Assembly: GCA_964407715.1 (NCBI GenBank)
Contig: CAYOWP010000002.1
Location: 1-53,827 of the forward strand
DNA length: 53,827 nucleotides
Direction: 5' to 3'
Origin: an uncultured archaeon
Lineage (GTDB): Archaea; EX4484-52; JAADEF01
Part shown: positions 1 to 53,827 of the stretch, piece after piece
Position numbering within the stretch: the stretch's first letter is position 1
Layout of the letters: each line of letters opens with the position of its first letter
Notes under the pieces: model-generated
The model's input: only the letters and a program-made list of their open reading frames with translations
Told to the model about the DNA's origin: nothing
The model's database searches: none
Program-made: the position numbers and the translations under genes

Positions 1-3000
1 TGTTTGTTCCATAAATAGAGAGTCCAGTATGGAGCATATGGGGTGTGTGGGTAAGAGTAGTTGATTATGCCTAAAGAAATTCCTCCGTATTTTGCCATGG
101 GAGTATATTTGCCCCCACCTGATGCTAGGCTGTGGGCATTGAAGGCTTTAAAGCCCTGCAAAGCTTTGCCTTTCAATCCTATAGCAAAAAGAACGGCATT
201 AAGAAGGCTTATTCTTCTTGGATCTGTTCCGTTTTTGCCTCCTGCATTTATATTATACTCTGTAACAAATAAATCAAACGTTTTGTTGAATTTTTGTTTA
301 TATTTGGTTAACATGTAAGACCAGTTATACTTATAAGTGCTTCTTGCACAGTAGACCATTTTTTCTGCTTCCTCTAGTACAACAGAATCTGTCCTCCATA
401 ATCTATCATTAACGTTTAATGGCTTGTTATTATTAGGAGGATAATAGATATTATAGATATTGCTTTTATTATAAGGATACATACAAGTTCCTCCTTGCAT
501 ATATTGCCTTACAGCATAGAATTCAAATGGAAGGGAATTATTGTAGAGGTAATCGAAAAGGTAATATGGGCCATTGGTTTCTTGTCTTCCGACATTTTCT
601 ATACCAAGGAATATATCCTCTCCTAATTTTATGTTTTCAGGAAGGGATTGATTGATTTTGTTTCTGGTGTAGTTGTAGAGTTCTATGTAGCCTTGGAGAT
701 CTGTGAGCCAGAGATCGTTTATTATTACCGCATAAATTTTGGTTAGGTTTAAGCTTGTAAGGGTATGGTTTATTATATCCCAGGCAAATTGGGCGTAGTC
801 TGTTTCATTAGGCCAACAAGTGGTTGTGTTATACGGCATGCCTGGTGGGAATGCATCAGGACAGTCTCCTATTTTTATTATTGGTGTTGCGTTCAAGGTT
901 TGGGTTACATAGTTGATTATTAGATCGTATTCCGTCCAGTTGTATTGATTGCATTGGTGTGTGGTTGTGTTCCATGAGGTGCAGGGACCTTCGGTTTCGG
1001 AGGGGAAGCCAAATGTGAACACAGCTAGATACTCTCCTGTTACAGCTTTTATTTGCGTTGTATTCAATGTATCTATTACAGATAGAACTTTACTTCCAAT
1101 AGAGAATCCTGTTGTTAGGTTTACTGTGCCTATAAGATTTGTATAATTTACGGTAAGGTTTATTTTTATTGGATAGGAGAGAGAGATATTAAACTCTGTG
1201 GTTTGGGAAGTTAGGGTTAGGTTTGTGCAGAGATATGCATGAGTTAAATCTTTAAAGTTAAAACTCCAATTTGCTTTAGGATCAGGGATTATGTTCCAAT
1301 ATTTTGTTATGTTTGGATAATTAGATGTTCCCCAAGGGAAATAAAAGAATGAAGGATAGAGTATGTTTGTGCATAGGGTTATGTTTGGATATGTGTTGTT
1401 TATTAATATGTCTTTTGGTATTGTTAGGGTTATTGTGTAATTTATTTTATTATTGGAGGATGATTTTTGGTTTTTTATTTTTATTTGGTTTTTTATTGGG
1501 ATTTTGTATTTTAGGAGTAGGGTTATGTTGGGTTCTGGTGGGGTTATGTTTAGTTGTCCTGTGGTTTGGTCATAGGATAAAGCAGAAAGATAATGTTGCT
1601 TTATTTCTTCAGGGGTTAAAGCAACATTATAGATTTTGAGGTTGTCTATTGCTCCTTTTAGATTTTTGCCTATTATCAAGTCTGTGGTAGAGGTTGCTAT
1701 ATTGGAATGAAGTAATGGGTAAGTGGCAACTAATTTTCCATTGATATATAGGGAGAGATTACCATATTTGGCTGTGAATGCTATATGATTCCATTTATGC
1801 AAATTAGAGGAATTGAAAGGATATTCTATGAATACGTAATTGTCACTGCCATATTGTTCTTCTTTTACTCCCATGAGTAGACCATCTTCCCATCCGTAGC
1901 GCCATACTGTTACCCATTGGTTTGAGATGTTTGCCTCTAATCTGACTTCATCTACCCATGCTGTGCCTGTGGAGTTAGTAAAACCTAATCTGTTAATTCT
2001 TACATAAGCTGCATCTGAGGTAAGGGTTTTTACATTGCTTACGTTTTCTGTCCAGTCATAGGAATAGTTTTGGCAGTAGGTAGGGACAAGATGAAGATCA
2101 AAGGTCGATATTTGATCTTTTGAGGAATTCAGAATTCTTCCTACAAGTGCAAAATTGTGCCAGCTAACTGTTTGACTGCATGTGATGTTTTCTCCTTTAG
2201 ACCACACTCTCCATCTTAAGTGGGTTGCGTTATCTGGAATTCGGATATAAGCAGAGGATCTGTATTTTGCATCATTTGGATATTGGAATTCCTCTTGGTG
2301 AAATTTTACTGAATTATTTCCTATTATACCTGTGCCTCGGTCAATAGTTATGCTACAAGTGGAACACATTGGGTCTGGTACAGCATAAAAAGGTGCTTTT
2401 ATTGGCTGATTGTTCGGAGGTCTATATAGGTAAAGGAAGTATTCGTCTTTGTCTATTATTTTTGCTGTTTGGTTGAAGGATTCAGGTTTTAACCAGAATT
2501 CTATAGTAAGTTCTTGATTTGGTTTAAGATATGGGGAGTTCTTAACTTGGATATAGCCAGTTCCATTTAAAATTAAAGCTTTATCTTGGATTCCTCTTGT
2601 ATAGGAAATATCTTTTCCTTCTGCAAAATGGAAATGTCCTGATGAATCATAAAGATTATTGTCAAATTTTATGGATAAAACTGTGTTTTCAGTATTATGA
2701 ATATCTGGATTTGTATCTATTACTGGGTATAAAGATTTGTACATATATTGGATTTCGTAAGGGGTTAAAACTCTTGTGTAGATTCGGAAATCATCAATGC
2801 TACCGTTAAGGCCTTGGATAGTACCATGAACTCCTATTTTTAATGGATCAGTTGTATTGAATTTTAATGGTAAATTTATTTCTTTTGTGCTTATTAGTTG
2901 CCCGTTTTTGTAGATTTTGGAGATGTTTCCGTCATAAGTCCAAACAAAGAAATTCCATTGGTTGTCATTGTACCAGTCACCAGAACCGAGCCAGTGGGAT

Positions 3001-3651
3001 TGGGTTTTGAAATATATATTTAAATATTCTTCACCGCTTCCATTAGCTATAATCCATCTTAAATCTTCATCCGGATGTCTTCCCTTTGCATATATACTAC
3101 CATAATTATTCATAGGAAACCTAGGTTTTATCCAAAAGGCTATAGAGATTTGTTTTATGTTTTTCCATACTTCCAGTGGAATAGTAGAAACATTAACATA
3201 TTCTGTGCCTGTGAAATCCAAGGCACATCCATGTACTCCAGGAACCCATTGAGGGTTATTTACTAAAGTTCCGTTATATCCGTGACCTGATGTGTCATGT
3301 GCTGTTGTGCCAGAGCATTCATCAAACTTTAATGCTAATAGAGTAGAGTTATCATTATATATATCTGTGTCATTTACATATCTCCATACAGAGGGATAAA
3401 CAGCTCCTGAAGGTAAAGTTAGCGTATAAGTTCCATTATAGTTTGTGAATGTTATGTTTTGAAGGATAGTTATGTAATTATAGGAATCATCTTGTATTAT
3501 TGGGATGTTTTCTTGGAATGTGGTGGAGAAATTTACATTTCCAGATGCATAAACGATAAAGAGAAATAGAAATATCGAGAGTAGAGAAAAAATTGTAACA
3601 TAAATTTTAGTTATCTCTCTCTCTCTCTCTCTTCAGAGAGGTTTTTGGCAT
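1..3651 (-). CDS. Large secreted LamG-LamG(+CBM-like insert)-clan GH-A-like surface protein; 5' frameshift at (AG)9 tract; runs off the left window edge
   Basis: Not in the ORF track. My minus-strand translation found no stop in the frame from 3614 to the window edge. It shows a signal peptide (ITKIYVTIFSLLSIFLFLFIVYASG), LamG motifs (LKFDECSGTTAHDTSGHGYNGTL, QWNFFVWTYDG, GSIDDFRIYTRVL, WNHIAFT, GAIDNLKIYNVAL) and GH-A-like motifs (YNWTEYDLII, LFVTEYN). The ATG at 3651 is out of frame by one AG unit. Confidence 0.85.
3614..3631. repeat. (TC)9/(AG)9 simple sequence repeat in the first codons of the surface-protein gene
   Basis: Counted directly: TCTCTCTCTCTCTCTCTC at 3614-3631. Confidence 0.95.
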
Positions 3652-3674
3652 AAAAATATAATATATTGAAGGGA

Positions 3675-3689
3675 TTTATATAATTTTCT
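3675..3689 (-). promoter_or_regulatory. BRE/TATA promoter for the LamG surface-protein gene (likely leaderless)
   Basis: Minus strand reads AGAAAA-TTATATAAA, ending 24 bp upstream of ATG 3651, the typical archaeal leaderless spacing. Confidence 0.55.
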
Positions 3690-3705
3690 ATTAACATTGC
3701 CCAAA

Positions 3706-4145
3706 GGCATTGTCCAATAATTCTTTATTGTTAAGCGGAAACTTAACCTCTTACAGAAGTGCATGAGAGCAGTTAACTGTTGAATAGGGCTATGCTTCCC
3801 GTTAACCAAAATTTTTTATTTTTGAAAAAATAATGGTTAACGTGCAGGATCGCTAACACAAAGGTATTGCAGCATGCTAACCTTTCTTCAGGTTAGTTGC
3901 TTCCCAAACGCTCAGATGGATTAGCATACCATAAAGTGCCTTTTGAGAAGGTATGTCTCCCCGTTAACCATTTATCTCAAATAAATAAAATTGGTTAACG
4001 CAAAAACTCGCTTTATCACAGGTATTGCAGCATGCTAACCGCCTTGAAAAAGGGTCAGCTGCTTTGAAATGATTTTTGAGATATTATGATTCCCATTAAC
4101 AATCTTCCAAATTTATTTTGGTTAAAAAGCTTGCAGCATGTCAAT
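3706..4145. repeat. Modular palindromic repeat array, copy E1, with left 18-bp cap
   Basis: Cap GGCATTGTCCAATAATTC at 3706-3723. Monomers at 3729-3778, 3835-3882, 3891-3969 (includes extension module), 3993-4040 and 4053-4101, in alternating orientation. Confidence 0.9.
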
Positions 4146-4158
4146 ACATTTTAAATAA

Positions 4159-4938
4159 TCATCTTAACCCATAGAATTCCACAAAATTCTTATATATGGT
4201 GTTGGCAACCTCCTCAATAGAAATCTTTTTTATTTCTGCAATTTTTTCTAATGTTAACTTTACGTTCCATGGATAGTTGATCTCGTTTGGTATTGGAGAG
4301 AGATAAGGAGCATCTGTCTCTGTGAGCATATTTTCAAGATTCAATCTTTTCACAACTTTTTTAACATTCTTGCTTCTTGTTATATTAGTACATATTGCAG
4401 CCAAAAAGCCATGTTCATGTATAATCTCACAATGCTTTGGAGAACCATAACAATGCATCACAACTCTGTTGTCTTTTTTATGATTTGATACAATTCTTAT
4501 CACATCTTCCTCAGCATCCCATGAATGTGTTATGACAGGCAACCTTAATTCATCTGCAAGAGATATTTGCATTATAAATCTCTCTTTCATCTTCTCTATT
4601 TTTTCTTTTTCCTTTACCCAATGATAATCAAGCCCTATTTCTCCAATTCCTATCAAATTTTTTAATTTTTTTGAGGATTGCTTTATAAACTCAAGAGCCT
4701 CCTCAAATTCCTTTTCAGAGAGTTTTATAGAATCAACAGGATGAATACCTAAGGTGATGAGAAATCTCTCTTTATTTGAAAACAACTCTACAGCTTTTTT
4801 ATTCCATATATCATTTGCCCCAGAGACCACAACATATCTCATTCTTTTTTCACATTCCTTTATTACATCATCTCTAATCCCATCAAATTTTTCATGCTGT
4901 AAATGTGAATGATTATCTACCAATGGCAATTCATCCAT
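4159..4938 (-). CDS. tatD: TatD family deoxyribonuclease
   Basis: DNHSHL, GIHP, IGEIGLDY, HCY and ETDAPY motifs. Confidence 0.93.
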   Translation of the reverse strand: MDELPLVDNHSHLQHEKFDGIRDDVIKECEKRMRYVVVSGANDIWNKKAVELFSNKERFLITLGIHPVDSIKLSEKEFEEALEFIKQSSKKLKNLIGIGEIGLDYHWVKEKEKIEKMKERFIMQISLADELRLPVITHSWDAEEDVIRIVSNHKKDNRVVMHCYGSPKHCEIIHEHGFLAAICTNITRSKNVKKVVKRLNLENMLTETDAPYLSPIPNEINYPWNVKLTLEKIAEIKKISIEEVANTIYKNFVEFYGLR

Positions 4939-6793
4939 TGTTTTTCACCTTATTATATATCTTTGCTATATCTTTTGCATCTACTCTCATACCGTATTTA
5001 TTTTTTAAATGAGCTATTATCTCGCTTAATCTCGCATCTTTCATTCCAACAATTTCCTTTTCTATTTTCTCCTCAGAAATCTTCCAAAGATTTTCTTTCT
5101 CAATAATTGCATCAGGATGATTTTGGTCTTTATATGATTTTGCAAGCACATACAAAAAAGCATCCTTGCTTATCCTATTATTTGTATAATGCTCAATGCA
5201 TATAAGAGCAAAAGAAGGATTCTTTAGCACATCTATCTTTTCCTTTCTCTCAACATCCCTAACTACATTCAAAAGAACATTTATCTTCTCTTTTGTTTTT
5301 GTCTCAAAGAACTCCTTATTCTCGATATAAATATCAAAATACTTTGATTCCAACAATTGAGATACGATTTCCTCATTCAATTCCCTTGCCCTCAACTCTT
5401 CTTTAATTTCATCTAAACTCTTTGGAAGATCTCTCTTTAATTCCTCTATGAAATCATCATCTATTAGTATTGGAGGAACATCTGTCTCAGGATACATCCT
5501 TGCAGAGCCAGGTAAAGGGCGTAGATATGTTGTATCTCCGCTATCCAAAACCTTACGTGTCTCATTATTTAAACCATCATTAATAAGTGAAACAAAGAAT
5601 CTTTTAATTTCCTCTCTCACATCTTCTGCAATCTCTTTGCTACCAATAACAAAAATTATTAAATCTTGTGGAGAATATTTTTGTGTTATGATTTTCTCGG
5701 CCTCATCCTTTATATGATATCTTCCAAGATCCTCATCGCTATGAATAAACCCGCGGCTTTTTGTTCTGACCTTTACATAACCAGCAATCTCATTGCCCAA
5801 AGTTCTGGTAGGAGTTAATTTTATCCTAAAAAGCCCTTTCATGTCTTTAATAGCAAACACATAAACTTCCTTTCCTTTAAATAAATTGCTCTTACTATCC
5901 TTAAAATACTCGCTTACATTTATCACATCAGTTATCCTTAAGTTATAATTACGCAATTTTTCTCTCAACTTTATTAAAGCATATTGTCTCATGACCTCCT
6001 TTTTCACAATTTCATGTAGCATATCAATATCTTGCACTCCCTTAATTTCAACTCTGCATCCTTTGTTTATAGAGATGTTTATATCCTGTCTAATGCTTCC
6101 TAAACCTCTCTGATAGTATCCAGTACTTTTTAATAAATCTCCTATCTTCTTTGCTGTTTCCTTAACATGCTCAGCATCTTTTAAATCAGGAGAAGTAGAT
6201 ATTTCTATTAATGGTATTCCCAATCTCCTGAGATCATATATCACTTTGCTCTCATCTTGTGAAATGATTTGCGCACTCTCCTCTTCTAAGCATACTGTTT
6301 CTATTCCAACATCTCCTTTAGATGTTTCTATTTTGCCTTTATAGCCAATAATTCCTGTTCTTTGGAATCCTGTAGTATTTGATCCATCAACAACAATCTT
6401 ACGCATGAAAATGATTTCAGGAGGTATTTTACATTTAAGCAACAAGCATGTCTTCAATGCACGTGATATGGTTTCTTTTTCTGGTAATAGAGGAGGTTCC
6501 TCATCAGCATCTATTAAGCAACATCCCTTATCATAAAAGACATATTCATAGTATCTTCCCTTTTTTACCTCCTCAAGAGCTGCCTTATCTATCTCCTCTA
6601 TTTCGCTTTTAGATAATGAAAGCACCCTCCTTATTCTTAAAACCTCTTTTGCATCCTCAACCTCATTTAAATTTCCATTACATCTACAAAAAAGTTTCTT
6701 ACCTTTTAATCTCCTATGTATCTCTATACCTGCTTTGAAGCCCAATGCCTGATAATCTATCTCCTTAAGAAGAAACTCGTCTTCTCTAAACAT
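4931..6793 (-). CDS. gatE: Glu-tRNA(Gln) amidotransferase subunit E
   Basis: GFKAGIEIH, KLFC, MRKIVVDGSNTTGFQRT, RGLGSIRQDINISI and RPLPGSARMYPETD motifs. Confidence 0.96.
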   Translation of the reverse strand: MFREDEFLLKEIDYQALGFKAGIEIHRRLKGKKLFCRCNGNLNEVEDAKEVLRIRRVLSLSKSEIEEIDKAALEEVKKGRYYEYVFYDKGCCLIDADEEPPLLPEKETISRALKTCLLLKCKIPPEIIFMRKIVVDGSNTTGFQRTGIIGYKGKIETSKGDVGIETVCLEEESAQIISQDESKVIYDLRRLGIPLIEISTSPDLKDAEHVKETAKKIGDLLKSTGYYQRGLGSIRQDINISINKGCRVEIKGVQDIDMLHEIVKKEVMRQYALIKLREKLRNYNLRITDVINVSEYFKDSKSNLFKGKEVYVFAIKDMKGLFRIKLTPTRTLGNEIAGYVKVRTKSRGFIHSDEDLGRYHIKDEAEKIITQKYSPQDLIIFVIGSKEIAEDVREEIKRFFVSLINDGLNNETRKVLDSGDTTYLRPLPGSARMYPETDVPPILIDDDFIEELKRDLPKSLDEIKEELRARELNEEIVSQLLESKYFDIYIENKEFFETKTKEKINVLLNVVRDVERKEKIDVLKNPSFALICIEHYTNNRISKDAFLYVLAKSYKDQNHPDAIIEKENLWKISEEKIEKEIVGMKDARLSEIIAHLKNKYGMRVDAKDIAKIYNKVKNNG

Positions 6794-6803
6794 AATATCA
6801 CAA

Positions 6804-7580
6804 CTATAAATATTTTTTCATCATTTTTAATGCGAGATCTCTCTGGCGAACGAGAATTTCCTTTATTTCTTTTATCGTAAAGCTACCATCTAAACTCTTC
6901 TGAAGTGAAACAATTTTACCATCATCCCTAACACCAACTGTTAATCTAGCTTCAATCACATCCTCTTCCTTATCGTTTGGATCATAAAATATTACATTTC
7001 CAACTTTATATGCTGTCAATGATAATACTTTATGCTGTATTGGCAATTTGCCTTCATATTCTTTCTCTATAATCTCATAATTTTCATCCAATTTCGGTAT
7101 TTTCGCATCTAATAATGCACTCATAGCTGCCAAAGCCATTGCATCATATATATTTCCAGCATTGTTAATCAGATACAAATCCAAAAAGATAATCCACACC
7201 TTTTCCCCCTCCACTAAGCACAACTTTTTTAAATCAATTACTTTGCCTTCTCTTATTCCTCTATCTATTACTCTACCAACCTCTATCTCATCAACTCCGG
7301 GTGGTCCAGGTTCAATATCCGATGAGGAAGTAGGAAGAAACTCTGCAGATGTTATGAGTATCCCTTCATCTGGCGTATCCTTAAATGGCTCTCCAACTTG
7401 CATCTTTACTCCTGCAATCACATGTGTCTCTCCGATTTTCACACTTGCAGAGCCTTCAGCATTAACATTTGTTCCTCTTTCTATCTTTATTTTTCTATAT
7501 TCATCCAATCTCCTATCATCTAATCTCTCTCCAGATATTATTCTTCTTTTTATAAACTCTAATGCTGTCTGAGTTATCAT
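6804..7580 (-). CDS. rrp42: Exosome complex subunit Rrp42
   Basis: RLDDRRLDEYR, AEGSASVKIG, PFKDTPDEG and RVIDRGIR motifs; operon position. Confidence 0.95.
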   Translation of the reverse strand: MITQTALEFIKRRIISGERLDDRRLDEYRKIKIERGTNVNAEGSASVKIGETHVIAGVKMQVGEPFKDTPDEGILITSAEFLPTSSSDIEPGPPGVDEIEVGRVIDRGIREGKVIDLKKLCLVEGEKVWIIFLDLYLINNAGNIYDAMALAAMSALLDAKIPKLDENYEIIEKEYEGKLPIQHKVLSLTAYKVGNVIFYDPNDKEEDVIEARLTVGVRDDGKIVSLQKSLDGSFTIKEIKEILVRQRDLALKMMKKYL

Positions 7581-7591
7581 AATATCCCTCT

Positions 7592-8317
7592 TTACTCATT
7601 TATGAGATACCTCTCATATTTTCTCTGTAATGCCCTCTTCTGAAGTTTATATATCTCTATACATCCCTTTTTTGCCAACTCTATCATCTCATGTATTTCA
7701 TCTACATCAGTTATTCCATCCATCTGTAAGAGAACAACCTCGTCTGTTGAAGGTAAATAAGCAAATGGCAAATCCACAGCATTTTCCACATCCTCCTCCT
7801 CTTTATTTAAATCAAGGACAATCTCTCCATTAACCCTTCCAACAGCTACTGCTGGCAATAAATCTCTCATATGTATGCCTGCATCTGCCAAAGCAACTGA
7901 TGCTGCTGTAAGTGCAGCAACTCTTGTTCCAGCATCTGCTTGAACAACCTCCAAGTAAACATCTATTGCTGTTCTTGGATAATCCTCTAAAAATACCACT
8001 CTCCTTAATGCATGTTCTATAACCTTACTTATTTCCATTGATCTCTTATCAGGACCTGGTTTCTTTCTATCAGGCACAGAGAAAGTTATCATATTATATC
8101 TTACTCTCAACAGAGCTTTTTCCTGATCCTCTAAATGTTTCGGAATGACTTTACGCGGACCATACACGGCTGCGAAAACTATTGTCTTTCCTGATTGAAC
8201 CATGGCTGACCCATCTGCCTTCGAGATAACACCTGCTTCTATAATATATGGCTTCCTTAATTCATCCCTCTTCCTGCCATCAATCCTTACAAATTCATCT
8301 TTTTGTTTCTTTGTCAT
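7592..8317 (-). CDS. rrp41: Exosome complex exonuclease Rrp41
   Basis: RIDGRKRDELR, ADGSA, AAVYGPR, ADAGTR and DLNKEEED motifs. ATG 8317 preferred over GTG 8326. Confidence 0.95.
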   Translation of the reverse strand: MTKKQKDEFVRIDGRKRDELRKPYIIEAGVISKADGSAMVQSGKTIVFAAVYGPRKVIPKHLEDQEKALLRVRYNMITFSVPDRKKPGPDKRSMEISKVIEHALRRVVFLEDYPRTAIDVYLEVVQADAGTRVAALTAASVALADAGIHMRDLLPAVAVGRVNGEIVLDLNKEEEDVENAVDLPFAYLPSTDEVVLLQMDGITDVDEIHEMIELAKKGCIEIYKLQKRALQRKYERYLINE

Positions 8318-8325
8318 GTTTCTCA

Positions 8326-9042
8326 CTAAGATTTAAGCTTTTCTTCTATTAACTTACCTACCATATCTGTCAAACCTTTTTTTAATGAATTCTCTTCAAC
8401 ATACATTATGGCCTCTGCAGCAACATCTGCATTTTTTCCATAAATCCAAATTCTGCCATTTTGTCCAACAAGAATTCTTGTTTGTGTCTTCTCTTTTATT
8501 ACTTTAATCATGCTACCTCCTCTTCCAATTACCCTTGGAACCTTTGATGCAGGAATTTCAATCACATATCCTTTATGCAATTTCTTTGCTTGTGGATCTT
8601 TCATGGTTAAGTTTATATATTTTGTCTTTGTAACCCTAAATATCTTGGCATATATTAAATCTCCAACATCATATATGTTTGAGATGTCAACCTCTTTATC
8701 TATAAAATCTGCTATATCATATATGCCCAAGAAACCATCATAAGGAGAATTTATATCTACTAACCAAAAGTTTACTCCTATGTCTATTATCTCTCCAATA
8801 ACATAATCTCCAGGTTTTGGTAGATATATTCCATTTAAAGGAATAACATTTATCACTGAGCCTCTCTTCTTTACAATTCCAACTGTCTTAGATATTATCT
8901 TATTCTCTCTTCTATAAACTCCTGATCCTGGGATAGCATCCAAACCTTCATAAATAATCTCCCCTGGATAAACAATCTTAGTGATATCGCTCAGGGAATT
9001 TATTTTCTCATCTTGCTTTTGTGAGGATGTTTTTTTAATCAT
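8326..9042 (-). CDS. rrp4: Exosome RNA-binding subunit Rrp4
   Basis: S1 and KH domains: YLPKPGDYVIG, VDINSPY, PRVIGRGGSMI, VGQNGRIW. Confidence 0.95.
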   Translation of the reverse strand: MIKKTSSQKQDEKINSLSDITKIVYPGEIIYEGLDAIPGSGVYRRENKIISKTVGIVKKRGSVINVIPLNGIYLPKPGDYVIGEIIDIGVNFWLVDINSPYDGFLGIYDIADFIDKEVDISNIYDVGDLIYAKIFRVTKTKYINLTMKDPQAKKLHKGYVIEIPASKVPRVIGRGGSMIKVIKEKTQTRILVGQNGRIWIYGKNADVAAEAIMYVEENSLKKGLTDMVGKLIEEKLKS

Positions 9043-9043
9043 A

Positions 9044-9742
9044 TCATTTCCCTCTTTTTATTTCTCTTATCTCTCCTTCACCTTTTGTTAACTTATTTAC
9101 AGTGCTAAAAAGAGCGTCTATTAATCCTGCAGGGATTTCTATTTGGCAGACATAGTGTGTGGTACCCCAATCTTCAGATTTTATTTTTCCAATTCTGCTT
9201 AACTCATTTCGCATCTTACCAGAGATATCTAATGTACATCTTATCTCATATATCTTTGATTCAATCTTTATAGGTAACACGGATCTCAATGCAGATATTG
9301 CATCTTCTATTTGTTTTTCTACACTTTTAAAAGGATCAACTCTAAATTTCACTTGCTCCATTGCATGCTCTATACGTGTAGGAGTTAATGGAAGGTTTGT
9401 TTGAGCATCTATTGCGTGTGTTGAGATAAAATTTATTATTTTTCTCTTCTTTTCCTCTATGATCTCTCTTCTTTGCTCCTCTGTTAATTGTATCTCTCCT
9501 TTTTGTATGATTTCTTTGCATATCTCATAGAATGATTTTTCTCCAAAAATCTCTTTTATGTCTCTCTCTTTGGCCCTCTGAGCTTTTCTTATATCCTCGA
9601 ATATGCCATCCCCTATTATAATTTCTGAGATATCAACCTTATCAGGATGTTTTAAATACTCATTGTATTTATTCCAATTTAACAATATCTCAAATTTTTT
9701 TCCTTTTATTTTATATCTTGCTATAATTTCTTTTACTTTCAT
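9044..9742 (-). CDS. Ribosome maturation protein SBDS/Sdo1
   Basis: KFEIL, KGEIQLT and IEIPAG motifs; conserved position between psmA and rrp4. Confidence 0.93.
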   Translation of the reverse strand: MKVKEIIARYKIKGKKFEILLNWNKYNEYLKHPDKVDISEIIIGDGIFEDIRKAQRAKERDIKEIFGEKSFYEICKEIIQKGEIQLTEEQRREIIEEKKRKIINFISTHAIDAQTNLPLTPTRIEHAMEQVKFRVDPFKSVEKQIEDAISALRSVLPIKIESKIYEIRCTLDISGKMRNELSRIGKIKSEDWGTTHYVCQIEIPAGLIDALFSTVNKLTKGEGEIREIKRGK

Positions 9743-10440
9743 ATCTTTACACCTATCTTTTTAATATCCTCCTGAGACAATTCCTTATATCCTGTTTTTT
9801 CATCAATAATGCTCATCTGTATATTTGCATCCTTTAATTTTCCTTCTAGTTTTAATAATTTTATGCTTAACATTGCTGCTTCTTTTAATGAAAGTGAAGC
9901 ATCCCATTCTTTTTCCAATATCTCATTCGCTTTATCTTCTTCTCTTCCTATTGCACGTGCATTGCATTGTATGAGAATCCCAGAAGGGTCAGTTTGATAA
10001 ATTGTCTTACCTTTTTCATCTATTCCTCCTATAAGTAAGCTAACTCCAAATGGTCTCACTCCAGCATATTGTGTATAGGATTGAATTCTATCAGCTATGT
10101 ATTTTGCTATGCTTACAACACTTGGCTTTTCCTCATATAATAATCTATGTTGCTGTGCCTTTAATCTTGCTATATCTATCAATACTCTGCTATCTCCAAC
10201 AAATCCGGCACTTGCAGCACCTATAAAATGATCTATTTTATAGATTTTATCTGCTGGCTTAACCAATCGAGATTGTTTTGTTCTTGATGCAAAAAGGATG
10301 CCATTCTTATAAATCATTACAATAGCCATTGATCCTTTTTTAACTGCTTCTCTTGCATATTCTACTTGAAACAATCTTCCATCTGGAGAAAATACTACTA
10401 TTGCTCTGTCATATCCCATGCTCTCAGGAGTTAAATCCAT
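9739..10440 (-). CDS. psmA: Proteasome alpha subunit
   Basis: GYDRAIVVFSPDGRLFQVEYAREAV and RPFGVSLL motifs; GAGGTGA Shine-Dalgarno upstream. Confidence 0.97.
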   Translation of the reverse strand: MDLTPESMGYDRAIVVFSPDGRLFQVEYAREAVKKGSMAIVMIYKNGILFASRTKQSRLVKPADKIYKIDHFIGAASAGFVGDSRVLIDIARLKAQQHRLLYEEKPSVVSIAKYIADRIQSYTQYAGVRPFGVSLLIGGIDEKGKTIYQTDPSGILIQCNARAIGREEDKANEILEKEWDASLSLKEAAMLSIKLLKLEGKLKDANIQMSIIDEKTGYKELSQEDIKKIGVKI

Positions 10441-10530
10441 TTATCTCACCTCTCAAAACATAGGAAATCACTCATCAATATTTAAATAAAATAATTATGA
10501 AAATTTAAAAAATTGGAAATTATAAAATTT

Positions 10531-11300
10531 GGTTCAATTTGGGTAGAAAAGTTTCTTAATGGTTGATTAGAGGAATAGCCAACCAAAGAACAACTTAAAA
10601 AGGTTAGCTTTCTACGAAATCTTTATGAAAGTAATATCCTCACATTAACCATTTTTATTTATTTAACATAGATGGTTAATGGGAAGAGGTCATCTCAAAA
10701 TTGCAGTTTGCAGTAGGTGACCTCTTTGAGTGTTTAGGAAGCAGTTAACCTAAAGAAGAGGTTAGCATTCTGTGATATGCTATTGAAAGGTGATATCCTC
10801 CAGTTAACAATCTTTTATTTATTTGATATAATTGGTTAACGGAAATCATACCTCCCTGAGAGAGCATATCACAACAGCTAACCTCTCTGAGCGTTTAGGA
10901 AGCAGTTAACCATTAAAATAGGTTAGCATGCTCTTATGTGCTTAGTATAGTGATATTCTCCCGTTAACAATTTTATTCAAAATAAATAAAAAATGGTTAA
11001 TGGGAAAATGTCATCTCAAAAGGCACATTAGAGCATGCTAACCGTTTAAGGAGGATAGCGTGCTGTAATATGGTTGCGATAGCGATTCTGCGCGTTAACG
11101 AGTTATATTGAATAAATAAAATATGGTTAACAGGAAGTGTACATTACATCAATGGTACTATGCAGCAGCTATCCTTTTGAAGAGGTTAGCTGCTCTAAAA
11201 CCTCCGCAAAAGATGACGTCTCTCCGTTAACCATTTTTATCTAAAAATTTTTAGTTAACAGGGAGATATATTGTGATATAGAGCACAGTTCCAATTAACA
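10531..11300. repeat. Modular palindromic repeat array, copy E2 (largest; 9 full monomers, no cap seen)
   Basis: Monomers at 10602-10650, 10674-10722, 10760-10809, 10834-10883, 10921-10969, 10995-11043, 11053-11100, 11125-11174 and 11184-11232. 28-bp modules at 10723-10750 and 10884-10911. Confidence 0.93.
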
Positions 11301-11340
11301 AATTTTAATATTTAAAATATTAAAATATATGCTTTAATAT

Positions 11341-11607
11341 ATGGTTTCATCTGAGAGTTCAGATATCGAAAACAGGATAAGGAGTGAAACTCTCAAATGG
11401 TTAGATAAAATAAAAAATACAAAAATAGAGGAAATAGAGGAAAATAGAATAGCTAAAGAAATAAAGGAAAATATAAAGGCATATATAAAGGATACAGAAT
11501 ATTTCTTAGGGAGGAATATGCTCATTGAGGCTTTTGAATCAATTGTTTGGGCATGGGCATGGTTGGAAATAGGAGCAAGATTGAATATACTTAAAATGGT
11601 GAAATGA
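11341..11607 (+). CDS. DUF357 family protein
   Basis: AYIKDTEYF...AFESIVWAWAWLEIG resembles the archaeal DUF357 pattern. Confidence 0.75.
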   Translation: MVSSESSDIENRIRSETLKWLDKIKNTKIEEIEENRIAKEIKENIKAYIKDTEYFLGRNMLIEAFESIVWAWAWLEIGARLNILKMVK

Positions 11608-12516
11608 ATGTTAAGGATTGTTTTCTTGGGGACAAGCGCAGCAATACCTACAAGAGATAGAAATACACCATGTATTTATTTTGAGTACGATTATGATATT
11701 AGATTTCTCATTGATATTGGTGAATGTTGCCAAAAGGAATTAATGAAAAGAAATCTAAAATTTATGAGAATAAACCACATATTCATATCGCATTGGCATG
11801 CTGATCACTTTGCAGGTCTTATAGGGCTTATACATACAATGGCTCTTGAAGGTAGAGAAAAGCCACTTCATATTTATGGTCCAAAGAGAACTAAGGAATT
11901 TGTTGATAAAATAACAACCTTAGGATATTATGCAAGAAAGTTTCCTATAATATCTCATGAATTAAAAGATAATGAAGAGGTGGATTTTGATTATTTTACG
12001 ATTAAAGCGATGGAGGTTGAACATAGAATTCCATCGCTTGGATATATATTTGAGGAAAAGGAAAAGCTTAGAGCAAACATGGAAAAGGCAAAACAATATG
12101 GTCTTAGGACAGGGCCTCTTATAGGAAAGTTAAAGAGGGGAGAAGAAATAGTGTTTAAAGGAAAAATTATAAGACCTCAAGATATCATAGAGCATATAAA
12201 GGGCTTAAAGGTTGTATATACAGGAGATACAAAATATACAAGCAAGATTGTTGAATATGCAAAAGATGCTGATCTTCTAATTGCAGAAGCAACATTAGAT
12301 GAAGAAGATTTTGATGAGAGCTTATATCATTTATCTAATGTGCAAGCAGCAGAGATTGGAAAAGCTGCTAATGTAAAGAAGGTTGTTCTTACGCATATCT
12401 CTAGAAGATATACATCAAAAAAAGAAAGTTTGGAGAATTTCTTAAAAAAAGCAAAAGATATATTTGAGAATATAGAGATTGCCTATGATGGCATGGAAAT
12501 TATTCTCAAGAAATAA
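11608..12516 (+). CDS. rnz: Ribonuclease Z
   Basis: FLGTSAAIP, HWHADH, YTGDT, EAT and LTHISRRY motifs; GP exosite arm. Confidence 0.95.
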   Translation: MLRIVFLGTSAAIPTRDRNTPCIYFEYDYDIRFLIDIGECCQKELMKRNLKFMRINHIFISHWHADHFAGLIGLIHTMALEGREKPLHIYGPKRTKEFVDKITTLGYYARKFPIISHELKDNEEVDFDYFTIKAMEVEHRIPSLGYIFEEKEKLRANMEKAKQYGLRTGPLIGKLKRGEEIVFKGKIIRPQDIIEHIKGLKVVYTGDTKYTSKIVEYAKDADLLIAEATLDEEDFDESLYHLSNVQAAEIGKAANVKKVVLTHISRRYTSKKESLENFLKKAKDIFENIEIAYDGMEIILKK

Positions 12517-12518
12517 TG

Positions 12519-14006
12519 CTAAAGCAGCCATTTTTTACTTTCCCTTAATAGGTTTATGTTATCTGTATATGTATTCCTTATATCTGTGAAGTTATAATAA
12601 TTCATGATAATTCTTTCCAAGCCAAGTCCCCAGGCTAACACAGGAATTTCTTTTCCTAATAATGGCTTTACAACTTCAGGTCTAAATATTCCTGCACCTC
12701 CTAGCTCTGTCCAACCTTTCCCGGGTATCAATACCTCTATCTCCATTGAAAGCTCAGTATATGGGAAGTATGCTGGTCTAATTCTTATATTTGTATGCCC
12801 CATCTTGCTAAAGAACTCTTTTATATATCCTATGAGATGTCTAAAATTTAGGTTCTCATCAACTACTATACCCTCAACCTGATAGAACTCAAATAGATGT
12901 TTCCAGTCCAATGTTTCATTTCTGAAGACCTTACCTATTGCAAAGTATTTCTTTGGCAAATCCTTTATATCTATGTTATAAAGCGTGAGAGCAGAAAGTG
13001 CTGTTGTGTGAGTTCTTAATACCCATTCCTTTGCTTTCTTCTCATCATATTCATAACCCCAGCCTATGCTATTTTTATCCCCTTTCTCGTGCATTATCTT
13101 TATTTTTTTGAGTAGCGTAGCATCAATATTATTGGATTTTTGCATGTCAATATAGAATGTATCTTGCATCTCTCTTGCTGGATGGTTTTGAGGTACAAAT
13201 AAGGCATCAAAATTCCAAAAGGATTCGATTAGCATATTTCCTCTCATTTCCTCAAATCCCATATCTAACCATATCTTTCTTATATATTCTATTGCTTGAG
13301 TTACATAATGCTTTTTTCCTGGATATAAAGAATATGATTGTGCATAAATATTATATTTCTTAAATGTTTTATTTCTCCAAGATTCCTTTATTATTATTTC
13401 AGGTGTTACTTCTTTTATTGTTTCTTCATATTTTATCGTAGTATTTTTTCCTTTCTGAGTTATCTTTATATATTTTACAGTTTTTGGTATTACCTCTATG
13501 AACTTTCTTTTTTTAAGAATCTCTAAGATTTTCTGATCAATATTTAGCGAGAAATATTCCTTATTGCCTATCTCTTTGAGATAGTTTATTTCTTTCATAT
13601 CTTCCTCTGTACATTCTCTTTTCAATTTTACTATTCCCTGCACAATGTCTATAAGATTTTTATTCTTTGCCCATGCTATTGCTATATTCTTTTGAGGAAT
13701 ATCAATCCTCGAAATATGTATCTCTTTTCCAATCTCTTTCAGTTTATTAACTAAGATACATTCGGGTAACCCCTCCTCAAGAACCTTTTTTCCTTCTTCT
13801 GTAACTCTAATCTCTATTCTATCGCTTTCCTGAATATTTATAAGCCTATTATTCTGCATATCTAAGAGAGATCTCATAAGAATGGATTGATCAACATTTA
13901 TCTTGCTCAAGAGATCCTCAAATCTCACAATCCCTTTTTTATCTTTTTTTAATATCTCCAACACATCGCTCTTTATTAACTCTATATCCATAAAATTCTT
14001 AATCAT
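12519..14006 (-). CDS. pheS: Phenylalanine--tRNA ligase alpha subunit
   Basis: FWNFDALFVPQNHPAREMQDTF, LRTHTT, FRNETLD and YFPYTE motifs. Confidence 0.97.
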   Translation of the reverse strand: MIKNFMDIELIKSDVLEILKKDKKGIVRFEDLLSKINVDQSILMRSLLDMQNNRLINIQESDRIEIRVTEEGKKVLEEGLPECILVNKLKEIGKEIHISRIDIPQKNIAIAWAKNKNLIDIVQGIVKLKRECTEEDMKEINYLKEIGNKEYFSLNIDQKILEILKKRKFIEVIPKTVKYIKITQKGKNTTIKYEETIKEVTPEIIIKESWRNKTFKKYNIYAQSYSLYPGKKHYVTQAIEYIRKIWLDMGFEEMRGNMLIESFWNFDALFVPQNHPAREMQDTFYIDMQKSNNIDATLLKKIKIMHEKGDKNSIGWGYEYDEKKAKEWVLRTHTTALSALTLYNIDIKDLPKKYFAIGKVFRNETLDWKHLFEFYQVEGIVVDENLNFRHLIGYIKEFFSKMGHTNIRIRPAYFPYTELSMEIEVLIPGKGWTELGGAGIFRPEVVKPLLGKEIPVLAWGLGLERIIMNYYNFTDIRNTYTDNINLLRESKKWLL

Positions 14007-14027
14007 TATGTTTTTTTAAAAATTAAT

Positions 14028-14173
14028 GGCATTGTCCAATAATTCCCTCTTAACAAAATTTTGTTAAGCGGAGACATAACCTCCAAAATAGCACTTCATA
14101 GCAGTTTAACCATTTAAATAGGGCTATACCTCTTGTTAACCAAATTTCTCAAAATACATTATTGGACAATGCC
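14028..14173. mobile_element. 146-bp MITE-like element (copy E3 of the repeat family) with perfect 16-bp terminal inverted repeats
   Basis: GGCATTGTCCAATAAT (14028-14043) and ATTATTGGACAATGCC (14158-14173) enclose about one and a half monomers. No target-site duplication seen. Confidence 0.75.
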
Positions 14174-14229
14174 CGAGTTTGATAAAAAGAGGATAATTTT
14201 AAAAAGTTTTAATGGATATATACTTAATT

Positions 14230-14919
14230 ATGATTAAGAAGAACAATTGGAAGATTTTGTTAAATTCTTTTTATCTTGGAATTAAGGAATGGAAACTTCT
14301 TATTGGAATGATAATAATAGGTTTTTTAAATTTATATAGTTTTGCAGAATCTTTGTATTCTACATTTTTACCAGTTAAAATATGCTATATTATTACTCAA
14401 TTTATTTTATTAGTTGGTTATTTCCTTTTGCTTGGTAGATTATGCAGAAGGGTTTATAAGAAAGAAAAAATGGGTATTTTAAGTTTGGTTAAGCGTAGCT
14501 TTTTCTCTGGACTTGTTTTCTTTATTTTTGTTGTTATCTGGTATGCTTTTATAATTGCAATAGGAAAGATTACGCAAAATTTTTGGATACATTTTATCTT
14601 TCATATTCTATATCTGCTTTTGGTAACATCTGTAATACTTGAATGTATAAAAGTATTTTTCTTAGATAAAGATGTATTTTCTTTATATTCTGTTTTCTCG
14701 AGGATGGCTGATAAAAATTATTTATTTGGATATGCTATTACAATTGTTTTGGCTTTTGTATTATATTTTTTCTCAGAAGGATTAATGAATCTTTTGGTAT
14801 CAATTACATCAAACATTTTTTCAATAAAATTTATCTATTATCTCTTAAATGGTATCTTATTTGGATATATCTCACTTGTAATCATACTTTTCTTCTTTCA
14901 AGTTATTGATTTAGATTAA
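14230..14919 (+). CDS. Multi-pass membrane protein of unknown function
   Basis: About 6 hydrophobic segments. ATG 14230 lies ~25 bp after a TTTTAAAA box; the ORF track start is 14212. Confidence 0.75.
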   Translation: MIKKNNWKILLNSFYLGIKEWKLLIGMIIIGFLNLYSFAESLYSTFLPVKICYIITQFILLVGYFLLLGRLCRRVYKKEKMGILSLVKRSFFSGLVFFIFVVIWYAFIIAIGKITQNFWIHFIFHILYLLLVTSVILECIKVFFLDKDVFSLYSVFSRMADKNYLFGYAITIVLAFVLYFFSEGLMNLLVSITSNIFSIKFIYYLLNGILFGYISLVIILFFFQVIDLD

Positions 14920-14933
14920 GAAAATTTCTTTCT

Positions 14934-15800
14934 TTAAGAATATTTTTCAAACATGATTCGTCTTAGATCACCAACACTTCTTATATTCTCTTTATTTAAA
15001 TCAACTATTTTATAGTGAATTCCTAAAGGAAATTCACCTTTCAATTTATAATACTTATATAAATTCTTCTCCTTCAAATATGTTATAAATTTAGTATTTA
15101 TCTCTTCATTTATTCTATCTAATCTTTCTTCTAGACCTCTTTTAAATTCTTCACTTATTTCAGGCTGCTTTAGCATGCCTAATATCTCATCTCCGCCGAA
15201 CATAGCAAAAAGATCCCCTTTTTTGAAATATTTTCTCAAACTCTCTCCCACAATCCTTAAATACTCATCTCCATGAGCAAGTATAGTATATCCACAAATC
15301 TCATTTACTCCCTTTAAATTTTTAACATCTAATAAAATAAAGATAGGATATTTATCTCTCTTATTTTTGATAATATAATCTATTTTTTCGTATATTTCAT
15401 CATAATTTTTAGGAAATCCTGTATGCTCATGTTTCTTAGCATTCCTAAAAAAGGTTTCTATATTATTGTTACCATTTACTTTATTATAAATCTCCTTTAT
15501 AGCGCTCTTCAACCTCTCCAAGTTCTTCTTTGAATTATATCCATCTTTTCCATTTTCATAAAACTCCTCAACGACTTTGATTAATTCTACTGTAATCTCA
15601 AAAGCTTGAGAGTCATATCTCTTTTTTTTGTTTCCGTTATTGTTATAGAGTTTTTCAATCATATTCCTAGCACTTTTTAGATATTCTGGAATCTTTGAAG
15701 TCTCTGAGTAAGGATCATGCCTTTCTCCTATAAAATTATACATTCCTCTAATTTCCTGATGTAATGGAAAACTTATATTGAAACCATTATTTCCATTCAT
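14934..15800 (-). CDS. GGDEF-domain (diguanylate cyclase-like) protein
   Basis: LLDVKNLKGVNE..G...GDEYLRIVGESL...GDLFAMFGGDEI; GGTGA Shine-Dalgarno upstream. Confidence 0.82.
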   Translation of the reverse strand: MNGNNGFNISFPLHQEIRGMYNFIGERHDPYSETSKIPEYLKSARNMIEKLYNNNGNKKKRYDSQAFEITVELIKVVEEFYENGKDGYNSKKNLERLKSAIKEIYNKVNGNNNIETFFRNAKKHEHTGFPKNYDEIYEKIDYIIKNKRDKYPIFILLDVKNLKGVNEICGYTILAHGDEYLRIVGESLRKYFKKGDLFAMFGGDEILGMLKQPEISEEFKRGLEERLDRINEEINTKFITYLKEKNLYKYYKLKGEFPLGIHYKIVDLNKENIRSVGDLRRIMFEKYS

Positions 15801-15902
15801 TTTTTCACCATATCAATATCTATATAGGATTCTATATACTATAATATATCTTTAGATATCAATATATATTTATTTATATAAAATAGAAAGATTTTTAAAT
15901 GT

Positions 15903-16140
15903 AACGTTTCCAATAATTCTTTATTGTTAAGCAGAAACATAACCTCCAAAATAGCACTTCATAGCAGTTTAACCATTTAAATAGGGATGTGCTTCCTGTT
16001 AACAAATTGTCCAATAATTTTTGATGAGGATTTGTTAACGAAAAAATTCGTTCTTACAATCGCATTAGCTCTACAAAGTTAGCTTGCTCTAATGCACTTC
16101 TTTAAGAGGTTACTTTAATAGAGAATTATTGGACAATGCC
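15903..16140. repeat. Repeat-family copy E4 (nested, capped)
   Basis: Degenerate cap at 15903-15919, internal cap at 16006-16019, perfect right cap GAATTATTGGACAATGCC at 16123-16140. Shares a 50-bp identical stretch with E3. Confidence 0.88.
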
Positions 16141-16186
16141 AATAAAAAGACATCTCAAAAATGTTAAAGATTTCTTTAATAAGATT

Positions 16187-16476
16187 GGTTAACTGGAAGC
16201 TACCCAGTCAATGAGCAGCAGTAGAGCAGCTAACCTTAAAGATGAAGTTAGCATGCTACAAAACCTGTAGTAATAGCGATTTCTTCCCGTTAATAATTTT
16301 TATCTATTTAGAATAATTGGTTAACAAGAAACATAGCCTTATTCAAATGGTTTTTGGAGCAGGTTAACATGGGTGAAAGGTTACTTGCTTCATAATCGCT
16401 ATGAAGGGTTAATTGCTCTCATGTGCTTCTGTAAGAGATTACTTTTTCGCTTAACAAATGGAGAATTATTGGACAA
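16187..16476. repeat. Repeat-family copy E5 with right cap
   Basis: Monomers at 16187-16235, 16246-16295, 16319-16369 and 16407-16456; 28-bp module at 16379-16406; cap GAATTATTGGACAA at 16463-16476. Confidence 0.88.
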
Positions 16477-16518
16477 ATAAAAAGATTTTTAAAACAAGAA
16501 AACATAAGAAGATATGTT

Positions 16519-19416
16519 ATGTTTGAGAAATATGATTTTAAGAAAATTGAGGAGCATGTCTCAAAGCTGTGGGAGAAGGAGAAGGTATATGAGAAAGTAA
16601 AAGAATTCTTTTCACAATATCCAAAATTTTATTTCTTAGATGGACCTCCATATGCTACAGGATTCATACATATGGGTACAGCATGGAATAAAATCTTAAA
16701 GGATGCTTATATAAGATTCTTTAGAATGAAGGGAAGGAATGTGTTTGATAGAGCAGGATATGATACGCATGGAACTCCTATAGAGATAAAGGTAGAAAAG
16801 GAATTGGGATTTAAATCAAAAAAAGATATTGAAAATTTTGGTGTAGATAAATTCATTGAGAAATGTAGAGCATTTGCAACAAAATATATAGGAGTTATGA
16901 GTAAGCAGTTTAGGAACTTGGGAGTGTGGATGAACTTTGATGATCCTTATCTTACACTTTCAAAAGAATATATAGAAGGAGCGTGGTATACCTTTAAGGT
17001 TGCATATACAAAAGGATTGCTATACAAAGGCTTCTATCCTGTCCATGTATGTCCAAGATGTGAAACAGTGGTTGCATATAATGAGATAGAGTATACTAAG
17101 AAAAAAGATCCTTCTATTTATGTTAAGTTTAAACTAAAGAATGAAGAGGCATATGCTGTTATATGGACAACAACCCCATGGACATTACCAAGCAACACAG
17201 CAATAATGGTTCATCCAGATTTTGAGTATGCATATGTGAGAGTCAAGGATAACAAAGAAACATATATAATTGCAAAGGATTTGATCGTTAAAACCATGAA
17301 AAAATGGAAAATTAAGGATTATGAGATAATAAAGATAGTAAGAGGAATTGATCTTGAAGGAAAGGAATATGAGCATCCTCTCAAAGATAAAATTAAGCCA
17401 TTACAAAACATCAAAAAAGGTCATTTTATTATTACAAATCCAAGATTTGTTACACTTGAAGAGGGAACAGGTTTAGTGCATGTTGCACCCGGGCATGGTA
17501 AAGAGGACTATAAGGCAGCTCAGCCATATGGTATAGATATAATATCTCCTTTGAATTTAGATGGTACTTATAAGGAGGAAATAGGGGATGAAATAAAAGG
17601 CAAGTTTGTATTTAAAGCAAATGACCTCATAATTAAATGGTTAAAAGAAAAGAATGCTCTTATTTATAAAGAAGAGATAGAGCATGATTATCCAAAATGC
17701 TGGAGATGCTCTACTCCTCTTATTTTAATGGCAATTGATCAATGGTTCTTTAAAATTACAGCTATTAGAGATTTACTTTTAGAAGAAAACGAGCATGTTA
17801 AATGGCATCCTGAATGGGCTAAGAAAAGATTTAAAGGATGGTTGGAAAATTTGGATGACTGGCCAATCTCACGTCAAAGATATTGGGGTATTCCATTACC
17901 AATTTGGATATGTGATAAATGTGGAGATATTGAGGTTTTTGGTTCAAGTGAGGAATTAGAGAAAAGGAGTAATAAAAAGATAGAGGATTTGCATAGACCT
18001 TATATAGATAATATTACTTTTAAATGTGAGAAATGTAAAAAAGGAACTAAGAGAAGAGTATCTGATGTGTTGGATGTATGGTTTGATTCTGGTGTTGCAT
18101 CATGGGCAGCATTGAGTTATCCTATAAAAAAAGAATTGTTCGAGATGCTATGGCCATGTGATTTACAAATAGAAGGTGCTGATCAAATAAGAGGGTGGTG
18201 GAATTCACAAATGATAACCTCTGTTATAACATTTAATAAGCGCCCATTTAATAGAATAATATTTCACGGCCTTGTCTTGGATGCTAAAGGAGTAAAAATG
18301 AGCAAGAGCAAAGGAAATGTAATTACTCCAGAGGATGCTATAGAGAGATATGGCAGAGATGCTTTGAGGTTATATCTGCTCTCAGCACCTCCTTGGAATA
18401 ATTTCTACTTTAACTGGAAAGAATTGGAGAAAATCAATAAGATTATAAATACATACTGGAACATATATCAATTCATAAAAGCTTATGTTCAGAGGGATAA
18501 AGTAAATATAAAAGAGATGGAGCATTATGTAAAAAATAATTTTTATAGGTTTAATTTAGAGGATAAATGGATTATAGGAGAAATAGAGAAATTGTATGCT
18601 GCAAGAGAAAAGGAGTTTTATGAAATCCACAAGTTAGTTTCTGAATTGAATGATTTTACACTTCAAAAGTTTTCAAGAACATATATAAAACTTATAAGAG
18701 ATAGAGTAAGTTTGAATTATGATGGAGAAGATAAAATATATGCTTTTTATACTCTTTTATATGTAATGAAAAAACTAAATCTTTTATATGCCATTGCAAT
18801 GCCATATATCACAGAGTATATTCATCGAGAGATATTTGATAGCAATACCTCTATCCATATGCATATTTTGCCTACACAACATAAAGAGTTAATTGATAGC
18901 ACAGTTAAGGAGGTTATGAACTTAATCCTATCTATTGAAGATGTGGTTGCAAAGATGAGATATGAGAAAGGAATTAAAATAAGATATCCTCTACTTAAAA
19001 TTGGATTAAACATAAAAAATACAAACCTTAAGAAAAATTTGGAGAAAAATAAAGATCTTCTAAAGAACATGCTAAATGCAAAGGACATCATCTTTGAACC
19101 TATTTATGGTAAGAATGTTAAAAAAGAGGAAAGAAATAATTTCGCAGTATATATAGATTTCGCTGAAACAGAGGAATTAAAGAAGGAGAGGTTTGTTAGA
19201 GATTTCATAAGGAATATACAGGTTTCAAGAAAAAAGAAAAACAAGAGGATTGATGAAAAAGTTGAAATAATAATAGAGGTTAATAAGGATATTTCTGAAT
19301 TCTTAGATATGATAGAGAAAGAAACAAATTCTATAATTAAGGTTAGAGATTCTATTGAGAAATATGATGGATATGTTAAATATAAAGATATAGAAGGCAA
19401 AATTTTAGTGCTATAA
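16519..19416 (+). CDS. ileS: Isoleucine--tRNA ligase
   Basis: DGPPYATG, HMGT (HIGH), WTTTPWTLP, ISRQRYWG, DVWFDSG and KMSKS motifs. Confidence 0.97.
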   Translation: MFEKYDFKKIEEHVSKLWEKEKVYEKVKEFFSQYPKFYFLDGPPYATGFIHMGTAWNKILKDAYIRFFRMKGRNVFDRAGYDTHGTPIEIKVEKELGFKSKKDIENFGVDKFIEKCRAFATKYIGVMSKQFRNLGVWMNFDDPYLTLSKEYIEGAWYTFKVAYTKGLLYKGFYPVHVCPRCETVVAYNEIEYTKKKDPSIYVKFKLKNEEAYAVIWTTTPWTLPSNTAIMVHPDFEYAYVRVKDNKETYIIAKDLIVKTMKKWKIKDYEIIKIVRGIDLEGKEYEHPLKDKIKPLQNIKKGHFIITNPRFVTLEEGTGLVHVAPGHGKEDYKAAQPYGIDIISPLNLDGTYKEEIGDEIKGKFVFKANDLIIKWLKEKNALIYKEEIEHDYPKCWRCSTPLILMAIDQWFFKITAIRDLLLEENEHVKWHPEWAKKRFKGWLENLDDWPISRQRYWGIPLPIWICDKCGDIEVFGSSEELEKRSNKKIEDLHRPYIDNITFKCEKCKKGTKRRVSDVLDVWFDSGVASWAALSYPIKKELFEMLWPCDLQIEGADQIRGWWNSQMITSVITFNKRPFNRIIFHGLVLDAKGVKMSKSKGNVITPEDAIERYGRDALRLYLLSAPPWNNFYFNWKELEKINKIINTYWNIYQFIKAYVQRDKVNIKEMEHYVKNNFYRFNLEDKWIIGEIEKLYAAREKEFYEIHKLVSELNDFTLQKFSRTYIKLIRDRVSLNYDGEDKIYAFYTLLYVMKKLNLLYAIAMPYITEYIHREIFDSNTSIHMHILPTQHKELIDSTVKEVMNLILSIEDVVAKMRYEKGIKIRYPLLKIGLNIKNTNLKKNLEKNKDLLKNMLNAKDIIFEPIYGKNVKKEERNNFAVYIDFAETEELKKERFVRDFIRNIQVSRKKKNKRIDEKVEIIIEVNKDISEFLDMIEKETNSIIKVRDSIEKYDGYVKYKDIEGKILVL

Positions 19417-19986
19417 TTCTCTTTCTGCTTTGTTTTTGCCCCATTTATAAAATGTATAAACTAAAAAGATTGCTATAAACATCGCTATTATTATAATTAT
19501 TATGGCTTTTGTTCTGTTATCTTCATCACTTCCATATCTATCTGCAATATCTTTTGCATATTTAAATGAAGAGACATAAGCAAAGATGTTCCATACTGAA
19601 GCTATGGTATTATAGATAGCAACAAGAATGCTCCAAAAGTTTCTTCTTAAATATGCTACCAAAATGCTTTCTATTGTTATTATAATCCCCGAGAATACTA
19701 TTAATCCACCAAACACTAAGAAAGAATAAGACGCAATAAGAGCTACTATTTCTGCATTAATATATCCAAACTTATATGCAAGATATGATAAAAAGAAAGA
19801 TAGCGCGTATGTGGCACCTGCAAAAGAAATTACTAATCCAAATGAATTTGCTATTGTGAAAAAATCTCTGAATTTCATATGCCTTGCTCTTTCAAGTATT
19901 ACTGAGTTATAACCTGAGGCATATGCATTCCATAAAGAGATAACTAAATTAAATATCATTATAAAAAAGACGAATATGCTAAACAT
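19411..19986 (-). CDS. Membrane protein of unknown function
   Basis: About 5 hydrophobic segments; GGTGA Shine-Dalgarno upstream. Confidence 0.75.
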   Translation of the reverse strand: MFSIFVFFIMIFNLVISLWNAYASGYNSVILERARHMKFRDFFTIANSFGLVISFAGATYALSFFLSYLAYKFGYINAEIVALIASYSFLVFGGLIVFSGIIITIESILVAYLRRNFWSILVAIYNTIASVWNIFAYVSSFKYAKDIADRYGSDEDNRTKAIIIIIIAMFIAIFLVYTFYKWGKNKAEREL

Positions 19987-20019
19987 ATTTTCACCTAAGA
20001 TAAATTAAAGAATAAAATT

Positions 20020-20205
20020 TTATAATACTTGCTTATATATTTCCTCAGGTGTTAATAATGTGTTCCTTTTTAATTTCATCCATCTTCGTTGTGGTTCATA
20101 TTTCCTTTCAAAGCTTTGAACTTGTGTGTATTTTTTGATATAATGCTCTAAAGGTGGTTTGTATATATCAGGAGGTTTATATTTTGTTCCCATAAGCATG
20201 ATCAC
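20020..20205 (-). CDS. Small hypothetical protein
   Basis: 61-aa ORF filling an intergenic gap; no recognisable motif. Confidence 0.35.
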   Translation of the reverse strand: MIMLMGTKYKPPDIYKPPLEHYIKKYTQVQSFERKYEPQRRWMKLKRNTLLTPEEIYKQVL

Positions 20206-20356
20206 TATAAATATATTATATTATGAGGGTCTATATATAAATTATTATATAATGTTTGAATAATTTAAAAAATTAAACTAAAAGTTTAAAAAGATAAACA
20301 AGAATATATATATTTCTGATAAGATAAAATATTTTATTATCTTTGGGTGAAGGATT

Positions 20357-20920
20357 ATGGAGAAAAAGAAAGGCTCATTTCAAGTGAGCTTGTCCATGAT
20401 TATTGGAGTTGTATTTGCTGTAGTAATATTAGGATTAGCAATCTCTTGGATTACGGGATCTTTCTCTGGTATTACTAAGATCTCAGATAGAGCATTAGCC
20501 TCTGCTAAGGCAAGCCTACAGCAAGGCGTGGTAGATAAATCTTTACTTTTATTTGCCAAAGAAAAAACGCGTATAGATAAACCTATAGAGGGCGCGGTTG
20601 TTATAAGAAACAAACTATATAAAAAGGCTTTCTTTAAAGTAGAAGTTATTCCTCCAACATATAATAACCAGGATATGTTTGAGATTGTAGGTGAAGAAGG
20701 CATTCTTGAAATACCTTCTGATGAGATAAAAGAACATACCTTCTCGGTTCAAGGCATTCCTGAAATAATAGAGAATTACTTAGGAAATAATAAAGAAAAA
20801 GCAGTAAGGTTTGAGTATAAAGTATATTATTGTGATAAAGACTCTATAAATCAATGTGGGAATAATTGGGAATATTATGATAGCGGAAATACCTTACTCA
20901 CAATACTTACCACATCATAA
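20357..20920 (+). CDS. Type IV pilin-like protein (class III signal peptide)
   Basis: MEKKKG/SFQVSLSMIIGVVFAVVILGLAISWI: basic leader, Gly at -1, then a hydrophobic helix. Confidence 0.65.
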   Translation: MEKKKGSFQVSLSMIIGVVFAVVILGLAISWITGSFSGITKISDRALASAKASLQQGVVDKSLLLFAKEKTRIDKPIEGAVVIRNKLYKKAFFKVEVIPPTYNNQDMFEIVGEEGILEIPSDEIKEHTFSVQGIPEIIENYLGNNKEKAVRFEYKVYYCDKDSINQCGNNWEYYDSGNTLLTILTTS

Positions 20921-20943
20921 AATTGATAATTTAGGAGGGGAAA

Positions 20944-23340
20944 ATGAGAAATATGAAGGTTAGATGTATAAGTATAAGTGTTGGGAGTCTTATCATGTCA
21001 TTGCTAATTATGTTTATCCTTTTAAGTGCTACTATAATAATTAAACATGGTCCTTCACCAAGAAATAATATGAGCAATGATTTTGCCTCTATCACAGGAA
21101 AATTAACAAAAGAAGAAACGGCTCCTTATACATCTCAACTTTCTATAAGAAGAGAAGAAATTGAGCAAATTCTTAGACATGCTATTGTAGATTCTATAAA
21201 AGAGGTAGAAAATTATGGAGGATATTTAATTGGATATGAAGATTCGTATTTCCCTAATAAAACTGTAGATTTTAAAGGTAAAATGATTCCTCTCTATAGA
21301 GTGTGTGATAAAACACACTATCCTACTTTAGAGGAAATAAGGCAAAGAATCTTAAGGAGATTTCTAAACTTGTCAGTAATAAGATTGTCTCGCTATGCCT
21401 CTTCACATCCCGAGATAGATTTTAGAGGTTTGAATTTTAATTTGAGTATTTTAGATGGTAAGGTTCTTCTAGTTGGAGAGGTTTATGCATATTATAAAGG
21501 GAAACCAATACCTGGAGATTATTATTTAAGCATACCTACCAAGCTTAAGGAGATTTATGAATATGCAACATCATTTTCAGAATTTACGAAAAATACAAGG
21601 TTCTTAGATTATCTCTTTATATATACCTTATATAAGGCAAAAGAGGATTATTTCCCTACAAGAGATATAATGACAAAATGTGGAGAGCAAATTATCAAAG
21701 ATAGATTTGAACTTTCACATGCATTTATGGACCTCTATTACCATTTTATCTCTAATGTTAACTTTAACATTCCTCCTTCAAAGGCTAAGGAATATGAGAT
21801 GGAAGAAGATGACCCTATCTTCTTTTTATTTTCTAAAATTATTAAAGATAATAAATTAGTATATTATGAACATCTTAAAGAGATAGAACTCTTTGCGCCA
21901 GATGACTTCTTTTTCATATTTCCTGAAGGAGTTAGTATTATAAACAATGAACCTGTTCTTAAAGTGGTTGTGCCTATAGGGGATAAATGTGTGAAATATT
22001 ATGATATAGATTATTCCTTTCCATTTCCATATGTAATAGGTATAAGGGACGATTATATAAGCGATGACACCTATTTCTATTTTGCTGAATATTCATATAT
22101 AGATAAGATGACACCAGCATCTTGCGATTATGATGATATCCCAGATAACACAAAAATTTTTATTCCTGGTTTAGAAACATCTGAGTCTTATTCTGAAAAA
22201 TTGATAGAAGAAAAGGGGGCTGAGTTGGGTATAGTGGAGCAATGCAAAAAAGATAAAAAAGTGATCATACAGGTTGTTGATGACTCAAATAAACCAATTG
22301 AAGGAGCAAAAGTTTCGTATGGAGTGTGTAGTTTAGGATCCACAGATGCATATGGAAGAGTTATAGGATGGATAAGCAATGAAGAAGATGTTTTGAGAAT
22401 TTCTCCTCCAAAAGGATACGTAGGCTATTCCAAAAAAATGCAAATAAGCTCTACTTATCTCAAAATAATTCTTCCAAGAATAAAAGATATAGAAGATATT
22501 GATGTTAAATATATAAAGGTCTCTGCAGCCTTAGAATCCCCAAGCAATGAGCCAAATAAATATGCTTATATAGGCATTCATTCTTCTCTTCCTGGAGTAT
22601 TGCCAAATGCAATATTAGAATTAAGAAAATGTGAAATCTCCAATGAGAAGCCATCAGATATCAGTATGGATGTAACATTTTCATTATCTCCTATATCATA
22701 TTCTGTTAGCAACATAGAAGATAATGAGTATCTAAATCCAGGAAAAGTATATTCTGATACTTTAGACATAAATAACAACAAAGGAAAAATCTCTTTATCA
22801 TTTGGAAAATATTATATTGGTATTCTGGAATATTTTGGAGAACAAAGCAATGAAAATTATAATTTAGCTGGTTCTTTCCATTTTGATTCTTCTCAATTTA
22901 TTGAGGATATAAACAAGAGATCAATTCAGATTATTCCAAATGAATTTACCAACTTTAATATTCCTATTATTAATGTGGTATATAAGGATAATGGCCTTGA
23001 TTCATATGTGATTCAAGGGACCTCATATTTAAACATTCCGAATGTGGCTATCGCGTTATATCCGTATCAAACCGCATTGGATGAAGTTTCAAAAAGATTA
23101 TCAACATTTATTTATGAGGGTTGTGGTATTGATCCGTTTGAGGAGCCGGAATATACAAAATACTATGCTCCTATAACTTGTGAAGGATGGGTAGAAGCAG
23201 CAATGGATTGTGGTGTTGAAGACATTCATAAATACTATCATATAGACCCTATAACAGAGGAATGGATATGCGATTATGATGGAATTAAGCAAGCAATGAA
23301 TGCTTTAGGATGTAAAGTTAAGGAAGGTAAGGAATATTGA
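20944..23340 (+). CDS. Large membrane-anchored extracellular protein (798 aa)
   Basis: N-terminal TM helix; IIQVVDDSNKPIEGAKV (carboxypeptidase-regulatory-like beta sandwich); Cys-rich C-terminus. Confidence 0.75.
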   Translation: MRNMKVRCISISVGSLIMSLLIMFILLSATIIIKHGPSPRNNMSNDFASITGKLTKEETAPYTSQLSIRREEIEQILRHAIVDSIKEVENYGGYLIGYEDSYFPNKTVDFKGKMIPLYRVCDKTHYPTLEEIRQRILRRFLNLSVIRLSRYASSHPEIDFRGLNFNLSILDGKVLLVGEVYAYYKGKPIPGDYYLSIPTKLKEIYEYATSFSEFTKNTRFLDYLFIYTLYKAKEDYFPTRDIMTKCGEQIIKDRFELSHAFMDLYYHFISNVNFNIPPSKAKEYEMEEDDPIFFLFSKIIKDNKLVYYEHLKEIELFAPDDFFFIFPEGVSIINNEPVLKVVVPIGDKCVKYYDIDYSFPFPYVIGIRDDYISDDTYFYFAEYSYIDKMTPASCDYDDIPDNTKIFIPGLETSESYSEKLIEEKGAELGIVEQCKKDKKVIIQVVDDSNKPIEGAKVSYGVCSLGSTDAYGRVIGWISNEEDVLRISPPKGYVGYSKKMQISSTYLKIILPRIKDIEDIDVKYIKVSAALESPSNEPNKYAYIGIHSSLPGVLPNAILELRKCEISNEKPSDISMDVTFSLSPISYSVSNIEDNEYLNPGKVYSDTLDINNNKGKISLSFGKYYIGILEYFGEQSNENYNLAGSFHFDSSQFIEDINKRSIQIIPNEFTNFNIPIINVVYKDNGLDSYVIQGTSYLNIPNVAIALYPYQTALDEVSKRLSTFIYEGCGIDPFEEPEYTKYYAPITCEGWVEAAMDCGVEDIHKYYHIDPITEEWICDYDGIKQAMNALGCKVKEGKEY

Positions 23341-23348
23341 TAGGTGAT

Positions 23349-26300
23349 ATGGATATGAAATGGAAAAAAATAAGTATTAAAAGAGAAAAATTGAATAAAG
23401 CAATATCCATTTTCATCAATTATTTAATCTTAAGTCTAACATTTATGCTTCCTTACTTAATATCTAAAGAAATTTCTGTTGTATATGCCACATCTACAGC
23501 AGAAGCAATCTCTATAAATGTTGTAAATGCTGATAAAATCTCATGGAGCGTAATTGATGAAAAAGATTATTTCTATTTATTAGATGATATCATATTAGAT
23601 GTTGTTTTTTCAGGTATAGGAAGTTCTAGTAATATAGGTGATGTTAAGATTTCTTATATATTGAATGGAAATGAACTTTTCGGTGAATGTGATGTATCCG
23701 GAATTAGCAGTGTAAGTGTTAGATATACCTGTATCTTATCCTCAATTTATTCTACTCTTGAGATTATTCAGGAAGATGATGATGGTAATAAATATATTGA
23801 TTTACCAATAAGGGTCTATTATAAATACAACACAGGTGCTGCATGGGAAAATAGACAATATGAAGAACAAAAAAGGATTTATCTTAAATCTGAACCCGAA
23901 TATGAAGATATATATGTAGGAATAGATCATATAGAAATAGAATCTCCTCTAGATTTAAAAGCCTCTTATTATATAGGAGATGATAATAAAACTTATTGTA
24001 AGATTACATCATTGTATGATTCAGAATCACAAGTAAAAATAAATATAACTACAAACTATCCAAATCCAGATGATGAGGAAATTTTTGATCCTATTATTTC
24101 AACATTATATTTATATTTAGAAAATGAAGAAAATCTATCAATAAACCTTTTATCTTCCTGTGAGTTTAATAAGATGTATTCCTCTGAAGAAGAATCAAGA
24201 TTTATTTTAGAATATACATGTACAATATCCTCTATTGAGCCTTCTGGAGAATATTTTGTATGCGCCAACTCCCCAAAAAGCTCAGGAGATGTGGTATCAA
24301 AGAATGGCAAGTTTTCTGTAAAAATAAATCAAAATATTGAGGAATTGATAGATGAGATATATAGTTTTAACATTAGACTTGAAAATGAAGTAAATATTTT
24401 GGAGGAATCTCAAGAAAATGTTGTTGTTGTGCTGGATCATGAAGGTCCATTTTTGTGGAGTGTAATTCCTTCAGAAGGATATTATTATATGAAAGAAAAC
24501 ATTCCTATAAGAATAACTTTTTCTGGTGTTGAAGGAGTATCTATCTCTGATGTAAAAATATCATCTGACATATCTGATTATCAGGATAAATATCCATGTA
24601 CATATGAAAGTAGTGATGATAACTCTATATCGTATTATTGCACGCTTCCAAGGATATATGGATCATTGTCATATTCTATAGTGAGAAATAAAGAAATTCC
24701 TTTAAATATCAGAGTTGATTATAAACTAAGAGTTCATGGTGAAGAGGTGCAAAGATCAGTATATGATGACATAGTTATTGTATTAGATGATGAATATGAT
24801 ACAGAGACGGAAATAGTAACAATAGACAATATAGATATTAATGGTAGACTGGATCTTATAGCCTCTGCATATATCTCAAAAGATTTAAATTCATATTGTA
24901 AGATAGTAAGTTTGAAAGAGTATCCAGAGATTTATATCAATGTTTCTACAAATTATCTTAATCCAAATGACATCTCTATTTCTTTAGATCATCTTTATAT
25001 CTCTTATCCTGATGGAGAGTTTGATATCCCTCTTAGTTTGGCTTCTTCATGTTCCTTTGTCAGAAAAAATGATTTTAGTATGATACTTACATATAGATGT
25101 AGGATAGATGATATAAAAGGTCAGTATTATAAATTATGTGCAAATTATATAGTTTCTGAAGGTTCTATTCTTCCATATTTGGGAGCACTTGGAATTACAA
25201 TAACATATAGCAATTATGATAACGAACATAAATACTCTTTTCAGGATGAATATGTGGTTGAGATTTCATCAGTTGTGGAATCTTTAAACTTGAATTCAGA
25301 AGTTTCAAGTGTTGGTGAAGAAGAAATCTCATGTGTTTATAATGACAACTCCAATTATTGCGCATACTTGGGTGAGTCTAAGGAGTTAAAGAAATTGTTG
25401 TTTGATATAACAATACACAATTTTGATCCTTCATATGAAATAGAATCTTTTGATCTCTTATTGAATATAGATGAATCCTTATATGGCTCTGAAGATGATT
25501 TCTATTTAGGCTCTTGTGAATTAATTGATAGATATGGAACTGACGTGATATATGAATGTGGATATTATTTGCCGCTTATGATAAGGGAAGATCATAAAAT
25601 TATCTCCTATGAAGGAATATTAACTTATCTTGATGAAAATAATGAGGAAAAAACTGCTATTCTCTCAGGAGATTTTGCTTTACCTCTTCATCAAGAAAGA
25701 GAAGATATTGAGATATTTTATTTCATTAGCAATTATTCAATAGAAGAAACAGAGCCACCAAAGATTTCATTTACTCAAAATCCTGATGGAACTCTAAATT
25801 GCTATGTTGATCCAAGAACAAATAAATGTTATTTTGGTGAAGTGGATATAAATGGAACAAAGATTGAATATCCTCTCTTTTTAAGAATTTCAGGATATGT
25901 ATTCTCAAATCTCTTATTAGATGAAGAGAAAGATATATTAAATGTTTCATTTAGAGTATCAACCCAGCCTGGTGAAAAATATTCAGTTAGCATCTCTACA
26001 AGGGATTGTACATATGAAGAATATATAGGATTTAAGGGTATTTATGAGATTCAATGTATCAAAGATTTATCTAAGGAAGAGCCATTTATTAATGGAATTA
26101 TTTATGATCCTAAGAATCCTCCTGTTATAGAATATGAAATAGAATATGCTACTGGATTTAATAAAGGAGAGACAATCTCTGTTGGAAGTGAACAGACTCA
26201 AATAGAGGAATCTCTCTTAGAGCATATCTCAACAATTGATTTTGAAATCTTAGATATCATATTTACTAAAGAAATATCTGATAAGATATTCAAATTATCT

Positions 26301-28526
26301 CCTGCTCTTGCTATAGAGGATTCTAAATGGAAATATCCTTATCCTGTATGCAGGATTCCTACATATATTGGAAAATATTTAGGAGAGGAAACAGGATGTG
26401 ATGATAATGATTTAACCTGTATAATAAGCAATATGGATTCCCTAAGTAGAGAAGAAATAGAGAGAGCATATTGTAAATTTGATTCTGGAATATGGTTTAT
26501 CGGAAAAATTGATGGCATATACAACAAATCTAACTTGAGATTTTTAACAGCGAGATATTATTTAGGAGATAGCTCAAATGTTGTTGATATGAGTATTGCT
26601 CCTAAGGTTTGCTTAGACAGATCCTATTTCAGTAATGAGGAAAAATTATGTGATGTTGTATATAATGATGGCTCTTCTGCAGGTAATTGTATTGTTATTG
26701 ATGAAGGAAAGAAAGAATCGCTGTTGTTATTGTGTCCATTTGAATATGAGCTTGGTAAGGTCTTACCATTGGATACCATTCCAACAGATATTGCGTTTGT
26801 TGAGGATCCTTTAGTTATTTCAATAAGTGTTGAGGATAATGGATATCTTAGAAATGGAACTGATGTATATCCATTTAAATATATAATTGAAAACTCATAT
26901 AACACTATTACATACGCATTAAATACATTCAAACAAGAATCTGATAAAGTGAAAAAGAGAATTTCTGAGCTTAAAGATACTGAAAAAAGAATGTTAACTG
27001 TTTTAGGGGTTATTACTGGAGCAGATGTGGCTTATGGCGCTAAATATAGACCAAGTTTTCTCTCATTCTTACCAGGCCCAAGCTTATGTTTAATTGGATG
27101 TTTGCCATGTTGGGATCCTAAACATCCTGGAAAGTATAAGGCATGTGTTGCTTCTGCATTTAAGAATGCTCACTCTTCTCCATCTACTAGCGTACGAATT
27201 ATGGGCTGTGGAAAATGTGTTCCTTTAATAGATGCTGCATTTTCATGTACTTTGGCAGGTTCAATGTTAATAGGAAAATCTCTTGTTTCGCAAGTAGAGA
27301 ACTATAGAGATAAAATAGACGAATTGGATGATAAAATAATGAAATTACAAGAGCTATTAAGTACTGCTGAAGAACCAGATGAACTCTTTTCATACACTTC
27401 ATATATAAGAAACTATATAGATAAGGAAGGCTCTTCAAATAGAGATAGCTTTGGTAGAAGTTGGGAGGCCAAGTTATTTATGGAAGACATTCCTGATTGG
27501 GCTAAATTTGTAATAGCTGCTCCTTATGGTATAGTATGTGCAAGAAGTATGTTCTCAAGTGCTGGAAGCACAGCAGACAAGCTTGGCCTTAAAGTTATAA
27601 AATCTGCTGCTATTTCAATGGGGCTTTCATCAACATTACAATGGATTTATACAGGCAAGATTAATATTAGAAAGGCCTTAATCTCCGGTGTAATAGGAGG
27701 AATCATAGCTGGAGCTGAAGGAATAATTGGAAGCAAATTAGAGAATATAGGAGATATAATAAAGTATATTGGTATTGCGAGAGTGGGAGGTACAGCAATT
27801 ATCTCTATTATAAGCGGTAAACTTGATGGTTTTTGTCGGTTAATAGGCAACTTCTTCTTAGGAAGTGGAATAGGAATGGCAATCCAAGGAGGTATCGAAG
27901 CTCTAAAAGAAACTCCAGACATATTAAAAATAACTTATGATAAATGGAGGATTAGCAAATTACCTCTCTCAAGGGATATTGAATATAGATTTGTGTGTAC
28001 AGAAAACCAGGAATGTGGTTGGGCATTCTATTCAAAGAAGGGAGAGTTTTTAGGTTTCGTAAATGAAGATAAGTTAGGGGAGTTCATAGATAAAATGAAG
28101 ATTCACAAAAATATAGATGAGGAGGTTCTTCAGAGTCTGGGGGAGCTACAACAAATAGAGCTTCCGAAGTTGAGCTTATCTGAAAGTCATTTGCCACAGG
28201 GTGTTAACTATGAATTTGAGTGTATTACAAGAGATATGTGTGGATGGAAATTCTATTATAAAGATAAATATATCGGATTTTTACCGGAAGAAAAAGAAAA
28301 ATATTTCAGTGTTGAGATTTTAAGAAACGAAATGATTTCTGATAAAAAACCTATACAAATACATAAACTGATGGATATACTAAATAAATATGAATATGGT
28401 GGAGAGGGGAATGTGAAAAAAGCAAAAAGTAAAGAAAATAATAAAGATAAGTCGCAGGATTTAAATAAAGAAAAAGTAGATAAAAAAGTGAAGAACATAT
28501 ATGATGATAGAAGCCATTGGGCATAA
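23349..28526 (+). CDS. Giant Cys-rich surface protein (~1725 aa) with internal repeats and a C-terminal Gly-rich hydrophobic region
   Basis: Signal/TM at the N-terminus, acidic beta-rich repeats, coiled coil and GxxxG helices. ATG 23349 follows GGTGA; the ORF track start is 23337. Confidence 0.85.
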   Translation: MDMKWKKISIKREKLNKAISIFINYLILSLTFMLPYLISKEISVVYATSTAEAISINVVNADKISWSVIDEKDYFYLLDDIILDVVFSGIGSSSNIGDVKISYILNGNELFGECDVSGISSVSVRYTCILSSIYSTLEIIQEDDDGNKYIDLPIRVYYKYNTGAAWENRQYEEQKRIYLKSEPEYEDIYVGIDHIEIESPLDLKASYYIGDDNKTYCKITSLYDSESQVKINITTNYPNPDDEEIFDPIISTLYLYLENEENLSINLLSSCEFNKMYSSEEESRFILEYTCTISSIEPSGEYFVCANSPKSSGDVVSKNGKFSVKINQNIEELIDEIYSFNIRLENEVNILEESQENVVVVLDHEGPFLWSVIPSEGYYYMKENIPIRITFSGVEGVSISDVKISSDISDYQDKYPCTYESSDDNSISYYCTLPRIYGSLSYSIVRNKEIPLNIRVDYKLRVHGEEVQRSVYDDIVIVLDDEYDTETEIVTIDNIDINGRLDLIASAYISKDLNSYCKIVSLKEYPEIYINVSTNYLNPNDISISLDHLYISYPDGEFDIPLSLASSCSFVRKNDFSMILTYRCRIDDIKGQYYKLCANYIVSEGSILPYLGALGITITYSNYDNEHKYSFQDEYVVEISSVVESLNLNSEVSSVGEEEISCVYNDNSNYCAYLGESKELKKLLFDITIHNFDPSYEIESFDLLLNIDESLYGSEDDFYLGSCELIDRYGTDVIYECGYYLPLMIREDHKIISYEGILTYLDENNEEKTAILSGDFALPLHQEREDIEIFYFISNYSIEETEPPKISFTQNPDGTLNCYVDPRTNKCYFGEVDINGTKIEYPLFLRISGYVFSNLLLDEEKDILNVSFRVSTQPGEKYSVSISTRDCTYEEYIGFKGIYEIQCIKDLSKEEPFINGIIYDPKNPPVIEYEIEYATGFNKGETISVGSEQTQIEESLLEHISTIDFEILDIIFTKEISDKIFKLSPALAIEDSKWKYPYPVCRIPTYIGKYLGEETGCDDNDLTCIISNMDSLSREEIERAYCKFDSGIWFIGKIDGIYNKSNLRFLTARYYLGDSSNVVDMSIAPKVCLDRSYFSNEEKLCDVVYNDGSSAGNCIVIDEGKKESLLLLCPFEYELGKVLPLDTIPTDIAFVEDPLVISISVEDNGYLRNGTDVYPFKYIIENSYNTITYALNTFKQESDKVKKRISELKDTEKRMLTVLGVITGADVAYGAKYRPSFLSFLPGPSLCLIGCLPCWDPKHPGKYKACVASAFKNAHSSPSTSVRIMGCGKCVPLIDAAFSCTLAGSMLIGKSLVSQVENYRDKIDELDDKIMKLQELLSTAEEPDELFSYTSYIRNYIDKEGSSNRDSFGRSWEAKLFMEDIPDWAKFVIAAPYGIVCARSMFSSAGSTADKLGLKVIKSAAISMGLSSTLQWIYTGKINIRKALISGVIGGIIAGAEGIIGSKLENIGDIIKYIGIARVGGTAIISIISGKLDGFCRLIGNFFLGSGIGMAIQGGIEALKETPDILKITYDKWRISKLPLSRDIEYRFVCTENQECGWAFYSKKGEFLGFVNEDKLGEFIDKMKIHKNIDEEVLQSLGELQQIELPKLSLSESHLPQGVNYEFECITRDMCGWKFYYKDKYIGFLPEEKEKYFSVEILRNEMISDKKPIQIHKLMDILNKYEYGGEGNVKKAKSKENNKDKSQDLNKEKVDKKVKNIYDDRSHWA

Positions 28527-28587
28527 AAATAGATATCTGTAAAATTTTCTTTAATTATTTTAAACTCCTAACTAAATTACTATTTTC

Positions 28588-29655
28588 ATGGTAAAGAAAT
28601 TTTATGATTTTGTTTTTGTTAATTTTTTTGGGTTTGTTGAAGGAGGAAAGAGGTCTGTTCTTGTTATACTTGATGAAAAAGCTAAAGAGAATTATTTGTT
28701 TTTATTCTATATATATAATGCGGCAAAACTTCTTAGAGGTATTAAAAGAAGTTATTACTTTGGTATTGTCTTTGATTATGTTAAATTTGATTATATGATG
28801 ATGAAATCTCAATTTATGCTTCATAAATCTAAGATAATGGAAAACCTAAAAGAACTTTTTCAAAAATTAAATATTGATTTGCTTGTGATATCGCGAAAAG
28901 AATTTTTCATAGATAGAAAATCCAATAGGATTGTTATTAAAGATAAAGAAATAAACTATAAGAAATTGATGAGTGCTTTAGAGGTAAGCAAGGAGTTTAA
29001 GCATCCAATCCTAAAACCAGATAATCACACCTCTTTTTTAGCGCATGATTTTATAAAGTTTAACAGAAATATTGAAAGGGTTGTAATTTATGGAAGTGGT
29101 TCTTTTTCATATTCTCTTTCTTCTCTTCTTGGAAATCTTTCTGGGATAGAGGTATTTCATGTGCTTTCAAACAAGCCTTTTTTATATGATTTGCAAATTT
29201 CAGATGAATTAAAAGAAATTGCAAAAAGGAGATTAATAGAGGATCTAAAAATAAATCTGATTGAAAATGATGATCCTGTTGAGTATTGGCATAAAGAGAA
29301 TAAGGCATTTCTGAGATTGAAAAATTATGGATTAATAGAAAACATTGATATTATCTTGCTTGAAGAAAATGAAGAAGTAAACCATAAAGAGATGTTTTTT
29401 GTTTTTGGGATTCCCTCAATATCATATCGCTTACCAAAGAGTTATTCAAATGTAAAAATATTAAAGCCAAATAAACTCTTATTGAATGTTGAGGAAGATA
29501 TTATAAAGGTATATGTAGACGATAAAGATATTGTTAAAGGATATGAAATCGTAGCAAATGATAGCGAGGTCTTTGCTTATATCTTAGATAGATATATAAA
29601 ACATAAGCTTCCATTTGATAGATTTATGGATTTACTCGAAATATATTCCCTTTGA
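28588..29655 (+). CDS. Degenerate pyridine nucleotide-disulfide oxidoreductase-like protein
   Basis: YDFVFV at the N-terminus and RVVIYGSGS at the second Rossmann position; domain order resembles dihydrolipoamide dehydrogenase. Confidence 0.5.
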   Translation: MVKKFYDFVFVNFFGFVEGGKRSVLVILDEKAKENYLFLFYIYNAAKLLRGIKRSYYFGIVFDYVKFDYMMMKSQFMLHKSKIMENLKELFQKLNIDLLVISRKEFFIDRKSNRIVIKDKEINYKKLMSALEVSKEFKHPILKPDNHTSFLAHDFIKFNRNIERVVIYGSGSFSYSLSSLLGNLSGIEVFHVLSNKPFLYDLQISDELKEIAKRRLIEDLKINLIENDDPVEYWHKENKAFLRLKNYGLIENIDIILLEENEEVNHKEMFFVFGIPSISYRLPKSYSNVKILKPNKLLLNVEEDIIKVYVDDKDIVKGYEIVANDSEVFAYILDRYIKHKLPFDRFMDLLEIYSL

Positions 29656-31392
29656 TTTCATTTCAATATCCTTTTGGCTTCCCTCTTTGTTTATTCTTGG
29701 GCGTTTGGTTTCATCATCACTACGCATAGTTATGCCAACAGATTTTAAGAACATGTTTATGGCTTCCTTGAAATGTCTTGGAGTATATGCATAGCCATTT
29801 ACTCCTGATATGCCATCAAACAACATCACTCTATCTGATACAGAGCTCAAAAATAATAAATCATGATCAACAACAAGCAAAGTCGTATTAAGCTGCTCAG
29901 CATATCTCCTTAATATCTTACCCAATCTCAATCTCTCCTCTATATCTAAATAAGCAGAGGGCTCATCTAAAAGATATATTTCTCCTTCTCTACTTAATGC
30001 ATAAACTATTGCAATCTTTTGCAGCTCTCCTCCTGACAATCTATTAATGTTTTTATGCATTATTCTCTCAATCTCTAATGGTTTAATGAGATGATTCTTA
30101 ATTTCCTCATTCATTTTTATATTTTCAATAAAGAAATTTTCTACTGTTCCGTCATATTCTATATCTATGTACTGAGGTTTATATCCTATTTTCATGTTAA
30201 TCTCGAGCAAATTTTCATCATCCTTTTCCAATCCAGCAAGTATTTTTATAAAAGTTGTTTTGCCAAGTCCGTTCTTTCCTAATATTCCTATAACCTCTCC
30301 TTTAAATATTTCACATTCCTCTATTTCTAAACGAAAGGAATTGTTGTATGTCTTCCTCAATCTTGGAATATAAAGCAGCTTTTCCTTTGTTTGTTTTGAT
30401 TCTTTTATGTATGTAAATTCTATCTCATAATCTCTAAACCTAATATTTTCTTCTTTAATATATCCTAAGATATAATTATTTATCCCTCTTTTTGCATGAT
30501 ATATGTTGCTTACAACACCATATGCGCCAGGATAACCATGCATGATATGGACAAAATCAGATAAATAATCCAATATCACCAAATCATGCTCAACCACAAC
30601 TACGCTCTTGTCTTTTAATCTTTTCCTTATTATCTTTGCAACATCCATTCGATTTTTTATATCTAAATATGATGTTGGCTCATCAATAAAATAGAAATCA
30701 GCATCTTTATTTATGCTCTTTGCTATTGCCATTTTTTGCAACTCACCACCAGATAAATCCTCTACATTTCTTTCCATTAATATATCCAATTCCAAATCTT
30801 TTATTATCTCACTATTTACATCACATAACAACTCCTTAACTTTTTTTCCTTTATATTTCTTTCTTATTAAATCAACACGTTGAATTTTATATGAGGTCCT
30901 TATGTTGTTTTTTGATAGCTCTTCAAGATATGCCTGAATCTCATTTCCTCTAAATGTTTCAATAATTTCCTTCCATTTTACATCTTCATTAAACCTTCCA
31001 AGATTTGGCTTTGTTACACCTGTAAGTATATTGAGCGTGGTTGTTTTACCAGTACCATTTCTACCTATCAACCCTACAATTGCTCCTTTTTTTATAACTG
31101 GAAGATTGAATAATCTAAATCCATTTTCATCATATTGATGTACCAATTTCCCTGTTTCTTGTGTTAAATTGATTATAGTAATAGCACCAAAAGGACATTT
31201 TTTTGCGCATATGCCACATCCAACACATAAGATTTCATTTATCTTTGCTTTTTTATCTATAGTTATTATTTCTTTGCCTGTTCTTTCTACTGGACAAAAG
31301 GATTTACATTCATGATTACATCTATCAGGTCTGCATTTATCTTTATCTATTACCGCAATCCTTTTAACAGATTTCAAATCAATGTTAACCAT
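29632..31392 (-). CDS. ABCE1/Rli1 ribosome-recycling ATPase
   Basis: Two 4Fe-4S motifs (C..RC..EC..FCP, CVGCGICAKKCP) and two ABC domains (GRNGTGKTT, GKNGLGKTT, LSGGE). True start likely ATG 31392. Confidence 0.96.
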   Translation of the reverse strand: MVNIDLKSVKRIAVIDKDKCRPDRCNHECKSFCPVERTGKEIITIDKKAKINEILCVGCGICAKKCPFGAITIINLTQETGKLVHQYDENGFRLFNLPVIKKGAIVGLIGRNGTGKTTTLNILTGVTKPNLGRFNEDVKWKEIIETFRGNEIQAYLEELSKNNIRTSYKIQRVDLIRKKYKGKKVKELLCDVNSEIIKDLELDILMERNVEDLSGGELQKMAIAKSINKDADFYFIDEPTSYLDIKNRMDVAKIIRKRLKDKSVVVVEHDLVILDYLSDFVHIMHGYPGAYGVVSNIYHAKRGINNYILGYIKEENIRFRDYEIEFTYIKESKQTKEKLLYIPRLRKTYNNSFRLEIEECEIFKGEVIGILGKNGLGKTTFIKILAGLEKDDENLLEINMKIGYKPQYIDIEYDGTVENFFIENIKMNEEIKNHLIKPLEIERIMHKNINRLSGGELQKIAIVYALSREGEIYLLDEPSAYLDIEERLRLGKILRRYAEQLNTTLLVVDHDLLFLSSVSDRVMLFDGISGVNGYAYTPRHFKEAINMFLKSVGITMRSDDETKRPRINKEGSQKDIEMKSKGIYFE

Positions 31393-31451
31393 ATTCTTAA
31401 AAGATGTGAAAACTAATTTTTTAAAGTTTAGATATTTCTTTATTCTTTTAT

Positions 31452-32069
31452 ATGAAGAAGTGGATGAGATATTTATCACTTAAGGAAATCAAGGATTTGT
31501 TTTTTGCTTCATTTATAATTGCTTTTATTGTTTCAATACATTCTTTTACAGATTTCCTGAATAAAAGCTTTTATATCTCATATATTATAGCTTTTCTTAT
31601 TTTATCCATAAGTTTTATATTGCATGAAATGGCACATAAATTTACAGCAATAAGATATGGAATGTTTGCCCAATTTGAAATCTCATATATTGGTCTTTTA
31701 TTTTCATTGGCACTTAAAATGCTTACAGGAATAATCTTGATAATCCCTGGAGCAGTTGTGATATATAAGCATTTTATTCATAAGTCAAGAAAAAAAGAAA
31801 TAGCAATTCAGGGAGTGATTGCATTAGCAGGACCATTAGTGAATTTAGCACTTTCTCTTTTATCTTTCCTTTTCTATTATATTTCCAAAGTTTCCTTTTT
31901 TAGTGACTTCTTTTATACCTTCTCCTATATAAATGCTATTCTTTTATTGTTTAATCTATTACCAATTCCTCCATTAGATGGTTTTAAAGTTGCAAGATGG
32001 AGTTTGCCTGTTTACATACCTCTATTCATTTTCTCTTTAATTTGGTTTTATATAATCTCAACTCTCTAA
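31452..32069 (+). CDS. Site-2 protease (peptidase M50)
   Basis: HEMAH, ALAGPLVN and NLLPIPPLDG motifs. Confidence 0.92.
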   Translation: MKKWMRYLSLKEIKDLFFASFIIAFIVSIHSFTDFLNKSFYISYIIAFLILSISFILHEMAHKFTAIRYGMFAQFEISYIGLLFSLALKMLTGIILIIPGAVVIYKHFIHKSRKKEIAIQGVIALAGPLVNLALSLLSFLFYYISKVSFFSDFFYTFSYINAILLLFNLLPIPPLDGFKVARWSLPVYIPLFIFSLIWFYIISTL

Positions 32070-35000
32070 TGGAAAATTTTTCCTAATAAACGCAAAATAG
32101 CATTTATTATTCTTCTAATAACACTAGTTTTGTGTTTTAATCTTTTTGTTTCATATGAACAATTAATATATTTGGATTCTATATATAATTTCTCATTATT
32201 TTTCAATATGAAAAGCCTTTCATTGTTAATTATCTCTGTGGAATTTCCATCTTCTTTCTCTATGGTGATGGTAAGATTTTGAATAAGAGGTATTATTTCA
32301 ACTGCAACTTTGTCATCATAAACAAAGCACCTATATTTATATATTTGCTTTTTATTTATATCTGTGATGTTGGATTTGTTTGTCTCTTTTTCAATTTTAT
32401 CAGATTCTATATAATAAATGTAAGGCATGTCTTTTTCTATAACATAAAATGTTTTATTATCAAATGAATATTTTATTCTTATTTTTGATCCATTAAGATT
32501 TGCTTCTGGTTTTATGCACATCTTTAATAATATCCTGCTCTTGTTTGTGAATTTCAGGTTTGCTTTCCATCCTTTAATAGTGATATTATTTGAGGTGTTG
32601 CAATAATAAGAAAGAAGATTGTTGTCTTTGTTTATTATATAAGAGTATAGGGTTACATATTTTCTATCAGTATTATTTATAATGATATAGACTTCGCTAT
32701 CCTTAAATATGATTGTATCCACAATTAGCTTGGATTTCATATTATCCTCTCTTTCCATAGAAGGAACAAATGTAGAGTGAGATTTCTCATTTTTATCAGA
32801 ATTTGCATGTGTTGAAATCTCTCTTTTTATGCTTCCTTTATATACTATCTCGCTTTCTTTCCAGGTTAAAGAAGAAAGAGAATTGCAAAATGGATTTTCA
32901 ATTTTTGCTTTTATTTTTATTAAAGGATGTGTCATCTTTGATGTTATGTGACTGTTAAATTTTAATTTTCTTTTTAACTCTTTATGGCAAATAATATCAG
33001 TAAATGTCTCCTTCTCATATAATGTATTTCCATCTCCATCTTCTATTAAGTAAATTATGGATATAGGATGTTCAACATTAAAGCAAAGAGAATCATCTAA
33101 GATAATTTTATAATTTAGGGTTTCATCCTTATCAATTGTATTTTTATATGGATAAATAGATATGGAGAAGTTGCATAATAAAGTTGTCTCATTAAATATC
33201 TCTATAGGAAAAGAAAATGAACTTGATTCGTTCTCCATTGAGATACTCAAATTAACCATATAATATCCTGCTTTTAACTCGTATGGAATATCTAAATATG
33301 CTGTCTTTGAACAAAGAATATCATAAATATAATGCTTAGTTATATTTCCAATTGTATATGCTATGTTAACAGGTTTCAAATCGCAATATTTTTTCTTTAT
33401 TTTAATCTTTATTTTTCCTCCCTTAAATACCTTTGATGTTAAAAGAGTTGCTGTAATAGTTTTGTCTTTTTTATTTGTGTCTCGTGTTTCATTCAATGCA
33501 CTTAATATCTTTTTCTCATAAAGAGGAGAGGGTATGTCCTCGTAAGTGGTATTATATGCTATGTGAATTGAGCATATCTCCTTGTTGCAGCAAGAAGAAG
33601 GAGTATAGGAAAAATTATCTACTAATATACCTTTATGATATATCGCGATTTCTTCTCCTTTATTGTTTAATCTCATCTTATTTACCTCTATTACTCTTGA
33701 TGTCATATTTTCAAGTATGTCAAATTCTTCCATGAATAATGTTTTGTTCCTAACAAACACATAATAACCTGGAACAAGGTCTAAAAGCAAGGTATGATTC
33801 TTATTTTCATATATTGTAATTGATGTATTGTAAAGTGGAATATCATTATAATAAACCTCTATAAACTCTAATTCCTCATTAGGAGGATTTGGATAAATCT
33901 CTGTGATATAAAGAGATGGTACAGAGGATAAATCTAAATAAAAAGAGGAATTTCCAATAATAAAATAATATCTTCCTCTTTGCATCATTAATTGTCGCTT
34001 ATCTAACATCAATTTATTATTTCCTTTTTTCAAAGATACAGGAATCACATTCCAGATGTTTTTCTCAGTATTATAAATTATCAAAGATTTATTTAATTTG
34101 TCAAAAGAAGAAAAGATGTCAAGATATAAATATCTTCCATAGTTCTTTATATTCATGATTTTTATATCAGGAGCATATTCAAGATAAAAAGAGAGGTTTT
34201 TAATCTTATAAATGCTTTCTTTTTCCTTACATATTATAGGAATTAAAATAAACAACTGAATTTTGCCATTGATAGTATGTAGAGAATAAGTATATGGGCT
34301 GCAATTTAATAAGTTATCAGAAACTTTTTCTTTGTTAAGTATTTCTTTATGTATGTTATATTTTAAGGTATAATTGTCAACATGTGGAATGAATAAAACA
34401 TCTGTAAAAATGAAATCCTCATATGCTAAGACATTTTGATTTAACAATTCTGTGATATTAACATCATCAAAATAATCCTCAAAAGAATATGTCTTAATAG
34501 TAATAATCTTGTTTGAGATATCCTCATTATAAGATGCTAACCTTATAGAACTCTTCAAAGAACGGTATTTTCGCGTTATAATCTGCTCTTTATCCAACTT
34601 CTCTTCTTTCCTTTTTAAAGGAGTAAGAATCTTGATAGTAGGATCTCCAAGAAGTATCCTTCCATAACCCTCATCATATCTTCTATGAGAAATTCCTAAT
34701 CTCTCAAAAATGTCGTTCTTTGCAATAATTAAATTCGCGCTATCTCTCAATGCATTTCCTATATTCTCATCATATGTAAGCAAGAATCTTGCAAAATTTC
34801 CAAATCTTTCTTGGGCATATCTACTATGTTTATTAGATGTAAGCACAATGCCAAAGCCTCCTTTTTTGAATAAGTGTTTTCCTATATCATAAGTGCTATC
34901 ATAATCTAAATAGAACATACCTTTAAATGAGGGTAAAATGTGCACATCAACATCTGGATATACAAAAGTACCATCCTTAATCCTTCCAAAATATCCAAAG

Positions 35001-37114
35001 AAATCATATTCCCTAAGATTATCAAATGCTGATAAAGAGAGGTTTTCCTCAAACAAGTCTCCTTTATAAAGATCAGAGATTGAAAGGCCTTGCAAAGAAA
35101 TCTTTTCATAGTTTAATTCATGTATTGCTTGTAAGATTTCTGATGTAATCTCTGAAATGCCATAGATTGCTAAATAAAGTGATCCTCCGCTAATAGCCTT
35201 CTTAGCTAAGATAGCAGATATAATTTCCTTTAATTTCTCATAATTTTCCTTTCCTTCATCAAATATCTTGCTTATTTCTGCTCTTCTTTCAACATATCTT
35301 TTAACATTAACTCCATACATAGAAAACCATTTCCTTGCAATTAAAGATGTGAACATACCATTATATTTATTAATAAATGCAATGGATGTTGGTTGCTCAT
35401 ATTCAGCCATTAATAATGCGTTTTTAATCATAAATCTTTCTTTAGGATAAAATGGATATGGTATTATTCCAACACCAATCTCAATAAAATCGTCCTCATC
35501 CATATTGCCATAACTCAAATCTGAAAATTGATTTTCATCACCAAATAGAATGATGAACAAACCATTTAATTTGAAATATGGGTTTTTATTGATATCGTAT
35601 GAGAAAAGTTTTCTAATAATGTTTTTAATCTCATCTGAGGTTGGAGCATTATCCACAAGATATAGATATGATTTGTTTGCATATAAAATAGCAAGGTTTT
35701 TCCATTTAAGATCAAAAGGAATAATTGAGATACCATAAATACTTTGATTAAATGTTCTAAAATATTCTTTTTCTGCTTCCTCTCCACACAGATATATGTC
35801 AGCATTTTTATAATCCTCAATATATACTCCTCTATTATGATATGCTATTGCTCCAACAAAAAGTTTTGATGTGATATCTGAGCAAGAGGAATATGTTGTA
35901 ATGTTATTCTCCTTACAAAGTTTTATAAGTAAATCTCTATTTATCTTTATTCCGCTATATGTTGGAGGATCTGTATTATAAAGATAATAATATGGCTTGT
36001 CTTGAGTTATGCTTGTAAGATACTTTAATTTAAATGCATTTGAAAATGTTAGTCCTTCTAATGAATAAGAATCATAAAGAGGAATATTGCTATGAAGAAC
36101 AAATTTTTGTTTTGTTTGAGTGTTATCTTGAGTTGCATATCCGTCACATTTTTCCTGTGTCAAAACAGTATCAACATAAGAACTTAAAGTTTCGTCATTT
36201 TTTCTATAAAAATAAATTATTTTTGCGAAAATGGTTTGATCCTTAGATAACCCAAGATTGGTAATGATATTGCTTGCAAAATATATTCTCCATATATTGT
36301 CAAAACTTTTGTGATGTATATTTGGAAGAAATATTTCAATGGATCCTTCAATAGTATTTGAACTGCAAAGCCTAGAAAATAGCACTCCCATGCCATTATC
36401 TGTCTTTCTATAGAGAAAGAGAGAAGTATTTTTTAAAGGAAAAATCTTTGTTTTTCCTGAAACCTCTGGATGATAACGATCACATCCTTCAGAGATTTTT
36501 ATTTTCTTGTTGTTAATCAAAAAATAGGGGAATAAAAAGATATTATACTTTTCTCCATAAAAAGGAAGCTCAAAAACATTCTTTAATGAAAAAACGAAGA
36601 TGTCTTTCTTAGGAGTAAAGGATATGTATTTCACTAAGTAATCCTTTTCGCTGTCAAATCTATATCCTATATACAAATCAAAATCATTATTAGAAAATAG
36701 ATACCATATCTCATCTTTTGTTTCATTGATTATTTCTCCATGTGTACATCGTGAGAAAAAGGTTTTTTGTCGGTTGTTTAAAGTGTCATATCTTATATAA
36801 ATCCAATTTCCATACTTCCGAGCATAATTATAGGTTAAATGAAATATGTCCTCTGAGATATCAAATGTATCATCATCATTTATGTCATAATACCATGATG
36901 ATATAATGCCTTTTGGAAAGTATTTGTCAGAGCATTTATATTCTTGAATAAGAGGTATAGAGTCTATTCTTATTATTGCTTTTTTTCCAATGAATTCTTT
37001 TATTTTTATTGATTCTTCAGCATAAGAGATGTTAAATAAAAACAAATAATTTAAAGCCATGAATAAAAGCAAAGCATATAAACATCTTTGTTTATATGCC
37101 TTACTTTTATTCAT
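32066..37114 (-). CDS. Large secreted protein with peptidase C25-like and lamin-tail (LTD) domains (1682 aa)
   Basis: Signal peptide; IILFGD..., IEIGVGIIP, IGNAL and LLGDPTIKI (C25-like); LYITEIYPNP...EFIEVY and LNNKGEEI (LTD). Confidence 0.7.
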   Translation of the reverse strand: MNKSKAYKQRCLYALLLFMALNYLFLFNISYAEESIKIKEFIGKKAIIRIDSIPLIQEYKCSDKYFPKGIISSWYYDINDDDTFDISEDIFHLTYNYARKYGNWIYIRYDTLNNRQKTFFSRCTHGEIINETKDEIWYLFSNNDFDLYIGYRFDSEKDYLVKYISFTPKKDIFVFSLKNVFELPFYGEKYNIFLFPYFLINNKKIKISEGCDRYHPEVSGKTKIFPLKNTSLFLYRKTDNGMGVLFSRLCSSNTIEGSIEIFLPNIHHKSFDNIWRIYFASNIITNLGLSKDQTIFAKIIYFYRKNDETLSSYVDTVLTQEKCDGYATQDNTQTKQKFVLHSNIPLYDSYSLEGLTFSNAFKLKYLTSITQDKPYYYLYNTDPPTYSGIKINRDLLIKLCKENNITTYSSCSDITSKLFVGAIAYHNRGVYIEDYKNADIYLCGEEAEKEYFRTFNQSIYGISIIPFDLKWKNLAILYANKSYLYLVDNAPTSDEIKNIIRKLFSYDINKNPYFKLNGLFIILFGDENQFSDLSYGNMDEDDFIEIGVGIIPYPFYPKERFMIKNALLMAEYEQPTSIAFINKYNGMFTSLIARKWFSMYGVNVKRYVERRAEISKIFDEGKENYEKLKEIISAILAKKAISGGSLYLAIYGISEITSEILQAIHELNYEKISLQGLSISDLYKGDLFEENLSLSAFDNLREYDFFGYFGRIKDGTFVYPDVDVHILPSFKGMFYLDYDSTYDIGKHLFKKGGFGIVLTSNKHSRYAQERFGNFARFLLTYDENIGNALRDSANLIIAKNDIFERLGISHRRYDEGYGRILLGDPTIKILTPLKRKEEKLDKEQIITRKYRSLKSSIRLASYNEDISNKIITIKTYSFEDYFDDVNITELLNQNVLAYEDFIFTDVLFIPHVDNYTLKYNIHKEILNKEKVSDNLLNCSPYTYSLHTINGKIQLFILIPIICKEKESIYKIKNLSFYLEYAPDIKIMNIKNYGRYLYLDIFSSFDKLNKSLIIYNTEKNIWNVIPVSLKKGNNKLMLDKRQLMMQRGRYYFIIGNSSFYLDLSSVPSLYITEIYPNPPNEELEFIEVYYNDIPLYNTSITIYENKNHTLLLDLVPGYYVFVRNKTLFMEEFDILENMTSRVIEVNKMRLNNKGEEIAIYHKGILVDNFSYTPSSCCNKEICSIHIAYNTTYEDIPSPLYEKKILSALNETRDTNKKDKTITATLLTSKVFKGGKIKIKIKKKYCDLKPVNIAYTIGNITKHYIYDILCSKTAYLDIPYELKAGYYMVNLSISMENESSSFSFPIEIFNETTLLCNFSISIYPYKNTIDKDETLNYKIILDDSLCFNVEHPISIIYLIEDGDGNTLYEKETFTDIICHKELKRKLKFNSHITSKMTHPLIKIKAKIENPFCNSLSSLTWKESEIVYKGSIKREISTHANSDKNEKSHSTFVPSMEREDNMKSKLIVDTIIFKDSEVYIIINNTDRKYVTLYSYIINKDNNLLSYYCNTSNNITIKGWKANLKFTNKSRILLKMCIKPEANLNGSKIRIKYSFDNKTFYVIEKDMPYIYYIESDKIEKETNKSNITDINKKQIYKYRCFVYDDKVAVEIIPLIQNLTITIEKEDGNSTEIINNERLFILKNNEKLYIESKYINCSYETKRLKHKTSVIRRIINAILRLLGKIFH

Positions 37115-37154
37115 AAAAGGATATTTATATTTTTTTAGTAAACAATTTAAATTT

Positions 37155-37493
37155 TTACTTATTTTGCTCTATATCAATAAGTGTTTTGGCAAGGTCTCCT
37201 TTATTCTTTATAAGATATTTTTTTGCTTCTTCATATGAAACATTTGCCTTTTCCATAATAATTTTTATATCCTCTTCAGAGACCTCTATTTTCTCATTAT
37301 ATTTCATATCATTTATTATTGCCTGTAATGTCTTCACATTTCCAGCATTGATTATTTTCACATCTCCTGAATGAATAACATACTCGCCATCCTTGGTTTT
37401 AATTATTATCTCTTCAACATCCTTTATATCCTCAAATTTAATACCTAATTGTTTCATTAGTGTTTCCATTTTCTTTGGATTTAGATTCATCAT
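37155..37493 (-). CDS. nac: Nascent polypeptide-associated complex protein
   Basis: NPKKMETLMKQLGI; C-terminal UBA-like EDIKIIMEKANVS...GDLA. Confidence 0.92.
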   Translation of the reverse strand: MMNLNPKKMETLMKQLGIKFEDIKDVEEIIIKTKDGEYVIHSGDVKIINAGNVKTLQAIINDMKYNEKIEVSEEDIKIIMEKANVSYEEAKKYLIKNKGDLAKTLIDIEQNK

Positions 37494-37530
37494 ATATTTA
37501 AATTTTTTATGTTAACTTTAAATAATTTTT

Positions 37531-38709
37531 ATGTCGTATCTAGAGGATATTATCTTAGGATATATAATAGGTTTGATCTCAGGAATTCTCCCATCTTTTC
37601 ATATCAATAACACAGCTTCCTTTCTCTATTATTTAAAAATAAATTATAATATGGATGTTTTTAATCTTTTGTTGTTTTCATCAAGCTCTTTTATAATAGG
37701 ATCTTTATTATCTGTCATGTTTTATGATGTTCCTTCAAATGAAGATAGCATATATATTCCTTATATTTTAAGATATGTGAGCAAAAAAGGAGTAAGGGAT
37801 TATTTTTTAATATCTTTAATATCTATGACTTCTGCTCTAATATTTCTTATTATATTGATTCCAATACTCAAAAATTTTATAAAAGAAGCTTATAGATTCT
37901 CATTAAAATATTTAGATGTTTTCCTTAGCATAATAGTATTCCTCTTTATTTTGAAATACCGAAATATTAAATATTATTTTATAATGATTCTCTCCTCTCT
38001 TTTAGGATTTTTGGTGATGTATAAGCTAAATATAAATCAAAATTTTGCTTTGTTGCCTCTGTTTGTAGGGTTTTATGGTGTTCCGCATTTGATATTTTCC
38101 ATCACAAATATAAAAGAAAAAAGAAAACTAAACAAAAAACAGAGCTCACAAATCTCTCTAAGGTTAAATGACCTTATAAAATTTTCATTTCTAGGAGTAA
38201 TGGTTTCTTTTATGGCTATTCTCTTGCCTACTATTCCACCAATTCTTCTTCTTTCATTTTTGCCTTTAAATAGAAAGTATGCAAAAGGATATATAATCTC
38301 TATATCCTCTTTATCTATTTCTGACTCCATATTATCAATAGTAGCCCAAAAAATAATAAATAATAGTAGAAGTGGTGTTGGAGTAATATTAGGAAACCTA
38401 AAAGAGATCTTCTTTTTTGATATATATCTACTCATATTTGTAACCTCTCTTTATATTTTGATATCATACTTAATATTGCAAAGGGTATTTTTTAATGAGA
38501 AAATAATTAAATTCACAGAGCATATGATCACGAGGATATTAATTCTTCTATTTATTTTAATTTTAACATATTTTACTACATCTATTATAGGTATTGTTGT
38601 GCTATGCTTATCTTCTCTTGTTGGATATTTAACATTAAAAATGAAATTAACGCCTATTGTATTATTATTTTCTATTATTGTTCCTCTATGGCTATCTTTG
38701 ATAATATAA
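37531..38709 (+). CDS. TctA/DUF112-like membrane protein
   Basis: GLISGILPSFHINN, LLPLFVGFYG and NSRSG motifs; about 11 TM segments. Confidence 0.7.
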   Translation: MSYLEDIILGYIIGLISGILPSFHINNTASFLYYLKINYNMDVFNLLLFSSSSFIIGSLLSVMFYDVPSNEDSIYIPYILRYVSKKGVRDYFLISLISMTSALIFLIILIPILKNFIKEAYRFSLKYLDVFLSIIVFLFILKYRNIKYYFIMILSSLLGFLVMYKLNINQNFALLPLFVGFYGVPHLIFSITNIKEKRKLNKKQSSQISLRLNDLIKFSFLGVMVSFMAILLPTIPPILLLSFLPLNRKYAKGYIISISSLSISDSILSIVAQKIINNSRSGVGVILGNLKEIFFFDIYLLIFVTSLYILISYLILQRVFFNEKIIKFTEHMITRILILLFILILTYFTTSIIGIVVLCLSSLVGYLTLKMKLTPIVLLFSIIVPLWLSLII

Positions 38710-38713
38710 TTTA

Positions 38714-38772
38714 ACCCCTTTATTTCATGTGGAACTTACCCCATTTAAAAGACCCCTTTATTTCATGTGGAA
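38714..38772 (-). promoter_or_regulatory. Two tandem origin recognition boxes (ORB); candidate oriC
   Basis: Identical 21-mers at 38714-38734 and 38752-38772, reading TTCCACATGAAATAAAGGGGT on the minus strand (TTCCA...GAAA plus G-string), followed by an AT-rich tract. Confidence 0.8.
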
Positions 38773-38863
38773 AGATATGATATGTGGTAACATATAAATA
38801 TGTCATCATTTTAGAGTAGTAAAAATATTAATATTAAATTAATCAAAGAATTTTATATTATTT

Positions 38864-40015
38864 ATGATAATACAAAACATAAAAGCGAGAGTTGTATATA
38901 ATAATAGGTTAGAAGAATCTGTTGAAGTTGAAATTAATGAAAAGTTTCGTGGTATATCTCCTTCAGGAGCATCTAAAGGAAGTCATGAAGTAAAATGTTT
39001 GCCTGCTAAGCTATCTGTTAGAAGAATAAATACAATAAGCAAAAAATATATAGGTGAAAAATTAAACTTTGAAAAAATAGATAGGGAATTAAAATTTTTA
39101 AAGGAGAAAATTGGTGGAAATGGAAGCATAGCTTTTTCATATGCCTTGTTTAATGCAAATTTTGCAATTGATCCTAATAAAAAATATTCTTTTCCTTTGC
39201 CATTGAGTAATGTAATGGGTGGTGGAGTACATAATGGAAATATGAGCATTCAAGAGGTTCTTGTTTCACCTTCAAAAGCAAAAACATTTAAAGAGGGTTT
39301 TGAGATAAATAGAAAAATATTTATAGAATTAATGAGTTTTCTTAAAAAAAAGAAATTATTTCTTGGATATAATGATGAATCCGCAATAATATCAAAATTG
39401 AATGATATAAGTTCTCTAAATTTGGTATCAAAAATTGCAGATAAATATGATGCTCATATTGGTTTGGATTTTGCATCTAATAGCTATTATAATCCTAAAA
39501 AAAGGAAATATCTTTTCTTAGGAAAAGCTCTTAATAGAGAGAGATATTATGATGAGATATTAAAATTGATAGAAGATTATGATATTAAGTATGTGGAAGA
39601 TCCCTTTTATGAAAATGATTTTGATATGTTTCATGAAATTAGAGAAGATTTAAAAAGAAGATGTTATGTTGTGGGTGATGACTTAACAACTACAAATCCT
39701 GAAAGATTATCAACAGCAATAAAGGAAAAATCCATAACAGGAATAATAATAAAACCAAATCAGATAGGCACTGTAAGTGAAAGTATAGATGTAAAAGAAA
39801 TGGCAGAAAAGAACAATATTTTGCCTGTTATTTCACATAGATCAGGTGAAAGTGATGACAGCACCATAAGCAGAGTAAGCATATATTATGGATTTAAATT
39901 AGCAAAAATAGGAATTGCAGGTATGAGAGTTGTTAAAATAAATGAGTTTATTAGACTATGGGAAAAAATTTATAAAAAGAAGGTGGAAAATCCATGGAAG
40001 AAATTGAAAAAATAA
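38864..40015 (+). CDS. eno: Enolase
   Basis: PSGASKG, NVMGGGVH, EDPF, VVGDDL, IKPNQIG and SHRSGE motifs. Confidence 0.93.
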   Translation: MIIQNIKARVVYNNRLEESVEVEINEKFRGISPSGASKGSHEVKCLPAKLSVRRINTISKKYIGEKLNFEKIDRELKFLKEKIGGNGSIAFSYALFNANFAIDPNKKYSFPLPLSNVMGGGVHNGNMSIQEVLVSPSKAKTFKEGFEINRKIFIELMSFLKKKKLFLGYNDESAIISKLNDISSLNLVSKIADKYDAHIGLDFASNSYYNPKKRKYLFLGKALNRERYYDEILKLIEDYDIKYVEDPFYENDFDMFHEIREDLKRRCYVVGDDLTTTNPERLSTAIKEKSITGIIIKPNQIGTVSESIDVKEMAEKNNILPVISHRSGESDDSTISRVSIYYGFKLAKIGIAGMRVVKINEFIRLWEKIYKKKVENPWKKLKK

Positions 40016-41385
40016 AAAAAGAGGTGCTCAAAAAAATAAAGCCTACAAAAGATGAAAAGAAAAGATTATTGGATTTCTATAATGAAATTAAAAAAAACAT
40101 AAAAAAATATGATAATGAGAACTTAATTAAAAAAATAGATTTAGTTGGATCCGTATCGAAAGATACTTTTCTTAAAGATAATAGAGATTTAGACATATTC
40201 ATGTTTTTTTCAAAAGAAATCTCAAAGGAAAAGATGGAAGAGTATGCTCTCGAAATAGGGAAAAATATCTTTCTATTATATAATGAAAAATATGTAATAA
40301 AATATGCCGAACATCCTTATGTTAAAGGAAAAATAAGAGGTTTTGATATTGAACTTGTACCTGCATATCTAATAAATAAAGGGGAAAAGATAAGAAGCGC
40401 TGTTGATAGAACACTATTTCATAAAGAGTATATCATAAATAATTTAAAGGAACATGATGAAGTAAGGATATTAAAAAAGTTTATGAAAAGCGTTGGTGTG
40501 TATGGTTCTGAGCTCTATATTAATGGCTTCTCAGGATATGCATGTGAACTTTTTATAATAAAATATAAATCCTTTGAAAATTTCCTAAAAAATGTGATAA
40601 ATTTCAAGAAAAGAGAGGTAATATGCTTGAGCAGGGAATGTGATGAAAAAAAATATAGGAAGAGATTTAGAAATGATGCTATTATATTAGTTGATCCTGT
40701 AGATGAAAATAGAAATGTGTGCTCATCAGTAAGCATTCAAAATTTGGCAAAAATAAAATTGTATGCAAGGCTCTTTCTTTCACGCCCGTCTATTAATTTT
40801 TTCTTCTTAGATGAAATTAAGATTAATAAAAAAGAGCTTAACATAAAACATAAAGAAATGGATAAATATTGGTTTGTAGTTGAGTTTAAGAACACAAAAG
40901 AAGAGATTAAAGATACAATCTATCCTCAATTGGAGAAATTCAGAAAATATTTGCTGTATCTCTATGAGCAACTTGATTTTAAAGTTGAAAGGAGTTTCTC
41001 TTATATTGATGATAATTCTTATGGAATATATTTCGAATTTGGATTTTCAAAGCCAGCTAAATTTCGCTTAGTTAAAGGTCCAGAAATGTTTGTTAAGTGG
41101 GATAGAATAAAAGGATTTATAAAAAAATATAAGGTTTATTGGATTGATGATAAAGGTATGTTAAAAAGCAATGTTAGAAGAAAATATATATTGCCGGAGG
41201 ATGTTGTGTTATCTTTAAAAGAATTGGAAGAGGATAAAAGACATATGTTAGGTGTTCCCAAGAGCATATCGAGAGATTATTATACATTACAAGTTATCAA
41301 AGATATTATGAAAATTAAAAATGAAGATTTCTTTAAAAGATATTTGCAAGATAGTTGGAAAATTAAATGGGCATTAAAAACTTAA
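39994..41385 (+). CDS. cca: CCA-adding enzyme (archaeal class I)
   Basis: VGSVSKDTFL..RDLDIF, YAEHPY, SAVDRT, GFSGYACEL and DPVDENRNV motifs. Confidence 0.95.
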   Translation: MEEIEKIKKEVLKKIKPTKDEKKRLLDFYNEIKKNIKKYDNENLIKKIDLVGSVSKDTFLKDNRDLDIFMFFSKEISKEKMEEYALEIGKNIFLLYNEKYVIKYAEHPYVKGKIRGFDIELVPAYLINKGEKIRSAVDRTLFHKEYIINNLKEHDEVRILKKFMKSVGVYGSELYINGFSGYACELFIIKYKSFENFLKNVINFKKREVICLSRECDEKKYRKRFRNDAIILVDPVDENRNVCSSVSIQNLAKIKLYARLFLSRPSINFFFLDEIKINKKELNIKHKEMDKYWFVVEFKNTKEEIKDTIYPQLEKFRKYLLYLYEQLDFKVERSFSYIDDNSYGIYFEFGFSKPAKFRLVKGPEMFVKWDRIKGFIKKYKVYWIDDKGMLKSNVRRKYILPEDVVLSLKELEEDKRHMLGVPKSISRDYYTLQVIKDIMKIKNEDFFKRYLQDSWKIKWALKT

Positions 41386-41812
41386 AAAAGAATTTTTTAA
41401 ATTCTGCTAAAATTTCTCCGTGATCAAAACCCATTTTCTCAGGTAAAGAGTTCAAATTAAATATGTGCACTTCACTTATCTCTCTATTATCATATTTTCC
41501 AATTTTTATTTTATAAAGGTTTGGAAGTTGCTTAACAAAAACATGTGTGATGTTCCTAAACCTTGGATCTCTATTGATATCATCAAAATATGTAAAATAA
41601 TCTTTCTTTGTAAAACTTATCTGTATTCCTGTTTCTTCTTTTACCTCTCTTGTAACTGCTTCATGTAATAGTTCATTTTCTTCAACAATACCTCCTGGCA
41701 AACAAAAATAATACTTAAAAGGTTCATAATTCCTTTTTATAAGAAGAACATTGCCTTCTTTATCATAAATTATGGCATCAACACTGATCACAATTCTTCT
41801 TTGCTCTTTCAT
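41363..41812 (-). CDS. NUDIX hydrolase
   Basis: PGGIVEENELLHEAVTREVKEETG Nudix box; RDPR and FDH motifs. Confidence 0.92.
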   Translation of the reverse strand: MKEQRRIVISVDAIIYDKEGNVLLIKRNYEPFKYYFCLPGGIVEENELLHEAVTREVKEETGIQISFTKKDYFTYFDDINRDPRFRNITHVFVKQLPNLYKIKIGKYDNREISEVHIFNLNSLPEKMGFDHGEILAEFKKFFFKFLMPI

Positions 41813-41817
41813 ATTCT

Positions 41818-44800
41818 TCAACCAAATAATGTCTTCTGAGATGTCTTTTTACCAAACATTGTTTCGATAGTATCTTCCATAAGTTCATAGGTTTGTAGTG
41901 TATATGATGAGATAGTATAATGAGAAATTATATATCTAACGATATCGCTATATTTTCTTATATTCCCTTCATTTACAGTTAAAATGATATCCCCCCCACA
42001 TTCCTCACATTTCCCTTTTAAAGGAGGTCTTCTATATACTGTGTTGCATTTGCTACATCTAAACTTTTGTCTTGAGAATTGGCGTAAGTTTCCTTTCATA
42101 TCCTTCAAAAAATGCTTTTTGAGTATCTCTTCCGCAATCTTGTTCTCATCTACTGCTCTTATTTTCCTTGCAATTTCTAATTGCTGTTTAACCTTCTCAA
42201 ACATATCCGGAACTTCTACATATCTTGAGATATTAGGAGCATCAAAAAGAGAGATATGAGGAAAATTAAATACAAATTCAAAAGGTCTTTTTTCTCTTAT
42301 TATGTTCTCTGCTATCTTTGGAAGATATGGTTCCATTTCTGATAAAGAAGGATAATCATAAGTATGCTCATAAAATTCTAACGAATATTGTTCCTGAACC
42401 TCAATATTCCAGGATTCATCATCCACTTCCTCTGGGTTAAGAACAATAGTAAGCACAAGAGGTGCATCCATTGTTCTTGCTCCTCTTGTATCTGGTAAAT
42501 ATCTTCGAGAAAAGTTAAGAAACGCGTCAAGTAATAATAATATACTATCCTCATCACCATCTGCGTTTCTTCTTTTTGCAGCATGCCAATATGGATGTGC
42601 TAAAATTCCTCTTGCTTTTCCAAAGCCAATTATTCTGCCAACAATACCGGCAGAGGTGTGAGGTGCAATCCCAACAACCAAAGTTCCTATGAGATCTCTT
42701 TTAGTCTTATAATTATAATATGGCTTTAATCCATAAACCTTTTCCAATAATTCATCCAAATACCACGTAACTTTTAAAAGATAATCTGCTGCTGAGCTCT
42801 CTTCAACATCTGGAATAATTATGTCTTGAGGTTTTAATCTCAAGATTTGATCATCATCTTTTAAAGGATTTCCAAAGATATCATACTCATATCCCAATTC
42901 TCTCAATTTTTTTGTGTTTACTCCTATATCTCTTGGTCTAAAATGTGTTAAAGGAATGTCTGTTGCATCATATCTTATAGTTCCATCTTTATATACATAC
43001 AACCCATATTTTGCCCTTAATATTCCTTTCTCTATTAATTCCACATCCTTCCTAGGACCAAATACTCCCCTCACGCCCTTAACCAATTGTAACTTGGGCA
43101 TGCCTAATCTAGAATATGCATTATTAACTAATTTCTTTATCTCTATCTTTTGCTTAGCATACTCCTTAACTTTATCTTTGCATTGTTTCTTGTCATATAT
43201 CTTCTTATTACCACAATAAAAGATTTGTTTTGTATTTAAACTTCCACACCACATACATCTTTTATAAAAGCTTTCTTTTCCGCAATCAAAGCATTTATAA
43301 GAAATTATCTCTGAATATATGCTTCCCTTTTCGCAAGATTCCATGAGATTTCTCATTCTCCCTCCTTCTTCCCCAACAGGAAACAAGAGCTGAGGACTTC
43401 CTCTTTTCATTGCTCTATACTTTGCTTTTTCTGGTCTTCCCATTCTTAATCCAATATATGTAGGAGCTCTTGCTCTTATTGTGACACCTGTCACATAAGA
43501 AACATATGAGAGTGTATTATCAAACATGTCTTTATAGCTCTCTATCTCTCTATATGTTCTAAATTTTGAGAATATTAAATTATGAATCCATGAATGTTCA
43601 TCAATAACAATAATCCCGTTGCTTAATTTATGAAGAACTCCTAAACTCTCTAATATATGCTTAATTTCCTTATTATTCTCCATCTTCACTTTACCTTTTT
43701 CTATTTTGGCTTTATCTAATGCATCTACAAGTTTTAAAAATTCCTCTTTTGATATGTCATGCCAAAATAAATTGTATTTTGGATGTAATCCTATCTTATA
43801 TTTTTTCGAGATTTCATATGCCTCCTCAAATGAAGGAACTTCTTTCCACCATTCTCTATATCTCTCATATAGATTCTCATCTACTTTCTTTAATTCTTGA
43901 AGCCACCATAATTCATCATATGCTGCTGGTAAGAATACATGATTATTTGAGATAAACTCACTTACAGGTATTAATATATCTCCTAAATATAAGATATAAT
44001 CTATGCTCTGCTTATATTTATCAGCATCTTCTTTATTTTTTATTTCTACAACAGAACCGTCTGTTAATCTCACAATAGGATTTTCTAAGAACTCATTTGG
44101 CATCACAACTGCAGCTTTTCCAGGGCCTTCTAATGCAACTTGTGTCCCCATAGCCAAGTAATCTAAAAGATAGAATACTCCTCTTGATAAATTGACAGAT
44201 GCCAATCCATTAGTAAAGGATTTACCATATCTTAATCTAAAACCTCCTTTTTGTGCTGGAAAAGATAATACAGGCCTTCCTCCAACTAATTTATCTAAAT
44301 ATTTTGTTGAGGGAATATATTTCACATTGCCTTCAACATTAGCAGAATGAATCTTCTTTTTTAATTCAACAAAATCTCTTAACCATTTCCAATGCTCTAA
44401 ATTATATTTCTTTCCATACTTATTAATGAATTTTAATAACTTCTCTGCCTTTAAGGGTATACCATCAAGCAATACTAAGCACATACCTCCTCTTATCAAA
44501 TTTGTTTCAACACGCTCTAAATCTTTGTAATTAGAAACCTCTAAATTCTCTGTGGGCTCCCCCGTGATTTCCACTGGAATGTTTTTGATAATAAAATCCA
44601 TCTCTTGTTTTGTTGGCCTGTATTGTTTAGGAGCTATTCTTGTATAATAATCTTCTACTTCTGTAAAATATCTGTTTATTTCCTCTTCTGTTGGTTTATA
44701 TTTATCTAAGCCTATAAGCATTCTTATTCGATCAGCTATCAAGACGGACATTGCAGATGCAGTACCTCCCGCGCTTCTTATTGGTCCTGCATAATAAATA

Positions 44801-45222
44801 GCTAAGTACTCTGTACCATCAAAATTTTTTCTTATCTTTATATCAGAAATTCCTTCTAAAGGCGCAGTTACAACACCTTGTGTAAGATAGGCTACAGCAG
44901 CGCGTATTGCTAAATTTGCTCTTTGCTCTTTATCAGGTATATTGACTGTTATATTCTTAGCTATGTTCTCTGCAAGAGTCATCGAAACTCTTAAATCATT
45001 CTTACCATATTTCTTTTCGAGTTTTAAGATATCTTCTTTTATATTTTCTAAATTTATATCTGGAAAGATAACAGAGAGCAATCCAATAACTCTTGATGCT
45101 GTATCCTCTGCTAAAACAATCTCTACATAAAACTCAGGATCATAACCAAGAGCTCTCGCCTTTTTCGCGATTCCATATTCTCTTAGCGATGTTTCCTGAA
45201 TATTTTGGAAATAAGAATCCAT
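41818..45222 (-). CDS. polC: DNA polymerase D large subunit (DP2)
   Basis: AGPIRSAGGT, GGFRLRYG, RMGRPEK, GTIRYD, KRRNADGDED and C-terminal Zn finger; no intein. Confidence 0.97.
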   Translation of the reverse strand: MDSYFQNIQETSLREYGIAKKARALGYDPEFYVEIVLAEDTASRVIGLLSVIFPDINLENIKEDILKLEKKYGKNDLRVSMTLAENIAKNITVNIPDKEQRANLAIRAAVAYLTQGVVTAPLEGISDIKIRKNFDGTEYLAIYYAGPIRSAGGTASAMSVLIADRIRMLIGLDKYKPTEEEINRYFTEVEDYYTRIAPKQYRPTKQEMDFIIKNIPVEITGEPTENLEVSNYKDLERVETNLIRGGMCLVLLDGIPLKAEKLLKFINKYGKKYNLEHWKWLRDFVELKKKIHSANVEGNVKYIPSTKYLDKLVGGRPVLSFPAQKGGFRLRYGKSFTNGLASVNLSRGVFYLLDYLAMGTQVALEGPGKAAVVMPNEFLENPIVRLTDGSVVEIKNKEDADKYKQSIDYILYLGDILIPVSEFISNNHVFLPAAYDELWWLQELKKVDENLYERYREWWKEVPSFEEAYEISKKYKIGLHPKYNLFWHDISKEEFLKLVDALDKAKIEKGKVKMENNKEIKHILESLGVLHKLSNGIIVIDEHSWIHNLIFSKFRTYREIESYKDMFDNTLSYVSYVTGVTIRARAPTYIGLRMGRPEKAKYRAMKRGSPQLLFPVGEEGGRMRNLMESCEKGSIYSEIISYKCFDCGKESFYKRCMWCGSLNTKQIFYCGNKKIYDKKQCKDKVKEYAKQKIEIKKLVNNAYSRLGMPKLQLVKGVRGVFGPRKDVELIEKGILRAKYGLYVYKDGTIRYDATDIPLTHFRPRDIGVNTKKLRELGYEYDIFGNPLKDDDQILRLKPQDIIIPDVEESSAADYLLKVTWYLDELLEKVYGLKPYYNYKTKRDLIGTLVVGIAPHTSAGIVGRIIGFGKARGILAHPYWHAAKRRNADGDEDSILLLLDAFLNFSRRYLPDTRGARTMDAPLVLTIVLNPEEVDDESWNIEVQEQYSLEFYEHTYDYPSLSEMEPYLPKIAENIIREKRPFEFVFNFPHISLFDAPNISRYVEVPDMFEKVKQQLEIARKIRAVDENKIAEEILKKHFLKDMKGNLRQFSRQKFRCSKCNTVYRRPPLKGKCEECGGDIILTVNEGNIRKYSDIVRYIISHYTISSYTLQTYELMEDTIETMFGKKTSQKTLFG

Positions 45223-45257
45223 AATTATAAAAATAAATGAAAATTTTATTAAAATTT

Positions 45258-45278
45258 TTCCACACGAAATGAAGGGGT
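45258..45278 (+). promoter_or_regulatory. Single ORB between divergent polC and cdc6
   Basis: TTCCACACGAAATGAAGGGGT, 19/21 identical to the ORBs at 38.7 kb. Confidence 0.8.
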
Positions 45279-45347
45279 CTCTTTTCTTAACTACTTTTTG
45301 TTCGTATAGAAATATATTTAAAAGTTCAGATTTTCTATAATACTTTT

Positions 45348-46577
45348 ATGACCAGTAGATCTGCAGTTCAACAAAAGATAAACCTTATTTTTAGAGATAC
45401 TTTAAATAAAAAAAGCATTTTTAAAAATAAAAATGTATTGGATTCTTCATACATACCAGACAATATTTTACATAGAGATAATGAGATATTAGAATTATCA
45501 AGAATTCTTTCTGTGGCTTTAAAATTCGAGAAACCGTCTAATGTATTTGTATATGGTCCAACAGGTACTGGCAAAACATTAGTTGTTGATTTTGTTTCAA
45601 AAGAATTGGTTAATGTAGCCAAACATAACAGCATTCCTATATACTATGTTTATGTAAATGCTAAGATGAAAAGAATCTCAGATACTGAGTATCGCTTAAT
45701 ATCTTATATCTCGAATATACTTGGAGAGAACATTCCTTATACAGGATTACCTACTGATGTGGTATATTCAAGGTTTATTAATAGGATAGAATCTTTAAAA
45801 GGCATACTTATCATTGCTATAGATGAGATAGACTATCTTGTGAATAAGATAGGGGATAGATTTCTTTATACACTAACAAGGATAAATCAAGATTTGAATA
45901 ATACAAAAGTTTCCTTAATAGGCATCTCAAATAATTTGAACTTTACAGAATATTTAGATCCACGTGTAAGATCCTCATTATCTGAGGAGGAGATAGTATT
46001 TGCACCTTATAATGCTCTTCAATTAAGAGATATTTTGCAAGATAGGGCAAAAGATGCCTTTAATGAGGGAGCTGTTGAACCTTCTGTAATTAGTAAATGT
46101 GCAGCAATTGCTGCACAGGAAAACGGTGATGCTAGGAAAGCATTAGATCTTTTGAGGGTTGCAGGTGAGTTGGCAGAGAGAAACAATGAGTATAAAGTTA
46201 GAGAGTATTATGTAGATTTAGCACATAAAAAAATAGATTATGATAGAGTTATGGAAGTTGTTAAATCTTTAGCACAACATCAGAAAATTATATTATATGC
46301 CATAATCTCTTATTTGTTAGATAAAGAAGTAACGCAGAAAGCATATACTGGAGATATTTATCATATTTATGTTGATTTATGCAATAAAATTAAGAAAACA
46401 CCTATTTCACAAAGGAGAGTTTCAGATATAATAAATGATTTAGATGTTTTAGGGATTATCAATGCTAAGATAAAAAGTTTGGGGAGGTATGGAAGGACAA
46501 GGGAGATATCTTTGAACAATTCTAAGGAGATTTACACGAAAATCCTCGAATTTTTAAAGCATGATCTATACCTATAA
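45348..46577 (+). CDS. cdc6: Orc1/Cdc6 replication initiator
   Basis: GPTGTGKT, IDEID, LDPRVRSSL and GDARKALDLLR motifs; winged-helix GRYGRTREI. Confidence 0.96.
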   Translation: MTSRSAVQQKINLIFRDTLNKKSIFKNKNVLDSSYIPDNILHRDNEILELSRILSVALKFEKPSNVFVYGPTGTGKTLVVDFVSKELVNVAKHNSIPIYYVYVNAKMKRISDTEYRLISYISNILGENIPYTGLPTDVVYSRFINRIESLKGILIIAIDEIDYLVNKIGDRFLYTLTRINQDLNNTKVSLIGISNNLNFTEYLDPRVRSSLSEEEIVFAPYNALQLRDILQDRAKDAFNEGAVEPSVISKCAAIAAQENGDARKALDLLRVAGELAERNNEYKVREYYVDLAHKKIDYDRVMEVVKSLAQHQKIILYAIISYLLDKEVTQKAYTGDIYHIYVDLCNKIKKTPISQRRVSDIINDLDVLGIINAKIKSLGRYGRTREISLNNSKEIYTKILEFLKHDLYL

Positions 46578-46592
46578 TTTTATGTGATATTT

Positions 46593-47162
46593 ATGAAAAA
46601 TAAAAAGATTTTGGCTTATTATTTAAACAAAGAAGTAATTATTTGGGATAAAAAGGATATTGATAAGCTTCATAAAGATAAATATTTTGGAAAAATATTT
46701 GAGGATAATGAAAAAAAGCCATATCTTAAATTATTAATGGTAGAGGCAGCATATTTATTAGATAAGGGAATAATAGAGATTGTTGATTTTAAAACTAAGG
46801 AAAATCTTTCTTTTGACTCTTTTTATTCTTTATGTTGTAATTTGGATAAAGAATTTCCTCAGAAATTTATTGTTTTTAAGGATTTAAGGGATAGAGGATA
46901 TATTGTAAAATCTGGATTCAAATTTGGAACCCATTTTCGAGTTTATGATAAAGGGGTTAATCCTTATAAGATAGGAGAAAAGGCAAAAAGAGAACATACA
47001 AAGTTTAATGTTCATGCATATCCTGAAAACAAAATCTTTACATTTCAAGAATTATCGAGATATGTGCGATTGAGTCAGAATATTCGTGCACAAGCATTAA
47101 TTGCAGTGGTAGATGAAGAGAATGAAGTTACATATTATTTAATTTCACGTATAAAACCTTAA
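46593..47162 (+). CDS. endA: tRNA-intron splicing endonuclease
   Basis: KDLRDRGYIVKSGFKFGTHFRVY...H and LIAVVDEENEVTYY...KP motifs. Confidence 0.9.
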   Translation: MKNKKILAYYLNKEVIIWDKKDIDKLHKDKYFGKIFEDNEKKPYLKLLMVEAAYLLDKGIIEIVDFKTKENLSFDSFYSLCCNLDKEFPQKFIVFKDLRDRGYIVKSGFKFGTHFRVYDKGVNPYKIGEKAKREHTKFNVHAYPENKIFTFQELSRYVRLSQNIRAQALIAVVDEENEVTYYLISRIKP

Positions 47163-47284
47163 ATTAATTTTGCGTTAAATTAATATTAACTTAATATTTA
47201 TTTAAAATTTTTTAAATACCACATATTATTATTTATTTATGTTCTTTTAGAATATGATCCCTCCACACCTTGATTTGTTTTATT

Positions 47285-49363
47285 TTATTTTTTAAATTTA
47301 TTCAAAAAATTATTTTTACATTCTGGATTAATGCAGAACTCATATCTTTTATTTCTACTTATTCTAACCTCTAATATAGGATAAGAGCACAAATCACATC
47401 TTTTATTTGTTGCCTTTATCTTTCCTTTTTGAGGTAATGGATATGCTTCATTACATTTAGGATATGAAGAGCAAGATAGAAATCTCTTAACCTTTCCCTT
47501 ACTTTTGTATTCTTTTATTTGTAGATATCCATTACATTTTAGACAAGGAACAACCATGTTTTTTTCTAGCTCAGTTTGCTTGTTTGATTCTAAAAGCTCT
47601 AATCCAATACTTTTCTCATTTTCTTTTATCTTTTTGCATACAATAGTTAATGTTTTTTTAGCATCCTCCAAAACCTCTTTGCTATTGTTTAATCCTTTCT
47701 CTATTTTCTCTAAGGTTACCTCCATTTTTCTTGTTAATTCCTCAGAAAGTATTTCAGGAGTGTATTTTTTCATTATTTCATATATTTTCATACCAAGAGG
47801 AGTAACTTTTATTGTCTTTTCACCTCTTATATATCCTCTCTTATATAATGTCTCTAAAATCATTGCACGTGTTGCTTTTGTACCTAAATTTCTTTTTTCA
47901 AGTTCCTTTATGATTGTTGCAGGAGAATATCTTTTAGGAGGTTGTGTCTTTTTCTTATGTTTTTTAAACTTTTCTAATGTTATTTTATCTCCAATTTTTA
48001 TTTCTGGTATGTTATCTTCAGTGAGAGTTATTAATCCTTTATATATTTTTAACCATCCCTCTTTTTTTGTTCTATGCAATTCAAATACAAAATCCAAATT
48101 TTTAACCTTAATAATCCCTTTTAAGCTTTCTCTTATAGCATCTTCATGTAGCGTTGCGATAAATCTTCTTACCACAAGCCCATATATTTTCTTTTCATCC
48201 GTTGATAGACTATCTAACTCTGAGAGATCACCTGTTGGATATATTGCAGGATGTGCCTCATCTTCCTTCTTTCCGTTATTTGGCTTTATTTTTTCTTTTT
48301 TAAGAACTTCTTTTATAAAATTGGAGAATGTTTTTATGCTTGCAAGATTCATTAATATTTGTTTAAAAGGCAAATTTGATGGATATTTTTGTGAGGATGT
48401 GCGAGGATAACTTATTAATGCCTTTTCATACAATCTTTGAGAAATATCCAACACCTTTTGGGGTGAGATACTATATATGTTATATGCGTCTGTTTGTAAA
48501 TCTGTTAAATTGTATGGACAAGGTCTATTTAATTTTTGTTCATTTTTCTTTAATTCTTTCACTTTTCCTTCTTTTACATCTTTCACAATATTCCATATCT
48601 CATTTGCTTTCTTTTCATCAAATATTTTTTCCTCGATATATCTTATTTTAAAACCATATCTTGTAATACCTTCAATCGTATAATATGTTTTTGGTATAAA
48701 ATTTTGAATTTCTTTTTCTCTTTCTACCAAAATTCCTAAAGTAGGTCCTTGAACTCTGCCTATGCTTAGTGTTACATTCTTTCCAACTTTTCTTAGGGAT
48801 TCCATAAGCCCTCTACTCAGATTAATACCATAATAAAAATCAAGAACATGCCTTGTTATCCCTGCCATTGCAAGATTTTTTTGTATGCTTTTAAGAGGAT
48901 TTATATAAGCACTTATAAGATCTCTTTGTAATAATGTTGAAAATTTCATTCTCATGGCATTAGTTGTCTTGAATATATATCTCAAGATGTTATATGCTAT
49001 TGTTTCACCTTCAATATCATAATCTGTTGCAACTATATATTTTTGAGCATTACTTCCAAAAATTCTTAATGCTTCATAATAGTCTTTTGTATAAGAGGCT
49101 TTTTCATCAATCTCAAATATAGGCGACCAAAAAGTATCAAATACAGGATATTCCTTTTTAATATCTGTTGTAAGCCCAAATATATGTCCCACAGATGAGA
49201 GCACATATATACTCTTAGTAGGTTCTTCTATTATATAGATAGGTACTTTATTTTTATATCTAATAACCTTAATCGGCCTATTTTTCATTTTAGATATCGC
49301 TAATGAGATCTTTTTTGCTGCATTTGGCTTCTCAGCCAATATAACTTCCTTTATTTTTCCCAT
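47285..49363 (-). CDS. topA: DNA topoisomerase IA
   Basis: AEKP, ATDYDIEGE, SIGRVQGP, ISYPRT and LGTKATR motifs; C-terminal Zn ribbons. Confidence 0.96.
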   Translation of the reverse strand: MGKIKEVILAEKPNAAKKISLAISKMKNRPIKVIRYKNKVPIYIIEEPTKSIYVLSSVGHIFGLTTDIKKEYPVFDTFWSPIFEIDEKASYTKDYYEALRIFGSNAQKYIVATDYDIEGETIAYNILRYIFKTTNAMRMKFSTLLQRDLISAYINPLKSIQKNLAMAGITRHVLDFYYGINLSRGLMESLRKVGKNVTLSIGRVQGPTLGILVEREKEIQNFIPKTYYTIEGITRYGFKIRYIEEKIFDEKKANEIWNIVKDVKEGKVKELKKNEQKLNRPCPYNLTDLQTDAYNIYSISPQKVLDISQRLYEKALISYPRTSSQKYPSNLPFKQILMNLASIKTFSNFIKEVLKKEKIKPNNGKKEDEAHPAIYPTGDLSELDSLSTDEKKIYGLVVRRFIATLHEDAIRESLKGIIKVKNLDFVFELHRTKKEGWLKIYKGLITLTEDNIPEIKIGDKITLEKFKKHKKKTQPPKRYSPATIIKELEKRNLGTKATRAMILETLYKRGYIRGEKTIKVTPLGMKIYEIMKKYTPEILSEELTRKMEVTLEKIEKGLNNSKEVLEDAKKTLTIVCKKIKENEKSIGLELLESNKQTELEKNMVVPCLKCNGYLQIKEYKSKGKVKRFLSCSSYPKCNEAYPLPQKGKIKATNKRCDLCSYPILEVRISRNKRYEFCINPECKNNFLNKFKK

Positions 49364-49699
49364 TCATTCTTCACCAAACAGTCCATCAAATGGAGAAAAT
49401 ATGTTATATATGCTTTTTATTAATAATATAATCATAAAGAAATATGAGATATAATGATATATGGAGAAATCTCTAAGAAACACCAAAACACCCACACACA
49501 AATCTATGATTGCGTTTATACTGAAATAATCCTCCCACATTGCTATATCCATAACAAATGTTATAATACCTCTTATTAAATGATACCATAAAAGAATAAT
49601 TATTAAAACATTCACCTCTTTATTCATTTCTCTAAAAATGAAATATAAGATAACAGTGATAACACTCATTATATCATTTATATCTGAATATTCTACCAT
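49364..49699 (-). CDS. Small membrane protein
   Basis: Four hydrophobic segments; abuts the topA start. Confidence 0.6.
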   Translation of the reverse strand: MVEYSDINDIMSVITVILYFIFREMNKEVNVLIIILLWYHLIRGIITFVMDIAMWEDYFSINAIIDLCVGVLVFLRDFSIYHYISYFFMIILLIKSIYNIFSPFDGLFGEE

Positions 49700-49788
49700 A
49701 ATAAAAACAACATATGTTTTATTTTTAAAGTTTAATCTTTAAGTTATTTTAAAATGTTGCCACCTATTATATATTTTGTGGTGATGAT

Positions 49789-51546
49789 ATGCTAATTGGA
49801 GAGGTAATTGGTAAAACAACTCCAAAGGAATTTTCATGCAAATTATATCAAGAGGCAAAAACACATGATTTTGTTGCGGTTAAGGATCAATATAACAAAT
49901 GGGTTTTAGGGTTTATAGAAAATATAGAAACCTTACCAGAAGGAGAGATGATAGCAAATTGCAGATTAATAGGATATAGAGAGAACGATATTTTGGTTTC
50001 TCCAAGAACCCCCATAAAACCTGGAACTTTAGTTTATAAGGCAAATAAAGACCTTCTTTCAGAAATCTTTAGATTTGATGTTAGTGGTGTTTATATCGGT
50101 GTTCTTGAAAACAATCCTGAGGTTAAAGTATATTTAGATATTGAATCATTAATATCAAAGCATCTTGCTGTTCTTGCAACAACAGGCTCTGGAAAAAGCT
50201 ATACAGTCGGAGTAATAATAGAAGAATTATTTGAGAAAAACATACCTGTAGTAGTTATAGATCCGCATGGAGAATATGTATCAATGAAATATCCAAATGA
50301 AAATATAAAAGATAAAGACCTTATGGAATTCTTTGAAGTAGAGCCTAAGGGATATAATATAGTTGAGTACTCTCCAGATACAAAAGTAAATGTGGATGCT
50401 AAGCCTTTAAAATTTGAGGATAAGAATTTATCTCCTTACGATATTATCCAAATGTTACCAACAAAGCCAACACCATCTCAGATAGGTCTTATTTATTCAG
50501 CAATAAAGGATTTAAAAGAGAGAAAGGAAAGATATGATTTAGAAGATATAATAAATGAGATAAGCAATATGGAATCTAATGCAAAATGGAATTTAATAAA
50601 CATGATGGAGGTAATAAAATCCACGGGATTATTTGATAAAAAACCAACAGATATAAAGGAATTGGTTAAAAAAGGGCAAATAACAATCATCAATCTAAGA
50701 GGTGTAAGTATTGATTTACAACAATTAGTAGTGCAACGAATTGTTTCTGAGTTATTTGAAAAAAGAAAATTGGGAAAGATCCCTCCATTATTCTTAGTGA
50801 TAGAGGAAGCACACAATTATATTCCAGAAAAAGAGACAACATACGCTTCCAAGATAATAAGAAATGTTGCAAGTGAAGGGAGAAAATTTGGTTTTGGATT
50901 GTGTGTAGTTACTCAGAGACCTGCAAGGATTGATAAGAATATCTTATCTCAATGCAATACACACATAATTTTGAGAATAACCAATCCAAATGATCTAAAA
51001 GCAGTAACATATGCAGAACACTCATTTTCAGAATTGGAAAAAGAGATAAAAAATTTATCTATAGGAAATGCAATTATTTTAGGAATGGAAATTCCATTGT
51101 TTGTAAAAATCAGAGTTAGAAAGAGCATGCATGGAGGAAGAAGCCCTTCATTAGAAGAGACGCAAGATAAGATGTTATATGTAATTAAACCTCTCTGTTT
51201 GCTTGAAGATGTTTCATCATACGAAAAGCTATACTATCCATTTTATTATCTTGTACTTCAAGATGGAAGTGGATATCTAATTGATGCAATAAAAGGAAAA
51301 CAATTATATTTTAAGGAAAACAAATTACTTGAGACAACACCTCTTGATCTTGAGAAAAATGTCTTTATAGATTATGCTTTAAAACCTTTAGATGGGAAAG
51401 TAATTGATATAAAGATTAAGGAATCTGTCCTAAAAGAAAAACTTGGGGATATTGTTAAATCTATAAAACTTGTTTATTATCCATACTATGTTAAGGAAAA
51501 TGAGATTTTGGATGGTGTTTTAGGAACAAAAAAGATTAAAAAATAA
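49789..51546 (+). CDS. HerA/DUF87-family ATPase with N-terminal HAS barrel
   Basis: HLAVLATTGSGKS, IDPHGEY, IEEAHNY, EGRKFG, TQRP and SQCNT motifs. Confidence 0.9.
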   Translation: MLIGEVIGKTTPKEFSCKLYQEAKTHDFVAVKDQYNKWVLGFIENIETLPEGEMIANCRLIGYRENDILVSPRTPIKPGTLVYKANKDLLSEIFRFDVSGVYIGVLENNPEVKVYLDIESLISKHLAVLATTGSGKSYTVGVIIEELFEKNIPVVVIDPHGEYVSMKYPNENIKDKDLMEFFEVEPKGYNIVEYSPDTKVNVDAKPLKFEDKNLSPYDIIQMLPTKPTPSQIGLIYSAIKDLKERKERYDLEDIINEISNMESNAKWNLINMMEVIKSTGLFDKKPTDIKELVKKGQITIINLRGVSIDLQQLVVQRIVSELFEKRKLGKIPPLFLVIEEAHNYIPEKETTYASKIIRNVASEGRKFGFGLCVVTQRPARIDKNILSQCNTHIILRITNPNDLKAVTYAEHSFSELEKEIKNLSIGNAIILGMEIPLFVKIRVRKSMHGGRSPSLEETQDKMLYVIKPLCLLEDVSSYEKLYYPFYYLVLQDGSGYLIDAIKGKQLYFKENKLLETTPLDLEKNVFIDYALKPLDGKVIDIKIKESVLKEKLGDIVKSIKLVYYPYYVKENEILDGVLGTKKIKK

Positions 51547-51550
51547 GAGA

Positions 51551-51787
51551 TTATTCAAACAAAGAGGTATCTATATCTATTTGATCAGTAGTGGATGTTA
51601 AATTCTCAGAAACTGTTTCCATAGATTTGTCTTCTTCAATTATATTAATCTCGCTTTCTGTTGAAACATTCTTAACATAAGTTTTATTTTCTAATACACT
51701 TGGCTTTTCATGTTTTACACAGCCTCCAACAAGAACACTTAAGATTACAATACTTAATACCATCATCGCGAGAGATAAATTCCTCAT
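51551..51787 (-). CDS. Small putative lipoprotein
   Basis: Hydrophobic N-terminus ending in the lipobox-like VGGC; GGAGGGTGA Shine-Dalgarno. Confidence 0.6.
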   Translation of the reverse strand: MRNLSLAMMVLSIVILSVLVGGCVKHEKPSVLENKTYVKNVSTESEINIIEEDKSMETVSENLTSTTDQIDIDTSLFE

Positions 51788-51868
51788 GTTTTCACCCTCC
51801 TATAAGTTTATAACTTAAACTTTATAAATAATTCTTAAATTTTAAAAATATTTATCTATGCATATTTT

Positions 51869-51952
51869 GCCGGGGTCGCCTAGCCTGGTATGGCGCGGGA
51901 CTTGAGATCCCGTTCCCGCAAGGGAGCGAGGGTTCAAATCCCTCCCCCGGCG
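51869..51952 (+). tRNA. tRNA-Ser (TGA)
   Basis: Acceptor GCCGGGG/CCCCGGC, anticodon arm CGGGA-CTTGAGA-TCCCG, long variable arm, TTCAAAT loop. No intron and no encoded CCA. Confidence 0.95.
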
Positions 51953-51978
51953 TTAGATATACAAAAAAGGTAAGGGTC

Positions 51979-52671
51979 ATGGGCGTAAAGTATTCCATAA
52001 TTATGCCGGCATACAATGAGGAAAAAACCATAGAAAAAATGATTTCTTATATTGAGGAAGTATTTAAAAGAGAAGATTATGAATTGATCATTGTAAATGA
52101 TGGAAGTAAGGATAAAACAGAAGAAAAAATAAAAAGAAAAGCACAAAAGAATAAAAAGATCAGAATTATTTCATATCAAAAAAATAGAGGAAAAGGATAT
52201 GCTATAAGAAAAGGAATCTCTATTGCAAGGGGAAAATATATAGGGATCCAAGATGCTGATTTGGAATACTCACCGAAAGATTTGTTTGTTCTTTTTAAAA
52301 TTTCAGAAGTTACAGGTTCTGTTATTTACGGCTCACGTTTTTTAGGTAAAATTGAGAATATGAAATGGTATATGAAAGCGGGTAATCAATTCTTATCCTT
52401 TATTTTTTCTGTGTTTTATGGCCAAAGAATTACAGATGTTGAGACTTGTTATAAAGTTAGTCCTTCAAAGATATTTAAATCTTTAAATTTGAAATCAAAT
52501 AATTTTGATATAGAGATCGAGATCACTTCAAAGATTTTAAGAAGAGGATTTTCTATTATTGAAATTCCAATTTCCTATAAAGCAAGATCCAAAAAAGAGA
52601 AAAAGTTAAACCCAATTAAAGATGGTTTTCATGCTTTATATAAGATTTTATATTATAGGTTTTTTTCATAG
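51979..52671 (+). CDS. GT2 glycosyltransferase (polyprenol-phosphate glycosyltransferase-like)
   Basis: IIMPAYNE, VNDGSKD, NRGKG, QDADL, YGSRF and TDVETCYK motifs. Confidence 0.92.
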   Translation: MGVKYSIIMPAYNEEKTIEKMISYIEEVFKREDYELIIVNDGSKDKTEEKIKRKAQKNKKIRIISYQKNRGKGYAIRKGISIARGKYIGIQDADLEYSPKDLFVLFKISEVTGSVIYGSRFLGKIENMKWYMKAGNQFLSFIFSVFYGQRITDVETCYKVSPSKIFKSLNLKSNNFDIEIEITSKILRRGFSIIEIPISYKARSKKEKKLNPIKDGFHALYKILYYRFFS

Positions 52672-53583
52672 AACATCCATTTCCTTATACCATTCATATG
52701 TCAATTTCAAACCTTTATCTATATCATATTTTGGTTCATAACTTAATAGCTTTCTTGCTTTTGAAATATCTCCAACATAACTCATTATTTCTCCAGGTCT
52801 ATTATCTTTTATTATGATTTCACTTTTACTACCGGTAATCTCTTTTATTTTTCTTGCAATATCTATTATTTTTGTTTTTATTCCAGAGGAGATATTAAAT
52901 ACATCTCCCTTTACCTTATCATACTTCTCGATTATCTTTTTTGTACCTGTGATAGCGTCTGCTATATAGGTGAAATCTAATGCCTTTTCTTTGCCATACA
53001 CATAAAGAGGGAGATTTTTTACGGCTCTTGAGAGATATATAGGTATTAACCTATCTTGCAAATCATATTTACCATATACATTAGAATATCTAATAATTAC
53101 AAAATCTATATCGTAACATTTATTATAAGCATAAGTGAAAGCCTCACCACTTATCTTTGATGAGGTATATGGGCTTTCACATTTTTTGATATCAACATCC
53201 TCTTCTTTCACATAATTTTCGTTATTTCCATATACCTCTCTGCTTGATGCAAAGATAAACTTTTTTATTTTGTTTTTTCTCATAAATTCTAATATATTAA
53301 ATGTGGAAAGAACATTTTCTTTAGCTAATTTCGGATTTTTTACTAAGCTATATACTCGTGCATTTGCTGCTAAATGAATTACAAGACCTATATCTTTTTT
53401 ATTAATTTTCCTAAAATGACTTTGTTTTGTTAAATCCATAAGAACTGTCTTTTTATTTAAATCTTTATACCAAATATTAGGCCTTTTATCTACTCCTATT
53501 ACATTATAACCTTCATCAACTAACACTCTAAATAATTCTGTGCCTATCGTACCGCTACTCCCTGTAATTAGAATTGTGCTCAT
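52666..53583 (-). CDS. NAD-dependent nucleotide-sugar epimerase/dehydratase
   Basis: ITGSSGTIG, HLAA, ASSREVYG, PYTSSK and RYSNVYG motifs. Start likely ATG 53583. Confidence 0.93.
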   Translation of the reverse strand: MSTILITGSSGTIGTELFRVLVDEGYNVIGVDKRPNIWYKDLNKKTVLMDLTKQSHFRKINKKDIGLVIHLAANARVYSLVKNPKLAKENVLSTFNILEFMRKNKIKKFIFASSREVYGNNENYVKEEDVDIKKCESPYTSSKISGEAFTYAYNKCYDIDFVIIRYSNVYGKYDLQDRLIPIYLSRAVKNLPLYVYGKEKALDFTYIADAITGTKKIIEKYDKVKGDVFNISSGIKTKIIDIARKIKEITGSKSEIIIKDNRPGEIMSYVGDISKARKLLSYEPKYDIDKGLKLTYEWYKEMDVL

Positions 53584-53691
53584 AAAATGAAAAAGATATT
53601 TGTTTTTTAAAAAATGTTTTATGTTTCTCATTTTAGAGTAACCTTTTTAAATCCTTACTTTAAATAATTAATTTCAGATTAAAGATATTAC

Positions 53692-53766
53692 GGGCCCGTA
53701 GCTCAGCTTGGTTAGAGCGGTGGGCTTCTAACCCACAGGTCAGGGGTTCAAATCCCCTCGGGCTCG
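53692..53766 (+). tRNA. tRNA-Arg (TCT)
   Basis: Acceptor GGGCCCG/CGGGCTC, anticodon arm GTGGG-CTTCTAA-CCCAC, T-arm GGTTCAAATCC. Confidence 0.95.
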
Positions 53767-53789
53767 TGGAATTTTTCATTTCTATTATT

Positions 53790-53827
53790 GCTCCGGTGGT
53801 GTAGTCCGGTAAACATCATGGCCTCTC
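53790..53827 (+). tRNA. tRNA-Glu (CTC), partial (cut by window end)
   Basis: GCTCCGGTGGTGTAGTCCGG start typical of archaeal tRNA-Glu, then ATGGC-CT-CTC. Confidence 0.75.

Follow-up and report, generated by a model that had tools for sequence, protein, structure and literature searches.

The locus and its reading frames

The window analyzed here is a stretch of 53,827 nucleotides at the start of a contig (C2) in the genome of an uncultured archaeon (host genome G000; 898,521 bases in 16 contigs, 92% complete, 0.26% contamination). The lineage can be tentatively assigned to the DPANN phylum EX4484-52, for which the available text of a recent study proposes the name Caliditerrarchaeota (10.1101/2025.08.05.668663). 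The neighboring genes are archaeal housekeeping genes that encode, according to Pfam matches, GatE, exosome and proteasome components, the large subunit of PolD and Cdc6. At the edge of the contig, a long reading frame on the minus strand is separated from its apparent start codon by an AG repeat; the 3' end of this gene is missing because the window begins at the contig end. The following elements were identified at the 5' end of the gene (upstream to downstream in the direction of transcription):

3705..4140, no strand assigned: cluster of palindromic intergenic repeats that occur genome-wide (224 BLAST pieces); context, outside the proposed switch
3676..3689, minus strand: TATA box TTATATAA (3683-3676) with a BRE-like purine run; the spacing matches the modal TATA-to-ATG distance of the genome
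3607..3651, minus strand: OFF-state ORF of 14 codons, MPKTSLKRERERDN, translated from a probably leaderless ATG (3651-3649) and terminated by TAA (3609-3607)
3614..3632, minus strand: perfect (AG)9A tract of 19 nt that constitutes the proposed switch; 7 or 10 units would be in frame; on the plus strand, it reads (TC)9 at 3614-3631
3546..3613, minus strand: remainder of the predicted signal peptide, with a hydrophobic core and probable cleavage after VYA (translation, judged by eye)
3..3632, minus strand: long frame, 1,210 codons, open to the contig end

The start codon proposed in the original prediction lies 24 nt from the end of the TATA box, exactly as claimed, for a motif-to-ATG distance of 32 nt. 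TATA-like motifs upstream of the ATGs of 635 ORFs of at least 150 aa in the host genome peak at 31, 32 and 33 nt (30, 20 and 14 matches, respectively, compared to 1 to 10 at other distances). Such a spacing between the TATA box and the ATG is typical of leaderless archaeal transcripts. Because the distance at the locus falls on the genome's own peak, the ATG at 3651 is very likely the true, leaderless start. The purine run upstream of the TATA box resembles the BRE of archaeal promoters.

The long frame is closed upstream by a TGA (3635-3633), and its first ATG, GTG or TTG is codon 138, past the hydrophobic leader, which bears out the claim that no start codon precedes the signal peptide. This configuration is rare: only 4 open frames of at least 250 codons in the host genome lack a start within the first 45 codons, and two of these are the window gene and its paralog on contig C16; the other two are an extension across an apparent tRNA gene and an apparent antisense frame. 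The number of repeat units sets the frame, given that the tract is located in the 5' coding region and the unit length is not a multiple of three. A check of the frame arithmetic agreed with the prediction that one additional AG unit (10) or two fewer (7) would join the ATG to the long frame.

The tract is exceptional for this genome. Maximal AG/GA runs of 6, 7, 8, 9, 10 and 11 nt are found 462, 392, 84, 27, 8 and 1 times, respectively, followed by only two runs of 19 nt, one in the window gene and one in the C16 paralog. Under Markov models of order 1 to 5, between 0.00005 and 0.0025 (AG)9 words are expected per genome. The run counts together with this expectation exclude origin of the tract by chance. 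The absence of a comparable dinucleotide run, noted originally for the window, extends, with the exception of the C16 paralog, to the whole genome, in which (AG)9 is the longest AG run, the next longest consists of 5 units, and no other dinucleotide exceeds 5 units.

The encoded protein

Two types of domains could be recognized in the translation of the long frame, the first of which is represented by three stretches matching Laminin_G_3 (LamG, PF13385) in Pfam:

2748..3209, minus strand: best Laminin_G_3 (PF13385) stretch, residues 142-295 (Pfam, E 1e-41)
3..1160, minus strand: predicted GH39-like TIM barrel (clan GH-A), C-terminally incomplete (structural model and Foldseek)

The last 386 residues produced no Pfam match and no match in an alignment of the C-terminal region against the sequences of solved structures in the PDB. 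The model of the barrel was built from 5 sequences and has low confidence (mean pLDDT 51); the best 10 Foldseek matches of this model are all GH39 beta-xylosidases (E 3e-5 to 4e-4). Members of GH39 are GH-A TIM barrels with two catalytic glutamates. We take the IND/INE and TE positions of the alignment to be these glutamates; the TE motif is conserved, whereas at the other position both paralogs have Asp (IND) in place of the Glu of three homologues (INE or GNE). Given the replacement of one Glu by Asp at the presumed catalytic positions, the modeled barrel may bind glycans rather than cut them. The long frame also contains 51 N-X-S/T N-glycosylation sequons; jointly, the hydrophobic leader, the three LamG stretches, the GH39-like fold and the sequons suggest that the product is exposed on the cell surface. 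In a homologue (P0136), the sequence goes on for approximately 110 residues beyond the position that corresponds to the contig end; the C-terminus and any anchor of the window gene product thus fall outside the assembled sequence, and a tblastn search of the other contigs with the tails of homologues did not recover this lost part.

Several other features of the window and the host genome are listed here as separate observations. The window encodes a 288-aa ORF with a GGDEF match (14934-15800, minus strand; E 2e-8), which is unusual for an archaeon, and three large ORFs of 798, 1,729 and 1,682 aa without a Pfam match (20944-23340, plus strand; 23337-28526, plus strand; and 32066-37114, minus strand, respectively). 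A second multi-copy mosaic family of surface proteins, with beta-helix-like repeats, is found in the host genome at C2:111155-113226, C14:18515-21677 and C3:38766-39507 and on C10, C13 and C9; the 5' parts of its genes are 90-95% identical, several are located at contig ends, and their leaders carry no long repeat tract. A segment of 43,696 bp is 100% identical, in opposite orientation, between C8:7161-50856 and C9:262-43957, and almost certainly represents a duplicate assembly of one DNA segment.

A paralog on contig C16 and a mosaic gene family

The C16 paralog is a 1,217-codon open frame that is 68% identical to the window gene, has the same leader and is likewise out of frame with its start codon. 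Comparison of C2 and C16 delineates three blocks of complete identity:

3313..3693, no strand assigned: 381 bp, including the promoter, leader, tract and first ~105 codons of the long frame
1233..1541, no strand assigned: 309 bp, internal
1..55, no strand assigned: 55 bp, terminal; both contigs break here, and the common 3' end is unassembled

Outside these blocks, the synonymous sites of the two paralogs differ by 37-77% per 100 codons. Over the entire comparison, dS is 0.71 and dN is 0.23, for a dN/dS ratio of 0.32, and both frames remain open over ~3.6 kb. The downstream frame, which the original prediction described as intact and for which it suggested this measure, is thus free of stops throughout the assembled part of the gene (the 3' end being unassembled) and is under purifying selection.

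The flanking genes differ between the two copies, TatD and GatE at one versus TrxB and GatB at the other, and each of the four is present in a single copy. Therefore, the C2 and C16 copies are two loci of one genome; the single-copy flanks rule out a split bin as the source of the two copies. A cluster of the palindromic repeats lies directly upstream of the shared promoter block at both paralogs. A third variant, from another assembly (P0001, 814 aa), is 75% identical to the window gene (A) and 58% identical to the C16 paralog (B). It is 100% identical to A over residues 901-950 and yet only 72-74% identical in regions where A and B are themselves identical. Such patchy identity among A, B and P0001 points to a mosaic family shaped by recombination. 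The 9 units counted in A and the 9 counted in B are not independent observations because the assembler may collapse the identical 381-bp block.

AG tracts in relatives across the phylum

In the genome set used for comparison, the order, class and phylum comprise the same 42 genomes. The (AG)8 word occurs at 10 places in 6 of these, and 8 places were kept for the analysis; all tracts of one genome, G001 (2 AG, 8 AC and 1 G), were left out of the counts as they are located on contigs of ~1 kb that are rich in microsatellites and appear non-archaeal. These contigs (C136, C152 and others) are probably contamination of the bin. The original prediction suggested a search for similar tracts at the starts of other surface genes, and such tracts were indeed found: 7 of the 8 AG runs of at least 16 nt lie within 40 codons of a start, with AG on the coding strand, and 6 belong to genes for secreted proteins or lipoproteins. 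None of the 8 is located mid-gene. In addition to the runs in the window gene and the C16 paralog, these are:

G011 C29: 18 nt; gene for a LamG protein with an open frame of 841 codons; one unit too long to be in frame
G011 C21: 20 nt; gene for a secreted protein; neither of the two ATGs is in frame
G016 C40: 16 nt; gene of 1,253 codons for a LamG and Ig-like protein; the second and third ATGs are in frame and the first is not
G022 C31: 19 nt; NMT1/THI5 lipoprotein, run directly after the signal; needs one unit more
G011 C7: 18 nt; gene for a SAM methyltransferase, located among genes of glycosylation type; in frame
G018: 17 nt; intergenic (the eighth run), with 13 nt at the orthologous place in G028

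The 7 runs in 5' coding DNA are spread over three families; their frame offsets are mixed, and the frames downstream of them remain intact. When kin are counted once, 4 of 5 events map to 5' coding DNA (with a target of 5-12% of positions, P lies between 4e-5 and 9e-4 under a null model that ignores the greater tolerance of N-termini to in-frame repeats). Two of the tract genes of relatives encode LamG surface proteins (G011 C29 and G016 C40). In the three surface genes of G011 and G016, runs of 16, 18 and 20 nt are each followed by CAATAAT, although the mature parts of the proteins differ; two of the three come after a gene for a class I Trp/Tyr tRNA synthetase. In G022, tandem lipoprotein paralogs at the head of an ABC operon are both split in an AG run after the signal and need -1 and +1 unit, respectively. 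The orthologue of the G022 lipoprotein in G014 is intact and has no run, which indicates that the tracts arise locally. An unambiguously in-frame gene for a secreted protein with a long tract was not found among those surveyed.

Shorter AG runs and other repeats present a different picture. The 11 further AG runs of 12-15 nt include one 5' frameshift (in the tandem G022 lipoprotein paralog that needs one unit fewer), two that are mid-gene and in frame, and 8 that cross no long frame. Among the control repeats, none of the 4 (AC)6+ loci in genomes other than G001 falls within the 5' coding portion of a long frame, and neither does any of 11 (AT)8+ loci, which were drawn from the matches at one per genome. 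Eight poly-G loci were examined, and one of them, in G027, lies between an ATG and a signal peptide.

Several related observations are recorded separately. The G11 run in G027 (C117, L200:911-921) places the gene out of frame, and the first frame has only 134 codons; the paralog that directly follows has the same leader with G8, in frame. In G016, six LamG genes at contig ends share a near-identical 5' sequence (C25, C31, C44, C45, C58 and C60; L183, L002, L188, L185, L181 and L187) and a seventh (C52) has a pilin-like N-terminus; this looks like a multi-copy variable family. A pattern scan across GTDB returned 46 loci, mostly bacterial, and only two archaeal loci were analyzed. In a Methanosphaera record (L133), 17-nt GA runs (minus strand, 209-225 and 1497-1513) split two tandem paralogous genes for restriction-modification methylases, one run in each; the second methylase has an Eco57I match, and its gene is shifted additionally in an A run. 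Phase variation of a methyltransferase in a second archaeal lineage is a possible interpretation.

Alleles at the locus and mismatch repair

Parts of the window are represented, as contigs, in four DNA runs; no RNA dataset is listed with the stretch. Among the listed pieces, the tract is spanned only by one from run X1, a single 300-letter Logan contig that covers 3394-3693 without a gap and hence contains 9 units, in a second, independent assembly; the X2 and X4 pieces are cut at the repeat. Variant calling left out positions 3603-3642, and contigs drop minor alleles; with the repeat thus skipped and minor alleles lost, the X1 contig counts against an assembly error and is silent on switching. 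Sequencing depth is equally uninformative on hidden alleles: the shared 5' contig of X1 has a depth of 39.3, compared to 21-32 for the copy-specific contigs, which is below the sum of the latter (21 + 31), but the other shared block (43.8) falls below this sum as well. Four of the five translated strain differences (3432 and 3435 in X1; 3393, 3423 and 116 in X2) are synonymous.

Neither an in-frame allele nor a close relative of the window gene was found in JGI metagenomes, GTDB relatives or protein sets. A scan of the JGI metagenomes with the N-terminal 134 aa retrieved 7 loci, all distant LamG matches; a DNA search with the leader in 5 genomes of the family matched only the host genome; the leader pattern was not detected in viral contigs; and in a protein search with residues 1-110, 0 of 113 shorter and 0 of 214 near-length candidates passed.

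MutS is encoded in 15 of the 42 genomes of the phylum and was not found in the host genome, G011, G016 or G022. The host genome (92% complete) also lacks a MutL match and has a NucS match only below the cut-off. Tracts are present in 4 of 27 genomes without MutS and in 0 of 15 with it, a difference that is not significant (P = 0.28). The missing MutS/MutL match makes slippage plausible and fits an accidental loss of the gene equally well.

A candidate phase-variation locus and the competing explanations

Phase variation through slippage in simple sequence repeats (SSR) is a textbook trait of bacterial pathogens. The locus displays the static signatures of a contingency locus: a start codon that is very likely genuine, a pure tract of exceptional length, a product of surface type, a downstream frame that is intact and evolves under purifying selection, a similar layout in relatives with other tract lengths and offsets, and no recognizable mismatch repair. 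Membership in the class of SSR-mediated translational phase-variation systems is accordingly likely but unproven. Slipped-strand phase variation of glycan-binding surface proteins, combined with gene conversion between paralogs, is the interpretation that we favor, with a probability of about 0.65. The original prediction of an ON/OFF switch of an adhesin or host-interaction protein stands in part: the static signatures, as well as the LamG and GH39-like domains with their presumed capacity for binding, fit this proposal, whereas no in-frame allele was found and the contigs have 9 units.

The proposed mechanism, in which the slippage rate, reversibility, export, ligand and purpose are what we infer from the anatomy of the locus, can be outlined as follows. 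The transcript, a leaderless mRNA, would begin with the ATG at 3651. A ribosome translating an mRNA with 9 AG units would meet the TAA after 14 codons, and no protein would be exported; the gene would be OFF at 8 or 9 units and ON at 7 or 10. In the latter case, translation from the ATG would continue through a basic N-region and the hydrophobic core, which together would form a single signal peptide, and the cell would secrete a glycosylated surface protein that exceeds 1,200 residues, with three LamG lectin-like domains followed by a GH39-like barrel. Replication slippage would add or remove AG units and, being left uncorrected without MutS/MutL, would cause daughter cells to switch stochastically and heritably. 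Gene conversion would keep one promoter-leader-tract cassette in front of two different binding regions (C2 and C16); with paralogs alike in the cassette and unlike in the middle, cells could display A, B, both or neither. The likely purpose would be to vary attachment to host glycans or to hide a virus receptor.

The foremost competing explanation, which we consider unlikely, is accidental loss: an AG run coding for Arg-Glu would have grown in a tolerant leader in the absence of mismatch repair, slipped once and killed a dispensable gene, after which conversion copied the broken leader, so that the locus would be a recent pseudogene. Apart from the lack of a MutS/MutL match, this scenario can account for the prevalence of out-of-frame tracts among the genes for secreted proteins, the absence of a variant allele in the contigs at the locus, and the local origin of tracts implied by the G014 orthologue. 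Moreover, N-termini collect repeats partly through tolerance alone, and their enrichment can be biophysical, according to the available text of one study (PMC3315296). However, the downstream frames examined (1,203, 1,210, 841, 1,253, 317 and 317 codons) contain no second lesion, the pattern recurs in three families, AG runs of at least 16 nt are absent mid-gene, and the run is pure over 9 units where the next longest of the genome reaches 5. Furthermore, random tract lengths would by themselves give a mostly-OFF picture (P = 0.13 for 5 of 5 out of frame).

Recoding is somewhat less probable still. Under this explanation, the DNA would be fixed at 9 units, and either RNA polymerase would slip by one unit or the ribosome would slip by -2, from AGA to AGA, yielding a constant low level of the full protein. 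On an AG run, a slip of -2 restores perfect pairing and is equivalent to one additional unit, the very offset needed here, and 9 units are kept in both paralogs; the run also pairs with downstream pyrimidine-rich codons (z -2.3; 6 of 200 shuffles are as stable). This pairing, however, employs the run itself rather than a 3' stimulator and is unremarkable at 5 other folded loci (36 to 135 of 200 shuffles as stable), so an RNA hairpin was rejected as a conserved stimulator. In addition, the relatives share no conserved offset (some tracts need one unit more, some need one fewer, and some are in frame), and therefore one programmed shift cannot serve all of them.

Dinucleotide runs tend to lose one unit in PCR. 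An assembly or library artefact, with a true length of 10 units and the gene ON, would be compatible with this tendency, given that the locus needs one more unit, and the X1 run is possibly the window's own source; nevertheless, an artefact appears very improbable since the second, independent assembly (depth 39) likewise has 9 units, the contig-end overlaps of the assembly, at 55 nt, exceed the 19-nt run, and the tracts of G011 C29 and the first G022 paralog are one unit too long, whereas stutter would shorten them. Hardly credible is an alternative start at the ATA (3614) or ATT just after the run, with the run acting as a ribosome-binding element or with re-initiation after the short ORF: an in-frame ATA there would retain the whole hydrophobic core, and an AG run lies 2 nt before an ATG in G018 and G028, but ATA and ATT starts are very rare in prokaryotes, and a downstream start cannot explain the relatives because the G022 run follows a complete lipoprotein signal and the G011/G016 runs precede AAT.

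Relationship to known systems and implications

The closest parallel to the favored slipped-strand switch is babB of Helicobacter pylori, together with the babBA and babBC chimeras, for which the available text describes 5-14 CT units in the 5' coding region and gene conversion among the bab loci (PMC4552749). As in babB, a dinucleotide run of similar length is located a few codons past the ATG and the number of units sets the frame; as in the bab paralogs of the same text, surface genes at separate loci have conserved ends and a variable middle, with the repeat-bearing 5' end spread by conversion, and the mosaic identity among A, B and P0001 parallels that of these paralogs (PMC4552749). The differences from babB, as described in that text, are that the AG (Arg-Glu) run is located in the N-region, in contrast to CT in the hydrophobic core; that the gene belongs to an archaeon, with a TATA promoter and probably a leaderless mRNA; that the product is a LamG and GH39-like protein as opposed to an outer-membrane protein; and that switching, which is proposed here, has been demonstrated for babB.

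A poly-A run switches p78 of Mycoplasma fermentans, a surface lipoprotein encoded in an ABC transporter operon (cited in the available text of PMC3711429). The two NMT1/THI5-type lipoprotein genes that head the ABC operon of G022, split just after the signal, resemble p78 as portrayed there; the likeness concerns this relative rather than the window gene, the repeat is a dinucleotide and not a homopolymer, and p78 is bacterial. The haloarchaeal virus phiCh1 varies its phase by DNA inversion. Its variable proteins are adhesion proteins (a reference in the available text of PMC10791045), so phase variation of surface-adhesion proteins has a precedent in the archaeal domain; however, that system is viral and recombination-based, unlike the proposed ON/OFF switching of a cellular gene by repeat slippage.

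No report of repeat-driven phase variation in cellular archaea was found in the main texts of the largely open-access literature searched. Phase variation is not mentioned in the available text of the study that named the phylum (10.1101/2025.08.05.668663), the accessible portions of PMC13076061, PMC6851277, PMC11001535 and PMC6792436 contain nothing relevant, and a 2025 review, in its available part, leaves the archaeal distribution of repeat-driven phase variation to future exploration (PMC11868660). Whether contingency loci of the bacterial type have evolved repeatedly in the DPANN archaea of this phylum is, in our assessment, evenly balanced. Under this broader proposal, lectin-like surface proteins, lipoproteins that bind nutrients and enzymes that modify glycans would carry AG and poly-G tracts in their leaders, a portable cassette would be moved between adhesin paralogs by conversion, and a host-dependent archaeon would pick at random the host-binding proteins that it displays.

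If the broader proposal is correct, cellular archaea would gain their first described slipped-strand phase-variation system. The mechanism itself would be classical. The number of units per read is a read-out that can be used in existing metagenomes without cultivation. For the way in which DPANN archaea recognize, attach to and depart from their hosts, a switchable mosaic pair of glycan-binding surface proteins would provide concrete candidates for host-recognition genes.

Follow-up and report, generated by a model that had tools for sequence, protein, structure and literature searches.

An array of seemingly alternating monomers, situated between the divergent psmA and DUF357 genes of an uncultured archaeon, is shown here to consist of asymmetric, imperfect palindromes repeated directly in tandem, in each of which two types of arm are joined tail to tail. 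The array is probably a cluster of lineage-specific, non-coding and non-autonomous palindromic repeats, that is, BIME-like selfish DNA of the MITE or REP/BIME type. The window, by which we mean the whole stretch of 53,827 nucleotides that was analyzed, is contig C2 of an archaeal assembly of 16 contigs with 92% completeness and a GC content of 32%.

The array upstream of psmA and its repeat unit

The array occupies an intergenic gap of 900 bp (window positions 10441–11340) with the psmA and DUF357 genes pointing away from it on its two sides (Table 1). The psmA gene is the first gene of a leftward-transcribed exosome block, SBDS-Rrp4-Rrp41. A profile built from the monomers matches nine copies of 48–50 bp at 10602–11232 in alternating orientation, as stated in the original prediction, and the two further copies at the edges are degenerate and unmatched at E ≤ 1; in the whole window, where about 20 monomers had been anticipated, there are 23 profile matches. 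Sequence reading and a repeat finder agree that the monomers are bounded by GGTTARC and GYTAACC boxes. The window contains 25 GGTTARC boxes (4.96 expected), a count reached in none of 100 shuffles, and 11 of these 25 sites fall within 10602–11232. The four 9-bp linkers between monomer tails are exactly as first quoted, and the repeat finder returned periods of 128–130 and 159–161 bp, in agreement with the ~130 and ~160 bp proposed, but the head-to-head A/T linkers, all given as 23–25 bp, actually measure 20–26 bp in the array. The "extra module" that had been noticed is indeed present, and consists of a 19-nt mini-monomer lying between two 9-nt linkers. An Rfam scan of the whole window at the gathering score matched two tRNAs only, leaving the array without an RNA family.

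Table 1 Features of the array, its flanking genes, and two other clusters of the same family (window coordinates)
Feature	Position	Strand	Evidence or remark
psmA, proteasome alpha subunit, left flank	9739..10440	-	Pfam Proteasome 2.2e-44 and Proteasome_A_N; ORF list
Degenerate monomer-like stretch, left edge, ending ...AGCCAACC	10531..10585	+	By eye; unmatched by profile at E ≤ 1
Monomer, reverse	10602..10650	-	nhmmer 23.5 bits, model positions 1-50
Head-to-head A/T linker, 23 bp	10651..10673	.	Sequence reading
Monomer, forward, degenerate tail GGTGACC	10674..10722	+	nhmmer 13.1 bits, model positions 1-44
Long tail-to-tail linker: 9 nt, 19-nt mini-module (10732-10750), 9 nt (TAAAGAAGA)	10723..10759	+	Sequence reading; genome-wide linker consensus
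Monomer, reverse	10760..10808	-	nhmmer 33.6 bits
Head-to-head A/T linker, ~25 bp	10809..10833	.	Sequence reading
Monomer, forward	10834..10883	+	nhmmer 27.8 bits
Long tail-to-tail linker: 9 nt, 19-nt mini-module (10893-10911), 9 nt (ATTAAAATA)	10884..10920	+	Repeat-finder family D1, 81% identical to 10715-10781
Monomer, reverse	10921..10969	-	nhmmer 38.9 bits
Head-to-head A/T linker, ~25 bp	10970..10994	.	Sequence reading
Complete short unit: forward 10995-11043, 9-nt linker GTTTAAGGA, reverse 11053-11100	10995..11100	+	nhmmer 36.8 and 26.2 bits
Head-to-head A/T linker, 24 bp	11101..11124	.	Sequence reading
Second short unit: forward 11125-11174, 9-nt linker TTTTGAAGA, reverse 11184-11232	11125..11232	+	nhmmer 11.5 and 20.4 bits
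Degenerate monomer, right edge (GTTAAC...ATTAAC)	11253..11299	+	By eye; unmatched by profile at E ≤ 1
DUF357 gene, right flank	11341..11607	+	Pfam DUF357 1.6e-15
tRNase Z-like gene, next after the DUF357 gene	11608-12516		Pfam Lactamase_B_4/tRNase Z
Another cluster of the monomer family, 6 profile matches	3729..4101	.	MITE terminal repeat 3706-3722 adjoins
Third cluster of the monomer family, 7 profile matches	15925..16456	.	Interspersed MITE terminal repeats at 16005-16140

The edges of the arrays reveal how the unit is delimited. Among the 62 arrays of the genome with at least four monomers, 30 have a forward head at the start and a reverse head at the end, 7 show the opposite arrangement, and 25 are mixed; solo elements likewise have the order forward-9-reverse. 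A unit composed of a reverse arm, an A/T linker, and a forward arm was rejected on account of these edges (7/62 versus 30/62) and the solo units. Outward from either head, the genome-wide sequence consists of A, then a T-run, then A-rich sequence (A-TTTTT), indicating that the heads continue into inverted A/T runs. The unit, ~107 bp in length, or ~135 bp when the 19-nt mini-module is included, is bounded by GGTTAAC-GGGAAG heads running on into A-runs and T-runs, and its two ends are inverted AAAAAT-GGTTAACGGGAAG heads, so that terminal inverted repeats are present. Across the genome, 24 linkers of 37 nt share the consensus 9 + GGTTAGgAAGCAGcTAACC (the 19-nt mini-module) + 9, and the junction TAACC-N9-GGTTA therefore occurs once in each short unit and twice in each long unit. 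The 9-bp tail linker was also considered as the relic of a target duplication, which was rejected because its quasi-palindromic consensus across the genome (TTTTnnARA) indicates that it belongs to the element.

The arms are of two types, N with the tail AGCAGCTAACC, and X with one extra base and the tail AGCATGCTAACC. Pairing of an N with an X arm is found in 44 of the 52 classified short units, in 32 of the 38 long units, and in 56 of 67 neighbors facing each other across an A/T linker, and exactly one arm carries the extra base in 76 of the 90 classified units. Self-pairs within subfamilies (B-B and C-C) were observed 0–1 times against 2.5–5.8 expected, and polarity is uniform in all six arrays that contain two or more typed units. 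From the N-X pairing, the avoidance of B and C self-pairs, and the uniform polarity, it follows that the appearance of alternating monomers is produced by a direct tandem array of a heterodimer.

The genome-wide family and a related MITE

Contig C9, a 100% identical reverse complement of C8:7161-50856, was removed from the counts, leaving 854.5 kb. Iterated nhmmer searches of the assembly without this duplicate gave 618 monomers in 134 clusters, which cover 41.5 kb, corresponding to 4.9% of the 854.5 kb and, with crude ORF calls defining the coding part, to ~35% of the non-coding DNA. The family is high-copy and extragenic, an overlap of more than 50 bp with a crude ORF call being seen in just 7 of 139 clusters. 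Neighboring monomers alternate in 433 cases and have the same orientation in 48. The monomer length is 48–51 nt in 279 of 286 full-model matches, and 417 of the 655 profile matches are full-length, about one third being partial or degenerate. The tail-to-tail gaps (n = 211) have modes at 9 and 37 nt (exactly 9 in 68, 8–10 in 102, 35–40 in 82, and other lengths in 27), and the head-to-head gaps have a median of 21 (5–95%, 12.6–27.5). The strict grammar seen in the window is a tidy instance of a looser genome-wide rule, and the earlier view of a strict spacing is not supported, as the head-to-head lengths drift across the genome. The cores, first noted as divergent, are not free-form; they fall into a few subfamilies, 64–67% identical within each, and are common to several loci, not unique. 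Clusters are present in 42% of the divergent intergenic regions versus 10–11% of the convergent and co-directional ones (odds ratio 6.1, p = 8.5e-17, with crude ORF calls), a bias for which mere tolerance is an insufficient account.

Most isolated monomer-like matches lie inside a second element with a terminal inverted repeat of 16–17 bp, of which 48 inverted pairs lie 85–390 bp apart. Direct repeats of 9 bp, matching at 8 or more of the 9 positions, flank 15 of these 48 pairs and 0 of 48 in a shifted control, showing that the second element is a MITE that duplicates 9 bp of its target, and homology to the array module is found in the interior of this MITE. The MITE terminal repeat adjoins 58 of the 89 small clusters (1–5 monomers). 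No such repeat lies within 80 bp of 37 of the 45 large arrays, and a 9-bp target duplication (at least 8/9) was found at 0 of 45 arrays and solo units at any of 14 offsets. The terminal repeat may resemble the end of IS903. IS903B, a member of the IS5 family, is described as generating direct target repeats of 9 bp (PMC9769513), and DPANN genomes are listed among the MITE-densest archaea in a prokaryotic MITE census (PMC11602168).

A co-occurring HUH/RAYT gene, IS5-type transposase, or integron integrase was sought, and none was detected in the assembly (92% complete). Searches for Y1/HUH (PF01797) gave 0 matches, with the control positive in 6 of 14 known genomes, and those for the transposase domains DDE_Tnp_1 (PF01609), DUF772 (PF05598), and TnpB (PF07282) gave none over the cut-off, with controls positive in known genomes. 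DDE_Tnp_1_5 (PF13737) likewise gave none over the cut-off, a blank that counts little, its control appearing in only 1 of 14 genomes and never over the cut-off. No integron integrase was detected in the assembly, and the sole tyrosine recombinase is assigned to XerA by its score (261 bits; cut-off, 220), and does not reach the cut-offs for integron integrases. With 92% completeness and 10 of the 32 contig ends lying within 300 bp of a monomer, an enzyme gene could be missing from the assembly. The only long pair of terminal repeats (1,362 bp, contig C6) was set aside, as it encloses a gene for an AAA ATPase, not a transposase.

Among the organisms searched, the family is confined to this one. 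By sequence profile, it was not detected in any of the 60 further archaeal genomes searched (one belonging to the same genus, three to the same family, 37 to the same order, and 19 others), the exact junction pattern was found in none of 40 relatives, and a BLAST search of relatives returned nothing apart from one 25-nt match (E 0.005). The exact pattern gave 0 matches in species representatives, and the family was not found in viral contigs. The two true matches in metagenomes share ~99% identity with this genome and represent the same organism; a further metagenome match, carrying the search pattern once, contains no monomer by the profile and was taken as chance. Genomes of the same family have a compact region upstream of psmA, and the contig of the same-genus genome stops 150 bp upstream of psmA, its end not being repeated in that genome. 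The 17-mer of the MITE terminal repeat has 10 single matches in viral contigs, about the chance level by a rough estimate, and, with 1–2 mismatches allowed, has single matches in 14 of the 60 other genomes. One of the latter was inspected and set aside, as the sequence around it is otherwise unrelated and lacks a second terminal repeat.

Boxes, cores, and hairpin folding

To compare the boxes with the cores, the nearest relatives were picked on one half of the core, and mismatches were scored on the other half and on the boxes. The mismatch is 28–33% in the core and 0.7–0.8% at the ten box positions (GGTTAA/TAACC; 24/3,625 and 27/3,531), values that carry some ascertainment bias from a profile that leans on the boxes, although copies with one or two box changes are still detectable, and are rare. 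The edge of the boxes is sharp, with 0% mismatch in columns 1–6, 32% in column 7, 33% in column 45, and 0–6% in columns 46–50. Since the boxes are near-invariant while the adjoining positions vary by ~30%, something sequence-specific probably reads or preserves them, in keeping with the original prediction that the array is read by something. Plain decay after insertion should have worn the boxes too, and a copy-level constraint, that is, a host function, fits at least as well as selfishness. The box invariance and the bias to divergent regions are compatible with an active, box-reading mobilization or recombination system that prefers promoter DNA, and equally compatible with host use of the boxes.

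A unit has its closest relative within the same array in 22 of 171 cases, versus 2.6 expected, pointing to some local duplication, and elsewhere in the remaining 149; the median best identity between units is 82%, and there are no young copies. When a metagenome contig from the same organism is compared with contig C11, 23 differences are seen in 2,058 bp, with flanks 99% identical; 21 of the 23 lie inside the array, where they are clustered, and 0 are in box columns. This clustering suggests ectopic recombination among copies, with assembly chimerism as an alternative. At the far end of the array, the same two contigs show a net difference of ~96 bp, with no clean gain or loss of a unit. The rate of change between strains is ~20-fold higher in the arrays than in the flanking sequence.

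Single units fold as long imperfect hairpins on either strand, better than shuffles (z −2.6 to −5.0); for the two strands, the z values are −2.6 and −3.1 in unit 10995..11100 and −5.0 and −3.9 in unit 11125..11232. In 55 short units, scored with a hand-written structure, 87% of the outer box stem, 91% of the inner stem, and 49% of the core are paired, and the hairpin pairing is carried by the conserved boxes only. With the same structure and the same 55 units, all five covariation measures are below those of shuffled controls. Paired cells amount to 68.9% versus 71.9 ± 0.5 in shuffles, 500 of 500 of which equal or exceed the real value, and the RNAalifold consensus of the 55 units has 0 predicted pairs. 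Compensation at the polymorphic stem positions is absent, columns 7/108 being unpaired in 29 of 55 units and columns 47/69 in 26 of 55; partner columns beside the boxes are uncorrelated or anti-correlated, as is seen between the partners of column 7 (anti-correlated). Pairing between the cores of true neighbors is poorer than that between shuffled partners (z −3.1 to −4.9), and the strongest mutual information within monomers is that between adjacent columns, not Watson–Crick partners. A promoter side was sought in the flanks of polarity-defined units, but both flanks are alike and none was seen. The lack of covariation and the anti-complementary cores argue against a selected RNA or ssDNA hairpin, and the notion that the array is maintained as a selected hairpin or a processed RNA is unsupported on the same grounds, together with the symmetric flanks. 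Because long perfect inverted repeats are unstable, as is well established, the pattern fits the survival of only those palindromes that have mismatched middles.

Comparison with known systems and possible origin

Like the REP/BIME elements of E. coli, Xanthomonas, and Pseudomonas (REPIN-RAYT), the archaeal repeats are high-copy, extragenic, lineage-specific, imperfect palindromes built of regular alternating units, and in both, units of two types alternate and are joined by short linkers specific to each type, which substantiates the BIME-like architecture originally proposed; in E. coli BIMEs, the alternation is that of Y and Z. BIMEs are defined as regularly spaced REP units in alternating orientation (PMC2817692), and the REP unit as an imperfect palindrome of 20–40 nt with a GTAG (or CGTC) tag at one end (PMC2817692, PMC3733652). 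The archaeal monomer, by contrast, is 49–50 bp, is itself no palindrome, and ends in GGTTAAC / GCTAACC, with no GTAG/CGTC tag in the column profile. Its cores are far more variable than its boxes, its host is an archaeon, and no RAYT or other Y1 gene is seen in the assembly. Bacterial REP/BIME elements sit at the 3′ ends of genes, whereas the archaeal clusters prefer divergent, promoter-side gaps. Prokaryotic MITEs of the IS5-family/IS903 type are also small, non-coding, and multi-copy with inverted ends, and the module is found here inside a true MITE; however, the arrays are without MITE-type terminal repeats or target duplications, they are tandem and ordered rather than single insertions, and no matching IS5/IS903-type transposase domain occurs in the 92%-complete assembly. 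With integron attC sites, the units share the form of an imperfect palindrome, in which conserved outer boxes with GTT/AAC enclose a variable middle and one unpaired base is conserved, but there are no integron integrase and no gene cassettes, and the archaeal sites are only 9–25 bp apart. A CRISPR array also has conserved and variable segments of similar length in regular alternation, but this identity was correctly dismissed at the outset, as the orientation of the archaeal repeats alternates, their "spacers" are homologous between loci (64–67%), and there are ~130 loci. A limited search of the literature, as far as the available texts extend, gave no description of BIME-like or tandem MITE arrays in archaea.

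In the explanation that we favor, BIME-like selfish DNA, the module would have been dispersed to its various loci in part as cargo of the MITE and/or by a putative box-recognizing enzyme; the clusters may then have been enlarged by tandem duplication, and ectopic recombination may reshuffle the cores. The invariant GGTTAA/TAACC boxes would be recognition sites that keep the copies competent, and units with mismatched cores would alone survive, long perfect palindromes being unstable. The lack in the assembly of any transposase of the kinds searched for, the absence of the MITE terminal repeat near 37 of the 45 large arrays, and the absence of target duplications at the arrays count against this reading, as do the near-invariant boxes in a family devoid of young copies and the bias to divergent regions.

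It is also conceivable, although unlikely, that the arrays have been domesticated by the host, a putative dimeric DNA-binding protein (nucleoid-associated, regulatory, or insulating) reading the boxes at the 9-bp spacing, and the arrays being kept to organize promoter-side DNA. Near-invariant boxes with a sharp edge do resemble a recognition motif rather than a helix, the tail spacing is 8–10 nt in 102 gaps and the 35–40 class (82) contains the same 9-nt junction twice, a cluster is present in 42% of the divergent intergenic regions, and the strain differences, 21 of 23 of which are in the array, spare the box columns. On the other hand, no candidate protein was found, and the function would be very young, the family not being found in the same-genus and same-family genomes searched; about one third of the profile matches are partial or degenerate (417/655 full length), the head-to-head spacing drifts from ~12 to 27, and ectopic recombination among box-sharing copies could also conserve the boxes. 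Another reading, which seems quite unlikely, sees the family as more than junk, namely as a RAYT-independent equivalent of BIMEs in archaea, where a putative protein would read the boxes at a fixed 9-bp spacing, the one-base asymmetry would mark strand or polarity, and the ~26-nt cores would be shuffled as cassettes or divergent promoters organized; if this were true, the boxes would be under purifying selection at the level of the copies.

It is very doubtful that the units serve as ssDNA hairpin sites of recombination or transposition, like those of REP/RAYT, IS200/IS605 ends, or attC, for a putative unrecognized enzyme, with the one-base asymmetry of the tail stem as an extrahelical strand marker. 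The long imperfect hairpin folds (z −2.6 to −5.0), the pairing of the box stems (87% and 91%), the single extra-base arm in 76 of 90 units, and the lack of target duplications at the arrays, as shown by hairpin-dependent elements, are in its favor. Nevertheless, no Y1/HUH was found in the assembly and the sole tyrosine recombinase is XerA-type, stem polymorphisms are uncompensated (29/55 at 7/108 and 26/55 at 47/69), the GTAG/CGTC tag is missing from the column profile, and heterotypy would arise automatically from the copying of whole units as well. Small structured RNA genes, or a precursor releasing units of ~49 or 107 nt with variable cores as guides, are highly improbable. The A/T linkers do hold TATA-like and oligo-T stretches, at which archaeal transcription might in principle be initiated and terminated, and the hairpin-like folds outscore shuffles; but the array has no Rfam match, RNAalifold gave 0 consensus pairs for the 55 units, all covariation measures are below shuffles, the top mutual information is between adjacent columns, the flanks of the units are alike with no promoter side, and the cores belong to a few subfamilies instead of being unique.

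Archaeal genomes of the reduced, symbiont type are generally regarded as free of spare DNA. In the genome examined here, about one third of the non-coding DNA is a single ordered repeat family, for which no mobilizing enzyme was found. The arrays break assemblies, as is evident from the contig ends close to monomers, and their ~20-fold faster change relative to the flanks means that they could serve as strain markers. The family provides a clean archaeal case for studying how BIME-like mosaics arise without RAYT, and whether such repeats are purely selfish; the conserved boxes and the promoter-side bias suggest that they are possibly more than that.

Redundancy and continuity of the assembly

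Nearly all of contig C9 (44,012 bp) is made up of a duplicate of C8:7161-50856, present as the reverse complement and 100% identical; the assembly of the source organism (G000) therefore contains ~44 kb of redundant sequence, and C9 has to be excluded to keep raw repeat counts from being too high. Positions 1-927 of L017, a metagenome contig from the same organism, match C1:927-1 at 99.9%, and its positions 4570-6620 match C11:1-2051 at 99.1%, so that, judging from these alignments, L017 seems to join the start of C1 to that of C11. The array in L017 differs from that in C11 by a net ~96 bp at one end.

The MITE family and an ORF pair on C6

The array monomer is homologous to the interior of the MITE, a family bounded by a terminal inverted repeat of 16-17 bp, and 9-bp target duplications are found at 15 of the 48 terminal-repeat pairs genome-wide. 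On C6, the two ORFs of locus L019 have C-terminal stretches of ~60 residues that are almost identical to each other, a likeness that continues in the DNA 3' of both; the longer ORF looks like a putative AAA-type ATPase from a Walker-type motif recognized by eye.

Coordinates of the features discussed
Feature	Location	Strand	Remarks
MITE copy or end	window 3706-3722
MITE copy or end	window 14028-14173
MITE copy or end	window 16005-16140
Archaeal exosome super-operon fragment	window 7592-10440	minus	conserved; order psmA, SBDS, Rrp4, Rrp41
Cluster-bearing divergent region (example)	window gap 10441-11340
L010	G001:C106:1-200		same-genus genome, upstream side of psmA orthologue
L019	G000:C6:57500-59800	same for both	neighbouring ORFs, 433 aa and 196 aa

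Genomic setting of the array and its relatives

The array lies directly upstream of the psmA-SBDS-Rrp4-Rrp41 fragment. In the same-genus genome G001, contig C106 extends 150 bp beyond the psmA orthologue on its upstream side and stops there, where G000 has the array, and no further copies of this contig end were found in the G001 assembly. Genome-wide, with crude ORF calls, clusters of array-type monomers occupy 61 of the 146 divergent intergenic regions (42%), only 17 of the 148 convergent ones, and only 47 of the 459 co-directional ones.
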